Shown: positions 1 to 51,845 of the stretch, piece after piece | Position numbering within the stretch: the stretch's first letter is position 1 | Layout: each line of letters begins with the position of its first letter | Assembly: GCF_003334315.1 (NCBI RefSeq) | Contig: NZ_QOWR01000030.1 | Reading direction: 5' to 3' (one strand) | DNA length: 51,845 nucleotides | Source of the DNA: Escherichia coli | Lineage (GTDB): Bacteria; Pseudomonadota; Gammaproteobacteria; Enterobacterales; Enterobacteriaceae | Program-made: the position numbers and the translations under genes | The notes under the pieces: generated by a model | The model's database searches: none | Told to the model about the DNA's origin: nothing | Seen by the model: only the letters and a program-made list of their open reading frames with translations

Positions 1-10476: not shown

Positions 10477-10650
10477 TTAAAACAGTGAAAACAACAGCGC
10501 CACCGGGAAACTCATCGGCCATGTTGCCCCCACCAGAAAGGCGCTTAAGAAACGGATGCGTTTCTTATCGTGAGAAAGAAACCAGGTGATAAGAAATGCG
10601 ATTGCTGCCATAACCGCATAAAAAACAAGCATGTGTTGATAGAGAGACAT
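10477..10650 (-). CDS. ortT: orphan membrane toxin OrtT, 57 aa
   Basis: ORF 10477..10725 trimmed to ATG at 10650 (MSLYQHMLVFYAVMAAIAFLITWFLSHDKK...). Confidence 0.8.
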   Translation of the reverse strand: MSLYQHMLVFYAVMAAIAFLITWFLSHDKKRIRFLSAFLVGATWPMSFPVALLFSLF

Positions 10651-10844
10651 GTACGGGCGTCCAGCCAGATGAATAAAACGCGCGCAAATATGCGTCATTT
10701 TTTGACGTGCATCAAGTTTTTTCACCAGTTTGAGAAAAAATCATCAAACAGCAACTTGCCCTTATCCATCTTCAGAATGAGTATTATTGCGGATTTTCTT
10801 AACCCGTACTATACACATAGGGGCAATGATAAAAGGTGGCAAAA

Positions 10845-10940
10845 ATGAATGTTTCCAGTAGAACTGTAGTACTGATAAATTTCTTTGCTGCTGTTGGTTT
10901 GTTTACTCTTATCTCTATGAGATTTGGCTGGTTTATTTGA
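10845..10940 (+). CDS. yncL: small membrane protein YncL, 31 aa
   Basis: Not in the ORF track (too short); ATG at 10845 preceded by aaaaggtgg; translates to MNVSSRTVVLINFFAAVGLFTLISMRFGWFI. Confidence 0.7.
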   Translation: MNVSSRTVVLINFFAAVGLFTLISMRFGWFI

Positions 10941-10962
10941 TGTAGTGATTTTGCACGCAGCA

Positions 10963-10997
10963 CGTACTGTCAGAGAAATCAGTGCTCTGACAGTACG
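10963..10997. terminator. 13-bp perfect inverted repeat hairpin downstream of yncL, at the edge of the AT-rich island
   Basis: cgtactgtcagag-aaatcagtg-ctctgacagtacg; U-tract weak. Confidence 0.4.
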
Positions 10998-11341
10998 CAA
11001 GATCTTCTCATACTCTCCAGGTTTACAACATCATCCTTAATATTTACTTCTTTTTGCTGGCATCTACATTGAAATGAGTAGAAAACATCCCCCTACTGTC
11101 GTCTATACAAACAGTTTACTGATTCAAACGGAATCTTGTTTTCACATTTTTCTATTATGAATACTTTATACGCGCGGGAGTCTATAAATGCTTTATACTT
11201 TCAAGGAATAACGTAAATATAAAAAGATGGCGTAAAGTATATGCATGGCAGGATGTTTGCAACCTCCTTGATGACGCTGCCCCATTGAAATTGCAAACCC
11301 CGCCCTGGTTATCTTGCCCATTTATCATGCAAAACAGATAA

Positions 11342-12151
11342 TTATAGGCCTCTGAATACCTCAGAAAGATTGAATTTTTTATAGTCCCTCTCTTGAATAT
11401 TTCCATTTGATATCAATCGATTCATCTCTTCAACAAAATAATTTATATCATCACACTTGTTATTATCCGGAAGATCTGAGTAGTTATAATTCCACCATTT
11501 TATTCTCAACAGTTCATCAATAACATTTGAATCAAACCTAAATCTGATTATTTTTGCAGGAACTCCTGCAACTATGGCATATGGGGGCACATCTTTGGTA
11601 ACAACGGAATTGGCAGCAATAACAGCACCATCACCTATTGCGATGCCACCTTTCAATACAACATCATTTCCTATCCAGACATCATTTCCTATAATCGGAT
11701 TTTCAGGTTTGATAATGAATGGTTTCAATGTCCAGCTACGTTCAAATTCACTCATAGCAAACTTATCAAATTCACCGTTATAAGTCATCATGTGAGTAGT
11801 AAAACGATTCAAAGGATGATTTTCACCCATTATTTTTACATTTGATGCAATACTACAAAATCGACCTATACGTATATTCCCTGAAAAATGGCAGGTCGGA
11901 AATGAAAAAGCGCCGACACTGGAGAAATTTTTCACAGGCATTGTTGAATATTCTTCAGCAATAACATTATCTTCAATTGTTATCTTGTCACCTTTTGAGA
12001 AAAGAAATAAATTCCTTTCTTTATACGACTTCTTCCCCTTATGATTTAAAAAGATTTTATTATCCATACAAAACTCAAAGTGTTTTTTCGTCCATCTGAA
12101 GGTAAGGGTTTTATTTTTATCTTCCGTGAATTTGTACAATTGAACTTTCAT
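11342..12151 (-). CDS. hexapeptide-repeat xenobiotic acetyltransferase (XAT class, Vat/CatB-like), 269 aa
   Basis: ATG-initiated ORF; C-terminal IGNDVWIGNDVVLKGGIAIGDGAVIAANSVVTKDVPPYAIVAGVPAKIIRFRFD...IKWWNYNY closely parallels the VatD/CatB hexapeptide core and KWWNW tail; ENHPLNRF lies at the catalytic-His loop position; gene and flanks are strongly AT-rich. Confidence 0.75.
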   Translation of the reverse strand: MKVQLYKFTEDKNKTLTFRWTKKHFEFCMDNKIFLNHKGKKSYKERNLFLFSKGDKITIEDNVIAEEYSTMPVKNFSSVGAFSFPTCHFSGNIRIGRFCSIASNVKIMGENHPLNRFTTHMMTYNGEFDKFAMSEFERSWTLKPFIIKPENPIIGNDVWIGNDVVLKGGIAIGDGAVIAANSVVTKDVPPYAIVAGVPAKIIRFRFDSNVIDELLRIKWWNYNYSDLPDNNKCDDINYFVEEMNRLISNGNIQERDYKKFNLSEVFRGL

Positions 12152-12360
12152 TGTTAATACTTCTACTTATAAATTATTAGTTTAATAACGATACTCTAAA
12201 GCCTTATGCTAATCAACTGTGACAGGATGAAAAATCGCCCTCAAACATTTAGCCTAATTTTTACGCTAGTTATTAATGTAATCATTCTAATACTTAACCG
12301 CCATTAAACTCAGAACCTAAAACGATAGTGGCCGTCCTATAACAGCCACTAACATCTAAC

Positions 12361-13785
12361 TTAATGTTTAACCATGACGTGGCGGACGACGGTGTAATCC
12401 TCCAGCCCATAAAGTGACATATCCTTGCCGTAACCAGAAAGTTTCTGTCCACCGTGCGGCATTTCACTTACCAGCATGAAATGGGTATTGACCCAAGTAC
12501 AACCATATTGCAGCCGTGCGCTGACGCGATGCGCCCTGCCCACATCTTTCGTCCATACCGAAGATGCAAGTCCGTACTGGCTGTCATTCGCCCAGTTCAC
12601 CACCTGTTCTTCGTTGTCGAAGAGCGTAACACTCACTACTGGACCAAATACCTCTTTTTGCACGATGGCATCGTCCTGTAATGCGCCAGCCAGCAGCGTC
12701 GGCGCATAGTAATAGCCATTACCCTTGCGCTTTTCACCGCCAGTGATCACTTTGATGTGCCCTGTCGCTTTCGCCTCTTCTACTGCCTTGCTGACGCGTT
12801 CGAGATGCGCCAGCGAGCTTAAAGGTCCAAGCTCCGTAGACTCGTCATCTGGCGCACCAGATTTTAACGTTGCCACCGCAGCACCCAGTTTTTCCACCAG
12901 CGTATCGTAAATGCCTTTTTGCGCGTAGATCCGACAAGCCGCAGTACAATCCTGTCCAGCATTGTAATAGCCAAATGTACGTACACCTTCGACCACTGCT
13001 TCAATATCCGCATCATCAAAAACAATCACTGGCGCTTTGCCACCAAGTTCCATATGAGTACGCTTAATGGACGACGCGGTATGGCTGATGATGTGCTCGC
13101 CGGTGGCGATAGAGCCCGTCAGCGACACCATCCGCACTTTGGGATGACCGGTCAGCGGATCACCCACCGTTTTGCCTCTGCCAAACAGTATGTTAATCAC
13201 GCCTGCCGGGAAGATATCTTTCGCCAGCTCTGCCAACTTCAACGCGGTCAGCGGGGTAATTTCTGATGGTTTAAGCACTACGCAGTTCCCTGCCGCCAGC
13301 GCCGGAGCAAGTTTCCACGCGGCCATCATCAGCGGATAATTCCACGGTGCGATAGAAGCCACGACCCCCAACGGATCGCGACGGATCATCGAAGTATGAC
13401 CTTCAAGATATTCACCTGCCGCCAGACCATTCAGACAGCGCGCCGCACCCGCGAAAAAGCGAAAAACATCGACAATCGCCGGGATTTCATCATTGAACGC
13501 ACTATGCAGCGGTTTGCCACAATTACGGGACTCCAGTTCGGCAAAAACCTGACCATTTTCTTCGATAACATCAGCCAGTTTCAGCAGACATTCCGCACGC
13601 ACTTTCGGCGTGGTTTGCCCCCATTCGGCAAATGCTGCATCTGCCGCGCGCACAGCAGCATCGACCTGCTCTGCGGATGCCTCGGCAATTTCCAGTAAAA
13701 CGTCCCCCGTTGCCGGATTATAGACAGGCTGTTTTTCCCCTTCGCCGCTAACCAGTTCTCCGTTAATCAGTAACTTATGTTGCAT
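12361..13785 (-). CDS. patD: gamma-aminobutyraldehyde dehydrogenase, 474 aa
   Basis: ORF track; aldehyde dehydrogenase family with catalytic Cys/Glu context; length matches PatD. Confidence 0.95.
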
Positions 13786-13806
13786 AGCATATTCCTGTAT
13801 CAGTGG

Positions 13807-14601
13807 TTATTGACCATTGTCGCCTTCGCGGGTTAGCCACCAGGCCCCCAGGATCGGCAAGGTTGTTACCAACATAACCAGCAGTGCCACCACGTTAGTT
13901 ACCGGTACATCACGCGGTCGCCCAAGCTGATTGAGCAACCACAACGGTAACGTTCGTTCATGACCTGCCGTAAAGGTCGTAACGATGATTTCATCGAACG
14001 ACAAGGCAAACGCCAGCATTCCTCCTGCCAGTAACGCCGAACTGAGATTCGGCAACACTACGTAGCGGAAGGTTTGCCAGCCATTGGCCCCAAGATCCAT
14101 TGACGCCTCAACCAGACTCCAGGAGGTGCGGCGAAAACGGGCGATGACATTGTTAAACACCACAACTACACAAAAAGTCGCATGACCGACCACGATGGTG
14201 AAAAATCCCGGCTCCAGATTGATGGTTTTAAAGGCGGTTAATAACGCCAGACCAGTGACAATGCCCGGCAGCGCAATGGGCAGCAGCAGTAACAGCGAAA
14301 TGGCGTTTTTGCCGAAAAAGTCTCGTCGCCACAGCGCGGCAGCTGCCAGCGTCCCTAACACCAGTGCCATTAATGTCGCCAGCGCCGCCACTTTAAGTGA
14401 CAGTGTCACGGCATCAAGAATATCACTACGCTGTGCTGCCACGCTAAACCAGCGCAGCGTCAGGCCCTGCGGTGGAAAACTAAACGCCGCATCTTCAGTG
14501 TTAAACGCATAAGCGGCGATAATCAGGATGGGAAAATGTAGGAAAACCACGCCGCCCCAGGCCGCCAGTTTGAGGAAAAACGGTGCGCGTTCAGAGTGCA
14601 T
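13807..14601 (-). CDS. ydcV: ABC transporter permease, 264 aa
   Basis: ORF track; multi-TM permease. Confidence 0.9.
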
Positions 14602-15532
14602 CGAACGCTCCCAGACGTTTCACGAACGCCAGGTACAGTGCGATAAGAACAATCGGCACCAGGGTGAATGCCGCCGCCATCGGCATATTGCCAATCGCCC
14701 CCTGCTGGGAATAAACCATATTGCCGATAAAATATCCTGGCGGGCCAACCAGCTGCGGGACGATAAAATCGCCCAGTGTGAGTGAGAAGGTAAAGATAGA
14801 GCCAGCGGCAATACCCGGGATCGCCAGCGGCAGCACCACATAGCGAAAGGTTTGTCGTGGACGTGCGCCGAGATCAGCTGACGCCTGCAACAATGACGGC
14901 GGCAAACGCTCAAGCGCCGCCTGCACGGGCAGGATCATGAACGGCAGCCAGATATAGAGAAACACCAGAAAGCGCCCCAGCCCGGAAGTTGACAGCGTAT
15001 TGCCGCCCACCGCAGGTAATGTAAGGAACGTAGTCAGCAGTGGTTCCAGCCCAAGATGTTGTAAAAACCACTGAGCCACGCCATCTTTTGCCAGCAATAA
15101 CGTCCAGGCATAGGCTTTAACAATGTAGCTCGCCCACATCGGCAACATTACCGCAATATAAAAAAACGCTTTCATTTTCCCGCTGGTATAGCGCGCCATA
15201 TACCACGCCATTGGAAAAGCCAGAATGGCGCTGGCGATAGTGACTGCCACAGCCATAGTCAGCGTGCGGAGAATGATGTCGTAATTCGCCGGATTAAACA
15301 GCGCACGAATATTCGCCAGCGTCAGTTCCGGCGTTACCGACATGGTGAAATCGTCAAAGGTATAAAAGCCCTGCCATAACAGCGTTAGCAGCGAGCCGAA
15401 ATAAACAATGCCAAACCACATTAGCGGGCCAAGCAGCAGTAAAAACAGCCCCAGCCCCGGATTACGCCAGAAGAAACCGGACACCTTACCCAGACCTGGA
15501 CGTGAAGGTGATTGCAATACATTCATCGCCAT
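14591..15532 (-). CDS. ydcU: ABC transporter permease, 313 aa
   Basis: ORF track; overlaps ydcV by 11 bp. Confidence 0.9.
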
Positions 15533-16546
15533 TCACCTCTCCTCAACCAGCGGCACCATCACATCACGCGACCAGGAAACCATCACCTGTTGTCCGGGCG
15601 TGAGCGTGGCAGGCAGTTCTTCGCCTGTCATATTGGCCTGACTCACAAGCAGTTTTTCACCGCCGTTCAATTTCAGTTCAAAACGAGTTGCCGCGCCCTG
15701 ATATTGCACCGCCTGGATCGTGCCATTGGCCTGCAGTTCACCAGGGGTGTTGAGGCGGATATGTTCCGGTCGCAGGGCGAAGCTTCCCGTCATGCCACAA
15801 AGTTTCTCTGCCATCAGTCCATCAAAAACGTTGGATGTCCCGACGAATCCGGCAACAAACGGCTTGCGCGGGCGCATATAGAGATCGCGCGGGGAATCGA
15901 CCTGCTCAATGCGTCCATTATTGAAAACCGCCACACGATCGGACATCGATAACGCTTCGCCCTGATCGTGGGTAACGAAGATAAAAGTGATACCGAGAGA
16001 CTGTTGCAGTTTTTTCAGTTCCAGCTGCATCTGCTCACGCAATTTGAGATCCAGTGCGCCGAGCGGTTCATCCAACAGCAATACGCGCGGTTCATTCACC
16101 AATGCTCTGGCGATAGCAACCCGCTGGCGCTGACCACCAGAAAGTTGTGACGGTTTACGTTGATGTACAAACCCCAACGCCACTTTCTCCAGCGCCTCTT
16201 GCGCCATTGCGTGCCGCTGCTTTTTATTCACGCCTTTGACCATCAGCCCATAGGCGACATTGTCAAGAATCGACATATGCGGAAATAGCGCGTAGTCCTG
16301 AAAGACAGTATTCACGTCCCGCTCCCACGGTGGCAGATTGCTGGCGGGTTTACCAAAGATAGAGATAGCCCCGCCGGAAAGCTGTTCGAAGCCAGCAATC
16401 AGGCGCAGGCAGGTGGTTTTGCCGGAGCCGGACGGCCCCAGCATAGAGAAGAACTCACCATCTTTTATCGCAATACTGACGCCATCTACTGCGCGCACGT
16501 CACCGTACAACCGCGAGACGTTGTCAAACTCCACTGCGTACGTCAT
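15533..16546 (-). CDS. ydcT: ABC transporter ATP-binding protein, 337 aa
   Basis: ORF track; Walker A GPSGSGKTT, signature LSGGQRQR, Walker B LLLDEP. Confidence 0.9.
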   Translation of the reverse strand: MTYAVEFDNVSRLYGDVRAVDGVSIAIKDGEFFSMLGPSGSGKTTCLRLIAGFEQLSGGAISIFGKPASNLPPWERDVNTVFQDYALFPHMSILDNVAYGLMVKGVNKKQRHAMAQEALEKVALGFVHQRKPSQLSGGQRQRVAIARALVNEPRVLLLDEPLGALDLKLREQMQLELKKLQQSLGITFIFVTHDQGEALSMSDRVAVFNNGRIEQVDSPRDLYMRPRKPFVAGFVGTSNVFDGLMAEKLCGMTGSFALRPEHIRLNTPGELQANGTIQAVQYQGAATRFELKLNGGEKLLVSQANMTGEELPATLTPGQQVMVSWSRDVMVPLVEER

Positions 16547-16563
16547 AAAGCACCCCAGCGAAG

Positions 16564-17709
16564 TTAGCGACCGCCCATAATGGCAATGTAATCCTGCGTC
16601 CAGCGACTGTAGGGAACAAACTTGCCCCCTTCTGCTATAGGCGTTTTCCAGAAGGCGATTTTGTCGAAATAGTTAAAACCGTTGGTTTCACAACCTTTTT
16701 CGCCTAATAACGGACTGGCTTTACACCCTTCCGGCACTACCGGTAACGAGCCAAACCAGGCCGCCACATCGCCCTGCACTTTTGGCGTTAATGACCAGTT
16801 CATCCATTTGTAGGCGCAAACCGGATGTTTCGCTTCGCTATGCAGCATGGTGGTATCAGCCCAACCGGTAACACCCTCCTTCGGGAAAACGGTAGCAACA
16901 GGCTGGCCTTCGGCTTTCAGGGCGTTGGCCTGATAGGGCCAGGCACTGGAAGCAACCACACCCTCGTTTTTGAAATCGCTCATTTGCACGGTAGTGTCAT
17001 GCCAGTAGCGATGGATCAAACTGTGTTGAGCGCGCAGCACTTTCAGCACCGCCTGGTACTGTTCTTCGGTGAGTTGATACGGATCGCTGATGCCCAACTG
17101 CGGCTGAGTGGCTTTAACGAACAACGCAGCGTCCGCAATATAGATAGGGCCATCATAAGCCTGAACGCGGCCTTTATTGCTCTTGCCGTCCGGCAGATTT
17201 TGCTCAACAAAAACCTCTTGCCAGCTATCCGGCGGCGTCGGGAAGGTTTTAGTGTTGTACATCAGCAGGTTCGGACCCCATTGATATGGCGTGCCATAGA
17301 CTTTGCCGCCCACGTTAAACCAGTCGCCTTTAACCACGCGCGGATCGAGCGTTTTCCAGTTGGGAATCAATGCGGTATTAATCGGCTGCACGCGTTTACC
17401 CATAATCAAACGCAGCGAGGCATCGCCGGATGCCGTAACCAGATCGTAACCCCCTTTGGTCATCAGACTGACCATTTCATCGGAAGTCGCGGCGGTTTTC
17501 ACATTCACCGCGCAGCCTGTCTCTTTTTCGAACTGCGTTACCCAGTCGTATTGTTTATCAGTTTGTCCGCGTTCGATGTATCCCGGCCAGGCGATAATAT
17601 CCAGACGCCCTTCCGGTTTATCTAAATTGGTAGGTGGTTCGGCGGCGTGAGCGGTCATTATTGTCATGCTGAGCGCACACAGGCTGCTGCGGGCAAATGT
17701 CTTGCTCAT
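16564..17709 (-). CDS. ydcS: periplasmic polyamine-type substrate-binding protein, 381 aa
   Basis: ORF track; signal peptide; PotD/PotF-like binding protein. Confidence 0.9.
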   Translation of the reverse strand: MSKTFARSSLCALSMTIMTAHAAEPPTNLDKPEGRLDIIAWPGYIERGQTDKQYDWVTQFEKETGCAVNVKTAATSDEMVSLMTKGGYDLVTASGDASLRLIMGKRVQPINTALIPNWKTLDPRVVKGDWFNVGGKVYGTPYQWGPNLLMYNTKTFPTPPDSWQEVFVEQNLPDGKSNKGRVQAYDGPIYIADAALFVKATQPQLGISDPYQLTEEQYQAVLKVLRAQHSLIHRYWHDTTVQMSDFKNEGVVASSAWPYQANALKAEGQPVATVFPKEGVTGWADTTMLHSEAKHPVCAYKWMNWSLTPKVQGDVAAWFGSLPVVPEGCKASPLLGEKGCETNGFNYFDKIAFWKTPIAEGGKFVPYSRWTQDYIAIMGGR

Positions 17710-17953
17710 AAGGTCTTACTCCTGTCGTAATTAATTGTTCAGCCGCCGTGCCGTAAAAATATCTCCTTGTTTAACCATAGACGGCGGCTTGCAGGCACAC
17801 CTTCGCCCCTGAGAAAATTTAATCAGGTTGTGAGCTACCGCGCATTATGCCGTCTGTAAGGTTATCTTCTGGAGTATAGTCAAGGAGTTAGGAAATATGA
17901 CTGCTATTCGAAATTCATATTACCCAATCTAAGAGGAATTAAATTAAACGCTA

Positions 17954-19360
17954 TTACAGCCGTTCTTGAATAAGTTTGCCTAATTGTTTTACCGCCTGTT
18001 CTTCACGCTCTCCCCACTGCCACGCGGTATTAAAACGGAAAAAACGTGACCAGTTTTCACCGGTAGAAAACATTTTACCCGGCGCAATACTGATATGATG
18101 CGTCAGTGCCGCCAGGCTTAATTCGCCGGCATCTAACGGCTCGGGGAGCTCCAACCAGAGAAAGTAACCACTGTCATTATGATGAATTTTCACTTCCGCA
18201 GGCAGATAACGCAGCAGTGCCTGCCAGGCACGTTGTTTACGTTCCGCAAGCTGGCGACGCAGGCGACGAAGATGGGCGTCGTATCGGCGCGTGGAAAGGT
18301 AATCCACCAGCGCAAGTTGCATCGGTGAGCTGGTGGAAAGCGTACTCATCAACTGCAAGCGTTGAATTTTACGTGCATGTTTTCCGGCGGCGACCCAACC
18401 AATACGAAAACCAGGCACCAGACATTTCGAAAACGAAGAGCAATGCAAAACGCCATCGTGGCGATCCCACGCTTTCGCAGGCAGCGGTTTTTCCCGTCCA
18501 AAATAAAGTTCGCTGTAAACGTCATCTTCAATCAGCGTTACGTTGTACTGATTGAGCAACGCCACCAGTTGTGCTTTTTTTTGCGGCGTTAAGGTAAATC
18601 CGAGTGGATTCTGGCTATTAGTCATCAGCCAGCACGCTTTCACCGGATACTCCTGCAACGCCAGTTCCAGCGCCTGAAGATCTATCCCTTCTTTAACATC
18701 CGTCGCCACCGATAACGCCTTCAGCCGTAGCCGCTCCAGCGCCTGCAACGCACCGTAGAAACAAGGATTCTCTACTATCACCCAATCGCCCGGTTCAGTT
18801 ACCGCTTGCAAACTGAGGTTTAATGCCTCTAACGCCCCGGCAGTAATGACAATTTCATCAGGAGAAATGGTGATGCCCTGTAAGGCATAGCGACGAGCAA
18901 TAGCCTGACGCAGTTCTGCGTTTCCTGGCGGTAAGTTTTCAATCACGCTCATCGCTGTGGCGGTTTTGCTTACCTGCGCCAGCGAGCGGTTTAGTTGTTG
19001 GAGGGGGAAAAGTCGCGGGTCGGGAAAGGCCGAGGCAAACGGAACGACCGACGGATCGCGACTGGCCTGCAACATATCAAAAATATAAGTGTTGATATCG
19101 ACTGCTTCATCTCGAGTGACTGGAATGACTGGCGCTTTCGGCATTTTTATTGCCTGTGGCGCAACGTAATAACCCGACTGCGGTCGTGCGATAATATATC
19201 CCTGACTTTCGAGCAACTGATAGGCATGGCTGACAGTCATAAAGCTCATGCCTGAAAGCGCCACCTGGTCACGCAACGAAGGCAAACGATCGCCGGGTTG
19301 CCAGATACCCGACGCAATCTGCTCGCGTAATTGTTCTGCAAGCTGCTGGTATTTTTTCAT
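17954..19360 (-). CDS. ydcR: MocR-family regulator (GntR HTH fused to aminotransferase-like domain), 468 aa
   Basis: ORF track; N-terminal wHTH, C-terminal PLP-fold domain. Confidence 0.9.
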   Translation of the reverse strand: MKKYQQLAEQLREQIASGIWQPGDRLPSLRDQVALSGMSFMTVSHAYQLLESQGYIIARPQSGYYVAPQAIKMPKAPVIPVTRDEAVDINTYIFDMLQASRDPSVVPFASAFPDPRLFPLQQLNRSLAQVSKTATAMSVIENLPPGNAELRQAIARRYALQGITISPDEIVITAGALEALNLSLQAVTEPGDWVIVENPCFYGALQALERLRLKALSVATDVKEGIDLQALELALQEYPVKACWLMTNSQNPLGFTLTPQKKAQLVALLNQYNVTLIEDDVYSELYFGREKPLPAKAWDRHDGVLHCSSFSKCLVPGFRIGWVAAGKHARKIQRLQLMSTLSTSSPMQLALVDYLSTRRYDAHLRRLRRQLAERKQRAWQALLRYLPAEVKIHHNDSGYFLWLELPEPLDAGELSLAALTHHISIAPGKMFSTGENWSRFFRFNTAWQWGEREEQAVKQLGKLIQERL

Positions 19361-19438
19361 TATCGAATCGTAATTATGTGCAGATGATTCGGCAGTCTAT
19401 ATCAGTTGTTAAAAATGACAACTTTTCGTTAACTGTAA

Positions 19439-19855
<417 letters not shown>

Positions 19856-19900
19856 AATTTCGACTGTCTCTCGCATGTCATTAACCTTTTTAATTGGCGA

Positions 19901-20077
19901 TTAACTCAAACCGAGTTGTTTCAGGATTGCTTTACGCAATGGTTCTTTAATCTCATCGCAGGGGTGACGCGGCATGACACTGCGCCTCCCATGAAACCTG
20001 AGTTTCAAATGGTTGCTGCCATTCGCTACATCGACGCCCTGAGATTCGAGCCAACGTCTGAACTCGCTTTGTTTCAC
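19901..20077 (-). CDS. hicA: HicA mRNA interferase toxin, 58 aa
   Basis: GTG-initiated, absent from the minus-strand ORF track; reverse complement translates MKQSEFRRWLESQGVDVANGSNHLKLRFHGRRSVMPRHPCDEIKEPLRKAILKQLGLS. Confidence 0.85.
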   Translation of the reverse strand: MKQSEFRRWLESQGVDVANGSNHLKLRFHGRRSVMPRHPCDEIKEPLRKAILKQLGLS

Positions 20078-20298
20078 ATCGCCTCCCTGCCGCTGAGTAT
20101 ATCAACAAAGTAAACATTAGTGTTTACCTCCGTGTGTAATTTGCTCGAAAATAGCACTAAATCGCCGCAACGGCAGAATGCAATGCAAAATCAGGAAGGA
20201 AGATTCCAGAATTTCTTTGCGCTAATTTGCAAAACTGAATAATAACCTCAAGAAACGATCGGCATCATAGCGGCAAAAGGTAAGAAAAAGGTGGCAGG

Positions 20299-20529
20299 AT
20301 GTTTACGAAGGCGTTATCGGTTGTCTTATTAACGTGTGCTCTGTTTTCAGGACAACTCATGGCAGGGCACAAAGGACATGAATTTGTGTGGGTAAAGAAT
20401 GTGGATCATCAGCTGCGTCATGAAGCGGACAGCGATGAATTGCGTGCTGTGGCGGAAGAGTCGGCGGAAGGTTTGCGCGAGCATTTTTACTGGCAAAAAT
20501 CGCGCAAACCAGAAGCGGGACAACGTTGA
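20299..20529 (+). CDS. yncJ: small secreted protein, 76 aa
   Basis: ORF track; N-terminal signal peptide. Confidence 0.8.
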   Translation: MFTKALSVVLLTCALFSGQLMAGHKGHEFVWVKNVDHQLRHEADSDELRAVAEESAEGLREHFYWQKSRKPEAGQR

Positions 20530-20536
20530 GTCATTT

Positions 20537-20570
20537 GATGCCGGATGCGGCGTAACGCCTTACCCGGCAG
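20537..20570. repeat. REP (repetitive extragenic palindromic) element
   Basis: gatgccggatgcggcgtaacgccttacccggc resembles the REP consensus GCCGGATGCGGCG... Confidence 0.45.
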
Positions 20571-20620
20571 GCAATATCATGCAGATTCAATAAGTTGTGA
20601 GTAACCAGAAAACTGGCGTT

Positions 20621-22582
20621 TTACCCTTTTCGCTTCGGCAATGTTTTCAGCAGCTCATCCGGACTTACGGATGCCACTACGCTTCCCGGTAACGGCATTT
20701 TCAGTATGTGATTTTTGATTTTGCCAATGACGTGCATCTCGCATGGGCGGCAATCAAACTTTAGCGTTAATACTTCATCGCCGTTAACCAGTTGCATTGG
20801 CGTCGCCTTCCAGCTTTTGATATTGCCTTTCGCCTGTTTCGGGCACAGATTAAAGGCAAAGCGCAGACAATGCTTGGTGATCATCACCGGGACTTCGCCC
20901 TTCTCTTCATGTGCTTCATACGCCGCGTCAATCAGCTGCACACCATAGCGATGATAAAATTCACGCGCTTTCTGGTTGTATACGTTCGCGAGGAAACTCA
21001 GATGCGTTTGCGGATAAACCGGCGCAGGATCAGCAACCGGTTTACGGCTGCCGCGCTGGTAACTGGCAAGACGCGCAGCATCCAGCATGTCAGCAGCTTC
21101 ACGGCGGAACTGGTTTAACAGACTGTTTGGTACAAACAGCGCCCCCGGCAAATTAATTTGCACATCGCGGGCGTAATAGAGGGTTTGCCCCAGTTTTGCC
21201 AGACCATCCTTCAGATTGTTCATTGCTTTTTCGGCGTTATTGGCTTCGTCGAACTGCCCGTCCAGCGTATGCGTGATGCTGACACCCTCTTCACTGGTGA
21301 GGGTCAGAATCAGTTGTTCCTGCCAGCCGCCCAGTTCAATGTCTACCGCCACCCGACGTTCGCTGGAGGTTTTTGTCAGTGCCTGCTGCCAGTTATGATC
21401 AAGATTACGGTTTAGTGGGTGATGTGGACGAATTTTGTGCAAATCTGCTGGCATTTCATTGGGCCAGACGCGGTACTGATTTTCTCCGGTTTTCTCGACC
21501 GTATTGGCACGAAAACCGACGACTTCACGTTTAATCAACACGTTCAGGCCATCGCCATTTGCCAGTGGCTCGGTAACGGCAACATCGAGATGATCTTTCG
21601 CCACTTTCACTACTTCGCCTACCGGCAGGCCGATAAATTTCGGCGAATCGAACGCGCCAATATCGCCTTTACGGGCATTCACAAAATAATCTGTGCTACC
21701 ACGGTGGAAAGTCTTTTCCGTCGATGGAACAAAGAAATGTTCAGTACGACCTGATGAAGCGCGCGCCAGATCGCCACGTTCTTCAATAATGGCATCAAGC
21801 ATCTGGCGATAATGGGCGGTGATATTCTTCACGTAGCTCATATCTTTGTAACGCCCTTCAATCTTGAAGGAGCGTACACCAGCATCAATCAGCGCGCCGA
21901 GGTTGGCAGTCTGATCGTTATCTTTCATCGACAGCAGATGTTTTTCATAGGAAACCACCCGCCCCTGATCGTCTTTCAATGTGTATGGCAAACGGCACGC
22001 CTGCGAGCAATCGCCACGGTTGGCGCTACGCCCTGTTTGCGCATGAGAAATGTAGCACTGACCCGAATAGGCCACGCACAGTGCCCCATGAATAAAGAAT
22101 TCAATGGTCGCGTCCGTAGCCTGGTGAATCGCGCGGATCTGATCAAGATTCAGCTCTCGCGCCAGCACAATCTGCGTGAAGCCAACATCAGAGAGGAACT
22201 TCGCTTTTTCAACTGTACGAATGTCGCACTGCGTACTGGCGTGCAGTTCAATCGGCGGAATATCAAGTTCCAGAATCCCCATATCCTGAACAATCAGCGC
22301 ATCGACACCGGTCTGGTAGAGGTCAGTAATCAGCCGTTGCGCGGGTTCCAGCTCATCATCATGCAAAATGGTGTTAAGCGTGACGAAAATTTTTGCACCA
22401 TAACGATGGGCAAACGGCACCAGCTCGGCAATATCTTTCAAGCTATTACTGGCATTATGACGGGCACCAAAACCAGGGCCGCCGATATAAACAGCATCGG
22501 CACCGTGCAAAATAGCTTCGCGGGCAATGGCGGCATCGCGTGCCGGGCTTAACAGTTCAAGTCGATGAGAAGATACGGTCAC
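20621..22582 (-). CDS. rlhA: U32-family protein (23S rRNA 5-hydroxycytidine synthase RlhA), ~653 aa
   Basis: ORF 20621..22624 (667 aa); start trimmed to an internal GTG to match the remembered 653 aa; true start uncertain. Confidence 0.8.
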   Translation of the reverse strand: MTVSSHRLELLSPARDAAIAREAILHGADAVYIGGPGFGARHNASNSLKDIAELVPFAHRYGAKIFVTLNTILHDDELEPAQRLITDLYQTGVDALIVQDMGILELDIPPIELHASTQCDIRTVEKAKFLSDVGFTQIVLARELNLDQIRAIHQATDATIEFFIHGALCVAYSGQCYISHAQTGRSANRGDCSQACRLPYTLKDDQGRVVSYEKHLLSMKDNDQTANLGALIDAGVRSFKIEGRYKDMSYVKNITAHYRQMLDAIIEERGDLARASSGRTEHFFVPSTEKTFHRGSTDYFVNARKGDIGAFDSPKFIGLPVGEVVKVAKDHLDVAVTEPLANGDGLNVLIKREVVGFRANTVEKTGENQYRVWPNEMPADLHKIRPHHPLNRNLDHNWQQALTKTSSERRVAVDIELGGWQEQLILTLTSEEGVSITHTLDGQFDEANNAEKAMNNLKDGLAKLGQTLYYARDVQINLPGALFVPNSLLNQFRREAADMLDAARLASYQRGSRKPVADPAPVYPQTHLSFLANVYNQKAREFYHRYGVQLIDAAYEAHEEKGEVPVMITKHCLRFAFNLCPKQAKGNIKSWKATPMQLVNGDEVLTLKFDCRPCEMHVIGKIKNHILKMPLPGSVVASVSPDELLKTLPKRKG

Positions 22583-22654
22583 ATTCTTATCCAGTAGCTG
22601 AAAAATGGCGGCTATTTTAGCCACAAGCGCGACGTTGCGAAATAGTTTTCCCGC

Positions 22655-23191
22655 TTAACTGCGCGGGTAATGGATGAGGGAATGAAAATGTACGGTTTGC
22701 TCCCCACCATTACGATAGATATGCGTGACGTCTGCAGCAAATCGAACGCCTTCCCCACAATTAAGGGTCTGCCATTCCCCATCAACGCACAGATCAAGTT
22801 GTCCATCAATGACGACGACATGTTCGATTACCCCCTTCTCATGGGGCGTCGATTCGCTTATTGCACCAGATGCCATCTGAATCGAGAAGTGTTCAAAGCA
22901 GAGTTGTGGATCATAAGGAAACAGCGAAGTGATCACCATCGCCTGCTGTTGTGGATCATAAACTGAAGGCGTAGCGGACTGCGGCGGAGAAATAAATGTT
23001 GAAAATGGTACGTTCAACCCGGTGGCAATTTTCCATAATGTCGCGACCGTCGGACTGGACTCATTACGCTCAATCTGCCCTAACATTGCTTTAGAAACGC
23101 CCGTCGCTTCTGCCAGTCGCGAAAGACTCCAGCCGCGCTGCTGGCGTAGTTGTTTAAGTGTGGTGGATAAAAAGCGAGCGAGATTTTCCAT
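22655..23191 (-). CDS. ydcN: XRE-type HTH plus cupin-domain transcriptional regulator, 178 aa
   Basis: ORF track; N-terminal HTH (LRQQRGWSLSRLAEATGVSKAMLGQIERNE). Confidence 0.85.
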   Translation of the reverse strand: MENLARFLSTTLKQLRQQRGWSLSRLAEATGVSKAMLGQIERNESSPTVATLWKIATGLNVPFSTFISPPQSATPSVYDPQQQAMVITSLFPYDPQLCFEHFSIQMASGAISESTPHEKGVIEHVVVIDGQLDLCVDGEWQTLNCGEGVRFAADVTHIYRNGGEQTVHFHSLIHYPRS

Positions 23192-23282
23192 GCGACTCCT
23201 CCGGCAAAACGGAAGTTTATCACTTGTGCGTTATAACGGACAAATGCTACGGTGCCTGTACGCTATAACGCACGAGGTGACT

Positions 23283-24458
23283 ATGCGTCTGTTTTCTATT
23301 CCTCCACCCACGCTACTGGCGGGGTTTCTGGCGGTATTAATTGGCTACGCCAGTTCAGCGGCAATAATCTGGCAAGCAGCGATTGTCGCCGGAGCCACCA
23401 CTGCACAAATCTCTGGCTGGATGACGGCGCTGGGGCTGGCAATGGGCGTCAGTACGCTGACTCTGACATTATGGTATCGCGTACCTGTTCTCACCGCATG
23501 GTCAACGCCTGGCGCGGCTTTGTTGGTCACCGGATTGCAGGGACTAACACTTAACGAAGCCATCGGCGTTTTTATTGTCACCAACGCGCTAATAGTCCTC
23601 TGCGGCATAACGGGACTCTTTGCTCGTCTGATGCGCATTATTCCGCACTCGCTAGCGGCGGCAATGCTTGCCGGGATTTTATTACGCTTTGGTTTACAGG
23701 CGTTTGCCAGTCTGGACGGTCAATTTACGTTGTGTGGAAGTATGTTGCTGGTATGGCTGGCAACCAAGGCCGTTGCGCCGCGCTATGCGGTAATTGCCGC
23801 GATGATTATTGGGATCGTGATCGTCATCGCGCAAGGTGACGTTGTCACAACTGATGTTGTCTTTAAACCCGTTCTCCCCACTTATATTACCCCTGATTTT
23901 TCGTTTGCTCACAGCCTGAGCGTTGCACTCCCCCTTTTTCTGGTGACGATGGCATCGCAAAACGCACCGGGTATCGCAGCAATGAAAGCAGCTGGATATT
24001 CGGCTCCTGTTTCGCCATTAATTGTATTTACTGGATTGCTGGCACTGGTTTTTTCCCCTTTCGGCGTTTATTCCGTCGGTATTGCGGCAATCACCGCGGC
24101 TATTTGCCAAAGCCCGGAAGCGCATCCGGATAAAGATCAACGTTGGCTGGCCGCTGCCGTTGCAGGCATTTTCTATTTGCTCGCAGGTCTGTTTGGTAGT
24201 GTCATTACCGGGATGATGGCTGCCCTGCCCGTAAGTTGGATCCAGATGCTGGCAGGTCTGGCGCTGTTAAGTACCATCGGCGGCAGTTTGTATCAGGCGC
24301 TGCATAATGAGCGTGAGCGAGACGCGGCGGTGGTGGCATTTCTGGTAACGGCAAGTGGATTGACGCTGGTCGGGATTGGTTCTGCGTTTTGGGGATTAAT
24401 TGCCGGAGGCGTTTGTTACGTGGTGTTGAATTTAATCGCTGACAGAAACCGATATTGA
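23283..24458 (+). CDS. ydcO: BenE-family inner membrane transporter, 391 aa
   Basis: ORF 23022..24458 trimmed to ATG at 23283 (MRLFSIPPPTLLAGFL...); multi-TM. Confidence 0.85.
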   Translation: MRLFSIPPPTLLAGFLAVLIGYASSAAIIWQAAIVAGATTAQISGWMTALGLAMGVSTLTLTLWYRVPVLTAWSTPGAALLVTGLQGLTLNEAIGVFIVTNALIVLCGITGLFARLMRIIPHSLAAAMLAGILLRFGLQAFASLDGQFTLCGSMLLVWLATKAVAPRYAVIAAMIIGIVIVIAQGDVVTTDVVFKPVLPTYITPDFSFAHSLSVALPLFLVTMASQNAPGIAAMKAAGYSAPVSPLIVFTGLLALVFSPFGVYSVGIAAITAAICQSPEAHPDKDQRWLAAAVAGIFYLLAGLFGSVITGMMAALPVSWIQMLAGLALLSTIGGSLYQALHNERERDAAVVAFLVTASGLTLVGIGSAFWGLIAGGVCYVVLNLIADRNRY

Positions 24459-24467
24459 CATCCTCCA

Positions 24468-26181
24468 CGCCCTGAAGGACGTGGATCCCTGCTACGTTCA
24501 GGCTGTCGCCTGAATCATTTCGGTGGGTTCCTGCTTCAACGGGCGGCCTGACTGCACCATCTCTCCACAGGCAAGAACGGCGTGCCCCGCCGCTAAAATG
24601 TTGCGAGCGCCATTTACATCGGCGTTCGCTGTATATCCACATACCTGGCATCTGAATTTACTTTGTGACAGGCGGTTCTCTTTCGCTGTATGACCACAGT
24701 ACGCGCAACGCTGGCTTGTATACGCTGGCGGAACAGCAAGCACCTGACCGCCACGCCAGAGCTGCTTGTACGCAAGCTGGCGGCGCATTTCATACCAGCC
24801 CTGATCCAGTATCGAACGGTTTAAACCTGATTTTGCCCGGACATTGCGCCCCGGCTGGCTGACCGTACCCGCTGCTGACTTTGACATGTTGCTGACCTTC
24901 AAATCCTCAATGACTATCATTGCGTGGTTTTTGCTGACGGCCGTTGTGACTTTGTGAAGGTAGTCCCTGCGGATATTTGCGATACAGGAATGCAGTCGCT
25001 GTATTTTGCGTTTCTGCTTTTGCCAGTTGTTGCTGAATTTGACCTTGCGGCTTAACTGTCGCTGAAGTCTCGCCAGCTTCTTCTGGTTTTTCTGAAAACT
25101 GTTTACAGGCTCAAAGACTGTGCCATCTGACAGCGTGGCGAGTTTAGCCACGCCAGCATCCAGCCCGACCATTGATGCTGAAGGGTGAACCGGAGTTGAT
25201 ACTTCACTTTCTGTCTGAATACTGATGTACCACTTACCGCAGGACTGGCTGACAGTGACATTTTTCACAACACCCGTGACCTGACGGCTGTTCCGGTAGC
25301 GCATCCAGCCCAGTTTCGGCAGAAAAATACGGCTGTTTTCCTGATCGAGCTTAACGCCCTGCGGGTAGCGGAATGCATCATTCTGTCCCCGCTTTTTGAA
25401 TCGGGGAAAAGCAGCCCGCTTCCGGAAGAAGTTTTTGTAAGCCCGCTCAAGGTCTTTCAGTGACTGTTGCAATGGCTGTGAGGGAGAATCTTTAAGCCAT
25501 TGCGTTTCAGTGGCATTTTTCCACTCAACCAGCCAGGAAGCCATTTTCCCGTAAGGGATGTATTTATTACCGGCCTCATGATTCTCATTCTGACGTGCCA
25601 GAGCACGATTGAAAACGAAACGACATGCGCCTGCGAAGCGCCTCATTTCACACTCCTGTTGACCACCTGGTCTTAACTGGAATTTAAATGCCTGTAATCG
25701 TTTCACAGGTCAAATGATACTTTGGTCTGTGAAAAAAGAAACCGATATCCGGCGTGGAAGGCATTGTGTTTTCCTGATGCATGTTCACCTGCTCTTTGTC
25801 ACCAGATACCGACGCCAGATTTTTGACCATGACGCGACAGAAAAACTACGCACTTACTTTTCAAATGTATGTGCTGATTTTGAAGCTGAACTGGTTGAAA
25901 TGGATGGCGAACCAGATCACGTCCATTTGTTAATTAACTATCCTCCCAAACTGGCGATATCCAGTCTGGTAAACAGCCTCAAAGGCGTATCGGGTAGGTG
26001 ACTGCGACGAGATCGACCAGATATTGCAGTCAGGTATTACTACAAAGGCGTTTTGTGGAGTCCTGGCTATTTTGCCAGTAGCTGCGGAGGTGCGCCAATA
26101 TCCGTCATTCGCCAATACATTGAACAACAGCAAACACCTGGTCAGGTGGAAAACCGCGCCTTATATCCCCGCCCTGAAGGA
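24468..26181. mobile_element. IS609 (IS200/IS605 family) insertion sequence, divergent tnpB and tnpA
   Basis: TnpB and Y1-transposase ORFs back to back; bracketed by a 12-bp direct repeat cgccctgaagga at 24468..24479 and 26170..26181; exact ends not determined. Confidence 0.65.
24498..25706 (-). CDS. insQ: IS609 TnpB (OrfB, RuvC-like nuclease with zinc finger), 402 aa from GTG (382 aa from internal ATG)
   Basis: ORF track; N-terminal QAFKFQLRP...CRFVFN motif; RuvC-I GLDAGV, RuvC-II VIEDL, zinc finger CAYCGH...CQVCGY, Ruv[13 protein letters not shown]. Confidence 0.85.
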
Positions 26182-26220
26182 TGGGGTTTTACGGCGCACC
26201 GGATAAAAAGCGCCATCTAA
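25714..26220 (+). pseudogene. insP: IS609 tnpA (IS200-type Y1 HuH transposase) interrupted by an in-frame TGA
   Basis: ORF 25714..26001 carries the HuH motif (PDHVHLLINYPP) and stops at TGA 25999..26001; the same frame continues ...LRRDRPDIAVRYYYKGVLWSPGYFASSCGGAPISVIRQYIEQQ... to TAA at 26218..26220, so the catalytic-Tyr region lies after the stop. Confidence 0.6.
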
Positions 26221-26229
26221 CGATGGCGC
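26203..26229 (-). terminator. rho-independent terminator of ydcL
   Basis: Hairpin gcgccatc-taac-gatggcgc followed, on the minus-strand transcript, by a U-run (plus-strand ataaaaa). Confidence 0.5.
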
Positions 26230-26237
26230 GTCTGGAA

Positions 26238-26906
26238 CTACTTTTTGTTAACGTCAAACATGGTGGCATCGGTCGCCATGTCATCAATAACTTGTTTAAT
26301 ATTTTCGAAAGCCATTGGCGTACTTTCGTTATTCAGGTCTTTACCTTCGCCCTGACGAACGACTTTGATAACCGGTTTATTAGTCGCTGCATCAATCAGC
26401 TCACCTTCAAAATAGAGGCGAGTATCCATGGTACGGTGGCCTGTAGCCATTTGCGTCCCCGCAACCACTAATGCAACAGGAACCACTTCATAGAATTGCA
26501 GCCCTTCTTTGCTGGTATCTACACCGGTAATGGCCCCACGGAAAATCAGACTACGCGGCCCAGCGGTGGTAACCAGTGGTTTACGCTGCGCTATCGCTTC
26601 TTTCATTTCGGTGTTGGTATAGTTCAAAATTTTATCCAGAACTTTCTGCCCTACCTGGGTCGACGGTTTCGGTACCGGATAATAAGTGATTGGGTTCCAG
26701 ACGATGCTGTCATATTTGCTTTGATCAAAACTCGGGTCTACCCAACGTAAAACAGGTTTACCTGTAGCCGAGGTTGTTTCTTTTAAATCAGAGTAATTGT
26801 TTAAAAAACCAGAATATTTATCTGGCTGGGTGATTTTAGAGGCACAACCAGACAGAGTCAATAAGCCGCATAAAGCTGCAACTTTCGCAAATGATGTGGT
26901 ACGCAT
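26238..26906 (-). CDS. ydcL: lipoprotein, 222 aa
   Basis: ORF track; lipobox LTLSGC after signal peptide. Confidence 0.85.
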   Translation of the reverse strand: MRTTSFAKVAALCGLLTLSGCASKITQPDKYSGFLNNYSDLKETTSATGKPVLRWVDPSFDQSKYDSIVWNPITYYPVPKPSTQVGQKVLDKILNYTNTEMKEAIAQRKPLVTTAGPRSLIFRGAITGVDTSKEGLQFYEVVPVALVVAGTQMATGHRTMDTRLYFEGELIDAATNKPVIKVVRQGEGKDLNNESTPMAFENIKQVIDDMATDATMFDVNKK

Positions 26907-27208
26907 GAATAGTTTCCTGAGATGATTATATTACTTTTTAAGTTATAGCAAAAAGCGCCGCTTCGTGTTGTGGCAAAAAAAGTGTTGGTGAAAATAAATT
27001 TTTTAGCCCCTTTTCAGACGACATAGTCAATGCCGAAAAAGGGGCTAAGTCAATCATCAGTAGTTAAATTTCAGTAAGTTAAGCTGATAAAAAACTTCGA
27101 CTACTGTGATTAATTTCACATCCCTTCGATAAAAAATATGCTTACCGAAAAGAAGAACAGTAAACCATCTCAGCGTGGGGAATTTTCACGCGCTTTGTTC
27201 TTACCGGG

Positions 27209-27802
27209 TCATTTTTTACGTGCCAGCATCGTGGCGAAACGTAGTTTAATACGATTACCGTTGGCGTCGGTGCGGTGCAGCTCGCCGACGTCTTCATTGT
27301 ATTTCACCCTCTCCCAGCCTTCGTAATATCGACGTAATTCTCCCTCTTTGAAGGCAAACGGGAAGCCGACGGTACATGGATAATCAGCGGTATCCATCGC
27401 CGCCACAATCAGGTTGTAACCACCAGGTTTAGTGCAACGTTGCATATTGGCAATCAGCCCTGGGATGGTTTTAGCCTCAAGGAACATCAGCACCACAGTC
27501 GAAAGAATAAAATCGTACTGTCCAGCAAATGTGAGGTTATTCAGATCAACGACCCGAGTGTGTAAATTATCCAGATTTTCAATAGATTTAATGCGCTCGA
27601 CGTTGGCGATACTCATGGCATTTTTATCCCATGCGTCAACATCATAACCATTGGCTGCCAGGTAAAGACTGTTACGACCATTGCCACAGCCCAGATCCAG
27701 CGTTTTACCCGGTTTAACCACTTTCACCGCTTCCAGTACTTCAGAGTGTGTGCGGGTTAATTCATATTTATCAGTAAAATAGTTTTCGTCACGAATGATC
27801 AT
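27209..27802 (-). CDS. tehB: tellurite-resistance SAM-dependent methyltransferase TehB, 197 aa
   Basis: ORF track; SAM-binding motif [15 protein letters not shown]. Confidence 0.95.
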
Positions 27803-28791
27803 TCTTTGTCCTCTGCTTTCATTAAAACGGCGCGCTCGGTTCTGACTAACAATTTTCCCTGCATCAGAAGCGCAAAAGTACGGATGAGCAGTATTGCAAT
27901 AATAAAATTGGTAAAGATAAACAGCGGCACCGCCAGCGTATGGAAAAATCCATTATCGCTGCCACTCCCCAGATGCAAACCGGTGGTTGCCAGTGCAGAT
28001 ACGCCGAACGAGAAACTCCAGAATGAAGCATTAAATGGCTGGGAGAGATACCATGGCATCAGACGTAGCATAAACAGCAGTTGCAGCAGTCCATAACCGA
28101 AAAGCATTTTCGCCAGCGTGTCACCCTCGCCGCCGTTGACGCTCAGCCAGGCACTACAGGCCACCAGCGCAGGAGCGAGCTGAATGCCGAGTGATGTCCG
28201 CAGTGCCGTGGGTAATTCTCCCGAACTGCGCAGACGCTGCAAGATCACCGGTTCAAGGCTTAGCCATGAGAAAACGCCTGCGCCTAAAAACACCAGACCG
28301 GCGTCGGTGTAGCCCAACGCACCACAGGCCATTGCGCTGATAAAGTTGTTGGCAACTGTCGGCAGATACAGTCCAGGCGTGGTAGCTTCTTCAGGGTGAG
28401 ATCCGCGCCATAATCCCGCAGTTTGCCAGGCGGCATAAGCCAACTGAACCGCGACACCAAAACTGAACAGGCACACCGCCAGTGGGCGAAACCACGGAAC
28501 AAAACCAATCGCCACCAGCATCGTCGTTGCCGGAAACAAACTCACAAAACTGCTCAGCACTGGATGGCGAACTTCCGCCAGCACGCTATGCGGAAAGCGT
28601 ATGAGTCGGGTAATAAATGCGCTAGTCAATAATCCCCAGATGATCATCGCCAGAATCACCAGCCCATCCCCTAACCAGTGGCTGACCTGCCAAACCTGGC
28701 TGGCATAGCGCCAGGCAAATCCCATCCCTATCGTCCCCAAGACAATACCAAAGTAGCCTGCCGGCAAATTGAGCACTTTATCGCTCTGCAT
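27799..28791 (-). CDS. tehA: tellurite-resistance / C4-dicarboxylate-type membrane protein TehA, 330 aa
   Basis: ORF 27799..28899 trimmed to ATG at 28791 ([15 protein letters not shown]...); overlaps tehB start by 4 bp. Confidence 0.9.
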
Positions 28792-28914
28792 CTTCTTACT
28801 CATTTTGTTTAATTTATAAAGTATATTTGAAATGCATTTTATGGAATTTTCTTGAGCATAGCCAGAGCCGCAGAATTTGCTACGGTTATAGTAAGTCACC
28901 TGTGGGAAAACGCT

Positions 28915-29895
28915 ATGCGCAAATATCGTCTAAGTGAAGAACAGCGAGCCTTTAGTTATCAGGAAGATGGCACTAAAAAAAGTGTGTTATTACGGCAGAT
29001 TATCGCCATTAGCGATTTTAACGATGTGATAGCAGGAACCGCTGGCGGCTGGATCGATCGCGAAACGGTGTTAGCACAGGAAGGAAATTGCTGGATTTAC
29101 GACCAGAATGCTATTGCGTTCGGCGGAACGGTGATTTCCGGTAATACGCGTATCACCGGCACCAGCGTGCTGTGGGGAGAGGTTTACGCAACGGATAACG
29201 TCTGGATCGATAATAGTGAAATCAGCCAGGGTGCACATATAAGTGACAGTGTCACCATTCGTGGTTCATTAGTTTGCGGTCAATGTAGAATATTTGGTCA
29301 CGCCTTAATTGATCAACATTCTATGATCGTCGCCACACAAGGCTTAACGCCCGACCATCAACTCCTGCTACAAATTTATGATCGCGCAAGGGTTAGCGCC
29401 TCGCGTATTGTTCACCAGGCACAAATTTATGGCGATGCCGTCGTCCGGTATGCTTTTATTGAACATCGCGCCGAAGTTTTTGATTTTGCCAGTGTTGAAG
29501 GTAATGAAGAGAACAACATCTGGCTATGCGATTGCGCTAAAGTTTACGGTCACGCGCAGGTGAAAGCTGGCATAGAAGAAGATGCCATTCCGACGATTCA
29601 TTACAGTTCACAGGTGGCGGAATATGCCATTGTGGAAGGTAATTGTGTGTTAAAACATCATGTTTTGATTGGCGGAAATGCCGTGGTACGTGGCGGACCG
29701 ATTCTGCTCGACGAGCACGTTGTAATACAAGGTGAGAGCCGTATTACAGGTGCGGTGATAATTGAAAACCATGTGGAGTTAACCGACCACGCCGTCGTTG
29801 AAGCCTTTGATGGCGACACGGTTCATGTCCGTGGTCCAAAAGTCATTAACGGCGAGGAGCGCATTACGCGAACGCCGCTGGCAGGGTTATTGTGA
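28915..29895 (+). CDS. ydcK: uncharacterised hexapeptide/beta-helix repeat protein, 326 aa
   Basis: ORF 28852..29895 trimmed to ATG at 28915 ([13 protein letters not shown]...). Confidence 0.85.
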
Positions 29896-30426
29896 ATCGA
29901 TAATACGCGCGTATAAGTTCACATCATCATAGGCATCATTCAGGAACTCAGCCTGTTTCAGGCAACCTTCAAGGATAAAACCATTGCGCAAAGCGACCTG
30001 GTTGCTTTGCGGATTGTCCACCCGACATTTGATCACGAAGCGTCTAAGTTCACCAGACTGGGCGTAATGATGAATCAGTGCCTGCAGCGCCTGAGAAATG
30101 ATCCCCTGCCCCTGATGAGATTCGTCCAGCCAGTAGCCGATTTCAGCGGTTTTATTCAGTGGTTCAATTCGATTAAACGAGATAACGCCGATAAGTTCAT
30201 CTTCTTTGAAAATCATGAACATTTTGGCATAGCCGCGTTGATGCAACATCACATTACCCTGCACCGTTTTTCGCGTGTCCTCTTCACTCTGAACGAACTG
30301 CGGCCAGTTTAGCGACTGCTGTAACCAGGTTTTATTTTTACAGATTAACTGATAAAGAGGAGTGACGTGATTTTCTGCAACAGCATGTAATTCAAGTGAT
30401 TCACTTACTTTTATCGTTTCAGTCAT
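29887..30426 (-). CDS. rimL: ribosomal protein L7/L12 serine N-acetyltransferase (GNAT), 179 aa
   Basis: ORF 29887..30441 trimmed to ATG at 30426 ([16 protein letters not shown]...). Confidence 0.9.
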
Positions 30427-30488
30427 CTTATCTCCAGTCAATCCATGCAGTTGTTAAAAAAGCCGCCTGGCTGGCGGCTTAGGAAAGT

Positions 30489-30713
30489 TTACACCTCTTT
30501 GACGCTCTCCTGCTGCAGGATTTTGAGCATCTCATCTTTTAACTGTAGCTTTTGTTTTTTCATGCGGACCACTTCCGCATTGTACCCTCGACCATCGGAA
30601 CCTTCCTTTCTGGCAATTTCATGATCAAGTTTATTGTGTTTATCGAACAAGGACATAAAGCGAGGATTTTCGTTTTTCAGACGGGATATTAAATCTCGAT
30701 ATTCTGGAAACAT
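30489..30713 (-). CDS. ydcH: small DUF465-type protein, 74 aa
   Basis: ORF 30489..30719 trimmed to ATG at 30713 (MFPEYRDLISRLKNENPRF...). Confidence 0.8.
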   Translation of the reverse strand: MFPEYRDLISRLKNENPRFMSLFDKHNKLDHEIARKEGSDGRGYNAEVVRMKKQKLQLKDEMLKILQQESVKEV

Positions 30714-30851
30714 ACGCACTCCCTGTTAGTGGCTGACAAGGTGTATCTGAAATACACACCATCAGATTACTCATTTAACTTAGGGAAAAATGCGAGCGGG
30801 ATCGTGTTTAACCAGACGGCACCTCCCGAAGAAGGTGCCGAAGAAAAACGA

Positions 30852-32507
30852 TTAACTCATCACGCGGTCGTCAACATACTGACGTTTATCCGGCGCTGGC
30901 GGGAAATACTGATACAGCCATGTTTCACTGATAGCATCCCCCTGACAACGCAGATACATCCGCATATCGACCGGATCAGTGGAGTCCGACGTCGGATACC
31001 AGTCAAACTGAATACGATAACCATCAATGGGTTCAATATAGAGAATTTCGATTTGCTTCGCTTCCCCACTGGAAAGCGTAATCACCGGCTCAATGCCTTT
31101 TGGCGCGGCAGCTTTCAGATCACCACCAACGAAATCGACGGCAAAACGACGTGCCCATTTTTCGGGATAGTGTTCACCTGGTGCCCAACCTTCCGGGAAA
31201 CCACCCATGCCGGTACGCGTCGCCATAACGCGCGCTAATGGGCAATGAACAGGCGGTTGCGCACTCCAGTACAGACGATACTGGAATGCAAATTCATCAC
31301 CCGCTTTTACAGCTTTTTCTGGCTGCCAGAAGCAGACAATGTTATCCAGCGTTTCACCCGTTGTTGGGATTTCCATCAGGCCGATGGTGCCCTTACCCCA
31401 CTTGTTACGCGGCTCCACCCACAGACTTGGGCGTTTGTTATACCAGCCCATAATGTCCTGATAATGGGAGAAATCACGATCCAGTTGCAATAAACCAAAC
31501 CCTTTCGGGTTGTTGTCGGTGTAAGCATTGAACTGCAATTTTTGCGGATTATTCAGCGGACGGCAAATCCACTCGCCGTTGCCCCGCCACATGGACAGAC
31601 GATCAGAGTCATGGATTTGCGGATGAATGGTGTCGCACATCCGGCGTTCATTAGTACCGCAGCTGAACATACTGGTCATCGGCGCAATGCCCAGCTGTTT
31701 AATGTCTTTGCGCGCATACAGGTGATTTTCCACATCCATAATCACCTGACTTTTCTCACAATGGATAGTGAACTTATAGGCACCAGTAATACTGGCGCTA
31801 TCGAGCAACGCATAAACGGTAAAGGTAGTTGCCCCCGGTTTTACCGTATCAAACCAGAAGGCGGTAAAGTCGGGGAACTCTTCTTTACTGTCGGTGTAAG
31901 TGTCGATCGCCAGGCCGCGGGCCGACAAACCGTATTGATATGTATCATCAACGGCGCGGAAATAACTCGCGCCGAGGAATGATACTACATCACGGCGCGC
32001 CAGTTCGGGGGCTTTAAACACGCGAAAACCGGCAAAGCCGAGATCGCTTTGCCCTTCTAATTGTTTTGTATCAACACCCGCATCGTTGTATTTGAACAAC
32101 TCCGGGCGAAAGTGAATTTCACGCGCCAGATGTGTTGCTGGATCAACAGAAAACATACGAACGCGGCGACGGAATCCCATTCCCATATGGAAGAACTGAG
32201 CGTCCAGTTGACGGTTCTCAACGTTATGCCAGAGCGATTTTTCGGCGTCGTATTGAATACTGTTATAAGCCTGCGGCGTCATTGTCGCCAGCGTGTCAGG
32301 TAACGGACGCGGCGCACCACGCCACGCTGTTTGCGCTAAGTCGTGCGCCATTGACTGTAGAATGGAGAAGTCAAAACGCTGGGTTTGCCCGTCGGCAATA
32401 TCAGAATCTGCCGCGAATGCCGCCTGAGAAAAAAGAGAAGCAATGCCGCTGGTACCGCACACGGCGGCCATAGCCATTGAACCTTTAATAAATCGTCTAC
32501 GATCCAT
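30852..32507 (-). CDS. opgD: osmoregulated periplasmic glucan biosynthesis protein D (Tat-exported), 551 aa
   Basis: ORF track; twin-arginine signal [16 protein letters not shown]. Confidence 0.95.
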
Positions 32508-32731
32508 ACCTGAAAGTGAGTCCTTCTGGTGTTGTGAATGGTCCCGCGCTGGTCGTTTTCAGCGGCAAGAAAGTGCTTATTTATGACCGCTCACTCTAGA
32601 CAATATTTATTAATAATCCAATTGTTGAACTGAGAGAATATGCATAAATCGGCATTTTTTTTATGTCGATGGGATGAGCCTGATTCGTTTGTAAAATCAG
32701 GCAAATTTTTGCAAAGGCGGATGGTCAGAAT

Positions 32732-34075
32732 TTAAAGCAAACCACAGCGACGTTTACTGCGTTCTTCCGCTTCCTGATAAAGCTGGAACTCATCCAAAAC
32801 CGGACAACCCAACGCCTGCTCAAATGCTTCGCGACTGGCATTACCGTGATTGCGTGCCTGCGTTTCATTACCCAGATTTGACTGGAAGATCCCCGCCGCG
32901 CTAACGGGCAAGAAATCTTCATAGGTAATGGGTTGCGCCACTACCCAACCACGTTCAATTAAGGGCTGTGGATCGTCTCCAGGATGAATCGCCTGACGAT
33001 GCGCCTCACCCGAAGGCGTCAGACGGTACCGGAACCATGCCAACCCTTGCTGACGCATTAAAAACTCACTGTCAGGAAAAGTGCGGAAGGTTTCCTGTAA
33101 ATGCATTTGGTGAGTGAGATTATCCTGCCCGGTTCCAGCGTTACGCAGAAGATCATCATACAGTTGTCGCCCTTTCGGCGTTAATGCCACGCCACGCTGC
33201 TCAATTTCACCAAAGCGCGCAGTATGCGTGCCCTGTTTCTGCCCCGCAAACAACACCGTCTCTTCCAGTGCTTTAAAGCTGGTCTGGCGTAGTAAAATCG
33301 GTACCTCGCGGCGCGGCGGCCCTTCGATCAGAATTTTTGGTTCAATTCCGCATTCAGGCATCATCGACTGCACCCGGTCAATATCCAGCGTACGTGGCGT
33401 CAGATGGTTGATATGGCATCCAGGAAAACAGACCACATCAGCAATCAACCGATGTTCGTTGTGCAAGGCGCGATAGGTTTCTTCATCTACCGTTGCTGAC
33501 TGGTGCCAGCGAAACGTTTCCAGGGCCTCTTGCACAAATTCCTGTGCCTGTGTTTCGTTAAAACCGCCCCGCTGCTCATATTCCTCTAACAGTTGTCGAC
33601 AACGTGGGGTGAAGATATCGCGCTGACGCAGAATCTCCGCCGCTTTCTGGCGCAAAATTTCGTTCTCGATAAGCTCAAGTCGGAGTAATGAAGTAAAAAC
33701 ACGGAAGGGATTACGCGCCAGAGAAGCATCATCAATGGGCCGAAATGCTGTCGAATGTACCGGCACCCCCGCCTGCGAGAGATCGTAATAGCTCACCGGG
33801 TACATCCCCATAATGGCAAACATCCGCCGAAGAGTAGCAAGCTCTTGTGCAGTCCCAACACGAATCGCCCCATGACGTTCAACATTCAGTCGCGCCAGCT
33901 CGTCTGCATTTACCATTTTTTCGTGCAGTTGAGGATTGTTTTCCAGCACAGCCAGATTCACATCAGCTACCAGTTCCAGCAGCGTGCCGTACTGCGGAAC
34001 TTCTTGCTGGTACATGGCTGACATTGCCTGCGAAAACTGTTCCCGAATCTCATCCGCCGTGATGCTGTTCGCCAT
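32732..34075 (-). CDS. ydcJ: DUF1338-family protein (putative metalloenzyme), 447 aa
   Basis: ORF track; length matches YdcJ. Confidence 0.9.
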   Translation of the reverse strand: MANSITADEIREQFSQAMSAMYQQEVPQYGTLLELVADVNLAVLENNPQLHEKMVNADELARLNVERHGAIRVGTAQELATLRRMFAIMGMYPVSYYDLSQAGVPVHSTAFRPIDDASLARNPFRVFTSLLRLELIENEILRQKAAEILRQRDIFTPRCRQLLEEYEQRGGFNETQAQEFVQEALETFRWHQSATVDEETYRALHNEHRLIADVVCFPGCHINHLTPRTLDIDRVQSMMPECGIEPKILIEGPPRREVPILLRQTSFKALEETVLFAGQKQGTHTARFGEIEQRGVALTPKGRQLYDDLLRNAGTGQDNLTHQMHLQETFRTFPDSEFLMRQQGLAWFRYRLTPSGEAHRQAIHPGDDPQPLIERGWVVAQPITYEDFLPVSAAGIFQSNLGNETQARNHGNASREAFEQALGCPVLDEFQLYQEAEERSKRRCGLL

Positions 34076-34291
34076 AGTGTCTGCCTCCAGTGGTCAGTAA
34101 TCTGGAGTGTAGGTAACCGCATTCACTCTTGCGGGAAGAATTTACAAACTGTGATCTCGCCGCGAAAACATCAATATTATCCATTTTGCTGTAACATAAT
34201 TGCTTTAATTGTTAATAATATTTTGCAATCAAGTTATCATAATCAAACAACTTCACTTGTCAGCGACACCGCTTCGTTTTTAACATCGCTT

Positions 34292-35215
34292 ATGGAAAAA
34301 AATAGTCTGTTTAGTCAGCGCATCCGTTTGCGCCACCTTCATACATTCGTAGCTGTCGCACAACAAGGAACTTTGGGGCGCGCGGCTGAAACCCTTAATT
34401 TGAGTCAACCTGCGCTCTCTAAGACATTGAATGAACTGGAGCAGCTGACTGGCGCTCGCTTGTTTGAGCGTGGTCGTCAGGGGGCGCAACTTACCTTACC
34501 CGGCGAACAATTTTTAACGCATGCAGTCAGAGTTCTTGACGCCATCAACACTGCCGGACGGTCGCTTCATCGTAAAGAAGGTCTTAATAATGATGTCGTC
34601 AGGGTTGGTGCACTACCTACTGCGGCACTGGGGATATTACCTTCGGTTATAGGTCAGTTTCATCAGCAACAAAAAGAGACGACCTTGCAAGTTGCGACAA
34701 TGAGTAACCCTATGATTCTGGCGGGTTTAAAAACCGGGGAAATCGATATCGGCATTGGTCGGATGTCAGATCCTGAACTGATGACCGGGCTTAATTACGA
34801 ACTGCTGTTTCTTGAATCGTTGAAGCTGGTTGTCCGCCCTAATCACCCGCTACTTCAGGAGAACGTAACGCTAAGCCGGGTGCTGGAATGGCCGGTCGTT
34901 GTATCACCAGAAGGCACTGCGCCACGCCAGCATTCAGATGCATTAGTGCAGAGCCAGGGATGTAAAATTCCTTCGGGTTGTATCGAAACGCTGTCTGCTT
35001 CGCTATCTCGTCAACTTACGGTTGAATACGACTACGTGTGGTTTGTCCCTTCTGGCGCGGTAAAAGACGACCTGCGTCATGCCACGCTGGTGGCCCTGCC
35101 TGTTCCGGGACATGGTGCAGGCGAACCGATTGGAATACTGACCCGCGTAGATGCGACGTTCTCTTCTGGTTGCCAGTTGATGATTAACGCTATTCGAAAA
35201 TCAATGCCGTTCTGA
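34292..35215 (+). CDS. ydcI: LysR-family transcriptional regulator, 307 aa
   Basis: ORF 34151..35215 trimmed to ATG at 34292 (MEKNSLFSQRIRLRHLHTFVAVAQQGTLGRAAETLNLSQPALSK...). Confidence 0.9.
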   Translation: MEKNSLFSQRIRLRHLHTFVAVAQQGTLGRAAETLNLSQPALSKTLNELEQLTGARLFERGRQGAQLTLPGEQFLTHAVRVLDAINTAGRSLHRKEGLNNDVVRVGALPTAALGILPSVIGQFHQQQKETTLQVATMSNPMILAGLKTGEIDIGIGRMSDPELMTGLNYELLFLESLKLVVRPNHPLLQENVTLSRVLEWPVVVSPEGTAPRQHSDALVQSQGCKIPSGCIETLSASLSRQLTVEYDYVWFVPSGAVKDDLRHATLVALPVPGHGAGEPIGILTRVDATFSSGCQLMINAIRKSMPF

Positions 35216-35252
35216 AAGGTGAAGGGATCTGTCGATCCCTCCTTGAACATTT

Positions 35253-36893
35253 TCACACCGTAGCGAAACTAACTGGTTCACCCGCTCCGCGAGGTTTTGC
35301 CGACACAGAATGTTTGTGCAGACGGAATACATCCACCGCCTCAGTTAATCGTGCCGCCTGTTCTTCAAGGGACAACGCCGCCGCTGAGGCCTCTTCTACC
35401 AGAGAAGCATTCTGTTGCGTCACCTTATCTATTTCAGAAATCGCCTGGCTAACCTGCGTTATGCCTCTACTTTGTTCATCCGAGGCGGCGGCGATTTCCT
35501 GCATGATATGTGTGACACTCGCGACGGCATCAACAATAGTGCTCATGGTTTTCCCTGCCGTTGCCACCTCATCCGACCCCAGGTCAATTAACCTGACTGA
35601 TTCACTGATCAAGCCTTCAATCTCTTTCGCCGCTTGGGCGCTGCGGCTTGCGAGTGTCCGTACTTCGCTGGCGACAACGGCAAATCCACGGCCTTGCTCA
35701 CCCGCTCGCGCGGCTTCAACGGCAGCATTCAGTGCCAGAATATTCGTCTGGAAAGCAATACTGTTGATGACGGCGGTGATCTCGGAAATTTTCTTCGAAC
35801 TTGTAGAGATAGCGCCCATCGTTTTTACTACACCGGAAACCGTCTGCCCGCCATCGCTGGCTTTAATAGAAGCCTCTTGCGCCAGTTTGCTGGCATGATG
35901 CGCGTTATCCGCATTCTGTTTCACCGTCGCAGTGAGTTGCTCCATGCTAGCGGCAGTTTGTTCGATAGCCGCCGCTTGTTCTTCGGTGCGAGATGACAGG
36001 TCCGCATTACCAGCTGAAATTTCGCTGGTGCCACGATAAATCTCTTCCGCACCCTGTCGAACAGTCCCTACTGTCATCCCCAGTGAATGCTGCATTTGCT
36101 GTAAATGACGACTTAAGCGACCGATTTCATTACGACCCGCCGGTTCATCCTTCATCGTCAGATCGCCACTAGCGATTTTTTCAATCCGTTGTGCGGCATG
36201 TTGCAGTGGACGAATGACGATCCGACGTAGCACCATAAATGTTATCAGCGTCATGACCAGGGCAAGCACAAACGCGCCAATCATGAACATCCCACCCAGG
36301 CGGGTGCGCTGATGGGCCAGTTCCGCCAGTTGGTTGGCTCTGGTGCTACGTATCTTAACGGCTTTGTTCAAAATATCGGTATAAGCATTATCCAGCGGTC
36401 GGATCTGCTCACTTTCATGATTGATAATCGCTTCAAACATGCCATTTTTGGCATATTTCAACATAGGTTGCATACCCGTGATATAAGCCTGAAAGCGTTG
36501 ATTTAATTCAGTGTCGAGGGCTTCATCAGCAGGTGTTTTCACCGGTCGATTCTGATAAGCACGATAACCTTGCTGCGACTGTTTAATCTCCGATTCGGCT
36601 TGCGCAATATTTCGCTTCATTGCTTCCATTTCCGCAATACGACTCGCAGCCCCGGCCTGAATCATATTGATCCGGGCTGAACGCAAAAAATCTGAACTGT
36701 TCGCTAACCCGGTTCGAATCTCAATCTCCGCAGTAACATCACGCTGATCGCGATCGGCCTGCCAGAGGAAATAGCCAGCCAGAGCAGAACTTAATGCGAA
36801 TAGAACTAAGATACCGCCAAGAATGCAGGCAAATAACGGAACCAGCCTGATGTGATGCAAAAAACCTAATCGCTGTGAGGGAGTTGTATTCAT
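35253..36893 (-). CDS. trg: methyl-accepting chemotaxis protein III (ribose/galactose sensor), 546 aa
   Basis: ORF track; two TM segments, HAMP, conserved MCP signalling domain. Confidence 0.95.
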
Positions 36894-37182
36894 TACCGTT
36901 GTCTCTCGTCCAGGTTTACTCCTGATAGAAAGTCATCGGCACTTGACGGTAATTACTTACGACTAAAAGCCTCTTTGCGTCACATTTTTACAACAATTAT
37001 TGCAGAGAAGGTTAATGCCATTGGAATGAAGAGAGTAACGAATGATTAAACGGGCTAACCCGAATGACGAAAAATTCTGGAAAACAGCACGCAATTTCGT
37101 GAAGTGATTATTTTCGTCCCTAAGGAAACCTCATAGGATGCCTGCGGGTGCCTGAGACTTTCTGTTTTCAGGCTAACCGGGA

Positions 37183-37233
37183 ATCAGAAAGACGAAGGCC
37201 CCGACCGATATTTCTATCAACCGAGGCCAACGA

Positions 37234-37250
<17 letters not shown>
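37183..37250 (-). ncRNA. sokB: SokB antisense RNA of the hokB/mokB type I toxin-antitoxin locus (approximate)
   Basis: Minus-strand terminator hairpin (GGCCUCGG...UCGGGGCC then U-run) complementary to the mokB start region; extent inferred from hok/sok architecture. Confidence 0.4.
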
Positions 37251-37441
<191 letters not shown>

Positions 37442-37512
37442 GGGCAAGCGCGGGGATTTTCCCCGCGCATTTGACTAGCAGATTCATTTTCTCATGGCAC
37501 CCCTTTTACACT

Positions 37513-37686
37513 TCAGTTAGTGCATGTTTTTTTCGATGCACTAATAGAACCATCATTACAGACAAATTTGCCGCCTGCCGTACAGTGTGAGATCCCCCCT
37601 TTCGAACCAGAACAGGGTTTGCGCCCGGCATCGGCATAAAAGGAAACAAGCGTTCCCATAAACAAAATAAGTGCCAGTTTTTTCAT
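37513..37686 (-). CDS. ydcA: small secreted Cys-rich protein YdcA, 57 aa
   Basis: Reverse complement translates MKKLALILFMGTLVSFYADAGRKPCSGSKGGISHCTAGGKFVCNDGSISASKKTCTN; signal peptide. Confidence 0.7.
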   Translation of the reverse strand: MKKLALILFMGTLVSFYADAGRKPCSGSKGGISHCTAGGKFVCNDGSISASKKTCTN

Positions 37687-37856
37687 ATAACCTCCATGGT
37701 TTATCGAATCTTATGTTCGATTTGAACGTTATACGCTGGTTTATTTTGATACCGTTGATGAGATCAAAGATCGGGTGAATTGATTAAAAATAAGCCAGAT
37801 GGACGTATGGGCAAGGATTATGGTTTTATTTATCATACAAATAAATATAATAGGCG

Positions 37857-37920
37857 CTTCCGATGTAGACCCGTATTCTTCGCCTGTACCACGGGTCGGT
37901 TTTAGTACAGGCGTTTTCTT
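37857..37920 (+). ncRNA. rydC: Hfq-dependent small RNA RydC
   Basis: cttccgatgtagacccgtattcttcgcctgtaccacgggtcggttttagtacaggcgttttctt matches my recollection of RydC, including the terminal hairpin and U-run; sits between ydcA and cybB. Confidence 0.7.
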
Positions 37921-37930
37921 TAAATATCCT

Positions 37931-38461
37931 TCAGGAACGTTTACGCGGCATCATGCGTAGAAGTGTGTTGTCCTTCCAGAAATAGTGGTGTGCCAGTGCA
38001 GCCGCAGCGTGCAACCCGATGACAAAATATCCCAGATTCGCCAGCGTTTCATGCCACGACTTTAAGCTATCTACCCGTTCGAAATTGGCCTCTGAAGCGT
38101 AAGGCATCGTCAAACCAAACGCAAACCACGGGTTGCCCCGGTTATACATCATCACCAAACCAATCACTGGCAGCGCAATAAACAGGAGATAAATCACCAA
38201 ATGTCCCAAATGCGCCAGTCCCGTCATCATCGGTTTTGGCTTAGGTATAATCGGCGGGGTTGGGTATTTCAGCCTTAACAAAAGACGAACGACCATCAGC
38301 ACGAGAATTGAGATGCCACAGGAAACATGAATCATGTTGATGAGTGGCCGATCGCTACGTGGGAAGAAACCACGAAACTCCATTGCGCAATACGCTGCGA
38401 TAACCAGTAAAAAGACCAGCCAGTGAATGCTGATTTGTAACCTTGAATATTTATTTTCCAT
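37931..38461 (-). CDS. cybB: cytochrome b561, 176 aa
   Basis: ORF 37931..38497 trimmed to ATG at 38461 (MENKYSRLQISIHWLVFLL...). Confidence 0.9.
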   Translation of the reverse strand: MENKYSRLQISIHWLVFLLVIAAYCAMEFRGFFPRSDRPLINMIHVSCGISILVLMVVRLLLRLKYPTPPIIPKPKPMMTGLAHLGHLVIYLLFIALPVIGLVMMYNRGNPWFAFGLTMPYASEANFERVDSLKSWHETLANLGYFVIGLHAAAALAHHYFWKDNTLLRMMPRKRS

Positions 38462-38637
38462 AACATTTCCTGCTTTAACATAATTTTCCGTTAACATAAC
38501 GGGCTTTTCTCAAAATTTCATTAAATATTGTTCACCCGTTTTCAGTACGTTACGTTTCACTGTGAGAATGGAGATTGCCCATCCCGCCATCCTGGTCTAA
38601 GCCTGGAAAGGATCAATTTTCATCCGAACGTTCCTGA

Positions 38638-39642
<1,005 letters not shown>

Positions 39643-39657
39643 ACTCTGACGCGCACA

Positions 39658-39685
39658 GGCGGAGGAAAAAACCTCCGCCTCTTTC
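39658..39685. terminator. hairpin terminator between convergent gapC and aldA
   Basis: aggcggagg-aaaaaa-cctccgcct followed by a T-run. Confidence 0.5.
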
Positions 39686-39690
39686 ACTCA

Positions 39691-41130
39691 TTAAGACTGT
39701 AAATAAACCACCTGGGTCTGCAGATATTCATGCAAGCCATGTTTACCATCTGCGCCGCCAATACCGGATTTACGCCATCCGGCGTGGAAGCCTTGCATAG
39801 CTTCGAAGTTTTCACGGTTGATGTAAGTTTCACCAAACTTCAGCCCTTTAATGGCTTTCATCGCGACGTTCAGATTTTGGGTATAGATTGATGAGGTCAG
39901 GCCGTAATCACTGTCATTAGCCATTGAGATAGCATCTTCCAGCGTGTCAAATGCGACAACTGGCAGCACCGGGCCAAAGGTTTCCTCATGCATAATCGAC
40001 ATTTCCTGGCGAACATCCAGCAGCAATGTCGGCGGATAATAATATCCTTTCCCCTCTACCGCTTTGCCACCGAACGCCACTCTCGCCCCTTCTTCTACTG
40101 CGCGCGCCACTTTTTGCTCGACCCTTTCCAGCGCCGCGGCGTTAATCAACGGCCCCATCGCAATGTCGTTGCGTTCAGCGGGGTTACCAAATTGAACCGC
40201 CTGCATCGCTTCACCCAGCCGATTGACGAACTGATCATAAATGCCTTTCTGTACATAAACACGTTCTGCACAGTTACACACTTGCCCACTATTAATGACG
40301 CGTGAATCAACGATGGCTTTGACTGCCAGTTCAAGATCGGCATCGTCCATTACGATAGCTGGTGCTTTACCCCCCAATTCCAGACACACTTTGGTGATGT
40401 TTTTCGCCGCAGTCGCCATAATCTTCTCACCTGCAGAGACGCTGCCTGTCATACTGACCATTGCGACCTTTGGGTTACCCGCCAGTTCTTGCCCAACGGT
40501 TTCACCACGCCCCAGTACAAGGTTAAACACGCCGCGCGGAAGGCCTATTTCATCGACGATTTTGGCGAATGCAATCGCATTGTTTGGCGTAAATTCACTG
40601 GGTTTAATGACGATGGTATTACCAGTCAAAAGAGCGGGAGCCATTTTGCGGGCAATGAGGAAGAACGGGAAGTTCCACGGCAGAATGCCGGTAGTCACAC
40701 CAAGCGCACGTTTAAACAGAAGAATATTTTCTCCTGGACGATCGCTTTGAATAATCTCGCCCTCGTAACGCCGTGCCCACTCCGCCATGTAATCGATATA
40801 GTCGGCAGTAAAAGCCACTTCGACTTCAGCCAGCTGCTGGATCTTGCCCCCTTCTTCAACAATCAGCGCACTGATTTCACTGGCGCGTTCGCGGATCCCG
40901 GCGGAGATTTTGCGCAACCAACTGGCGCGTTCAATAGCAGGCAACGCTTCCCATTCTGGTTGTGCACGTTCTGCTGCATCGATTGCCTTACGGGCATCCT
41001 CGGCCTGACCATCGGGTATGCGGGAAATGACAGCCTCTGTAGCAGGGTTTACCACATCAATCCATGCGTCTCCACGCCAGGTAACAAACTGTCCATCGAT
41101 ATACATAGGATGTTGAACGGGTACTGACAT
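39691..41130 (-). CDS. aldA: lactaldehyde (glycolaldehyde) dehydrogenase, 479 aa
   Basis: ORF track; aldehyde dehydrogenase motifs; N-terminus [16 protein letters not shown]. Confidence 0.95.
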
Positions 41131-41326
41131 GGGCGACTCCTGTGATTTATATGTTTGTTTTCGGTAAATACATTGTTAATTAACATCAATCATCAGAGAG
41201 ACGGCATCGTGAAAGGACAATTCTGTGAAGGGCTTCATAAAAACAAGTGTAAAAGGAATAAAAGGCAGAAATAAAAGTCAGGAGTCATGCCCGTTTGCAA
41301 ACAAGTAGTTCACAAACGGGCAATTT

Positions 41327-42127
41327 TTAACGTAACGAGCGACTTTCCATCGCCTCGATAAGCACCGCATCGTGTTTCAGCGTTTGCCATGCATGGATGA
41401 CTTCTGCCGGAAAATCAACGTGAACGATAAAATCTCGCCCGCGGGGACCGTAGCCATCGCTATCATCGCGTAAACGCGGCAGCTCGCCAGTGAGTAGTGA
41501 GAGATAACGCTCAACTGGCCATAATCCTTGTAACTGATTAATAAAGATTACACTGTCTGCGTTATTTCCTAACTGAGGAACGAATCCGGGATAACTTAAC
41601 CAGCGTGGTGCATCGGGATTGTCCCCAGTCATACGGCGGAACGTCGCCATCGTGCGCCGCTGCATGGTGGGGTCCTGAACAACGATAGCCGTATGAACTC
41701 GTTCTACGGCCTGATTCAATAGCGCGATGCTAAAGCGTGCGTTTTCACCGCAGTTTGTTGACTGGTCTTCAATCCAGATTTTTTCATGCGGAATGTGCCA
41801 GAACTGATGAGCGATATCCGCCAGGATGGTCGCTTCTGCTCTGCCAGTGGTGCGGATAGTGTTGTAGTGCGGATGCTGTGCGATGGCGCTATACAAAAAA
41901 GTTGTCGAGTGACCGATACCACCACTAATCAGTAAAGGAATTTGCTGATCGCGGGCAATCTTACATGCCGCATCGATAGTCGGCATAACCGCATTGCCTG
42001 CAAGGATCACGCAATCGGCCTGATACGGCACCTCACCGGAGAAATCATCCTGCGCCAGCCACTGTCCGATAACATTTATGGCATCTATAGTTGCCGGCGA
42101 AAGCGTCGGAAACGGGGTAATGTTCAT
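41327..42127 (-). CDS. ydcF: DUF218-family protein, 266 aa
   Basis: ORF track; length matches YdcF. Confidence 0.9.
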
Positions 42128-42342
42128 GGTTCCTCCTTATCGTTCCCTTAAGAATACTGCGTGAGATAATAGTGAGAAGCGGAGCACTCTGAAAGGAGGA
42201 AATCGTATGTCCTTAACCGCCACTCCGCAAGCCTGACATATCTTTTAAGGAAATGCTGTAGATAAACATTATTCATCTTGCAGCAGAGAATTGTATTTTT
42301 CTGAATTCCTGAATTTTTACCCTTACCGTTTTAGAATTAATA

Positions 42343-42377
42343 AAAAACCCGGCGCTAAATGCTTACCGGGTTTTTTC
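42343..42377 (-). terminator. rho-independent terminator downstream of hrpA
   Basis: Minus-strand transcript forms aacccgg...ccgggtt hairpin followed by UUUUUUAUU. Confidence 0.6.
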
Positions 42378-42398
42378 TTTATCAGGCAAATAGCAGGG

Positions 42399-45300
42399 TT
42401 AACCGCTAATCTGCTCCATCGCCTGCAAAATACGCTTATCTGAAATCGGATAAGGCGTACCAAGTTGTTGAGCGAAGTAACTAACGCGCAACTCTTCTAT
42501 CATCCAACGGATCTCTTTCACGTCTTCATCCTCACGACGTGCGGGCGGCAGTTTGTTGATCCATTGCTGCCACGCCTGCTGGACGTTTTCGACTTTCAGC
42601 ATCTGCGCACGGTCGCGATGTGGATCAACCGCCAGTTTTTCCAGCCGTTTTTCAATCGCCTGCAAATATCGCAGCGTGTCGCCCAGCCGTTTGAAGCCGT
42701 TACCAGTGACAAAACCGCGATATACCAACCCGCCCATCTGCGCTTTAATGTCAGAAAGCCCCAGCGCCATGGTCATATCCACCCGCCCTTTCAGACGTTT
42801 GTTGATATTGAACACTGCCGTAAGGATTTGCTCGACCTGCTTCGCAATATCCACCACCGTGTCGTTCAGTTCGGCACGCACTTTTTCATGCAGCGCAGCA
42901 AAGCCTTCTTCCGTCCAGACCGGGCCACCATTGGCGTCGATCAATTTATCCACACCGCAGGAGATACAGTCGTCGATCAGCTCCAGCACTTTGCCATACG
43001 GGTTAAAGTACAGTCCCAGCTTGGCTTTGTTCGGTAACTTTTCATGTAAATATTTGATTGGCGATGGAATATTCAGCAGCAGTAGACGGCGAAGACCGTT
43101 CCACATTGCCTGCTTTTGCTCCAGCGGGTTATCAAACAGTTTGATCGCCACACTGTCGCGCTCATCCACCAGCGCCGGCCACGCCTTCACTTTGTAGTTG
43201 CCACGCTTCTGTTCGTAGCTTTCCGGCAGCTGACCAAAACTCCAGATATGTAAGCCGCTCTGCTCGATACCGTCATCCGCCACCGCAGATAGCGTTTCCT
43301 GCACTTTGCCTTTCAGCGCATCTTTCAGATCTTGTAGCGAGCGCCCTTCTTTTAGCTTCTTGTTTTTGTCATCCACCACGCGGAAGGTAATTTTCAGGTG
43401 ATCGGGCACCTGATCCCAGTGCCAGTCTTCGCGGTCAACGGTAACGCCGGTCATCCGCCGTAACTCGCGCTCAAGGCTGTCGAGCAACGGTAACTCCAGC
43501 GGTTTGACGCGGCCTAAAAACGCTTCGGCATAGTTTGGCGCGGGTACAAAATTACGGCGTACCGGTTTCGGCAACGATTTAATCAGAGCAATCACCAGTT
43601 CGCGGCGCAGACCGGGGATCTGCCATTCAAACCCGCTTTCCTCAACCTGGTTAAGTAACGGCAGCGGAATATGTACGGTCACACCGTCAGCATCCGCGCC
43701 GGGCTCAAACTGATAGCTCAAACGCAGCTTGAGATTGCCCTGATGCCAGAAGTTCGGGTAATCCAGCTTGCTGATTTTTTCTGCGCCCTCTTTGATCAAC
43801 ATGCTTTTTTCAAAGTTGAGCAAATCAGGCGTTTCGCGGCTGACTTTTTTCCACCAGCTGTCGAAGTGGCGAGCGGAGATTACATCGTGGCTGATGCGCT
43901 GGTCGTAGAACTCAAACAACGTTTCGTCATCAACCAGAATATCGCGGCGACGTGATTTGTGTTCCAGCTCTTCTACTTCCGCCCGTAGTTTCAGGTTTTC
44001 ACGGAAGAATGCGTGACGCGTCTGCCAGTCACCTTCCACCAGCGCGTGGCGAATAAAGAGTTCACGACATAACGCCGGATCGATCTGGCTGTAGTTGACC
44101 TTGCGCGCGGCAACAATCGGCAAACCATAAACAGTGACTTTTTCCGTTGCCATCACCGCGCCCTGCGCCCGTTCCCAGTGCGGTTCGCTGTAGGTGCGTT
44201 TAATCAAATGCTGAGCAACTGGCTCCACCCATTCCGGGTCGATACGCGCAGCAATGCGCCCCCACAGGCGGCTGGTTTCTACCAGTTCCGCCACCATTAC
44301 CCATTTAGGCGGTTTTTTGAATAAACCAGAACCGGGGAAGATGGAGAAACGCGCGTTACGTGCGCCGGTATATTCTTGTTTATCGGCATCTTTCATGCCG
44401 ATATGGGAAAGTAAACCGGTCAGCAACGCAATGTGAATTTCGCGATACTCCGCCGGTTCGCTGTTAACCGGAATGCCAAGTTCTTTCACCACCTGACGCA
44501 ACTGGGTGTAGATATCCTGCCATTCGCGCACGCGCAGATAGTTGAGATAATCGGTACGACACAGGCGACGGAAGGCGTTGGAAGAAAGCGCCTTTTGCTG
44601 CTCGCCAAGATAATTCCACAGATTCACAAACGCGAGAAAGTCAGACTCTTTGTCGTGGAAGCGACGATGTTTTTCGTCCGATGCCTGCTGTTTGTCCATC
44701 GGACGTTCGCGCGGATCCTGAATGGAGAGCGCGGACGTGATAATCATCGCCTCACGCACGCAGCCATGTTTTTGCGCTTCCAGCACCATACGCGCCAGAC
44801 GTGGGTCGACAGGCAACTGCGAGAGCTGGCGACCGAGCGGCGTCAGTTTATAGGCGCTGGCCTGTTCATCAGTGGTGATCGCGCCCAGCTCTTCGAGCAG
44901 ACGCACGCCATCCTGGATATTGCGTTTATCCGGTGCTTCGACAAACGGGAACGCAGCGATATCGCCCAGCCCCAGCGCGGTCATCTGCAAAATAACCGAG
45001 GCCAGGTTGGTACGCAGAATCTCCGGATCGGTAAACTCCGGGCGCGAGAGGAAATCGTCTTCGTAATAGAGACGAATACAGATCCCTTCGGACACACGAC
45101 CACAGCGGCCTTTACGCTGATTGGCAGACGCCTGGGAAATCGGCTCAATCGGCAAACGCTGCACTTTGGTGCGATAGCTGTAGCGGCTGATACGCGCTGT
45201 ACCGGGGTCGATAACGTATTTAATCCCCGGTACGGTCAGCGACGTTTCCGCGACGTTGGTCGCCAGCACAATGCGCCGTCCGCTGTGCGACTGGAATACC

Positions 45301-46301
45301 CTATTTTGTTCGCTGTTCGAAAGCCGCGCATAAAGCGGCAAGATTTCGGTATGGCGTAAGTTCAGCTTGTTCAGCGCATCGGCGGTATCGCGGATTTCCC
45401 GCTCGCCGCTCATAAAGATCAGAATGTCGCCATGGCTTTCCTGACTCAGTTCGTCTACGGCGTCAAAAATCGCCTGCAACTGATCGCGCTCGGTGTCATC
45501 GGCTTCTTCAACAATCGGGCGATAGCGCACTTCCACCGGATAGGTCCGACCGGAGACTTCAATAATCGGCGCATTATTAAAGTGGCGCGAAAAGCGTTCC
45601 GGGTCGATAGTCGCGGAAGTGATAATGATTTTTAGGTCAGGACGCCGCGGCAGCAACTCTTTCAAATAGCCGAGCAAAAAATCGATATTCAGGCTGCGTT
45701 CGTGCGCTTCGTCAATAATGATAGTGTCGTACTGCATCAGCAGGCGGTCTTGCTGGATCTCCGCCAGCAGGATACCGTCGGTCATCAGCTTGACCATCGT
45801 GTTATCACTTACGTGATCGCTGAAACGCACTTTGTAACCGATGCAACCGCCCGGCTCCGTTTTCAGCTCTTCCGCAATACGGTTCGCCACTGTTCTTGCC
45901 GCCAGACGACGCGGCTGGGTATGGCCGATCAGTCCTTTAATCCCGCGCCCCAGCTCCATACAGATTTTCGGTAACTGAGTCGTTTTACCAGAACCCGTTT
46001 CCCCGGCGACGATCACCACCTGGTGATCACGAATCGCTTCGAGAATGTCCTGTTTTTTCTGACTAACCGGTAAATTGTCAGGATAAGTAATTTCCGGTCG
46101 TGCCGCTTCACGCAGCAGGACTTTCCCTGCCGCCTGGTCAATCTCTTTCGCCATCTCCTGGAAAATGGCCTGTTGTGCATCAGGATTTTTAACCTTCTTC
46201 ACGCCGTGCAGACGGCGAGAAAAACGCAGTCTGTCACGCAGCATCAGCGAATCCAGCCGCTGCTGCAAGGCCGTAAAGGTCAATTTTTGTTGTTCTGTCA
46301 T
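42399..46301 (-). CDS. hrpA: ATP-dependent RNA helicase HrpA (DEAH-box), 1300 aa
   Basis: ORF track; Walker A GETGSGKTTQ, DEAH box, HA2/OB domains. Confidence 0.95.
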   Translation of the reverse strand: MTEQQKLTFTALQQRLDSLMLRDRLRFSRRLHGVKKVKNPDAQQAIFQEMAKEIDQAAGKVLLREAARPEITYPDNLPVSQKKQDILEAIRDHQVVIVAGETGSGKTTQLPKICMELGRGIKGLIGHTQPRRLAARTVANRIAEELKTEPGGCIGYKVRFSDHVSDNTMVKLMTDGILLAEIQQDRLLMQYDTIIIDEAHERSLNIDFLLGYLKELLPRRPDLKIIITSATIDPERFSRHFNNAPIIEVSGRTYPVEVRYRPIVEEADDTERDQLQAIFDAVDELSQESHGDILIFMSGEREIRDTADALNKLNLRHTEILPLYARLSNSEQNRVFQSHSGRRIVLATNVAETSLTVPGIKYVIDPGTARISRYSYRTKVQRLPIEPISQASANQRKGRCGRVSEGICIRLYYEDDFLSRPEFTDPEILRTNLASVILQMTALGLGDIAAFPFVEAPDKRNIQDGVRLLEELGAITTDEQASAYKLTPLGRQLSQLPVDPRLARMVLEAQKHGCVREAMIITSALSIQDPRERPMDKQQASDEKHRRFHDKESDFLAFVNLWNYLGEQQKALSSNAFRRLCRTDYLNYLRVREWQDIYTQLRQVVKELGIPVNSEPAEYREIHIALLTGLLSHIGMKDADKQEYTGARNARFSIFPGSGLFKKPPKWVMVAELVETSRLWGRIAARIDPEWVEPVAQHLIKRTYSEPHWERAQGAVMATEKVTVYGLPIVAARKVNYSQIDPALCRELFIRHALVEGDWQTRHAFFRENLKLRAEVEELEHKSRRRDILVDDETLFEFYDQRISHDVISARHFDSWWKKVSRETPDLLNFEKSMLIKEGAEKISKLDYPNFWHQGNLKLRLSYQFEPGADADGVTVHIPLPLLNQVEESGFEWQIPGLRRELVIALIKSLPKPVRRNFVPAPNYAEAFLGRVKPLELPLLDSLERELRRMTGVTVDREDWHWDQVPDHLKITFRVVDDKNKKLKEGRSLQDLKDALKGKVQETLSAVADDGIEQSGLHIWSFGQLPESYEQKRGNYKVKAWPALVDERDSVAIKLFDNPLEQKQAMWNGLRRLLLLNIPSPIKYLHEKLPNKAKLGLYFNPYGKVLELIDDCISCGVDKLIDANGGPVWTEEGFAALHEKVRAELNDTVVDIAKQVEQILTAVFNINKRLKGRVDMTMALGLSDIKAQMGGLVYRGFVTGNGFKRLGDTLRYLQAIEKRLEKLAVDPHRDRAQMLKVENVQQAWQQWINKLPPARREDEDVKEIRWMIEELRVSYFAQQLGTPYPISDKRILQAMEQISG

Positions 46302-46492
46302 AACGTTAGTGGGCAGTAGTCTGCCTGATTAATTTTCTTTTAAATGATAGATATAGAGTACCACATCGCGGCTTTCTATGCGTTGTTCAATAAATTCGAA
46401 CATAGGCTTCGATTTATTGCGCTATCTCTGTGGCAGGATTGTGAATAAAGTGTCAACAAGCAACGGGGCATCGCCCATTCAAACATCTATAA

Positions 46493-47107
<615 letters not shown>

Positions 47108-47160
47108 CCGGACACGGTCTTGATGTGGACTGTAGATATTCAGTCCACATCTCAATCCAC

Positions 47161-50131
<2,971 letters not shown>

Positions 50132-50301
50132 TATCAATCCTTGATAATTCGGTTTGCGCTATGGTGCATCAATTCCCCTGACGGAGATATCGCAACACGC
50201 CGCTTCATTAAAAATTCAGAATATATCAAGGTATTGGGGACTCACTGTCAGGAATAATTATCCCCAATTAATCAAAGGGTTAAGAAATATTACGTTGTGG
50301 A

Positions 50302-51641
50302 TCAATACAACTCATCAAGTTTTCTCATCGCTTGTTCCCGTATTGCGCGCGTCTTACCGTTAAGCGCCAGCTGGCGGACTAAATCCAGTTCAGGGTTAAC
50401 AAGCTCTAACGCCAGCAAAGGATCACGTTTCAGCCTCGCCTTTAATACATCAACTGGAAAACGGGGATTATTCATCGCCACAATCCACCACTCGGGATCA
50501 ATTTCTGCCGCCAGTACTGCAGGCGGTGTGTGGCGGTTGTTAAGTGCGCCGAACTTGAAAAATGTGAGATTGCTTTTCGCCAGTGTACTCCACCATATAC
50601 GATCCGGTTGTTTTGCCAGTACATCCAGTTGTGCTAACGCATCGGGGTCGAGTGCATAATAGACGCGTAATGCTTCATCAACCTGCGCACGGGAGCTGTT
50701 TTCCTGCCTCAGAAAAAACTTCGCCCAAATATCATTGCGTGGCGTATTTTGCTGTAATTCCTTGAGGACAACAGCGGGTAAATTATCCCAACTAACTAAT
50801 GCACTCTCTAAAAAGTCCCAGTCTTCCGAACGTATCAGAGAGGTGGCATTTAATAGCATCTGGTCATCAACTTCACCGTAGCTGATAAGCTCAGACAAAA
50901 TCATATCAGCGCTGGTTTCATATGCAGCTGAATCTGCTTTCGGATTATTTTTCCGATGTGATAAAGCACGTTGCCAAATTTTTTGTTTCATCGCCGTACT
51001 CAGATACTGATTTTTCGCCAGATTACTCCACCCCTCAGGATCGTTGAAACGTGTCAATAACCGTTGTAAAGCAGCGTCAGAGTGAATTACCTGCATATCC
51101 CGACAGCAAAAGTAGGCAGGGGATTTTTTCTCCATCCTTTTAACAAAATTAAACTGTAAGTTATCTGGCAATGCTAAAAATAACACATGTATTAGATCAT
51201 CGTCATTCTCGAATTTTTGGTATAAATAGGCTGCAACTTTGTCACTCTCTTGTGGCGTCATCCGCAATAATTGACCATGGTGTTTCATCTCTGCCAGCTT
51301 GAACGCTAAGCTTGTGACAACATTGTTTGATGAATCGTTCGCCAACTGCATTGCCTGATTGTAGGTGAGTTGTCCTCCAGCACCGACCTGACGAATAGAG
51401 GAATCATCACTGCGGATATAGCCATCAATAATGGATTCAGGCAATAACCACGCATCTTTATAAAGCTCCTGAATGATCATATCCCAATCTCTTTTCGCCA
51501 GAGTCATTACGATATCCAGAGGGAGATTTTCACGTAGCGCAAGATTCAACGGACCGACACCATCAGGTAGACGACTCATTCGCGTCATTATTTCGACAGA
51601 GAGCGGTTCACGGTCGAGCAACCCCAGAACAACAGGCTGGT
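50302..51641 (-). pseudogene. HEAT/LRV-repeat protein gene truncated at its 5' end by IS1 (possibly ydbD remnant)
   Basis: 439-aa ORF from first TTG (50302..51621); the frame stays open upstream to the IS1 end at 51642 with no plausible native start; helical repeats (PxxVLxxLAxDPD...). Confidence 0.5.
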
Positions 51642-51845
51642 GGTGATGATGCCAACTTACTGATTTAGTGTATGATGGTGTTTTTGAGGTGCTCCAGTGG
51701 CTTCTGTTTCTATCAGCTGTCCCTCCTGTTCAGCTACTGACGGGGTGGTGCGTAACGGCAAAAGCACCGCCGGACATCAGCGCTATCTCTGCTCTCACTG
51801 CCGTAAAACATGGCAACTGCAGTTCACTTACACCGCTTCTCAACC
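51642..51845 (+). mobile_element. IS1 insertion sequence, left end (partial; continues beyond window)
   Basis: ggtgatgatgccaacttactgatttagtgtatgatggtgtttttgaggtgctccagtggcttctgtttctatcagctgtccctcctg... matches the IS1 terminal inverted repeat (one mismatch) and the insA leader/coding sequence. Confidence 0.9.
51697..51845 (+). CDS. insA: IS1 InsA (partial, 5' portion)
   Basis: GTG at 51697 then [48 protein letters not shown]..., the zinc-finger N-terminus of InsA. Confidence 0.85.

Follow-up and report, generated by a model that had tools for sequence, protein, structure and literature searches.

The Escherichia coli orphan toxin gene ortT beside an acetyltransferase islet: a family-wide solitary state and a conserved upstream FNR box

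The ortT gene of Escherichia coli very probably belongs to the core genome and encodes an antitoxin-less inner-membrane peptide of the GhoT/OrtT family that is independent of the AT-rich islet near it and would be controlled at the level of its expression. We analyzed a stretch of E. coli DNA of 51,845 nucleotides (the window), in which ortT had been singled out as an orphan toxin gene next to an acetyltransferase islet, together with complete E. coli genomes, related loci in other enterobacterial genera and published data on the identical K-12 protein. The comparison separates ortT from the islet, finds no antitoxin gene beside any OrtT-type locus in the genomes scanned, and points to an FNR box that is conserved at a nearly constant distance from the gene.

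Identity and predicted structure of OrtT

The ortT (ydcX) coding sequence occupies positions 10477..10650 on the minus strand and, read from the ATG at 10650 down to 10477, translates as MSLYQHMLVFYAVMAAIAFLITWFLSHDKKRIRFLSAFLVGATWPMSFPVALLFSLF, with a stop codon following the 57 codons. The product matches the Pfam family PF10753 (Toxin_GhoT_OrtT) over its full length (E 9.2e-28, 96.7 bits; residues 4-57 aligned to model positions 1-55 of 55) and carries the RefSeq label ‘orphan toxin OrtT’ (WP_000061178.1). The window DNA from 10400 to 11014, which contains ortT (b1445 in K-12) and its flanks, is identical base for base to that of K-12 MG1655. Chance short open reading frames are plentiful around the gene, with 82 of at least 20 amino acids per 5 kb, and it is the Pfam match, the RefSeq annotation and the identity with K-12 that distinguish ortT from such frames. 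A longer frame of 82 amino acids with a GTG start at 10725 was rejected because the extension crosses the conserved promoter and FNR box described below; it is also disfavored by the sequence upstream of the promoter block, which is unconserved between genera and contains indels. The gene order patD-yncL-ortT-ydcY-ydcZ-mnaT-curA is common to the window (islet aside), K-12 and other RefSeq genomes. With DNA, protein and synteny all identical to those of K-12 OrtT (YdcX, b1445), the window gene is the known E. coli ortT, already named and experimentally characterized, and the sole difference from the K-12 locus is the 1.3-kb acetyltransferase islet between yncL and patD.

GhoT, the toxin of the type V system GhoT/GhoS (yjdO/yjdK), resembles OrtT closely, being a PF10753 member of the same 57 amino acids. 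In a BLASTP comparison with K-12 GhoT, read out from its gene, 36/57 positions are identical and 45/57 are positive with 0 gaps (E 8e-27), which matches the published identity of 63% (PMC4344625). The two proteins share the C-terminal motif LSAFLVGxTWPMSxPVALLFSLF, two predicted transmembrane helices and a lytic membrane-damage phenotype (PMC4344625). The original prediction, which read the gene as a 57-aa GhoT-like membrane toxin, OrtT, is therefore borne out by Pfam, RefSeq and the K-12 identity, and the alignment with OrtT/GhoT on which it had been staked does exist, without gaps.

The hydropathy of OrtT has two hydrophobic blocks with the charged loop H27-D-K-K-R-I-R33 between them; nearly all charged residues of the protein fall in this loop, H6 being the only other. 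In an AlphaFold model computed from 42 aligned sequences, residues 3-26 and 30-56 form helices, at moderate confidence (mean pLDDT 71). OrtT is thereby predicted to be a membrane hairpin in which a short basic loop connects two hydrophobic helices, in keeping with the published proposal of two transmembrane segments (PMC4344625). Phe38, a residue that has been studied by mutation, is present in the window protein, while position 38 across the family is F, V, L or A and is thus hydrophobic and not invariant. A sequence search of the PDB found no solved relative of OrtT, NCBIfam has no model for OrtT or YdcY, and PADLOC gave no defense-system match for OrtT, YncL, YdcY or the islet acetyltransferase.

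The effects of the identical K-12 protein were described by Islam, Benedik & Wood in 2015, who named it ‘orphan toxin related to tetrahydrofolate’ (PMC4344625). In their study, OrtT production slowed or stopped growth, and overproduction led to 99.99% lysis and a 27-fold drop in ATP, with membrane damage seen by electron microscopy and ghost-like cells as with GhoT. OrtT is toxic as a protein, since a mutant with the start codon changed from ATG to ACG was harmless; a Western blot failed to detect OrtT, and the authors relied on this start-codon mutant. The substitution F38R lowered toxicity. Serine hydroxamate raised ortT transcription 89-fold and heat shock 2-fold, mupirocin and trimethoprim also increased it, and a deletion mutant showed more growth and metabolism under trimethoprim or sulfamethoxazole. 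Neither YdcY, GhoS, the flanking intergenic RNAs nor a genomic library of 3-fold coverage neutralized OrtT (all PMC4344625). The physiological role of OrtT rests on these overexpression and deletion phenotypes from a single laboratory.

The acetyltransferase islet and the neighbors of ortT

On the 5′ side of ortT lies yncL (10845..10940, plus strand), which encodes a 31-aa single-helix stress-response membrane protein and is identified by its annotation and by an equivalog match to NCBIfam NF000537 (68.6 bits, with a cut-off of 35). It had been described as following ortT, but the two genes are on opposite strands and diverge across an intergenic region of 194 bp (10651-10844). From the blocks conserved in an alignment of 24 Escherichia/Citrobacter intergenic regions we read a putative yncL promoter at 10787..10815 on the plus strand, composed of TTGCGG (10787-10792), 17 nt and TATACA (10810-10815), and a likely Shine-Dalgarno sequence AAGGTGG at 10833-10839 on the same strand. 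RNA folding finds a hairpin beyond yncL (10964..10996) that has a perfect 12-bp stem, a 9-nt loop and a free energy of -28.1 kcal/mol (z -2.9; 0/200 shuffles equally stable). In genomes without the islet, this hairpin separates the convergent genes yncL and patD; it is identical in K-12 and has no T-run after it on either strand.

Downstream of ortT by 85 bp is ydcY (10158..10391, minus strand), a DUF2526 gene of 77 amino acids (Pfam PF10735, E 1.2e-46). It has a strong Shine-Dalgarno sequence and, according to the promoter scan, a promoter-like site of its own, TTGACG-16-TATCAT at 10461->10434. This same-strand gene adjoining ortT had been omitted from the original prediction.

Alignment to K-12 places the AT-rich islet at 11036..12370, as an insertion of ~1324 bp at the yncL/patD junction. 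An imperfect 11-bp direct repeat bounds it, with copies CTTAATATTTA (11036-11046) and CTTAATGTTTA (12360-12370); the second copy overlaps the patD stop codon, as does the one copy that K-12 possesses. The cargo is a CatB-related O-acetyltransferase gene (11342-12151, minus strand) with a 269-aa hexapeptide-repeat product. This product scores below every NCBIfam cut-off (125 bits against 300 for Vat, 103 against 350 for CatB), and a plasmid search found no close homologue of it. A plasmid origin of the acetyltransferase was considered and rejected, as the single match, at 97%, is to an E. coli replicon of 4.9 Mb that is catalogued with the plasmids.

The islet has a GC content of 0.28-0.37, and the core ortT-yncL segment one of 0.38-0.45 from ~10400 to 11000. 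Measured from the ortT start codon, the left junction of the islet (11036-11047) is ~390 bp away, not the ~300 bp given before; the boundary was probably misplaced by eye because low GC already starts inside the core segment. The ~1-kb ydcY-ortT-yncL block is present in 5416/5426 complete E. coli genomes and the full-length islet in 1150/5426. The ortT/yncL DNA of the islet-bearing strain is that of islet-free K-12, so that none of ortT, its promoter region and yncL is altered by the insertion. The order patD-(yncL)-ortT predates the islet, since it is common to Citrobacter, Kosakonia, Cedecea, Buttiauxella and Siccibacter. Islet cargo would lie inside the islet boundaries and co-vary with it, and ortT does neither. 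We conclude that ortT and yncL are old core neighbors of a recurrently variable junction and are not cargo or edge features of the islet; the earlier suggestion that these small membrane-peptide genes inform the interpretation of the neighboring insertion is contradicted by the genome counts and by the identity with K-12.

Solitary OrtT-type genes across enterobacterial genera

The claim that ortT has no adjacent antitoxin gene holds up. A tblastn search with GhoS over the whole 51.8-kb window gave nothing better than E 6.8, and the adjoining YdcY is unlike GhoS (a direct comparison gave no alignment) and has been excluded experimentally (PMC4344625). An Rfam scan of positions 9500-12500 at E <= 1 found no RNA family, and a promoter scan found no sigma-70-like promoter antisense to the ortT coding sequence. 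At the gathering threshold, the Rfam scan of the whole window returned only sokB and RydC, ~26 kb from ortT; the sok RNA of sokB lies at 37146-37297 (109.7 bits).

These results set ortT apart from known toxin-antitoxin systems. The gene for GhoT follows ghoS after 27 bp within an operon, whereas ortT has no ghoS-like neighbor; GhoS does not neutralize OrtT, and the ghoT and ortT deletion mutants respond to different antibiotics (PMC4344625). As the defining adjacent GhoS gene is absent, ortT is not a type V system. HokB is, like OrtT, a small hydrophobic inner-membrane peptide that depolarizes or lyses cells when made. In contrast to Hok, which has an overlapping antisense RNA known to Rfam (sok), ortT has no Rfam match and flanks of 194 and 85 bp, and these scans give no sign that it forms a type I system.

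A scan of GTDB species-representative genomes with an OrtT plus GhoT alignment as the query yielded 80 loci, from which divergent GhoS-linked relatives could have escaped because two peptide patterns from E. coli OrtT and GhoT were used; the neighbors of each locus were searched by tblastn. OrtT-type loci account for 77/80, with proteins 68-96% identical to that of the window and always nearer to OrtT than to GhoT. They span more than 12 enterobacterial genera, with Escherichia, Citrobacter, Kosakonia, Cedecea, Buttiauxella, Pantoea, Mixta, Siccibacter, Franconibacter, Mangrovibacter and Intestinirhabdus among them, and 0/77 have GhoS within 3 kb. The GhoT type, in comparison, is limited to three of the 80 loci, all in Escherichia, and all three have ghoS directly upstream, together with lysU and yjdJ.

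No gene other than ortT itself is constant at these loci. Among those scanned, ydcY is beside ortT only in Escherichia. The yncL gene was located at 24 loci, which belong to Escherichia, Citrobacter, Intestinirhabdus and one unclassified isolate; in each of them it diverges from ortT across 190-195 bp. Upstream of ortT, patD was found in ~39 loci from many genera, and in Cedecea ortT follows patD by 126-133 bp without yncL. Clustering of all open reading frames up to 1.5 kb from ortT revealed no partner conserved across genera, and the solitary state is the rule for OrtT-type genes across more than 12 genera. In 78/78 cases the reading frame is intact, with exactly 57 codons, and the genes encode 67 distinct proteins. 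Compared with the window gene, the median dN/dS is 0.11 for the 39 pairs with estimable dS (pN 0.16, pS 0.74), and OrtT-type proteins are under purifying selection. With the antitoxin-less state being family-wide, ‘orphan’ probably does not mean that the gene has lost its partner.

The FNR box and the proposed control of ortT

An alignment of the sequences upstream of ortT from 25 genera or species contains a single block of strong conservation, ACTTGAT-N4-rTCAn-(A-rich)-GCATATT. A pattern search found an FNR box here, TTGATGCACGTCAA, at 10702..10715 on the minus strand, with 9/10 matches to TTGAT-N4-ATCAA. Its first T precedes the ortT ATG by 65 nt, and the box overlaps the -35-like TTGATG (10710-10715). 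Reading the sequence further downstream gives a -10-like hexamer, CATATT (10687..10692, minus strand), and thereby a putative sigma-70 promoter TTGATG-17 nt-CATATT, which has 8/12 consensus matches and stays under the threshold of a consensus scanner. The hexamer CATNNT recurs with the same spacing to the box, 16.5 nt downstream of its center, in ~69/78 loci and in the cross-genus alignment. Transcription would then start near 10680 with a leader of ~30 nt. The ribosome-binding site is weak, with GGA only. Other arrangements were considered. Class II activation by FNR, with the box at -41.5, was rejected because there is no conserved -10-like hexamer 29-30 nt downstream of the box center, and a sigma-E promoter because AAACTT and TCAAA, only 8 nt apart, are too close. 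A sigma-32-like promoter, CTTGATG-N14-ACGCATAT, is possible and would be in line with promoters predicted previously (PMC4344625).

The FNR box is present with up to two mismatches at 74/78 OrtT-type loci (13 perfect, 32 with one mismatch and 29 with two), where the background per 150-nt window is 0.3% for zero mismatches, 0.65% for one and 6.2% for two. Its distance to the ATG is 61-67 nt in 73/78 loci. The box occurs in 45 distinct sequences, in which the half-sites are kept and the central N4 is variable. Because it is also present in genera without yncL, at a fixed distance from ortT, we assign it to ortT. In contrast, the ghoST locus has no conserved counterpart, as FNR-like sites upstream of ghoS appear only at two mismatches, within the background rate.

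The FNR binding site itself is already published and is not new. Grainger et al. reported ydcX as an FNR ChIP-chip target in K-12 and gave the identical motif for it (PMC1802558 Table 2) and listed the site as unseen in earlier transcriptomes (PMC1802558). In the work of Myers et al., a ‘yncL/ydcX’ FNR peak is present in every ChIP-seq and ChIP-chip data set, among the taller peaks (PMC3688515 Tables S5-S7), with the target gene marked ‘indistinguishable’ (PMC3688515); yncL/ydcX showed no FNR-dependent expression change in anaerobic glucose minimal medium (PMC3688515 Table S9), and the main text does not mention ydcX. In anaerobic CFT073 making NO from nitrate, ydcX rose 11.85-fold together with cyo and sdh genes, and the authors attributed the NO response in part to FNR inactivation (PMC5320621). 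This rise is only suggestive of FNR control, as induction by nitrate or NO could equally stem from NarL/NarP, ArcA or NsrR. Supplements from Cappable-seq list no start site near the predicted ortT coordinates. The OrtT paper nowhere mentions FNR, oxygen or NO (PMC4344625), and FNR binding at this site was earlier without a link to toxin biology.

As ortT has no antitoxin, its control would have to lie in expression. We propose that this control would combine the weak ribosome-binding site, a non-consensus sigma-70 promoter and occlusion by FNR. The FNR box would cover the -35 element and the upstream spacer, with its center at about -28.5 from the inferred start, a position relative to +1 that is deduced only from the conserved -10-like hexamer. 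Since a box centered there would occlude the -35 region, we infer repression by active FNR. Active, anaerobic FNR is thus predicted to repress ortT, with release in oxygen or nitric oxide.

Two readings bear on whether OrtT is a toxin that stands alone. In the first, OrtT would be a small membrane protein of the ordinary, stress-regulated kind, comparable to YncL and YohP, with a natural role in mild regulated depolarization or another membrane function and with lethality as an effect of overexpression. The family data can be read in this sense, as 0/77 loci in more than 12 genera have an antitoxin and the genes are nevertheless under purifying selection, and ortT has conserved transcription-factor control instead of a partner gene. 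YncL, which is induced by heat shock, likewise depolarizes the membrane upon production and also condenses the nucleoid (PMC12542507), and a Pantoea ydcX mutant has a fitness defect (-1.7) in contaminated groundwater, suggestive of a benefit from the gene (PMC11467524). Like OrtT, the peptides YncL and YohP (Hemm et al. 2008/2010; PMC12542507) are short, hydrophobic and stress-induced, and their production causes sublethal depolarization and reduced metabolism (PMC12542507). They have a single helix in 27-31 amino acids, in contrast to the two helices of OrtT, to which they have no sequence similarity, and YncL is limited to Escherichia, Citrobacter and close relatives, with OrtT being far more widespread. 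Against this reading, OrtT production leads to 99.99% lysis and ghost-like cells as with GhoT, the single substitution F38R lowers toxicity, and deletion of ortT improves growth under trimethoprim, which is what a growth brake would predict (PMC4344625). We consider this reading unlikely, and its difference from the main explanation, with which it overlaps, is partly semantic. A hidden antitoxin, whether one of the proteins YncL and YdcY or a small RNA transcribed antisense to ortT or from its flanks in the manner of type I systems, is much less probable still. The fixed spacing of 190-195 bp in all 24 loci having yncL would fit such a partner, and Islam et al. cloned the intergenic regions and not yncL, with a library of 3-fold coverage (PMC4344625). 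However, no yncL could be detected in Kosakonia, Cedecea, Buttiauxella, Pantoea and others with an ortT gene, and YncL itself depolarizes the membrane, the opposite of antitoxin action (PMC12542507). YdcY, whose gene adjoins ortT only in Escherichia, failed as an antitoxin and the flanking RNAs did not neutralize OrtT (PMC4344625), in addition to the empty Rfam scan around the gene and the lack of a sigma-70-like promoter antisense to its coding sequence.

The remaining explanation, that ortT and yncL are tied to the islet as its cargo, as an addiction module or as an attractor of insertions, has next to no probability. The ~390 bp proximity and the shared AT-richness speak for it, and so does the patD/yncL junction of several Citrobacter species, which carries different insertions of 374 to ~2330 bp. 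Those of other species, however, all come without the acetyltransferase, and the presence of the ortT block in nearly all genomes against that of the islet in 1150 effectively refutes the link. The islet-free K-12 DNA is identical over ortT and yncL, the islet stops at the 11-bp repeat beyond the yncL hairpin, and the linkage of patD and ortT is older than the islet. We retain the explanation of ortT as a core gene without an antitoxin that would be controlled through its expression.

The re-identification of ortT, without bearing on the insertion, matters little in itself; the by-products may interest those who study toxin-antitoxin systems or small membrane proteins. An FNR ChIP peak at yncL/ydcX that had been functionally unexplained is now assignable to ortT. 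As a tentative extension that is less probable than not, OrtT might be the ancestral, always solitary form of the family across Enterobacterales with the conserved FNR operator as its ‘antitoxin’, and GhoT/GhoS a late offshoot restricted to Escherichia in which an RNase antitoxin would have replaced transcriptional control of the FNR type. The operator would keep the depolarizing OrtT silent in anoxia, and after release, stringent and heat signals could induce it. If this is true, FNR would be the safety catch of a partner-less lytic peptide, an idea that is testable.

A conserved FNR box at the ortT promoter

The 57-aa orphan membrane toxin gene ortT (ydcX; 10477-10650, minus strand) has an FNR consensus box at 10702-10715 that overlaps its putative -35 element. 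Across related loci identified in a scan of GTDB species-representative genomes (L004-L079), ortT is preceded by the box at a distance of about 64 nt, and this fixed spacing is kept in 73-74 of the 78 OrtT-type loci, representing more than 12 genera and including genera that lack yncL. FNR binding at this box has been published from ChIP studies (PMC1802558, PMC3688515), one of which grouped the site with those that show no regulatory outcome and left its target gene ambiguous (PMC3688515). The box is not mentioned in the OrtT literature.

In Escherichia, Citrobacter and Intestinirhabdus (L004-L055), the spacer between ortT and the divergent 31-aa membrane protein gene yncL (10845-10940, plus strand), located at 10651-10844 in the window, measures 190-195 bp, with its middle ~60 bp weakly conserved in sequence despite the constant length. 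Such constancy could stem from a need to keep the two promoters a set distance apart.

Other small genes downstream of ortT and elsewhere in the window

In 17 Pantoea and Mixta loci (given as L037-L039, L044, L058 and L063-L077), ortT is followed ~108 bp downstream by a co-oriented, conserved ORF whose product of ~56-69 aa bears a lipoprotein-like signal (…LLSAC…). The ortT locus of these genera is carried on a large plasmid in at least two cases, pPANA1 (L059) and a P. agglomerans plasmid (L071), in agreement with the plasmid-borne, fitness-relevant ydcX described in Pantoea MT58 (PMC11467524).

The window also includes Rfam matches on the plus strand to the sok antitoxin RNA (37146-37297, 109.7 bits) and the sRNA RydC (37857-37920, 92.5 bits). 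The sok match, presumably hokB/sokB, places a classical type I small-membrane-toxin locus ~26 kb from ortT.

Variable interval between patD and yncL/ortT

The interval from patD to yncL/ortT is a recurrently variable spot in multiple genera (patD-yncL gap loci L006, L012, L013, L018, L020, L027, L031, L033, L035 and L055; patD-ortT gap loci L014, L043, L047, L053 and L057), with a basal state of 92-103 bp. Citrobacter species carry unrelated insertions there (374, ~555, 713 and ~2325 bp), of which the ~2325-bp one encodes a membrane protein of 403 aa together with another protein of 253 aa, while the patD-ortT gap in Kosakonia, Buttiauxella, Cedecea and Siccibacter spans 1.5-2.7 kb with other genes inside.

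In the window, this interval harbors an AT-rich islet encoding a 269-aa hexapeptide-repeat acetyltransferase (11342-12151, minus strand), and IS1 interrupts the islet in some E. coli genomes. Because the protein scores far under all curated NCBIfam cut-offs (Vat family, 125 bits versus 300; CatB, 103 versus 350) and a search for a close plasmid homologue found none, its gene should not be classed among the known determinants of streptogramin or chloramphenicol resistance. Flanking the islet, at 11036-11046 and 12360-12370, are the two copies of an imperfect 11-bp direct repeat, CTTAAT(A/G)TTTA; islet-free E. coli K-12 MG1655 has one copy, overlapping the patD stop codon. Directly left of the junction, ~25 bp (11015-11035) carry several mismatches to K-12 after 600 bp of complete identity, a pattern that suggests from sequence comparison that the islet was gained by recombination, bringing a short foreign flank along.

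Follow-up and report, generated by a model that had tools for sequence, protein, structure and literature searches.

We find that a discrete, AT-rich islet of 1313 bp separates yncL from patD at positions 11047-12359 of the window (the whole 51,845-nucleotide stretch of Escherichia coli DNA analysed here), and that it is best read as a single-origin accessory islet whose one gene encodes an XAT-class acetyltransferase of its own subfamily, distinct from Vat, CatB and ApmA proper; we put the probability of this account as a whole at about three in four. The window is colinear with the K-12 MG1655 genome at 99.4-99.9% identity, the islet being the sole break in colinearity, and the spacing between yncL and patD is 1420 bp in the window versus 96 bp in K-12. 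The gene is absent from K-12, in agreement with the original prediction. That prediction also let the islet begin at the hairpin following yncL, which captured the insert itself but included too much, as the DNA from the hairpin to position 11046 is ordinary core spacer (Table 1). The hairpin stem is the same in K-12 and in all carriers, and B1-type carriers differ at three loop bases (10982-10984). An 11-bp direct repeat, identical at 10 of 11 positions, lies on both sides of the islet, and the two pieces into which BLAST divides the window/K-12 alignment have 11 bp of K-12 sequence in common.

The composition of the islet bears out the AT-richness that had been noted by inspection. Its G+C content is 0.341 (11047-12355) against 49% for the contig, and that of the acetyltransferase ORF alone is 0.332, with a GC3 of 0.29 compared to 0.53 in patD. 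Across 1.3-kb windows of the contig (mean G+C 0.492, sd 0.038), the islet lies approximately 4 sd under the mean, and no other 1.3-kb stretch of the window is as low. The single predicted gene was recovered as an intact frame of 269 aa with an ATG start, and the motifs quoted for it (IGNDVWIGNDVV, GDGAVIAANSVV, PPYAIVAGVPAKIIRFRF and the KWWNYNY tail) are all present in the translation. It shares its strand with patD, which lies upstream of it. A promoter scan found a candidate sigma-70-like promoter (TTTAGA, a 16-nt spacer and AATAAT) at 12200..12173, and a terminator-like hairpin (12351..12326) directly follows the patD stop codon. The segment 3' of the gene yielded no convincing ORF, RNA family or terminator, and an Rfam search of positions 10000-13000 with E-values up to 1 returned no RNA family.

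Table 1 Features of the yncL-patD interval and its core neighbours, in window coordinates
Feature	Position	Strand	Basis
yncL, 31 aa; left core neighbour, outside the islet	10845..10940	+	K-12 annotation via colinear alignment, ORF list
Hairpin after yncL, perfect 13-bp inverted repeat; core, present in K-12	10963..10997	.	Inverted-repeat search
Core spacer of ~30 bp adjoining the junction, ending in the left repeat copy	11016..11046	.	Alignments
Left repeat copy CTTAATATTTA, diverged duplicate of the patD stop region	11036-11046	.	BLAST overlap, alignments
Islet non-coding segment 3' of the acetyltransferase gene, 37.6% G+C, E. coli-specific	11047..11341	.	
XAT-class hexapeptide-repeat acetyltransferase gene, 269 aa, ATG start	11342..12151	-	ORF list, profile and structure searches
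5' upstream block travelling with the acetyltransferase gene	12152..12236	-	Cross-genus blastn, promoter scan
Islet right-end non-coding DNA, ~32% G+C	12237..12359	-	
Right repeat copy CTTAATGTTTA, holding the patD stop codon (12361-12363)	12360..12370	.	
patD, aminobutyraldehyde dehydrogenase; right core neighbour, context only	12361..13785	-	

Counting as carriers those genomes with at least 80% of the islet, the gene is found at the yncL-patD junction in 1149 of 5426 complete E. coli genomes (~21%). By identity, 943 fall at or above 99%, 202 at 95-99% and 14 at 90-95%; nearly all places at which the islet occurs are chromosomal (1168 of 1170), and the gene lies between yncL and patD in each of the five carrier loci examined. 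Carriers are annotated by NCBI with a 'CatB-related O-acetyltransferase', and the exact window protein has been deposited. This is an ordinary, already catalogued accessory gene and, annotated as it is in those 1149 genomes, it cannot be called unnoticed. The 'CatB-related' label itself stems from similarity to CatB. The same PGAP name is borne by a gene of the kps capsule locus in ST131, the only E. coli hit of our literature searches, and consequently the label does not imply antibiotic modification. Our literature searches found nothing specific on the PGAP name, on WP_000867987 or on the subfamily, and no substrate shown for any member.

Beyond E. coli, orthologues with 70-79% identity occur in Citrobacter, Salmonella, Cedecea and 'Enterobacter' Ag1, and one with 47% identity in Rahnella. 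Their neighbours are unrelated; in Citrobacter, Salmonella, Cedecea and Rahnella the gene stands alone on the chromosome, and the orthologues in other genera have a G+C content of 33-44% amid surroundings of ~50%. DNA homology between genera ends at the coding sequence plus ~85 nt upstream (blastn to window 12232-12236), the 5' block being homologous in Citrobacter and Raoultella copies, and the unit that moves between genera is probably just the coding sequence and this promoter-bearing leader of ~85 nt. Foreign composition, presence in a fifth of complete genomes and AT-rich orthologues in unrelated contexts together favour the horizontal acquisition that had been proposed. Among GTDB representatives, no other Escherichia species was found to carry the gene, a comparison that, with one genome per species, has little power for an accessory gene. 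Members of the subfamily are also seen in O104:H4, O111, Shigella flexneri and Salmonella, with relatives in Listeria, Macrococcus and Enterococcus. A 'Collinsella' MAG also contains a copy at 99% identity, apparently a contaminant introduced by binning.

The window, the B1-type alleles and the 95% allele have identical junctions, and one junction with an 11-bp direct repeat, common to all carrier haplotypes examined, indicates one old origin. The adjoining core spacer differs from K-12 at about eight positions in every islet-bearing haplotype, which indicates tight linkage to the insert. We therefore favour a model in which 1313 bp, together with an 11-bp duplicated target, would have been inserted once, long ago, in an ancestral E. 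coli, precisely where patD has its 3' end, the islet now segregating as a presence/absence polymorphism. The ORF list holds no transposase or integrase within the insert, and no terminal inverted repeats were detected at its ends (alignment score 7, against a mean of 7.7 for shuffled sequence). Consequently, with end repeats no better than those of shuffled sequence, we make no positive claim that the insert arose from a transposon or MITE. A recent deletion between the flanking repeats as the source of the empty site in K-12 is likewise unsupported, given that several of its bases match neither the left nor the right repeat copy and the site is thus not a simple chimera of the two.

Comparison of alleles shows, from substitution patterns, that the acetyltransferase gene is under purifying selection: dN/dS between divergent alleles comes to 0.12-0.13, with a dS of 0.094. 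In two divergent E. coli alleles the coding sequence is 97.3% identical, compared to 93.9% for the non-coding segment 3' of it, and the 5' block is 96.5-100% conserved among E. coli alleles. A contrary reading is that the islet is a decaying remnant of old foreign DNA, without present function. Several genomes in which the gene is disrupted by IS1 or partly deleted, one allele with an 18-bp in-frame duplication, three non-synonymous and no synonymous changes between the window allele and the majority allele, and the lack of any known phenotype would all fit such decay. However, none of the four divergent alleles examined has a broken ORF, the low dN/dS and the better conservation of the coding sequence than of neighbouring islet DNA run against it, and full-length orthologues are kept in many genera, so that we regard decay as very unlikely.

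On sequence and modelled structure, the product of the gene is an XAT-class hexapeptide-repeat acetyltransferase of Vat/CatB-like type, as originally predicted. It matches the Pfam families Hexapep (1.8e-9) and Hexapep_2 (7.5e-6), and its AF2 model, built as a monomer, has beta-helix strands and a pLDDT of 90. The best sequence matches in the PDB are Vat(D) (6e-30), Vat(A) (6e-28), CatB (1e-26) and ApmA (6e-23), rather than sugar or O-antigen acetyltransferases, and the top Foldseek matches are Vat(D), CatB8 and Vat(A). H112, within GENH where the central loop insert starts, aligns with H82 of Vat(D), within GANH, and W159 with its W121, residues described as critical to the acetyl subsite (bioRxiv 10.1101/2025.01.31.635826); the XAT histidine has been identified as the conserved catalytic one (PMC7885111). 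Across 42 homologues H112, P113, D157-V158-W159 and W219-W220 are invariant, the last pair lying in the KWW motif at residues 218-220. As an acetyl-CoA-dependent acetyltransferase with a left-handed beta-helix, the protein would, by homology, form a trimer with active sites at the subunit interfaces, in which His112 may serve as general base and Trp159 may line the acetyl subsite, the acetyl group probably passing to a small-molecule acceptor, at a hydroxyl or, less likely, at an amine.

Which family the protein belongs to was judged by the curated NCBIfam bit-score cut-offs. The Vat model (NF000311) gives 125.2 bits against a cut-off of 300, the CatB model (NF000490) 102.8 against 350 and the ApmA model (NF000084) 83.2 against 550, and with scores so far under the cut-offs membership of these three resistance families is rejected. 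Instead, the protein is a member of a separate subfamily of 260-270 aa with extra N- and C-terminal segments. The nominal top match, to the phosphonate-cluster hexapeptide transferase TIGR03308 (129.5 bits over residues 92-228), also falls under its cut-off of 201.65; no phn genes were seen nearby, either in E. coli, with yncL and patD on the two sides, or in the other genera examined, and this assignment was rejected on both counts. Scoring under every curated family cut-off, the protein can be called XAT-like by homology, which says nothing on the acceptor. Instead of a xenobiotic drug, the acceptor might be a sugar, such as the non-metabolisable ones on which LacA and Maa act, or a glycan that is secreted or exposed at the surface (O-antigen or capsule), an option that we consider unlikely. 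The sugar and polysaccharide models WbbJ, WcaF, NeuO, LacA and Maa score much lower, at 41-69 bits against cut-offs of 192-347, and these low scores, together with the occurrence of a lone gene in unrelated contexts in five genera, led us to reject membership of a polysaccharide or sugar O-acetyltransferase family.

That the protein modifies an antibiotic is no more than a guess, on account of the sub-cut-off Vat, CatB and ApmA scores and of a chloramphenicol-susceptible carrier. The carrier in question is the O104:H4 strain 2009EL-2071, in which the majority allele WP_000867987.1 is intact and for which the chloramphenicol MIC is 4 µg/ml (PMC3486847); it follows that the gene, when natively expressed, does not work as a CatB. 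A type B chloramphenicol acetyltransferase conferring low-level or inducible resistance could be argued from the PGAP name, the match to the CatB model and the presence of CatB structures among the top Foldseek matches, yet both the shortfall against the CatB cut-off and this susceptible strain, at its native level of expression, tell against it, and we judge it highly improbable.

A cryptic Vat-type streptogramin A O-acetyltransferase, the phenotype of which would be masked by the intrinsic streptogramin resistance of E. coli, has for its model the chromosomal vat(F) of Yersinia. Vat(D) is the best sequence match among solved structures (32-35% identity), the Vat model is the second-best NCBIfam match, and conservation extends to the catalytic His, the Trp and the KWW tail. 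Nonetheless we think this enzyme activity improbable: the Vat score is less than half its cut-off, the central loop is about 6 residues longer, and the antibiotic-site positions Y37, L108, P109 and K124 of Vat(D) align with differing residues, T70, F145, I146 and N162, the alignment being uncertain in the loop. In addition, the pocket could be altered by the extra N-terminal segment, much as the N-terminal region of ApmA remodels its substrate pocket (PMC7885111).

It is also conceivable, by analogy with ApmA, an XAT enzyme found to act on apramycin, that the subfamily confers, so far unnoticed, resistance to a class of drugs with which XATs have yet to be associated, a proposal that we hold to be quite unlikely. 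The window allele has E110, I146 and N249 in place of G110, T146 and D249 of the majority allele; were the proposal true, the substitutions G110E and T146I, which lie beside the active site, could represent substrate adaptation.

As it stands, the islet matters little; single-gene islets rich in AT are numerous in E. coli, and this is one of them. The account that we prefer, a single-origin accessory islet with an acetyltransferase of its own subfamily, nevertheless makes it a clear case of a presence/absence polymorphism of long standing, next to which lies a divergent, tightly linked flank of 30 bp, and it draws attention to an XAT subfamily that roughly one complete E. coli genome in five carries and that is also present in several pathogens. 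The subfamily escapes resistance-gene callers because it scores under the family cut-offs; should a drug prove to be its substrate, it would constitute a widespread silent resistance reservoir.

With respect to known systems, the islet resembles other single-gene AT-rich accessory islets of E. coli in its low G+C content, its patchy distribution over strains and its position between core genes without mobility genes, and has no feature setting it apart from them. AT-rich xenogeneic islets of E. coli are typically bound by H-NS, and native expression of the gene may accordingly be weak or H-NS-silenced. CatB and PaXAT (PDB 1XAT, 6PUB, 8J40) share with the islet protein the XAT fold and the catalytic His (Foldseek E-value ~1e-11, target-normalised TM-score ~0.6), but the islet protein has extra terminal segments and a carrier strain that is chloramphenicol-susceptible. 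ApmA (PDB 7JM0), an aminocyclitol N-acetyltransferase, is likewise of the XAT class, of similar length (274 aa) and endowed with an added N-terminal region, yet only residues 70-230 or 72-230 align, to 94-257 or 96-257 of ApmA respectively, leaving the N-terminal regions unmatched, and the Foldseek TM-score is 0.37-0.41; islet-carrier strains are susceptible to gentamicin and kanamycin (PMC3486847). Vat(D) and Vat(A) (PDB 1KHR, 4HUS) have in common with the islet protein a left-handed beta-helix with a central loop insert, the catalytic His, the acetyl-site Trp, the GNDVWIG and GDGA(V/I)IAA repeats and the C-terminal KWW helix region, the identity extending over about 170-190 residues. Compared to Vat(D), the islet protein is 60 residues longer, its residue 61 aligning with Vat(D) 28 and its residue 230 with Vat(D) 192 of 209. 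The original prediction had placed an extension of about that size at the N-terminus, where in fact ~33 of the extra residues lie, with ~22 at the C-terminus and about 5 in the central loop.

Alignment of the whole window by BLAST to the corresponding 50 kb of MG1655 yields two colinear pieces, 135-11046 (99.85% identity) and 12360-49945 (99.39%), which share 11 bp of K-12 sequence, and the insert is therefore placed at 11047-12359 (1313 bp), opposite an empty site in MG1655. Accordingly, the yncL-patD spacer measures 96 bp in K-12 versus 1420 bp in the window. The original prediction of an AT-rich segment, absent from K-12 and carrying a lone minus-strand gene for a 269-aa protein, is thus upheld, and the open reading frame (ATG start) includes the motifs quoted there. 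G+C falls to 0.28-0.37 over 10900-12300 and is back at 0.52-0.55 from patD onwards. The insert stands at 34.1% (measured over 11047-12355) and the acetyltransferase ORF at 33.2%, with a GC3 of 0.29 versus 0.53 in patD, and the islet forms the minimum of the window, approximately 4 sd under the mean (1.3-kb windows over the contig: mean 0.492, sd 0.038). A second AT-rich stretch, at 1-2000 (37.7% G+C in 1-1000, 42.6% in 1001-2000), spans yncH/yncG and adjoins the rhsE remnant; for positions 1-134, megablast found nothing in the K-12 region used for comparison. We detected no transposase or integrase among the ORFs of the insert, and no terminal inverted repeat beyond chance at its ends, which are flanked by a diverged direct repeat.

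Positions of features of the islet and of related loci
Feature	Position	Sequence	Remarks
Direct repeat, left copy	11036-11046	CTTAATATTTA	Flanks insert; diverged duplicate of right copy
Acetyltransferase ORF	11342..12151, minus		269 aa
Duplication site of L017	corresponds to 11661-11692		18-bp in-frame tandem duplication in that allele
Promoter-like site	12200..12173	TTTAGA, 16-nt spacer, AATAAT	Only candidate rightly placed, inside the ~85-nt upstream block
Terminator-like hairpin (weak)	12351..12326		Between patD and acetyltransferase gene
Direct repeat, right copy	12360-12370	CTTAATGTTTA	Flanks insert; holds patD stop codon
Salmonella enterica orthologue	6001-6810 (L013/L014)		Variable region downstream of proBA; adjoins pagK-like and NEL-type (LRR E3 ligase) effector genes

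The islet is of one origin, and old. The same junction sequences occur in the window, in carriers of the B1-type majority allele WP_000867987.1 (loci L002 and L018), in the variant locus L017, and in the 95% allele (L016). Moreover, positions 11016-11046, the ~30 bp of core spacer that border the insert on its left, hold ~8 differences from K-12, common to all islet-bearing haplotypes, while the rest of the 10.9-kb left flank holds only ~8 more (~16 in total); divergence of this depth is to be expected next to a long-standing insertion/deletion polymorphism, from which recombination cannot separate the stretch. The alternative that the K-12 empty site is a recent deletion is unsupported, since the site cannot be read as a simple chimera of the left and right repeats. 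Between the window and 95% alleles, the acetyltransferase gene shows a dS of 0.094 and a dN of 0.012 (dN/dS 0.13), with a dS of 0.185 in the adjacent patD of the same strain pair, so the insert has been diverging together with its flanks under purifying selection; identity is 97.3% across the CDS and only 91-94% in non-coding islet DNA. Despite a K-12-like backbone (patD dS 0.006 versus K-12, 0.02 versus B1), the window islet shares 99.5% identity with the form carried by B1, a combination that fits spread between lineages by homologous recombination. The gene was not found in representative genomes of other Escherichia species (a weak test, with one genome per species).

The acetyltransferase is a common accessory gene, already annotated and previously known. 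By megablast, 1159 of 5426 complete E. coli genomes contain the insert (at least 80% of it in 1149), nearly always on the chromosome, with identities of at least 99% in 943 genomes, 95-99% in 202 and 90-95% in 14. Carriers include O104:H4, O111:H8 and O111:H11, members of the protein cluster are also labelled Shigella flexneri, every copy among those listed is named 'CatB-related O-acetyltransferase', and proteins identical to that of the window already exist at NCBI (OWD59639.1, RCQ28111.1). A 99%-identical copy on a 1576-bp contig of a 'Collinsella sp.' MAG (JAIJJM010000727.1) is most likely E. coli contamination. Several genomes have IS1 or IS1A inside the gene (matches H1, H31, H32, H73, H90) or partial deletions of it (H88, H90), and it is therefore dispensable in some lineages.

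The window allele departs from the majority allele by G110E, two residues ahead of the catalytic His112, T146I, at a residue aligned with the antibiotic-site P109 of Vat(D), and D249N; this split of three non-synonymous to no synonymous changes is not significant, given ~4 non-synonymous sites per synonymous site. In L017 (NZ_CP075665.1, STEC2018-553), an 18-bp in-frame tandem duplication adds one GNDVWI hexapeptide (275-aa product), and arose at a 14-nt direct repeat, ACATCATTTCCTAT, whose two copies lie 18 bp apart in the window (repeat D6). The yncL hairpin keeps its 13-bp stem in all of the window, K-12, the 95% allele and B1-type carriers, with a loop that varies at 10982-10984, reading CAGTGCT in the first three and CAACTCT in the last.

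Full-length orthologues exist in Citrobacter (76-79% identity), Salmonella enterica (~79%), Cedecea and 'Enterobacter' Ag1 (70-71%), and Providencia, Kluyvera, Pectobacterium, Rahnella and Dickeya (47-57%), with more distant ones in Listeria, Macrococcus, Mammaliicoccus and Enterococcus. In the Citrobacter, Cedecea, Rahnella and Salmonella loci the orthologue is always a lone gene with neighbours that differ per genus: GNAT and nucleoside phosphorylase genes in Citrobacter, a preceding chemoreceptor gene and nearby colicin gene in Cedecea, chemoreceptor and M20 peptidase genes in Rahnella, and, in Salmonella, an insertion site different from that of E. coli. Orthologue G+C is 33-40% in these hosts (44% in Rahnella) versus ~45-53% in surrounding DNA. 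Nucleotide homology between genera is limited to the CDS and ~85 nt upstream, a block bearing the promoter-like site, and consequently the transferable unit is promoter plus gene. Since the gene lies downstream of patD on the same strand, with only a weak hairpin between, read-through expression is possible. H-NS silencing of AT-rich islet DNA is plausible.

Judged by sequence, the protein is XAT-like, yet belongs to no curated family. Pfam reports hexapeptide repeats only, and the best NCBIfam matches all lie under their curated, family-specific cut-offs: TIGR03308 (129.5 bits, cut-off 201.65), Vat (125.2, 300), CatB (102.8, 350), ApmA (83.2, 550) and the sugar/O-antigen acetyltransferases WbbJ (69, 243) and LacA (59, 347), which are thus not the best match. 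The predicted Vat/CatB-like classification was essentially right: phmmer against PDB finds Vat(D) (6e-30), Vat(A) (6e-28), CatB (2e-26) and ApmA (6e-23), and an AF2 model based on an alignment of 42 homologues (mean pLDDT 90) has only Vat, CatB and ApmA structures among its top 50 Foldseek matches in PDB. The PGAP name is also given to a kps capsule-locus gene of some ST131 strains (bioRxiv 10.64898/2025.12.15.689991), and hence the label alone is no sign of antibiotic modification.

What the evidence supports best is a trimeric, stand-alone acetyltransferase dependent on acetyl-CoA, which would act on a small-molecule acceptor with His112 as general base. A CatB-like function is opposed by the O104:H4 strain 2009EL-2071, which has the intact majority allele, a chloramphenicol MIC of 4 µg/ml and no resistance to gentamicin or kanamycin, being susceptible to both (PMC3486847). 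A glycan or sugar acceptor is possible too, with gene context speaking against it. Streptogramin A is a possible acceptor, but the Vat cut-off is not reached, and residues T70, F145, I146 and N162 differ from those at the antibiotic-site positions of Vat(D). The antibiotic-modifying role suggested in the original prediction is no more than putative, and the chance that a drug-modifying activity has gone unrecognised in the subfamily seems small.

The extra ~60 aa noted in the original prediction are real, but not all N-terminal: relative to Vat(D), the protein is longer by ~33 aa at the N-terminus, ~22 aa at the C-terminus and ~5 residues in a loop. Both terminal extensions are kept within the subfamily, and neither sequence nor structure comparison matched them to the N-terminal domain of ApmA. 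The family alignment shows no variation at H112, P113, D157-V158-W159 and W219-W220; H112 and W159 align with H82 and W121 of Vat(D), critical residues of its acetyl subsite (bioRxiv 10.1101/2025.01.31.635826), the histidine being the conserved catalytic residue (PMC7885111).

Follow-up and report, generated by a model that had tools for sequence, protein, structure and literature searches.

YdcR of Escherichia coli most likely controls its own promoter and not the adjacent ydcSTUV-patD operon

The window analyzed here is a stretch of 51,845 nucleotides of Escherichia coli DNA (contig NZ_QOWR01000030.1), and the 7-kb part of it considered below is the familiar, already known ydcR/ydcSTUV-patD locus. 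Over these 7 kb the sequence matches E. coli chromosomes at 100% identity, and it is present, under the same gene names, in 5399 of 5426 complete genomes, counted at a coverage of at least 80%. Its six genes show 100% DNA identity to annotated E. coli genes; compared with K-12, the YdcR protein is identical and the other five proteins differ by 1–3 residues. In the ORF list of the window all six are placed on the minus strand, in the following order:

17954–19360, minus strand: ydcR, 468 aa, MocR-type PLP-binding transcription factor with a GntR winged helix-turn-helix and a fold-type-I aminotransferase-like domain
16564–17709, minus strand: ydcS, 381 aa, periplasmic substrate-binding protein of the PotD/PotF family
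15533–16546, minus strand: ydcT, 337 aa, PotA-like ABC ATPase
14591–15532, minus strand: ydcU, 313 aa, PotB/PotH-like ABC permease, its start codon abutting the ydcT stop
13807–14601, minus strand: ydcV, 264 aa, PotC/PotI-like ABC permease, overlapping ydcU by 11 bp
12361–13785, minus strand: patD (ydcW), 474 aa, gamma-aminobutyraldehyde dehydrogenase, starting 21 bp past ydcV
12326–12351, minus strand: terminator-like hairpin, 11-pair stem and T-rich tail, 10 bp past the patD stop

The gene identities given in a preliminary description of this DNA agree with the ORFs, the annotation, and the domain content, and its statement that the genes are co-directional, made without naming the strand, is correct. 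The tight spacing or overlaps that it mentioned are present between ydcS, ydcT, ydcU, ydcV, and patD (17, 0, −11, and 21 bp), but not at ydcR, as ydcS starts 244 bp downstream of it. ydcSTUV-patD is the compact co-directional unit that had been proposed, closed by the hairpin, which is probably the end of the operon. The order ydcR, (ydcSTUV), patD is kept in 75 of 80 species-level Enterobacteriaceae genomes, including those without the transporter, and could reflect a functional tie instead of inheritance alone. The relatives of ydcR outside the Enterobacteriaceae, and in Shimwellia, have neither ydcSTUV nor patD in their neighborhood.

YdcR consists of the Pfam domains GntR (residues 3–66) and Aminotran_1_2 (residues 141–445), and its SFSK lysine motif aligns with that of the aminotransferase 2EGY. 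Together with the experimentally demonstrated binding of PLP (PMC9321722), these features confirm the MocR-type character assigned to the protein before. Its identification as a GabR, PdxR, EhuR, or MocR equivalog was rejected, with scores below all four cut-offs. A published regulon reconstruction places E. coli YdcR (b1439) in the YdcR/MpaR orthologous group, which also includes the cyanide-responsive MpaR of Pseudomonas. The targets assigned there are ylaC for E. coli and cioAB, ccoN4, or napH-like genes for the orthologues, and ydcSTUV was never among them (PMC5320631).

The only direct test of YdcR binding found in the literature is an EMSA in which the protein shifts its own promoter fragment, PRydcR, from 50 nM (PMC9321722). 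The primers listed in the supplement of that work were mapped to the window, which gives the position of the fragment and of the putative operator within it:

19273–19475, minus strand: PRydcR-equivalent fragment, shifted by YdcR
19397–19441, minus strand: putative YdcR operator, dyad ATTACAG (19439–19433)-N27-CTGATAT (19405–19399)

The DNA comparison with K-12 covered positions 19361–19475, i.e., the hicB-ydcR intergenic region with the adjoining 3′ end of hicB, which are identical; for the coding part, 19273–19360, the identity refers to the protein only. The dyad ATAWCAG-N27-CTGWTAT occurs upstream of ydcR, inside the EMSA-shifted fragment, in 76 of 79 Enterobacteriaceae loci, and its fuller form reads cATAACAGTT-N23-nnCTGATATAc. 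The putative operator is the best PWM match in the window, with a score of 25.3; the next distinct site reaches 14.4, the mean over the window is −44.6, and a score of 15.7 belongs to the same site on the opposite strand. Its left arm starts at the final base of the hicB stop codon, and the predicted ydcR core promoter (TTGTCA 19421–19416, TAGACT 19399–19394) lies inside it. As the dyad straddles this core promoter, YdcR would regulate its own expression, more likely by repression.

Two known systems can be compared with this arrangement. The first, GabR, the regulator of gabTD in Bacillus subtilis, has the same domain architecture as YdcR, and in both cases two repeats separated by about three helical turns overlap the promoter of the regulator, which implies autoregulation. 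YdcR matches PDB entry 4N0B at E = 7e-23 and reaches 124 bits with the GabR profile (cut-off 600). The gene for GabR and its target are divergent, and their two promoters share one operator, whereas ydcSTUV-patD is co-directional with ydcR, lies 244 bp downstream, and has no such operator. The second system, the YdcR/MpaR group (Suvorova & Rodionov 2016; P. aeruginosa MpaR, PA4132), shares the GntR and aminotransferase-like architecture and the PLP dependence; CTGAT is present both in the recognition element of YdcR and in the MpaR motif, ATCTGAT. Upstream of ylaC there is an exact half-site of 10 nucleotides, CATAACAGTT, and ATAACAG repeats occur beside cioAB, between the divergent cioA and ydcR-like genes of a 55%-identical relative, in agreement with the published reconstruction (PMC5320631). 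Unlike other members of the group, E. coli ydcR has no adjacent cioAB, ccoN4, or nirA target, and the sole conserved YdcR site within the window is the one at ydcR itself.

The region between ydcR and ydcS has a single base difference from K-12, at 17822, and contains several conserved elements:

17710–17953, minus strand: ydcR-ydcS intergenic region, the candidate promoter region of the operon, corresponding to the EMSA-negative fragment PRydcR-ydcS
17869–17890, minus strand: distal block TAACnCCTTGnCTATAnTCCAG, conservation of at least 0.9 across 64 sequences
17829–17844, minus strand: CRP-like element TGCGC-N6-TCACA, conserved half-sites and variable spacer (footprint of the alignment)
17770–17785, minus strand: conserved proximal extended −10 element CCGTCTATGGTTAAA, sigma-S-type by consensus, hexamer TATGGT 17779–17774
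17740–17766, minus strand: leader block GGAGATATTTTTACGGCACGGCGGC, conservation of about 0.9 or more

In this region, promoters, sigma factors, and the CRP site are assigned by resemblance to consensus sequences. Within the distal block, CTATACT (TATACT 17878–17873) may act as a sigma-S/sigma-70-type −10 element; the block is kept in 55 of 63 ydcS-type and 4 of 12 patD-type intergenic regions. The CRP-like element, a candidate site by comparison with TGTGA-N6-TCACA, runs on into the conserved stretch AACCTGnnnAAATTTT, up to 17813, and its TCACA..AAATT portion is kept in 61 of the 63 and 9 of the 12 regions, respectively. The proximal element fits the sigma-S −10 consensus TCTATACTTAA and is kept in 8 of 12 lineages without ydcSTUV; the conserved promoter blocks survive even where the transporter genes are deleted. 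The leader block has no match in Rfam, and shuffled sequences fold into hairpins just as stable as the one predicted for it (z = 0). The deletion of rpoS lowers ydcS and ydcT (PMC13339887), PMC6135910 names ydcS and ydcV as targets of RpoS, and the transition to the stationary phase induces ydcS, ydcT, and ydcU, a list from which ydcR is absent (PMC2241611).

In the YdcR EMSA, the full intergenic fragment (primers at 17709–17953) was the non-shifting negative control, in a single in vitro condition with K-12 DNA; lanes with PLP and putrescine were run, and an effect of neither was reported (PMC9321722). No counterpart of the conserved dyad was found in 75 ydcR-ydcS or ydcR-patD intergenic regions. 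The nearest match in E. coli, CTTACAG-N27-CTGATTA (17820–17860), agrees at 10 of 14 positions, the chance expectation for a weak N27 dyad-like element being about 0.01–0.04 per 244 bp. It includes the base that differs from K-12 and is absent from other Escherichia species and from all other genera. The preliminary description had proposed YdcR as the regulator of ydcSTUV-patD, with a PLP-bound amino compound as the effector and a binding site to be sought upstream of ydcS. With the fragment unshifted, no effect of PLP or putrescine reported, no conserved dyad at ydcS, and ydcSTUV missing from the published regulon, this idea is largely unsupported. What is seen in vitro and in silico is largely what that description named as contrary to its proposal, namely independent promoters and no YdcR-dependent control of ydcS. 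Most likely, YdcR controls its own promoter and not the adjacent transporter operon.

A weaker coupling could arise by read-through, in which there is no operator at ydcS, and transcription from the YdcR-controlled ydcR promoter and from hicAB upstream would add a minor YdcR-dependent share to the output of the operon's own sigma-S promoter. No terminator-like site was found between ydcR and ydcS in this window (17710–17953), so such transcription into the operon is possible in E. coli, and the conserved gene order and the hicAB-ydcR co-transcription judged likely in PMC5120126 are consistent with it. However, strong intrinsic terminators lie directly 3′ of ydcR in Leclercia, Silvania, Kluyvera, and some Enterobacter, so this coupling is not a conserved feature, and ydcR is missing from the list of stationary-transition-induced genes that includes ydcS, ydcT, and ydcU. 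Read-through is considered unlikely as the explanation. We know of no experimental transcript that spans the ydcR-ydcS junction.

With the NCBIfam YdcS equivalog, YdcS scores 810.8 bits, above the cut-off of 725. It matches PDB 6NLP at E = 1e-254, and its closest solved relatives after this structure are PotF, SpuD/E, and PotD. Its scores with the PotF (59.8) and PotD (46.6) profiles are far under the cut-offs, YdcT reaches 359.5 bits with PotA (cut-off 482) and 344.4 with TIGR01187 (cut-off 355.6), and all components of YdcSTUV remain under the Pot equivalog cut-offs. YdcSTUV has the four-component layout and the matching protein families of E. coli PotFGHI and PotABCD, unlike which the operon adds a catabolic dehydrogenase gene; the polyamine-type family named before is borne out by these profile matches and solved relatives. 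PatD passes the aminobutyraldehyde dehydrogenase equivalog TIGR03374 (1036.3 bits, cut-off 909.3), as its earlier naming implied, and is the characterized aldehyde dehydrogenase of the PatA-PatD transaminase pathway of putrescine and cadaverine catabolism (PMC8674398). The gene for PatA, patA (ygjG), is encoded away from ydcSTUV-patD. The pathway is under sigma-S and nitrogen control and is not known to be controlled by a MocR-type regulator.

Alternatively, YdcSTUV would not be a polyamine importer but would serve the periplasmic synthesis of short-chain polyhydroxybutyrate (YdcS) and the uptake of double-stranded DNA in natural transformation, its link to patD being incidental. According to the literature claims summarized in PMC6135910, transformation drops 6.7-fold in a ydcS mutant and 9.5-fold in a ydcV mutant, and YdcS acts as a PHB synthase; the K-12 annotation reads 'polyhydroxybutyrate synthase', and the low PotD and PotF scores of YdcS fit such a role. 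This reading is nevertheless quite improbable in view of the canonical PotABCD-type architecture (one binding protein, one ATPase, two permeases), the tight translational coupling to patD kept across genera, the polyamine-binding relatives of YdcS, and the counting of YdcSTUV as a putrescine transporter in PMC8674398.

Direct control, in which YdcR at the ydcS promoter switches ydcSTUV-patD through PLP-bound putrescine, GABA, or aminobutyraldehyde in the manner of GabR and gabTD, has in its favor the conserved adjacency of ydcR in Enterobacteriaceae, the binding of PLP, the correct N27 spacing of the weak E. coli element, and the wording of the EMSA authors, who call the bound site 'upstream of a putrescine transporter' (PMC9321722), but is very unlikely given the EMSA results, the restriction of that element to E. 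coli, a reconstructed regulon of ylaC and cioAB instead of ydcS (PMC5320631), the sub-threshold equivalog scores, and distant YdcR orthologues that are never linked to such genes.

The explanation that we regard as fairly probable is that of two neighboring, separately controlled units. In the first, a YdcR dimer would bind ATAWCAG-N27-CTGWTAT around the ydcR core promoter and autoregulate ydcR, as a member of a group that elsewhere controls cioAB (cyanide-insensitive oxidase), ccoN4, napH-like genes, ylaC, and srfN of Salmonella. In the second, the translationally coupled ydcSTUV-patD genes would be transcribed from their own promoter region within the 244-bp gap and combine a PotD/PotF-type ABC importer, presumably of putrescine or a related diamine, with PatD, which yields GABA from the aldehyde that PatA forms out of putrescine. 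With its sigma-S-type −10 elements and CRP-like site, the operon would answer to the stationary phase and starvation, and not to YdcR.

The 7-kb stretch from ydcR to patD is 100% identical at the DNA level to several complete Escherichia coli genomes, and at least 80% of it is covered in 5399 of the 5426 complete E. coli genomes, where it is annotated as patD, ydcV, ydcU, ydcT, ydcS, and ydcR. The structural content of the locus is already annotated and published, and the gene identities proposed in the preliminary description were confirmed by family searches. All six genes are carried by the minus strand:

19360..17954, minus strand, ydcR
17709..16564, minus strand, ydcS
16546..15533, minus strand, ydcT
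15532..14591, minus strand, ydcU
14601..13807, minus strand, ydcV
13785..12361, minus strand, patD
12351-12326, terminator-like hairpin 3′ of patD

The tight co-directional spacing that had been ascribed to the whole array holds for ydcSTUV-patD, where the successive gaps down to patD are 17, 0, -11, and 21 bp, but not for ydcR, which is separated from ydcS by 244 bp. Compared to the K-12 proteins, YdcR is identical, and each of the other five differs by 1-3 residues (2 in PatD). Between patD and yncL, a frameshifted CatB-related O-acetyltransferase pseudogene is located on the minus strand (window 11342-12151); it is missing in K-12, where yncL directly follows patD.

The operon has the layout of a Pot importer, with a single binding protein, a single ATPase, and two permeases, and the best named family matches of YdcS, YdcT, YdcU, and YdcV are Pot components. 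YdcS exceeds the cut-off of its own NCBIfam equivalog, and its resemblance to PotF and PotD is weak; YdcT, YdcU, and YdcV are PotA/B/C-like. A match to the Pot proteins at the equivalog level would imply a shared substrate, but none of the components reaches the NCBIfam cut-offs for PotF (59.8 vs. 636), PotD (46.6 vs. 582), PotA (359.5 vs. 482), PotB (120 vs. 348), or PotC (146 vs. 326). The crystal structure of YdcS is available (PDB 6NLP), and the next nearest solved structures are PotF, SpuD/E, and PotD. The label of putrescine importer is routine for YdcSTUV, and its substrate is putative; roles as a PHB synthase and in DNA uptake have also been claimed (PMC6135910). The enzymatic function of PatD is established, and the protein exceeds the cut-off of the TIGR03374 gamma-aminobutyraldehyde dehydrogenase equivalog (1036.3 bits vs. 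909.3). The operon encodes a Pot-family importer together with the dehydrogenase converting gamma-aminobutyraldehyde to GABA and 5-aminopentanal to 5-aminovalerate.

When one genome per species was scanned, 80 Enterobacteriaceae loci with YdcR 80-97% identical were obtained, and the gene order within this family is well conserved. The ydcR gene is followed by ydcSTUV-patD in 63 of the 80 loci, two further loci carry an insertion between ydcR and ydcS, and in 12 the transporter is missing and ydcR is directly followed by patD (comparison loci L022-L024, L026, L038, L056, L062, L064, L067, L073, L074, and L078). The latter include Salmonella diarizonae, Citrobacter amalonaticus, C. sedlakii, members of the Enterobacter cloacae/hormaechei group, Superficieibacter, and Pseudocitrobacter faecalis. 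Several separate lineages of the Enterobacteriaceae, among them Salmonella and the Enterobacter cloacae complex, have lost ydcSTUV, and the adjacency of ydcR and patD outlasts this loss, which is one of the observations added by this analysis. In Shimwellia blattae (79% YdcR identity), the gene order is not kept. The top 120 YdcR homologues in the word index all belong to the Enterobacteriaceae, and distant relatives were reached by a 50%-cluster search. The order ydcR-ydcSTUV-patD was not seen in the six nearest extra-family clusters at 50% identity (55-42% identical to YdcR), one of which (L091) is represented by a contig too short for any neighbours to be seen. In the 55%-identical relative, the ydcR-like gene is divergent from cioAB and a DUF2474 gene, in the 49%-identical relative a FixG/NapH-like gene follows, and three of the six clusters have unrelated neighbours.

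YdcR has three features of the MocR subfamily: an N-terminal winged helix-turn-helix of the GntR type (residues 3-66, PF00392, E = 3.6e-14), a C-terminal aminotransferase-like domain of fold type I with the PLP-binding lysine (class I/II, residues 141-445, PF00155, E = 2.9e-33), and a repeat-type operator. The SFSK motif of YdcR is aligned with the lysine region of the aminotransferase 2EGY, and Pfanzelt et al. (2022, PMC9321722) found by intact-protein mass spectrometry that purified E. coli YdcR binds PLP. The protein scores below the cut-off of every named MocR equivalog tested in NCBIfam: PdxR (269 vs. 320), YczR (241 vs. 487), EhuR (186 vs. 480), MocR (181 vs. 650), PtsJ (125 vs. 573), and GabR (124 vs. 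600).

Operators of this subfamily consist of direct or inverted repeats several helical turns apart, usually at the regulator's own promoter. Alignment of the 160 bp 5′ of ydcR revealed the dyad cATAACAGTT-N23-nnCTGATATAc (CAG-N27-CTG) in 76 of 79 upstream regions, with exact spacing in 73 loci and one extra base in 3; its right arm ends 18-43 nt 5′ of the ydcR start codon across the loci. No recognisable dyad was found 5′ of ydcR in Yokenella regensburgei (L041). The dyad of the window is located at 19397-19441, with the arms ATTACAG and CTGATAT. When the whole 51.8-kb window was scored with a weight matrix made from the two arms, this site was the top match (25.3, against a window mean of -44.6 and a standard deviation of 11.4), and a score of 15.7 corresponds to the operator itself on the opposite strand rather than to a separate site. 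The next distinct match (32224-32268, minus strand, score 14.4) pairs a perfect left arm, ATAACAG, with the right arm CTGGCAT, is contained in a 551-aa ORF (30852-32507), and is probably due to chance.

The dyad encloses the predicted core promoter TTGTCA-16-TAGACT, an arrangement typical of autoregulation. It also falls within the fragment that was shifted by YdcR from 50 nM in the published EMSA; the fragment covers the 3′ end of hicB, the hicB-ydcR spacer, and the ydcR start (PMC9321722), which by primer mapping corresponds to window 19273-19475. Binding of YdcR to its own upstream fragment has thus been demonstrated, and the direction of autoregulation is one that we infer. At its own promoter, a PLP-loaded YdcR dimer would occupy the dyad, with the consensus ATAWCAG-N27-CTGWTAT, and in this way regulate its own gene.

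The operator is directly abutted by the hicAB toxin-antitoxin cassette (hicB at window 19439-19876, hicA upstream), and the left arm of the operator (19433-19441) opens with the final base of the hicB stop codon TAA (19441-19439). This arm reads ATTACAG, a degenerate form of ATAACAG, in four of five Escherichia sequences (the window and L003-L005). The fifth, E. coli E69 (L002), has ATTAAAG, where CAG is mutated to AAG (ATTAAAGTT), and its dyad is not intact. In the synteny survey, the loci with hicB 5′ of ydcR were confined to Escherichia and part of Citrobacter; owing to this restriction, hicAB appears to have been inserted at the border of the ydcR promoter.

The preliminary description proposed that YdcR controls the adjacent ydcSTUV-patD operon. 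This is the obvious guess by association, and the single in vitro probing of it was negative at the ydcS promoter: in the published EMSA the complete ydcR-ydcS intergenic fragment served as the negative control (PMC9321722), and primer mapping places this fragment at window 17709-17953, which is the whole gap. In a GabR-like unit the effector would be the amino compound of the pathway, held as an external aldimine with PLP; lanes with PLP and with PLP and putrescine were also run in that study, and no effect was claimed. Moreover, neither a conserved dyad nor a conserved half-site pair was found in 75 intergenic regions (63 ydcR-ydcS and 12 ydcR-patD). Both lines of evidence speak against the proposed regulation, and the binding-site search upstream of ydcS yielded only a weak, non-conserved dyad. 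This element, CTTACAG-N27-CTGATTA (17820-17860), has the correct spacing and matches at 10 of 14 positions. Among the four other Escherichia loci, three (L003-L005) do not have it, nor does any other genus, and the remaining one, E. coli E69 (L002), shows the variant TTCACAG-N27-CTGATTA, also 10 of 14. We read it as chance, because nine matches of this grade occur in the window vs. 2.8 in shuffled sequences, because it is poorly conserved, and because it lies inside the EMSA-negative fragment, although the DNA in that experiment came from K-12, whose weak element differs from that of the window at 17822. This position (T in the window, A in K-12) is the sole K-12 difference in the intergenic region and sits in the right arm of the element, CTGAATA in K-12 vs. 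CTGATTA in the window. A lone CTGTTAT half-site about 80 bp 5′ of ydcS is specific to the Klebsiella/Raoultella/Pluralibacter clade, has no partner arm, and was rejected as well. In the case of a GabR-like regulator with an adjacent catabolic operon, the operator is placed in the promoter of that operon, whereas no such conserved operator was found between ydcR and ydcS.

The conservation profile of the intergenic region indicates five conserved blocks:

17890-17869, TAACnCCTTGnCTATAnTCCAG, containing CTATACT, read as a -10 element of the sigma-S/sigma-70 type
17844-17829, TGCGC-N6-TCACA, CRP-like, with conserved half-sites and a variable spacer
17785-17770, CCGTCTATGGTTAAA, read as a sigma-S extended -10
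17766-17740, minus strand, GGAGATATTTTTACGGCACGGCGGC, with no reading assigned
near 17720, Shine-Dalgarno sequence, ribosome binding site

From these blocks we infer both the promoters and the CRP site. The CRP-like block runs on into AACCTGnnnAAATTTT, within which base 17822 falls, and the proximal CCGTCTATGGTTAAA is near the sigma-S extended -10, TCTATACTTAA. Just 3′ of the proximal -10, GGAGATATTTTTACGGCACGGCGGC ranks with the best-conserved parts of the region. This leader has no match in Rfam, and its hairpin, with a possible pairing between GGAGATATTTTTACGGCACGGCGGC and GCCGCCG (17789-17783), is no more stable than those of shuffled sequences. Its CGGCAC-N5-CTGAA was considered as a sigma-54 promoter and rejected, as it resembles the -24 element (GGCAC) but does not contain the GC of the -12. 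Among the 12 lineages without ydcSTUV, the TCACA..AAATT block is kept in 9, and the proximal -10 is kept 5′ of patD in 8. Since most of these loci retain the blocks, the deletions took the transporter and spared the promoter, which marks the latter as the functional driver of patD.

Published expression data fit the operon's own control of the sigma-S type. The deletion of rpoS lowers ydcS and ydcT (PMC13339887), the RpoS targets include ydcS and ydcV (PMC6135910), and in the stationary transition of O157:H7, ydcS, ydcT, and ydcU are increased, with ydcR not listed (PMC2241611). The operon is also named ydcSTUV-patD in PMC11052181 and in the supplement of PMC9321722. In the mechanism proposed here, ydcR and ydcSTUV-patD are two units, and the operon would be transcribed from one or more promoters of the sigma-S type in the gap, perhaps with the help of CRP. 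Strong intrinsic terminators are located immediately 3′ of ydcR in Leclercia, Silvania, Kluyvera, some Enterobacter, and others (L050, L051, L052, L053, L061, L066, L072, L037, L080, and L015), with stems of 9-12 bp and T runs within the first ~100 nt after the stop codon. In E. coli no terminator was found right after ydcR, so some read-through into the operon is possible, from ydcR and from hicAB (PMC5120126).

Suvorova and Rodionov (2016, PMC5320631) assigned b1439 to "YdcR", the largest of the MocR orthologous groups, which comprises 65 regulators in 12 regulogs, and their supplement lists both b1439 and PA4132 there. As targets they predict ylaC (PF10777) for E. coli, Salmonella, and Citrobacter; the same gene together with cydAB-like oxidase genes for Klebsiella, Enterobacter, and Serratia; cydAB-like genes for Proteus, Photorhabdus, Vibrio, Shewanella, and Aeromonas; and ccoN and cysI for PA4132 of Pseudomonas aeruginosa. 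Neither ydcSTUV nor patD is among them. PA4132 is MpaR, which activates ccoN4 on cyanide via an ATCTGAT motif, and within the group the cyanide response has been shown only for this protein (PMC10790758). In Salmonella, YdcR directly activates srfN, according to the account of Liu et al. (2017) in PMC7400052. The half-site is supported by two independent checks. The 115-bp upstream region of E. coli ylaC, taken as an a priori candidate target, has an exact CATAACAGTT with GTAACAGAT 24 bp off, and the divergent region between cioA and the ydcR-like gene of the 55%-identical relative contains two ATAACAG copies and one GATACAG. Of the target genes typical of the group (cioAB, ccoN, napH-like genes, or ylaC, each with its box), ylaC and the cioAB of this relative are represented with the half-site, and a FixG/NapH-like gene is the one that follows the 49%-identical relative. 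Given the published prediction and the exact half-site, ylaC is probably the other target of YdcR in E. coli. The supplement of PMC5320631 calls PF10777/ylaC an ECF sigma factor, which is the YlaC of B. subtilis; E. coli ylaC (K-12; L082 2782-3367 with the upstream region) carries the annotation "putative inner membrane protein", and the label in the published regulon table looks like a confusion of names.

By analogy with MpaR, and speculatively, YdcR may respond to cyanide or some other PLP-reactive molecule and not to an amino-acid-like intermediate of the pathway. On the least ordinary reading, E. coli YdcR would be an MpaR-like sensor of cyanide or PLP adducts, a link for which no paper on E. 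coli was found. In its full form, which we advance tentatively and consider rather improbable, E. coli YdcR is the enterobacterial counterpart of MpaR: a PLP-based sensor of cyanide or another PLP-reactive small molecule, controlling itself and ylaC via the dyad. In Klebsiella, Serratia, and genera like them, it would also control cioAB, and its long-conserved place before patD would be a relic of synteny with no role related to polyamines.

For a specialist, the dyad, its absence at the operon promoter, and the adjacency of ydcR and patD are unsurprising. What the analysis adds is the exact definition of a YdcR dyad that is widely conserved and has no copy at the operon promoter. As YdcR is listed as a regulator without known function, it is tempting to label it a putrescine/GABA regulator by its neighbours, and the practical value of the result is the correction of this inference by adjacency in annotation. 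The evidence presented here points to autoregulation and a ylaC/cioAB-type regulon of the MpaR group for YdcR, and it shifts the attention for this regulator to cyanide and respiratory stress instead of polyamines.

Follow-up and report, generated by a model that had tools for sequence, protein, structure and literature searches.

The transposase of the locus described here can be compared with that of IS608, and its nuclease with that of ISDra2. IS608 TnpA (PDB 2a6m, 2vjv) aligns with the TnpA of our locus over the HUH motif and the Y...Q helix (E = 6e-19), and IS608 and IS609 both have hairpins in subterminal position and integrate on the 3' side of a short, fixed sequence with no target duplication; in contrast to IS608, however, the TnpA encoded here is truncated at residue 95, ahead of the catalytic tyrosine. 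The ISDra2 TnpB-omega-RNA complex (PDB 8exa, 8h1j) has the same domain order as our TnpB, a guide-RNA scaffold that spans the 3' end of tnpB together with the right end, and a 5-nt TAM at the left end. The ISDra2 TAM is TTGAT; here, by contrast, tnpA and tnpB are divergent and the predicted TAM is TTTAT. In TldR, a nuclease-dead domesticated TnpB, a TnpB relative is likewise kept without a working TnpA (PMC10705468). We considered the TnpB of our locus, InsQ, as a TldR and rejected this, because its RuvC residues are intact and its gene lies inside a complete insertion sequence with both ends.

Two further IS609 copies serve as direct references. The IS609 of E. coli K-12 occupies the same locus, with the same TGA in tnpA and the same InsQ length of 402 residues, and is 99.8% identical over a query of 2101 nt. 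Four single-base differences from K-12 in 1861 nt (positions 24768, 25668, 26029 and 26109, the third being V106F in the dead TnpA frame) mean that our DNA comes from a close relative of K-12 and not from K-12 itself. The second reference is a copy with an uninterrupted tnpA, found near ytfB in strain 32F4 (TnpA WP_000604912.1, 143 residues), which has the same ends, TTTAT flank and layout at 97.8% identity. In the 32F4 copy, unlike ours, codon 96 reads TTA, codon 144 reads TAG and LE position 26182 is C, and its TnpB is two residues longer than our InsQ, with 12 substitutions.

RefSeq and published work already record that this is an IS609 element with a broken transposase and that InsQ is a TnpB. 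RefSeq describes the K-12 tnpA as 'IS200/IS605 family transposase, internal stop' and the adjoining gene as 'insQ: RNA-guided endonuclease InsQ/TnpB family protein'. Umenhoffer et al. noted a stop codon in the IS609 transposase gene (yncK) of K-12/MDS42 and no transposition (PMC2891674), and in the mutation-accumulation lines of Lee et al. (2016) IS609 made 0 transpositions, against 758 events of other IS elements (PMC5009759). The original prediction for this DNA is right in substance and wrong in several details. The practical value of the present analysis is that it corrects the anatomy of the element, giving its precise ends, TTTAT as the TAM, the position of the scaffold and a predicted guide, all of which an interference assay of the native K-12 nuclease would need.

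Identity and boundaries of the element

The window (the whole stretch of DNA that was analysed, 51,845 nucleotides) is E. coli chromosome with the gene order sutR-ydcO-(insertion)-ydcL-tehB-tehA. The insertion is a non-autonomous copy of IS609, a member of the IS200/IS605 family with divergent tnpA and tnpB. Its outline is as follows:

24455..26202, minus strand: IS609 element, 1748 bp, ordered left end (LE), tnpA (antisense), tnpB, right end (RE); defined by comparison with an empty site
24455..24497, minus strand: RE, with a hairpin at 24464-24485 and the terminal motif GGAGGATGTCAA at 24455-24466
26146..26202, minus strand: LE, with a hairpin at 26166-26186 in direct orientation relative to the RE hairpin
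26203..26207, minus strand: target and predicted TAM TTTAT (ATAAA on the plus strand), flanking LE in the tail of the ydcL terminator T-tract

These ends replace the span of 24468..26220 proposed originally. In strain EC488 the ydcO-ydcL site is empty, and the base at 24454 is joined straight to that at 26203, with 0 duplicated or ambiguous bases. The right boundary is further fixed by the invariant motif GGAGGATGTCAA, which occurs a single time in the window and is found, mostly exactly and with at most two mismatches, in 69 related loci of other species, whose flanks diverge directly beyond it. In copies at other loci, the match to the window likewise begins at 24454/24455. The name IS609 comes from a copy, 97.8% identical across 1753 nt, to whose TnpA RefSeq gives the label 'IS200/IS605-like element IS609 family transposase'.

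As is characteristic of the IS200/IS605 family, the ends are without terminal inverted repeats and have similar subterminal hairpins on the same strand, seen as a direct repeat (24464-24484 and 26166-26186, 86% identical) each copy of which is self-complementary, and the element is inserted 3' of a fixed pentanucleotide beside LE without target-site duplication. The RE hairpin covaries in an alignment of relatives, and the start of LE is conserved among relatives. At position 26182 in LE, 19/19 copies from this locus have T, which weakens the stem, and four copies from elsewhere have C. The insertion point lies 3' of TTTAT within the T-tract of the ydcL terminator (a hairpin at 26210-26229, then TTTTTAT). 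At the other side the ydcO stop codon is now supplied by IS609, and ydcO terminates inside the right end.

The transposase and nuclease genes

The two genes of the element have start codons 7 bp apart and are read in opposite directions:

25714..26145, plus strand: tnpA pseudogene (Y1/HUH transposase), with the HUH motif at H69/H71 and the catalytic Y135 and Q139 downstream of the stop
25999..26001, plus strand: premature TGA at codon 96, which is TTA (Leu) in copies with an uninterrupted tnpA
24498..25706, minus strand: tnpB/insQ, an uninterrupted ORF of 402 residues with a GTG start
25158-25160, 24906-24908 and 24618-24620, minus strand: codons of the InsQ RuvC residues D183, E267 and D363, from alignment to ISDra2 TnpB

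The tnpA frame opens with the ATG at 25714, includes the HUH motif (H69-V70-H71 in PDHVHLLINYPP) and meets the in-frame TGA, which ends the product at residue 95; past the TGA it stays open as far as 26220. The core of the original description holds at the coordinates given there. The stop had, however, been ascribed to a change of an arginine codon, CGA to TGA, whereas the actual change is TTA (Leu96) to TGA; Arg95 precedes the stop and is retained. Codon 96 is TTA both in the IS609 copy with an uninterrupted tnpA and in 14/19 copies at the locus (position 26000 is T in 14/19 and G in 5/19), and solved TnpA homologues have Leu or Ile at the position of residue 96.

The catalytic tyrosine also needed to be relocated. 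It had been placed in YYYKGVLW but is rather Y135 in IRQYIEQQ, which aligns with Y127 of IS608 TnpA, and the metal-site glutamine Q139 aligns with Q131 of the same protein (PDB 2a6m alignment). Since Y135 too is downstream of the stop, the conclusion that the element is transposition-dead is unaffected by the misplaced tyrosine: the truncated product lacks Y135, and this agrees with the transposase stop and absence of transposition published for K-12/MDS42 (PMC2891674). With the stop repaired in silico, TnpA is a clear match to NCBIfam NF033573 (transpos_IS200), at 143.3 bits where the cutoff is 55, as a Y1 HUH TnpA of this family would be. The stop codon of the 143-residue reference TnpA (TAG, 26143..26145) is CAG in the window. 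We dropped this CAG at codon 144 as a sign of decay specific to the locus, as it is common to copies at three other loci and thus a subtype polymorphism.

InsQ is an apparently intact TnpB. The motifs GLDAGV, VIEDL, CAYCGH, CQVCGY and ADVNGARNI, reported as intact in the original prediction, are all present in the 402-residue ORF. Residues 3-376 align with ISDra2 TnpB (8bf8/8exa, phmmer; E = 2e-54) with the D/E/D residues matched, and residues 7-372 score 379.8 bits against NCBIfam NF040570 (guided_TnpB; cutoff 100). The RuvC D-E-D triad is complete, as is the CxxC...CxxC zinc finger (C334/C337 and C353/C356). We looked for inactivating substitutions that might have been missed and found none in a comparison with 75 homologues; at the positions where 80% or more of these share a residue, InsQ differs only twice, by R19C, which is lineage-specific (Arg in 89% of homologues), and by I257V, which also occurs in the reference copy with an uninterrupted tnpA. 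The two-residue-shorter TnpB, which results from a TGA, was also dropped as decay specific to the locus, copies at three other loci having the same. From these features we infer that InsQ would be a programmable nuclease. In the literature we found nothing specific on whether native InsQ is active in E. coli or how selection acts on it. In one scan of E. coli from wastewater, insQ figures among the genes that contain positively selected sites, and an IS609-class TnpB has been purified in one published study.

Predicted omega-RNA, guide and target

Downstream of the InsQ catalytic codons we predict two further features:

24455..24598, minus strand: predicted omega-RNA scaffold, covering the final ~100 nt of tnpB together with all of the right end
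24435..24454, minus strand: predicted guide, 5'-TATCGGTTTCTGTCAGCGAT-3', in flanking DNA antisense to the last ydcO codons, placed by the mechanism of TnpB

For the RNA alignment we collected 80 loci encoding TnpB relatives 58-94% identical, from contigs representing one genome per species, and aligned their terminal 200 nt, as far as the right end. RNAalifold on these relatives predicted 20 pairs, and compensatory changes are seen in 11. Pairing on the scaffold structure holds in 95.4% of cells, versus 82.3% when shuffled and 46-69% when partners are slid, and double-change cells number 155 versus 52 expected. A well-supported helix (24592-24588 / 24582-24578) falls within the coding sequence, which suggests that structure matters at the RNA level, beyond any DNA hairpin used by TnpA. 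A covariance model for which 63 non-Escherichia sequences were taken, with the window left out, has its sole match in the 51.8-kb window at 24455..24598 (minus strand), full length, with 154 bits (E = 2e-39), a score to which primary-sequence conservation contributes much. These results bear out the original expectation of an omega-RNA at the tnpB 3' end, in the form of a predicted conserved and covarying scaffold, and a structured scaffold reaching from the 3' part of tnpB across the right end is what the TnpB family would lead one to expect. In its E-value mode, Rfam gave leads at 24445-24571 (minus strand) to HgcC (22.2 bits), sot0042 (15.5 bits) and RAGATH-18 (25.4 bits). We rejected membership in these families, because the scores are below the gathering thresholds (50, 88 and 44.9, respectively) and the hits are absent from the gathering-mode scan, which returned sok and RydC only in the window.

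The guide had been expected to derive from 24460..24650. That stretch is instead the predicted scaffold (24455..24598), and the guide would be the ydcO 3' flank at 24435..24454. TTTAT flanks LE at four E. coli loci, that of the window included. In other species the LE flank is TTTAT in seven cases, TTTAC in three and CTTAC in one, TTTAY being usual. In the empty allele, TTTAT is followed directly by TATCGGTTTCTGTCAGCG, a perfect TAM and predicted target. In the window, no target with a TAM is present; the guide sequence matches at the RE junction alone, which has GTCAA where a TAM would be. A 12-nt repeat, AGAAACCGATAT, shared by the guide region and tnpA codons 8-12, was considered as a self-target and set aside, as it is without a TAM and probably due to chance.

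Copies across E. coli and readings of the locus

To see how the two genes fare in the population, we compared 19 copies at ydcO-ydcL, namely the window and 18 genomes spread over the identity ranking. In this small sample of 19 genomes, with kinship ignored in the pN/pS and lesion statistics, we obtained:

tnpA, 429 nt: intact in 1/19 copies; 6 disrupting lesions; 5 synonymous and 18 non-synonymous variants; pN/pS 1.07
tnpB, 1206 nt: intact in 16/19 copies; 3 disrupting lesions; 25 synonymous and 29 non-synonymous variants; pN/pS 0.33

The tnpA ratio fits neutrality, and tnpB has an excess of synonymous variants (p <= 0.006 at transition/transversion ratios of 1 to 6); 6/9 disrupting lesions are in tnpA, though it makes up 26% of the combined length (p = 0.013). 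The first tnpA stop is caused by L96* in five copies, a 5-bp deletion in six, a 1-bp deletion in four, Y76* in two (one of which also has ATG changed to ATT in tnpA) and E62* in one. These tnpA lesions are common to clades, whereas the tnpB lesions are three different nonsense changes, each a singleton. The scaffold and right end have only four variable positions among the first 13 copies compared. As Y76* also occurs in an IS609 copy at another locus, gene conversion from mobile copies is plausible and could inflate the constraint signal. Divergence of flank and of element, compared with a view to vertical co-inheritance, correlates only weakly (rho 0.22, over pairs that are not independent). 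The pattern of variants and lesions suggests that tnpB is retained at a fixed site while tnpA drifts neutrally, and it falls short of proving a function.

The 4308 genomes with at least 80% query coverage are not a measure of locus occupancy, since the element alone is 83% of the query; as a rough estimate of occupancy, 22/40 rows of an evenly spaced ranking span both flanks. Many genomes have further IS609 copies (a median of three matching places), and these could supply TnpA in trans.

We consider it likely that the locus is a non-autonomous IS609 with a dead TnpA, an intact tnpB/insQ and a predicted omega-RNA, whose predicted nuclease would be idle unless an empty allele appears. The TTA to TGA change in the K-12-like lineage truncates TnpA at residue 95 and removes Y135, leaving a copy unable to excise or transpose alone. 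By the published mechanism of TnpB, the guide TATCGGTTTCTGTCAGCG... would be part of any transcript that extends from the 3' part of tnpB across the right end and beyond it, and TnpB loaded with this guide would cut TTTAT followed by the guide sequence, which is the empty ydcO-ydcL allele. In the homing model, a lost element is regained by recombination once TnpB has cut the site it left (Meers et al., 10.1101/2023.03.14.532601; PMC10690162). If the only IS609 copy in a cell has a dead TnpA, such a target would never arise and the nuclease would be idle; it would act only on an empty allele met via recombination, or with TnpA from another IS609 acting in trans. For the K-12 line, a single IS609 copy is reported (PMC5009759).

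The whole element might instead be a decaying relic, in which TnpB and the RNA are nonfunctional too and an obvious lesion has merely not yet been acquired. We think this unlikely, though several observations lean towards it: tnpB carries nonsense changes in 3/19 copies at the locus, InsQ of the window has R19C at a conserved Arg, a tnpB pN/pS of 0.33 is weaker constraint than that of typical core genes, a promoter scan found no convincing tnpB promoter, and a dead TnpA in a single-copy background (PMC5009759) would leave the nuclease without a target in the cell. The population data, however, argue against it, as non-synonymous and disrupting changes in tnpB are significantly below the neutral expectation that the adjacent tnpA fits, all tnpB nonsense alleles are singletons where the tnpA lesions are shared by clades, and the scaffold and right end are nearly invariant. 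It is hardly credible that TnpA is made after all, whether because the TGA arose in assembly or because of readthrough. The sole point in favour is the frame that stays open past the TGA, and against it stand the 'internal stop' of the K-12 annotation and the lack of reported transposition. The exact 71-nt stretch with the TGA is present in 1687/5003 matching complete-genome records, K-12 included, so that it is not a sequencing error.

Co-option of insQ and the RNA by the host, be it for guarding the occupied allele, for regulation of ydcO by the antisense guide or for defence, seems to us distinctly improbable. It would fit the constraint on tnpB after repeated, different losses of tnpA at one fixed chromosomal site, and also the guide region being antisense to the ydcO stop region, with ydcO ending within the right end. 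The catalytic residues are intact, however, unlike those of the nuclease-dead TldR regulators (PMC10705468), the element keeps ordinary IS ends, and its guide is fixed merely by the landing site; many E. coli are without the insertion, and some carry tnpB nonsense alleles. Moreover, in many genomes TnpA could be supplied by other IS609 copies, so that selection at the level of the element suffices for the constraint.

Going beyond the non-autonomous element with an idle predicted nuclease, which is the reading we prefer, one may tentatively propose that insQ and the omega-RNA at ydcO-ydcL are selectively maintained throughout E. coli despite repeated TnpA loss, the nuclease cutting incoming empty DNA (TTTAT followed by TATCGGTTTCTG...) and thereby shielding the occupied allele against recombinational replacement; this is possible, but we regard it as doubtful. 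If it is true, a model organism would harbour in insQ a gene-drive-like relic that stays in place and is independent of transposase. The population pattern itself is a small, testable addition, and it bears on why tnpB genes often outlast transposases.

Host sequences at the insertion point

Insertion of IS609 (24455-26202) altered the C-terminus of ydcO (window 24450-24458). In the empty allele, that is, ydcO-ydcL without IS609, ydcO ends in ...NR-TAA, and this stop codon straddles the later insertion point, whereas in the window allele ydcO ends in ...NRY-TGA, the stop codon being provided by the right end of IS609. The element has also cut off ydcO from the hairpin terminator at 26210-26229, which was formerly common to ydcO and the convergent ydcL.

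The predicted guide region in the flank shares a sequence with tnpA. AGAAACCGATAT is an exact 12-nt direct repeat, found at 24444-24455 (predicted guide and flank) and at 25737-25748 (tnpA codons 8-12). The repeat is probably due to chance, because the copy within tnpA has no TTTAT TAM ahead of it.

Elsewhere in the window there are matches to two RNA families:
37146-37297, sok antitoxin RNA, Rfam gathering-level match
37857-37920, RydC sRNA, Rfam gathering-level match
The sok match is the hokB/sokB locus in K-12. Both are ordinary K-12-type features with no relation to the IS609 finding.

Related copies in other genomes

The sole match 100% identical to our 2101-nt query from the window among complete-genome records came from a pig isolate (NZ_CP053720.1), where an IS3-family insertion interrupts the region and divides the match into two pieces. 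Strain GN03507 carries an IS609 fragment between yedF and ybcM. Of its tnpB a remnant of 291 nt survives, with the annotation of a helix-turn-helix pseudogene, while its tnpA is given in the annotation as intact, encoding a protein of 179 aa (WP_032143406.1). The ydcO locus shows the reverse pattern. An enterobacterial-type IS609-like tnpB, whose protein is 82% identical, stands alone on a 2057-bp contig of Streptomyces mutabilis JCM 4400, and looks like contamination of the Streptomyces assembly rather than a genuine Streptomyces element.

The tnpA frame and the left end

The divergent start codons of tnpB (GTG, 25706) and tnpA (ATG, 25714) are separated by 7 bp, so the promoter of each gene necessarily lies within the coding sequence of the other. 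A consensus scan revealed no convincing promoter for either gene.

At 26143-26145 the copy in the window has CAG, as do copies at three other loci (L103, L104 and L105), in place of the TAG that ends the 143-aa reference TnpA. The tnpA frame therefore continues across the left end into flanking DNA, and RefSeq labels the CAG-bearing copies 'missing C-terminus'. Position 26182, in the left-end hairpin, is T in every one of the 19 ydcO-ydcL copies (the window and 18 genomes) and C in four copies elsewhere; the T, which is also present in two copies from other species (L016 and L017), adds one mismatch to the hairpin stem. This variant on its own could impair recognition of the left end by TnpA.

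Another premature stop in tnpA occurs among the related copies:
25941, Y76* of tnpA (TAT to TAA), listed for L103 (near nrdR), L011, L097 and the group with a 5-bp deletion
Copies at ydcO and one copy at a different locus share this identical change, which suggests either that IS609 copies have undergone gene conversion with one another or that the mutation has recurred.

Follow-up and report, generated by a model that had tools for sequence, protein, structure and literature searches.

A 12-bp direct repeat inside the ends of an IS609 copy at the ydcO–ydcL locus of Escherichia coli and its relation to the IP_L and IP_R hairpins

The ydcO–ydcL locus and the boundaries of IS609

The window, by which we mean the whole stretch of 51,845 nucleotides (51.8 kb) of Escherichia coli DNA that was analysed, carries a copy of IS609 between ydcO and ydcL. 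On the plus strand, exact copies of the 12-mer CGCCCTGAAGGA occur near both ends of this element. Positions below are those of the window, and a slash within a sequence marks an element boundary or the insertion point. The genes and features at the locus are as follows.

24455–26202, minus (active, or top, strand): IS609 (IS200/IS605 family), 1748 bp, delimited by comparison of the empty and the occupied site
23022–24458, plus: ydcO, from RefSeq annotation of matching genomes
26238–26906, minus: ydcL, from RefSeq annotation of matching genomes, followed by tehB and tehA
24498–25706, minus: tnpB (insQ), intact, 402 aa, RNA-guided endonuclease, from NF040570 and structure matches
25714–26144, plus: tnpA pseudogene (Y1 HUH transposase), from comparison with the intact 143-aa TnpA of the L002 copy
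24468–24479, plus: left copy of the 12-mer, predicted loop and inner stem of IP_R
26170–26181, plus: right copy of the 12-mer, predicted loop and inner stem of IP_L

The TnpB protein matches NF040570 with 379.8 bits (cutoff 100) and the ISDra2 TnpB structures 8BF8, 8EXA and 8H1J with an E value of 1.9e-54. Its gene has its 3' end at the element's right end (RE), the stop codon lying 43 nt from the RE boundary. The motifs GLDAG, IEDL and NADVNGA are what we take to be the RuvC catalytic motifs. All nine copies compared have an intact tnpB, for which pN/pS values are 0.14–0.38, and at the ydcO site the gene appears to be under purifying selection. The intact TnpA of L002 matches NF033573 with 145.7 bits (cutoff 55); the accession of the intact 143-aa IS609 TnpA is WP_000604943.1. 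Relative to L002, the tnpA of the window copy contains an in-frame TGA at 25999–26001, and its natural stop codon at 26142–26144 is changed from TAG to CAG; these two changes, and not the frameshift worded in some RefSeq annotations, account for the pseudogene.

The element boundaries were defined by comparison with E. coli AR_0077 (L001), in which the ydcO–ydcL site is empty. The junction of AR_0077 reads ...AACCGATA/ATAAAAAGCGCC..., or ...GACAGAAACCGATA/ATAAAAAGCGCCATC... in a longer reading of the uninterrupted sequence, and the occupied site of the window reads ...AACCGATA/TTGACATCC...GCGCACCGG/ATAAAAAGCGCC. The insertion is exactly 1748 bp and nothing is duplicated, as the sequence-only reading of this DNA had expected of an IS200/IS605-family element. 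Of 5417 E. coli genomes, 2044 (~38%) have this junction uninterrupted; the others match in two parts that split there. The element has no terminal inverted repeats, its ends TTGACATCC... and ...GCGCACCGG being unrelated in that sense.

The two exact copies of CGCCCTGAAGGA stand 1702 bp apart from start to start, at the positions that the sequence-only reading had given, and no third match occurs in the 51.8-kb window even with one mismatch allowed. The similarity between the two repeats extends to 21 nt, of which 18 are identical (TCCACGCCCTGAAGGACGTGG versus TCCCCGCCCTGAAGGATGGGG). That reading had the 12-mers bracketing IS609 and fixing its boundaries to within a few bases. Because the empty site defines IS609 as 24455–26202 and contains zero copies of the 12-mer, both copies are instead internal to the element, and the true ends lie asymmetrically outside them, by 13 nt at the left boundary and 21 nt at the right. 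Where that reading placed the repeats just inside or outside the 3' ends of tnpB and tnpA, the distances are corrected to 19 nt past the tnpB stop codon (24498–24500) for the left copy and 26 nt past the natural tnpA stop position (26142–26144) for the right copy.

Comparison with IS609 insertions elsewhere supports these boundaries. The copies at ytfB-yjfZ, yfeD-gltX and yajI match the window over 24455–26202 only, and at all three loci the element has both end hairpins and a TCAA tip and is flanked by TTAT, as read on the minus strand. Both 12-mers are found again in these three insertions, which bears out the alternative, already entertained from the sequence, that they are conserved subterminal parts of the element; indeed, none of the independent IS609 copies examined elsewhere in the chromosome lacks either of them, and the repeats travel with the element to unrelated loci, plasmid contigs and phage contigs.

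The active strand was assigned from the flanks. The plus strand reads ...CACCGG/ATAA(A) in the E. coli IS609 insertions examined, with the exception of an aberrant plasmid copy (L007), and this corresponds on the minus strand to a conserved TTAT, often TTTAT, directly 5' of the tnpA-proximal end. At the opposite end, the minus strand invariably closes with ...GGATGTCAA, and the flank there is not conserved. In the IS200/IS605 family, the conserved target lies 5' of the left end (LE) on the active strand. The minus strand is therefore the top strand, with LE at 26202 and RE at 24455, and it is also the sense strand of tnpB. The plus strand was considered for this role and rejected, as the conserved flank lies 5' of the tnpA-proximal end only when the minus strand is read, and the stems on the plus strand carry a C·A mismatch. 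TTAT is the LE flank of four independent E. coli insertions and of the relatives L008, L009, L010, L013 and L020, and TCAA is found at every RE tip examined. These two motifs agree with the catalogued IS609 cleavage sites, TTAT for LE and TCAA for RE (PMC9956272, Table S1); our literature search for IS609 ends returned catalogue-level data only.

Hairpins and guide tetranucleotides at the two ends

On the minus strand, each end of IS609 contains a hairpin, to which an outer stem is added at LE.

24465–24484, minus: IP_R, CCACGTCC-TTCA-GGGCGTGG, with a T·G wobble, from DNA folding and the ends of 16 relatives
26167–26186, minus: IP_L, CCCCATCC-TTCA-GGGCGGGG, from folding and comparison of copies
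26156–26197, minus: outer LE stem, GCGCC paired with GGCGC around IP_L, from folding; 8 bp in the L002 copy

RE reads GGAT-CCACGTCC-TTCA-GGGCGTGG-AGGATGTCAA/ and LE reads TTAT/CCGGTGCGCCGT-AAAA-CCCCATCC-TTCA-GGGCGGGG-ATAT, which places IP_L 16 nt inside the left end and IP_R 10 nt before the right end. Each 12-mer, read on the minus strand, comprises the TTCA loop and the inner stem of an 8-bp hairpin, and the two repeats are very probably the apical parts (tetraloop and inner stem) of the IS609 hairpins IP_L and IP_R. Neither the position of each repeat at a hairpin apex nor the role of the minus strand as the functional one had been noticed in the sequence-only reading. In both hairpins, the pair third from the loop is a T·G wobble when the minus strand is read and becomes a C·A mismatch on the plus strand, and the minus-strand fold is more stable than the plus-strand fold by about 1 kcal/mol in every case. 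As single-stranded DNA, IP_R folds with -7.7 kcal/mol (z -2.6). For IP_L and its surroundings, L002, the copy with intact tnpA and a C at 26182, reaches -18 kcal/mol (z -3.9) with the outer GCGCC–GGCGC stem included, and the window copy -10.5 kcal/mol (z -1.0). The LE and RE stems differ from each other by a compensatory pair, C-G versus A-T.

An extra T-A pair would extend IP_R to 24464–24485. The resulting 9-bp hairpin, with GGGA as the right guide tetranucleotide (G_R), was dropped in favour of 8 bp with G_R = GGAT/GAAT; the shorter stem is preferred because it gives LE and RE stems of equal length, leaves a 10-nt tail and matches the G_R of IS608.

The hairpins are conserved in relatives down to 50–65% TnpA identity, including an element on a Methylomonas plasmid. 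Among 16 distinct ends from relatives, 89% of the cells pair, compared with 43–56% when the partners are slid, and the T·G wobble is retained in 12 of the 16. Covariation within the stems is thin, with a single double-sided change (C-G to A-T) that occurs in three related sequences, and 352 of 500 shuffles reach the observed number of double-sided pairs. Each stem of the Methylomonas relative (L021) contains two mismatches. In the plasmid copy L007, the whole LE is a perfect palindrome and the guide region is off-rule, and this copy was treated as aberrant.

Four tetranucleotides accompany the hairpins.

24455–24458, minus: C_R, TCAA, the last 4 nt of the element; all relatives end ...AGGATGTCAA/
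24485–24488, minus: G_R, GGAT, directly 5' of the IP_R foot; GAAT in six relatives
26187–26190, minus: G_L, AAAA, directly 5' of the IP_L foot; covaries with the target in relatives
26203–26207, minus: C_L, or target, TTAT within TTTAT, outside the element, also the presumed TnpB TAM; from flank conservation

At the ydcO site, the ydcL terminator (26229–26210) provides the target TTAT through its T-tract. On sequence comparison, G_L and the flanking target change together among relatives. AAAA stands with TTAT in IS609, L008, L009 to L014, L020 and L021; AAAG with TTAC in L015; and AAAC with TTAG in L017 and L018, the boundaries of L015, L017 and L018 having been set by alignment and not by empty sites. 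The comparison omits the Klebsiella (L022) and Shigella (L023) elements, whose LE boundaries need empty sites. In structural work on IS608, the last guide base is said to pair with the last target base, and the pattern among the IS609 relatives fits this pairing.

By analogy with IS608 and ISDra2, IS609 would move as single-stranded DNA, with the minus strand of the window as the active strand. On this strand, an 8-bp stem that contains the conserved T·G wobble and is capped by a TTCA loop would form at each end, and a dimer of the Y1 HUH TnpA would take one hairpin from each end, which may explain why the same sequence occurs at both ends in direct and not in inverted orientation. The left guide AAAA would pair with the TTAT of the left flank and the right guide GGAT with the TCAA of the right tip, and this guide pairing would place one cut 16 nt upstream of IP_L and the other 10 nt downstream of IP_R. 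Precise excision would leave the donor joint AACCGATA/ATAAAAAG. For the TnpA binding and cleavage chemistry in this scheme, we infer from homology with IS608 and ISDra2.

The architecture closely resembles that of IS608. There, C_L (TTAC) lies 19 nt 5' of IP_L and C_R (TCAA) 10 nt 3' of IP_R, and the cleavage sites are paired with the guides G_L (AAAG) and G_R (GAAT), each 5' of its stem, through A+16:T-3 and A+17:T-4. Both elements have same-strand hairpins inside both ends, no target duplication and a target outside LE; IS609 RE likewise ends in TCAA, 10 nt past the IP_R foot; the G_R of IS608, GAAT, is found in six IS609 relatives, IS609 itself having GGAT; and the G_L of IS609 is also A-rich and covaries with the target. 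IS608 has ATAC 3' of IP_L, where IS609 has ATAT. IS609 differs from IS608 in its target (TTAT versus TTAC), its LE linker (16 nt versus 19), its TTCA loop and the extra outer stem around IP_L. The stem irregularity of IS608 is an extrahelical T, whereas IS609 has a T·G wobble, and tnpA and tnpB are co-directional in IS608 and divergent in IS609.

With a Y1 TnpA, a TnpB, no target duplication, palindromes on the same strand, a conserved target and RE tip, and guide tetranucleotides, the element has the features of the IS605 group of the IS200/IS605 family. It is the same as the catalogued IS609 of group IS605c, an E. coli element with Y1 TnpA, TnpB and the sites TTAT and TCAA, and its 1748 bp fall in the catalogued range of 1637–2247 (PMC9956272, Table S1). 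Compared with that entry, nothing substantive sets the window copy apart beyond a stop within tnpA and a single mismatch in IP_L.

The right end as RNA and other readings of the repeat

IP_R is also the last hairpin of a predicted omega-RNA scaffold, which would be followed by its guide.

24455–24660, minus: putative omega-RNA scaffold, overlapping the 3' end of tnpB and ending at RE, from consensus structure, its extent inferred
24435–24454, minus: putative omega-RNA guide, TATCGGTTTCTGTCAGCGAT, antisense to the 3' end of ydcO, from the flank 3' of RE

As RNA, the RE hairpin reads CCACGUCC-UUCA-GGGCGUGG at 24484–24465, and its loop is UUUA in L009, L021 and L022. An 8-bp stem with a UUCA loop, or the variant UUUA, has been described as the 'RE-like tetraloop' of tnpB 3' transcripts and HgcC, and RNA-seq of E. 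coli K12 has revealed transcripts overlapping the 3' end of tnpB (PMC4615843). The IS609 hairpin fits the description of this tetraloop: it is derived from RE, has the 8-bp stem and the UUCA or UUUA loop, and is located near the 3' end on the tnpB sense strand. Further support comes from the RE-proximal segments of seven relatives, which share a conserved consensus structure with compensatory changes in 18 of 52 pairs, composed of the terminal hairpin, another hairpin before it that shows compensatory changes, and a long-range pairing between ACAUUU and GGAUGU.

A search of Rfam over the element returned no family at its gathering score. Sub-threshold matches at 24445–24571 on the minus strand were obtained for HgcC (score 22.2, gathering 50), sot0042 (15.5, gathering 88) and RAGATH-18 (25.4, gathering 44.9), and the weak HgcC and sot0042 alignments include the RE hairpin. 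These matches are explained by the identity of the RE hairpin with the published UUCA RE-like tetraloop. IS609 resembles sotRNA and HgcC (RF00062) in that the tnpB sense strand carries an RE-derived 8-bp UUCA hairpin at its 3' end, but these are archaeal families, the rest of the IS609 scaffold is unalignable with them, and the scores are far below the Rfam gathering scores.

By homology with ISDra2 and IS608, the omega-RNA would be expressed and used by TnpB; the RE hairpin would be transcribed as its last stem-loop, followed by a guide derived from ydcO DNA in the flank. In the empty site, the top strand has the sequence TTTAT/TATCGGTTTCTGTCAGCGAT, which, following the donor-joint homing model of Meers et al., may represent a TAM plus target, and TTTAT-TATCGGTTTCTGTCAGCG is a candidate TAM and target for InsQ with its native omega-RNA. 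The system is similar to ISDra2 and ISGst homing in that its TnpB, with RuvC-type motifs, is close to ISDra2 TnpB, and in that the IS609 donor joint would consist of the TAM TTTAT followed by the guide-matching flank; TTTAT is also the TAM of wild-type GstTnpB2. Unlike in ISDra2 and ISGst, tnpA is dead at the ydcO locus, and there is no excision for TnpB to counteract.

These observations bear on whether the hairpins are mainly RNA elements, the one at RE serving only as an omega-RNA stem-loop and the one at LE as a tnpA terminator, with the role in DNA and TnpA recognition secondary. The fit of the RE hairpin to the published UUCA tetraloop within a conserved RNA-like structure, the intact tnpB under apparent purifying selection next to a dead tnpA at the ydcO site, and the run TTTTA that follows IP_L on the plus strand are all consistent with this proposal. 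However, it leaves unexplained the same-strand hairpins at both ends, the IS608-like distances and the guide tetranucleotides, and the stem on the plus strand carries a C·A mismatch. A terminator scan made no call at IP_L, where there are four T only, and IP_R has no T-tract. We consider a function mainly as RNA very unlikely, and favour hairpins that would be recognized by TnpA as DNA at both ends. DNA and RNA roles are not exclusive, and an RNA role of IP_R is already part of the favoured explanation.

Still less credible is an origin of the 12-mers as a target-site duplication, or as a pre-existing host motif that now flanks the element. The direct orientation near both ends resembles a duplication, but the AR_0077 site without a 12-mer and the exact 1748-bp insertion leave nothing that was duplicated, and repeats located 13 and 21 nt inside the ends are carried to unrelated loci, plasmid contigs and phage contigs. 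In a duplication of the DDE type, the repeats would not be internal with zero copies in the empty site, and for a host REP or other extragenic palindrome, the 12-mer is absent at the empty site and has no other close match in the 51.8-kb window. The duplicated host motif that the sequence-only reading had kept as an alternative is thereby refuted. A direct 12-mer repeat is by itself unremarkable in the window, which contains 226 exact same-strand 12-mer pairs (~80 expected in random sequence), but a functionless chance match is just as hard to credit, given the similarity over 21 nt, the folding of both copies as hairpins, their conservation as far as the Methylomonas plasmid, and the end placement: a 12-mer located no more than 40 nt from one IS end has a chance of ~1e-4 of recurring at most 40 nt from the other, and this value and the recurrence of the pair in independent IS609 copies are the reasons for which we regard the observation as real.

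State and significance of the ydcO-linked copy

The window IS609 copy is a non-autonomous relic. In addition to the lesions in tnpA, a T at 26182 creates an A·C mismatch in its IP_L, which is lacking in the non-ydcO E. coli copies examined. This T is common to all ydcO-site copies sampled, and a related element with the same T is inserted at three or more sites; on these grounds, the notion that it is a private inactivating mutation is not supported as it stands. No transposition of IS609 has been recorded in E. coli mutation-accumulation lines (0 events). With IP_L degraded (z -1.0), tnpA dead and no transposition in those lines, the hairpins of the window copy are probably relics as far as transposition is concerned.

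The 12-mers belong to what is already known, very probably as parts of the standard hairpin pair for TnpA recognition in a catalogued IS200/IS605 element, and the RE copy would also provide the terminal stem of the omega-RNA. Nothing new is added to the biology: the architecture follows IS608, and both the IS609 cleavage sites and the UUCA hairpin motif have been published. The value of the analysis for annotation lies in the exact IS609 boundaries, the active strand, the hairpins, the guide and cleavage tetranucleotides, and the presumed TAM and guide of the resident TnpB. Two small additions are sequence-level support, in an enterobacterial clade, for the IS608 guide/target rule, with three combinations of G_L and target, and a case in which the same hairpin would act at both ends as a signal in DNA and, at one of them, also as a stem in RNA.

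A more speculative possibility, which we regard as unlikely, is that the ydcO-linked IS609 is an immobilised TnpB/omega-RNA module kept by selection and not merely decaying. The predicted guide matches the TTTAT-flanked empty ydcO–ydcL junction. If such a module existed, the RE hairpin would be maintained for its RNA role, and the module could kill or convert recombinants that receive the empty allele carried by ~38% of E. coli genomes; it might then act as a chromosomal drive or addiction element, or affect the expression of ydcO or ydcL. The ydcO-site copies sampled combine a dead tnpA and a mismatched IP_L with an intact tnpB, at a pN/pS of ~0.3.

Retention of tnpB and decay of tnpA

The tnpB nuclease gene survives longer than the tnpA transposase gene. 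Across the window (24498–25706, minus strand) and sequences L002–L008 and L025–L027, all nine of the compared copies carry tnpB at full length, with pN/pS values of 0.14–0.38. By comparison, the ydcO site, like several others, carries a tnpA pseudogene. In the window, an in-frame TGA at 25999–26001, in place of the Leu codon TTA of the intact copy, inactivates tnpA. Separately from this TGA, the natural stop codon TAG of tnpA is changed to CAG at 26142–26144; consequently, the downstream frame runs through IP_L, the subterminal hairpin of the left end (LE), leaves IS609 and ends at 26220.

The ydcO–ydcL insertion site

The ydcO|ydcL site is polymorphic, with an uninterrupted junction in 2044 of 5417 complete E. 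coli genomes and a split junction in the others. On the ydcL side, IS609 directly abuts the 3' side of an intrinsic terminator:

Window 26203–26229, minus strand: ydcL intrinsic terminator, GCGCCATC-GTTA-GATGGCGC-TTTTTAT

The TTTAT target of IS609, which is also the presumed TAM of TnpB, is part of the T-tract of this terminator, and the terminator is left intact by the insertion. On the opposite side, the end of ydcO is altered by the insertion (window 24453–24458). The empty allele terminates with ...CGA TAA and the occupied allele with ...CGA TAT TGA, such that the stop codon is supplied by the right-end tip of IS609 and YdcO gains one C-terminal Tyr.

Variation of the left end among copies and relatives

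Two ydcO-site copies, L025 and L026, carry a G-to-A change in each arm of the outer LE stem (GCACC...GGCAC), approximately 10–50 nt before the ...GGAT|AAAAAGCGCC junction and equivalent to window positions 26158 and 26196. On the minus strand, both changes result in G·T wobbles and pairing is preserved; on the plus strand, both result in mismatches. An element related to IS609 with 85% TnpA identity, found in IMG/VR contigs (L009–L014; LE near 3457–3470 of L009), has an IP_L of CCCCATCC-TTCA-GGTCGGGG, in which two non-Watson–Crick pairs lie side by side. This element is nevertheless present at no fewer than three distinct sites, flanked by TTAT, and a fairly imperfect IP_L thus seems to be tolerable for mobility.

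Two further sequences are from plasmids. In L007, a 94% identical IS609 copy on plasmid pIso00270_02, the LE (3195–3260) has turned into a perfect long palindrome, GCGCCTTATATCCCCG...CGGGGATATAAGGCGC. Its guide position, the four bases 5' of the IP_L foot, reads ATAT rather than AAAA and is mismatched to the flank, indicating that this LE is aberrant. In L008 (3354–4466), a 77% identical relative, an annotated IS4-like IS421 fills the interval from the tnpB start to the LE hairpin, within which no tnpA is annotated; an IS609-like LE hairpin is still discernible approximately 1.4 kb further on.

Other RNAs and a gene-less unit

Two further RNAs in the window match Rfam families at the gathering level, and neither is related to the IS609 hairpin finding:

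Window 37146–37297, plus strand: sok antitoxin RNA, 109.7 bits
Window 37857–37920, plus strand: RydC sRNA, 92.5 bits

Sequence L019 contains a unit of approximately 50 nt without genes:

L019 4985–5036, plus strand: LE-like head, single hairpin and RE-like (right-end-like) tail

The head is TCAGTGCGCCGTAAAG, the hairpin CCCGTCC-TTCA-TGGCCGGG and the tail ATAGTGTCAA. This unit is either a minimal PATE or a scar of recombination between the two direct-repeat hairpins.

Follow-up and report, generated by a model that had tools for sequence, protein, structure and literature searches.

Rho-dependent termination of untranslated or antisense RNA has reportedly been described by Peters et al. in 2012, and Ju et al. 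are said to have used SEnd-seq in 2019 to reveal bidirectional intrinsic terminators between convergent genes. Another closely related system is the excludon, a concept that stems from Listeria and has since been mapped in E. coli with ExcludonFinder (PMC12288877), and in which, by definition, overlap of the transcripts makes expression of the two genes mutually exclusive. Lastly, convergent gene pairs of prokaryotes may come to share their ends through movement of stop codons. Among the 663 overlapping adjacent gene pairs of E. coli, 75 are convergent (Huvet & Stumpf 2014, PMC4161906). Here we show how the ydcK/rimL junction of E. coli compares with each of these systems. The window, by which we mean the whole stretch of 51,845 nucleotides that was analysed (contig NZ_QOWR01000030.1 of assembly GCF_003334315.1), carries these two genes tail to tail, with the following features:

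28915..29895, plus strand: ydcK coding sequence, 326 aa, a putative acyltransferase of the YdcK family with a left-handed beta-helix (ORF list, NCBIfam NF040481, RefSeq)
29893-29895, plus strand: ydcK stop codon TGA, in the tail GGG TTA TTG TGA (G L L stop)
30426..29887, minus strand: rimL coding sequence, 179 aa, ribosomal protein L7/L12-serine N-acetyltransferase (ORF list, NCBIfam NF007539, RefSeq)
complement of 29887-29889, minus strand: rimL stop codon TAA, in the tail TCA CAA TAA (S Q stop)
29887..29895, both strands: tail-to-tail overlap of the two coding sequences, 9 bp, TTATTGTGA (window sequence)

Inspection of the sequence shows that the codon boundaries of both genes coincide within these 9 bp, which places Leu325, Leu326 and the stop of ydcK opposite the stop, Gln179 and Ser178 of rimL. 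Such an overlap is able to exist because the reverse complements of stop codons are themselves sense codons, with TTA and CTA encoding Leu and TCA encoding Ser. Both proteins match NCBIfam equivalog models end to end, with YdcK_fam covering residues 1-326 of 326 (NF040481, 556.7 bits) and the PRK10151 RimL model covering residues 1-179 of 179 (NF007539, 370.2 bits), and therefore the C-termini of ydcK and rimL are genuine. The same 9-bp overlap is found in the RefSeq annotation of K-12 BW25113, K-12 MG1655, CP53 and the most divergent E. coli junction that we found (90% identity over 80 nt), and a RefSeq record that is 100% identical to the window gives the same coordinates for ydcK. Over the 2.1 kb compared, the window is 100% identical to strain CP53 and 98.4% identical to K-12. 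Furthermore, the junction is carried by nearly all complete E. coli genomes (5413 of 5426). Five of these 5413 junction-bearing records are labelled plasmid, and may be mislabelled replicons or large chromosomal inserts. A preliminary description of this DNA had noted the 9-bp overlap of the ydcK and rimL stops, and this is borne out by the window sequence, the family models and RefSeq alike. As such, ydcK and rimL form a convergent overlapping gene pair, in which two genuine genes on opposite strands face each other and share bases in an overlap that is conserved.

How ordinary is this arrangement? Two of the 12 convergent pairs in the window annotation overlap, ydcK/rimL by 9 bp and hokB (plus strand) and yncP (minus strand) by 23 bp at 38865..38887. 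Moreover, ydcZ (plus strand, ending at 10157) and ydcY (minus strand, ending at 10158) converge with a spacer of 0 bp. The spacers of the remaining convergent pairs in the window are mostly 35-112 bp, with 401 bp between yncL and the gene for the CatB-related protein. Like other convergent overlapping pairs in prokaryotes, ydcK and rimL are opposite-strand neighbours that share a few 3'-terminal bases, with their stops opposite Leu and Ser codons and with a short overlap that is kept between related species. Between ydcK/rimL and that class we see no material difference, and a drift in length between 9, 6 and 4 bp fits the movement of stop codons. The ydcK/rimL overlap does not go beyond chance or background, and the arrangement is ordinary. 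It is also already known, being present in every E. coli RefSeq annotation, with the overlap of the transcripts catalogued as well. The locus needs no new explanation, and the outcome is useful as a negative.

The drift in overlap length becomes apparent across genera. Our comparative set consisted of one genome per species scanned with YdcK peptides, complemented by three look-ups of more distant YdcK homologues. Among the loci examined, the convergent ydcK/rimL junction is present in four genera and never has a spacer. The overlap measures 9 bp in Escherichia (7 lineages, including E. albertii, E. whittamii and the cryptic clades) and in Citrobacter (2 loci), 6 bp in Kluyvera (8 loci) and 4 bp (TTAA) in Salmonella (1 intact locus and 1 with a split rimL). 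One synonymous change of a ydcK Leu codon (TTG versus CTA/TTA) suffices for the difference between 9 and 6 bp, since a change of TTG to CTA or TTA turns the rimL Gln codon CAA into a stop. The C-terminal ends of both proteins vary by genus, with YdcK ending in ...PLAGLL, PLFGAL, PLVGSL, PLIGSL or PLAGLF, and RimL in ...IIDSQ, IVEPASE, IIDCASE or IIDAD; for Kluyvera georgiana, of which the sequence was read by hand, the RimL end is IIDNTRS. In Salmonella, locus L021 has an intact rimL of 179 aa. In a Salmonella enterica read-set assembly (L020, 3478..4034), rimL is split into ORFs of 70 and 95 aa and is an apparent pseudogene; the 4-bp end overlap with ydcK in this sample is unchanged. While the block of tehB-tehA, ydcK and rimL is conserved, the genes upstream of rimL vary: ydcH-opgD in E. 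coli, a peptidase M42-PTS cluster in Salmonella and C. amalonaticus, and an alanine racemase gene in another Citrobacter. Judged from sequence comparison, drift of stop codons within a compact junction would be predicted to leave such a pattern behind, and selection for the overlap would not be required. On the other hand, a spacer-less junction that is kept in four genera despite turnover of both tails could reflect selection for the arrangement rather than tolerance of it. A 237-bp contig with a coverage of 1.39 from an assembly of Alkalicoccobacillus porphyridii (L018) encodes a fragment that is 97% identical to residues 196-274 of E. coli YdcK. E. coli DNA contaminating that Bacillota assembly is almost certainly the source of this fragment.

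Where do the two transcripts end? In Adams et al. 2021 (PMC7815308), 3' ends come from Term-seq under three conditions, and regions of Rho termination from DirectRNA-seq with and without bicyclomycin (BCM). One of these regions lies at MG1655 1499587 on the plus strand and was classed as antisense to ydcK (PMC7815308, supplementary file 2). Here, the reads upstream and downstream number 82 and 20 without BCM, and 137 and 144 with BCM, giving a Rho score of 4.31 (p=1.5e-8; PMC7815308). Through an exact 41-nt match, MG1655 1499587 corresponds to position 29777 of the window on the minus strand, and with the rimL stop ending at MG1655 1499477, the Rho region is located 110 nt beyond it. This position is approximate, as the regions were called in 800-nt windows and Rho-terminated ends are trimmed (PMC7815308). 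Two features follow on the rimL strand:

29777..29886, minus strand: shortest stretch by which the rimL transcript runs on past its stop codon, antisense to the 3' coding region of ydcK (published Rho region)
29612..29786, minus strand: stretch of rimL-strand RNA located 101-275 nt past the rimL stop, with more C than G and so resembling in composition a Rho loading (rut) site

Counted in 50-nt windows, the surplus of C over G in the rimL-strand RNA amounts to +5 to +10 at 101-275 nt past the stop, whereas over the 100 nt directly after the stop it does not exceed 0 to +5. We infer that Rho uses the stretch at 29612..29786. Of the Rho termination regions, 51.5% are antisense to genes (PMC7815308). 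No Term-seq 3' end is reported for either rimL or ydcK in the three growth conditions, no Rho region was assigned to rimL, and for the ydcK strand neither a 3' end nor a Rho region is reported (PMC7815308). Reads past the rimL stop fall in a BCM-sensitive manner at 110 nt, in RNA that is antisense to the neighbouring gene and has a surplus of C over G that may suit Rho; in this, the rimL transcript does not differ materially from what is known of Rho-dependent termination of untranslated or antisense RNA.

These data bear on two statements of the preliminary description. It held that the transcripts must overlap, and this stands, given the absent spacer, the published Rho region and the listing of the pair by ExcludonFinder. 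It also proposed 3' end mapping as a check, much of which is met with in the published data: a discrete Term-seq end is found for neither gene, and past the rimL stop there is a BCM-sensitive Rho region. For full-length mRNAs, 3' ends located before the overlap are excluded in principle, because each mRNA contains its own stop codon.

We consider the junction most likely to be an ordinary and evolutionarily old tail-to-tail overlap of two real genes with Rho-limited readthrough, and not a dedicated regulatory device. The stop of each gene sits within the last codons of its partner. A polymerase transcribing rimL is expected to pass the UAA and to enter the antisense strand of ydcK, with neither a spacer nor an intrinsic terminator in its way. 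Release of the ribosome at the rimL UAA would leave the downstream RNA untranslated and C-rich, allowing Rho to load, and rimL transcription is then terminated by Rho roughly 100 nt or more downstream, as the published BCM data show (PMC7815308). Transcription of ydcK presumably ends likewise, inside the rimL antisense. When both genes are transcribed, complementarity between their mRNAs would extend for no less than 9 nt and probably for 100-300 nt, and polymerase collisions or cleavage of the duplex by RNase III are expected to be minor and incidental. The coding sequences overlap, the junction holds no canonical terminator, and the readthrough of rimL into the ydcK antisense is limited by Rho.

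The amount of rimL RNA is relevant to how often the two transcripts meet. Reads for rimL are low, at 82 per 800 nt without BCM (PMC7815308). In a rifampicin time series, half-life changes by -4.76 log2 and intensity by -3.11 log2 at the rimL 5' end compared to the upstream ydcH segment, making the rimL segment about 9-fold weaker and much less stable than ydcH (PMC10349824). From these drops at its 5' end it follows that rimL mRNA is scarce and short-lived. As for the upstream gene itself, Term-seq places a 'primary' 3' end at MG1655 1498877 on the plus strand, 2 nt past the ydcH stop (PMC7815308). This maps to approximately position 30487 of the window on the minus strand, next to the ydcH coding sequence at 30489..30713, and the 62-bp spacer between ydcH and rimL has no obvious terminator. 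Given this 3' end past the ydcH stop, together with the sharp fall in half-life and abundance where rimL begins, the RNA of ydcH appears to be stable, abundant and separate from the weak, unstable rimL segment.

Does the overlap then serve to regulate? The pair rimL-ydcK is one of the 165 convergent excludons that, according to ExcludonFinder, recur in 50% or more of 58 RNA-seq sets of MG1655 (PMC12288877, Table 1), a list that also includes the window pairs trg-ydcI, rlhA-yncJ, patD-yncL and yncP-hokB. What ydcK/rimL shares with the excludon is the 3' transcript overlap, and it is by that overlap that it is listed as one; the overlap of its transcripts follows from that of the coding sequences, and owes nothing to an embedded terminator or to a 3' UTR of great length. 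This listing confirms transcript overlap and not regulation, because overlapping coding sequences meet the criterion as soon as both genes are detectably transcribed. A functional excludon would go further, in that selection would keep the spacer-less arrangement because transcription of one gene represses the other, either through collision of polymerases, through RNase III cleavage of the mRNA duplex, or both. Its place among the 165 would be in line with this reading, as would the observation that excludon pairs, taken as a class, exceed other pairs in synteny and are less often co-expressed in single cells (PMC12288877). Likewise, Escherichia, Citrobacter, Kluyvera and Salmonella all keep the overlap despite the differing genes upstream of rimL, and the rimL mRNA segment is unusually unstable (PMC10349824). 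However, the listing is automatic for overlapping coding sequences once both genes are transcribed, and neither the length nor the sequence of the overlap is conserved (4, 6 or 9 bp). Low rimL reads make for rare collisions, and the antisense reach into ydcK is limited because Rho ends transcription of rimL within about 100 nt. In the literature we found no anticorrelation, dsRNA or RNase III data specific to this pair; according to the authors of ExcludonFinder, validation of dsRNA with p19 is not feasible for convergent pairs (PMC12288877). A search of the literature on the function or regulation of ydcK returned nothing relevant, and the supplement of the SMRT-Cappable-seq paper has no entries for rimL, ydcK or ydcH. 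Taken together, we regard a functional excludon as unlikely. Interference between the rimL and ydcK transcripts, which the preliminary description had raised, is speculative and would likely be small, because of the low rimL read counts and the absence of a mapped 3' end or Rho region for ydcK, these being the sole bases for that estimate. Should such interference in cis be measurable, ydcK/rimL would be one more example among the approximately 165 proposed E. coli excludons, and if it were a true excludon, the acetylation of L12 by RimL would be linked to, or mutually exclusive with, whatever activity the acyltransferase-like YdcK has.

A different possibility is that rimL has a weak intrinsic terminator of its own in the last codons of ydcK, in which case the overlap of the transcripts would be short (about 50 nt) and defined. 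A consensus scan of 28700-30900 returned neither a sigma-70 consensus promoter nor, close to the junction, any site resembling a terminator, and Rfam returned no matches at E<=1 for 29300-30800. Furthermore, folds of 151 nt on both strands indicate that RNA stability at the junction is not above that of shuffled sequence (z = -0.46 and -0.24). The statement that no terminator intervenes thus holds, both through the lack of intergenic DNA and through a consensus scan that returned no site. A permissive search up to 600 nt downstream of each stop, for hairpins with a U run behind them, yielded only weak candidates, the sole noteworthy one being on the rimL strand. It is listed here together with a hairpin from the folds of the ydcK strand:

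29879-29848, minus strand: weak hairpin AGCGGCG...CGCCGUU, predicted at -15.2 kcal/mol, inside ydcK codons 311-324
29841-29838, minus strand: UUUU following this hairpin, 6 nt past the stem
29988..30010, plus strand: ydcK-strand hairpin, about 95-115 nt past the ydcK stop, inside the rimL antisense

The candidate on the rimL strand, in which the permissive scan found the hairpin to be followed by UGACUUUU, is the one that gives substance to an embedded terminator. A helix in the same register is present in most of the 18 orthologous loci aligned with 29816..29887 on the minus strand, spanning most of the genera, and in Kluyvera the hairpin in the ydcK tail consists of a 10-bp helix with two G-U pairs, which is perfect on the rimL strand only, as these pairs would be C-A mismatches on the ydcK strand. 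These G-U pairs may be a hint of strand specificity, although the overall covariation test lends it no support: over the 18 loci, covariation of the hairpin is not significant, with 72.7% of cells paired versus 70.7% in column shuffles. Columns 14 and 35 do change between C-G, G-C and A-U at two synonymous sites, but this sole compensatory pair is unpaired in 7 of the 18 sequences. The conserved bases of the hairpin are moreover explained by conserved residues of YdcK (Gly...Thr-Pro-Leu and Pro-Lys-Val). Its U run counts only 4 residues and is separated from the stem by 6 nt, the consensus scan made no call, no Term-seq 3' end is reported for rimL or ydcK in the three conditions, and the readthrough is sensitive to BCM (PMC7815308). 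With no significant covariation behind it, we rejected the hairpin at 29879-29838 as a demonstrated terminator, and think it quite improbable that rimL ends there by such means. A working terminator of this kind is not exclusive with the reading of Rho termination.

On the other strand, the hairpin at 29988-30010 was rejected as a terminator as well, as no U-tract follows it and its conservation is confined to close Escherichia, with none in Kluyvera, Salmonella or Citrobacter. Compared to bidirectional intrinsic terminators, ydcK/rimL has the convergent geometry and the shared 3' region in common. Unlike those, however, it comes without intergenic space, without a GC-rich hairpin flanked by A and U tracts, and without sharp 3' ends in the published Term-seq tables. 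Neither a GC-rich stem-loop directly followed by a U-tract nor a conserved structure with compensatory changes is found at the junction.

One could also imagine selection and structure acting together, with the junction being maintained since antisense read-through tunes each gene, and with the hairpin in the ydcK tail setting the depth to which rimL transcription invades; we deem this very unlikely. Least probable by far, and rejected, is an annotation artefact in which ydcK or rimL truly ends earlier, a reading for which we found no supporting point, seeing that stop codons are unambiguous, unlike start codons, that both stops are the first in-frame stops of their ORFs, that the full-length matches to curated family models reach the last residue of both proteins, and that the end positions of ydcK and rimL are conserved across genera.

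Elsewhere in the window, mobile or variable elements depart from the K-12-like gene order at 24498..26139, 37269..38638, 11342..12151, 40096..41081 and 1..67. The window holds insQ along with a truncated tnpA of IS200/IS605, a copy of IS150 beside hokB, and a gene for a CatB-related O-acetyltransferase between yncL and patD. It also carries a gap pseudogene, gapC-like and with a frameshift, and opens with the end of a VgrG gene.

Follow-up and report, generated by a model that had tools for sequence, protein, structure and literature searches.

IS1, known from the Enterobacteriaceae as IS1A and IS1B, is about 768 bp in full length; its insB' is read through a -1 frameshift, and its right end is an inverted repeat. 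Its insertions usually give 9-bp target duplications and are polar in both orientations. The gene ydbD (b1407) of Escherichia coli is intact in strain K-12, where it has 768 codons and no IS1 at the site described here, and it is met in the literature in passing mentions only; the experimental leads found are the sigma-E induction of E. coli ydbD (PMC2731931) and the sweeps of ydbD reported in E. coli B populations selected with iron(III) (PMC12466345). A search of the literature for IS1 in ydbD found no paper.

The stretch of E. coli DNA analysed here, referred to as the window, is 51,845 nucleotides of contig NZ_QOWR01000030.1. Whereas ydbD of K-12 is uninterrupted, that of the window has an IS1 at codon 323, and the window ends inside the element, so that neither the right end of the element nor the 5' part of ydbD is seen in this molecule (Table 1). 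The reading favoured, with a probability of about 0.85, is that of a simple transposition of IS1 into ydbD with a 9-bp duplication, in a gene that was already a pseudogene, as a neutral and recent event that left a silent fragment.

The first-pass annotation had placed the left end of an IS1 at 51642, which the terminal repeat and the identity to annotated copies show to be exact to the base. The + strand reads ...caacaggctggt and then GGTGATGATGCCAACTTACTGAT..., with the 51641/51642 boundary between the two, and from there to the window end there are the leftmost 204 of the approximately 768 bases of the element. The 23-nt left inverted repeat (IRL) is the single match in the window to a degenerate IS1-end pattern, which gave no match in 100 shuffles. 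When compared with the IS1 terminal repeat GGTGATGCTGCCAACTTACTGAT, 22 of its 23 bases agree with IS1A and all 23 with an IS1B-family copy. Across the 204 bases, 203 are identical to the annotated IS1A of isolate F467, where the sole mismatch is an A for C at base 8 of the IRL, and 204 of 204 to the first bases of a copy annotated as 'IS1B family' in strain PSS-08-2. This base is at window position 51649, giving GGTGATGATGCC in the window as against GGTGATGCTGCC in IS1A, and the A variant is common to the IS1B-family copy. The GTG start of insA is at 51697, about 55 bases in from the left end, and the window holds its first 49 codons, which encode InsA; the terminal repeat, the insA start and these codons match known IS1. 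The direction of insA is away from the ydbD fragment, the element being opposite in orientation to ydbD.

On the other side of the boundary are 1,340 nt that align without gaps to nt 968-2307 of K-12 ydbD, with approximately 98% nucleotide identity, and that agree at every base with the 3'-terminal 1,340 nt of ydbD in E. coli strain H7 (NZ_CP010171.1). The gap-free alignment establishes that the disrupted gene is ydbD, which had been suggested on the basis of position. Orthology to b1407 is also supported by position, there being a ynbA remnant directly downstream of the fragment; the genes towards ynbA are those of K-12, and the C-terminal DUF2773 domain is shared with it. The breakpoint is inside codon Tyr323, where the frame of 768 codons is interrupted. 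The native coding part that is retained has 445 full codons, within which there is no frameshift or stop. From its stop codon at 50302-50304, the minus-strand frame is open past the boundary and for about 37 codons into IS1. Reading on from the upstream stop, the first ATG, GTG or TTG encountered is the TTG at 51621, within native ydbD sequence, and there is no native start between this TTG and the IS1 boundary (51641), which bears out the earlier observation of a frame open up to the boundary with no native start of its own. The size given for the fragment at that time, about 440 aa or 439 aa, is correct when counted from this mechanical TTG, but does not describe the native part.

Beyond the spacer, at 48467-50137 (-), 1,610 bp of the K-12 sequence have been deleted in frame between direct repeats of 9 bp, with the junction at 49937-49945. 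Codons 1-65 of ynbA are fused to ynbC from codon 97, with ynbB removed, leaving a hybrid ORF of 554 aa. The deletion is common to H7, F467, CP122507.1, and several draft contigs, in which it is annotated as two pseudogene pieces.

Table 1. Features at the IS1 junction in ydbD, by window position.
Feature	Position	Strand	Basis
ydbD-ynbA intergenic spacer, layout as in K-12	50138..50301	.	Comparison with K-12, blastn alignment
ydbD 3' fragment, codon 323 (part) to 768 plus stop; predicted C-terminal alpha-solenoid part	50302..51641	-	Gap-free alignment, identity to H7
DUF2773 (PF10971), YdbD residues 688-768	50305..50547	-	Pfam
Target ACCAGCCTG, ydbD nt 968-976; putative IRL-side copy of the 9-bp duplication	51633..51641	-	Same 9 bases before the IS1 right end in L011
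Left part of IS1, IS1B-like variant	51642..51845	+	203/204 to F467 IS1A, 204/204 to PSS-08-2 IS1B-family copy
IRL GGTGATGATGCCAACTTACTGAT	51642..51664	+	Single match in window, 0 in 100 shuffles
insA, first 49 codons	51697..51845	+	Translation

The RefSeq annotation of ydbD is 'DUF2773 domain-containing bactofilin'. In K-12 YdbD (positions 5145-7448 of record L002), the DUF2773 match has E = 2.3e-45, and PF10971 is also on record for products of 425 and 428 aa identical to the window fragment. Bactofilin (PF04519) is a weak match to residues 78-138 of the K-12 protein (E = 0.05), in a part of the gene outside the window. The protein had been described from its repeats as a helical-repeat protein of the HEAT/LRV type, and this is right in kind, although E. 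coli YdbD itself has no formal match: no LRV or HEAT Pfam model was found on K-12 YdbD at E<=10, DUF2773 and the weak Bactofilin match being the only ones listed. The evidence is from its homologues, where among 39 aligned sequences LRV_2 is found in 6, LRV in 5, and HEAT_2 in 1 (E<=0.001), and from the structural model. The family is a rare one, a search of 1.84 billion proteins at E<=1e-3 giving 157 representatives; some homologues are full-length, at 21-31% identity, and the family consensus has repeated D..VR..LA motifs. Searches of NCBIfam and of PDB sequences with YdbD gave nothing usable, with one sub-threshold MinC-like match in the beta-helix.

The AlphaFold model of YdbD, made with the alignment of 39 sequences, is confident, with a mean pLDDT of 88.7 and a pTM of 0.79, and predicts a strand-rich beta-helix at residues 70-181 followed by short paired helices at residues 188-768, as a continuous alpha-solenoid. 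YdbD would therefore be a bactofilin-like beta-helix joined to an LRV/HEAT-type solenoid of approximately 580 residues. By Foldseek the closest PDB structures are HEAT solenoids, among them the PP2A A subunit, karyopherin-beta2, and CAND1, at probabilities of about 1 but TM-scores of only 0.2-0.28. Proteins with LRV (PF01816), LRV_2 (PF25591), or HEAT_2 (PF13646), among them the PP2A A subunit and karyopherin-beta2, are alpha-solenoids as the model is over residues 188-768 or thereabouts; the solved HEAT proteins, however, are without the N-terminal beta-helix of the YdbD model, and the TM-scores are low. IS1 sits within the predicted alpha-solenoid part of the protein.

In K-12, comparison at the ydbD locus confirms that IS1 is not present here, as the first-pass annotation had suggested. 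A 241-nt probe across the boundary has no single-piece match in any of 5,426 complete E. coli genomes; 24 records have a coverage of the probe of 80% or more, and in all of them the match is in two pieces, with IS1 at other positions or distances. Its absence from all of these genomes makes the insertion specific to a strain or clone, as had been proposed, and the junction may be useful as a marker of the strain or clone. Many genomes, strain H7 among them, are 100% identical in one piece to positions 28000-51641 of the window and have no IS1, ydbD continuing through the site. That genomes of the H7 type are identical up to the junction and lack the element indicates that the insertion is recent relative to that lineage.

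For the other side of the element, the product expected of a 9-bp duplication was predicted from the H7 allele, together with the alternatives for 8 bp and 10 bp. With 9 bp, the 5' piece of ydbD would run ...TTG GGT TAC CAG CCT G/GG TAA, the stroke marking the junction, and its product would end in ...LGYQPG*. This product is present exactly in a collection of 15 billion proteins, from which the 8-bp and 10-bp products are absent. It is encoded by contig 119 of the Logan assembly of SRR1122540 (here L011), where ydbD up to nt 976 is joined to the right end of IS1. The junction in L011 is ...GGGTTACCAGCCTG followed by GGTAATGACTCC, also written ...TTGGGTTACCAGCCTG followed by GGTAATGACTCCAACTTATTGATAGTG and ...ttgggttACCAGCCTG followed by ggtaatgactccaacttattgatagtg. 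On the ydbD strand of the window, the IRL is followed by ACCAGCCTGTTG, also written ACCAGCCTGttg. The two junctions are reciprocal and of matching orientation, with ACCAGCCTG on both sides. L011 is identical to strain H7 at 3804 of 3805 bases over paaX-pdxI-ydbD, which would place it in the same lineage as the window, and its pdxI-paa flank is intact. It is from a different data source, and overlaps the window by no more than the 9 bases of the duplication. The contig of SRR1122540 that would carry the window's side of the junction was not found: 10 candidate partial products, as expected of a short-read contig that breaks off within the IRL, are absent from the protein collection. The 425-aa and 428-aa products on record were considered as the window's junction and rejected, as ydbD in their contigs is broken differently, by an IS1 of either orientation at a distance of 27-35 bp, by another element, or by a nonsense codon.

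A two-sided 9-bp duplication is most likely for the IS1 of the window, on the strength of the junction in L011, a source other than the window's own. As same-lineage reads carry the reciprocal junction with this duplication, the 5' 976 nt of ydbD are most likely just past IS1, and the earlier statement that the gene has lost its 5' end probably does not hold for the whole genome. An IS1B-like element would have transposed into ydbD between codons 323 and 326, in the opposite orientation, with duplication of the 9-bp target ACCAGCCTG. The remainder of IS1 and the 5' part of ydbD would then follow the window end, where approximately 564 more bases of IS1 ending ...ATCAATAAGTTGGAGTCATTACC are predicted, then CAGGCTGGT (+), which would be the second copy of the target, then ydbD from nt 967 to nt 1. 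Given the clustering of IS insertions around this site, there is a small chance that L011 has a separate insertion in the same 9 bp.

IS1 promotes adjacent deletions. The window ends within IS1 with its other side outside, in a region that is otherwise decaying, as shown by the ynbA-ynbC deletion, all of which would also be compatible with an adjacent deletion or inversion mediated by the element. In that event, 5' ydbD, perhaps with pdxI and the paa genes, would be gone or relocated, and there would be no target duplication. This is distinctly unlikely given that the same-lineage contig L011 has the reciprocal junction, the 9-bp duplication, and an intact pdxI-paa flank, and that the product for 9 bp was found as predicted where those for 8 bp and 10 bp were not.

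The simple insertion appears to have occurred in a gene that no longer encoded YdbD. In strain H7, ydbD has a length of 2,306 bp, one T having been lost from a run near nt 109 (T6, against T7 in K-12), and this 1-bp deletion brings in a stop after 57 codons. The exact 80-nt frameshift allele of H7 is present in 65 complete genomes (65/3,924), including several that match the window at 100%, and the 57-aa product of the frameshifted gene is found on at least 1,000 contigs. At positions 2833-2900, L011 has this frameshift and also a CAG to TAG change at ydbD codon 23, the latter being its sole difference from H7 in 3,805 bases. Since the frameshift is widespread in the absence of IS1, it is the older of the two lesions; ydbD was probably already inactivated in this lineage before IS1 arrived, by the 1-bp deletion near nt 109, which the window's strain would share to judge from its relatives. 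Another, independent lesion is seen in CP122507.1 and Logan ERR1622949 (L003/L004), in which the frameshift allele has a CAG to TAG change at ydbD codon 324, one codon after the IS1 breakpoint of the window; the downstream ORF is the same 425 aa, and there is no IS.

The first-pass annotation implied that function had been lost through IS1, which is overstated: the closest relatives are already frameshifted, and L011 has a nonsense codon in addition. It is unlikely that IS1 inactivated a functional ydbD in the source strain, as a true loss of function that was possibly selected. The absence of any frameshift or stop over the 445 codons of the 3' fragment would fit such an event, as would the intact gene in most of the genomes carrying ydbD, the repeated breakage of ydbD by IS elements, and the sweeps in iron(III)-selected E. 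coli B (PMC12466345); but all of the nearest relatives examined, and L011, carry the frameshift allele, and the window fragment is 100% identical to that pseudogene allele. A frame that stays open as far as the edge of an IS is not in itself a sign of recent inactivation, and the gene here was probably already dead. That ydbD was already dead, within a region in decay that includes the 1.6-kb ynbA-ynbC deletion, would make the insertion a neutral, recent event.

Most likely, no protein is made from the C-terminal fragment. A simple consensus scan, which may miss weak or hybrid promoters, found no minus-strand promoter-like site in 51400-51845, the visible IS1 and the junction; the sole promoter-like site on the + strand, at 51649-51676, is in the IRL, upstream of insA. 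The suggestion that expression would depend on read-out from IS1 therefore finds no support, as no promoter-like site faces ydbD and insA points away. That a new truncated protein of 425-439 aa is made from the left end of IS1 or from a hybrid promoter at the junction is highly improbable: the frame is open across the junction, with in-frame candidate starts at TTG 51621, ATG 51588, and ATG 51579, and the model predicts an autonomous-looking run of helical repeats, but there is no obvious Shine-Dalgarno motif before these starts on inspection of the sequence, insA transcription runs the opposite way, and the N-terminal leader is missing. The first 27 residues of YdbD, which the fragment lacks, are the only low-confidence stretch of the model.

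Across the complete E. coli genomes, ydbD is present in 3,991 of 5,426, approximately a quarter being without the gene. A 400-nt probe across the site matches 3,960 genomes, and in 96 of these the match is broken at the site. Of 60 evenly sampled records, most have an uninterrupted ydbD, about 8 have the 2,306-bp form, and 4 are IS-broken or partial. That about 8 of 60 genomes have a ydbD one base short, as against only 65 of 3,924 with the exact H7 allele, may be due to several independent 1-bp deletions, or to one deletion on diverged backgrounds.

Other IS-broken alleles of ydbD are those of F467, PSS-08-2, the 042 lineage, and the truncated form in Shigella flexneri 2a, which have IS1 in either orientation, often within a few hundred bases of the site in the window, but with a different insertion point in every one examined. 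F467 has one IS1 in ydbD, 138 nt from the 3' end. In PSS-08-2 (L012, NZ_AP027679.1) there are two copies in the gene, at 1784-2551 and 3977-4744, one of the IS1A type and one of the IS1B type, the latter having the same variant at base 8 of the IRL as the window. 9-bp duplications can be read directly at two of these elements, being AGCCTCGCC in F467 and TTAGACCCC at the IS1B-type copy in PSS-08-2. Within about 40 bp of the site there are four more IS junctions, in the first 100 or so bases of the records L005-L009 (corresponding to window positions of approximately 51600-51641), with the right end of IS1 at two positions, the left end at a third, and another element in L005 (AMSK01000045.1). 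These four were retrieved through the shared 428-aa product, which exists only when the gene is broken just upstream, and are therefore a biased sample. A strong claim of an IS1 hot spot was rejected, because the cluster of junctions is biased in this way and ydbD is mostly uninterrupted in the even sample.

The insertion in the window, which hit an accessory gene, is a case of ordinary strain-specific genome decay, in which the element, the gene, and the mechanism are already known. That independent IS1 insertions, frameshifts, nonsense codons, and absence of the whole gene recur across lineages might suggest that in E. coli and Shigella ydbD is inactivated by preference or under selection, of which the window would be one more instance, but this is unlikely. 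The absence of ydbD, its frameshifts in a sizeable minority, and the presence of IS1 at many positions could merit a look at the population level. Were some niche to favour the loss of YdbD, an envelope-stress-linked protein of beta-helix and alpha-solenoid, the pattern would hint at a function for this uncharacterised gene.
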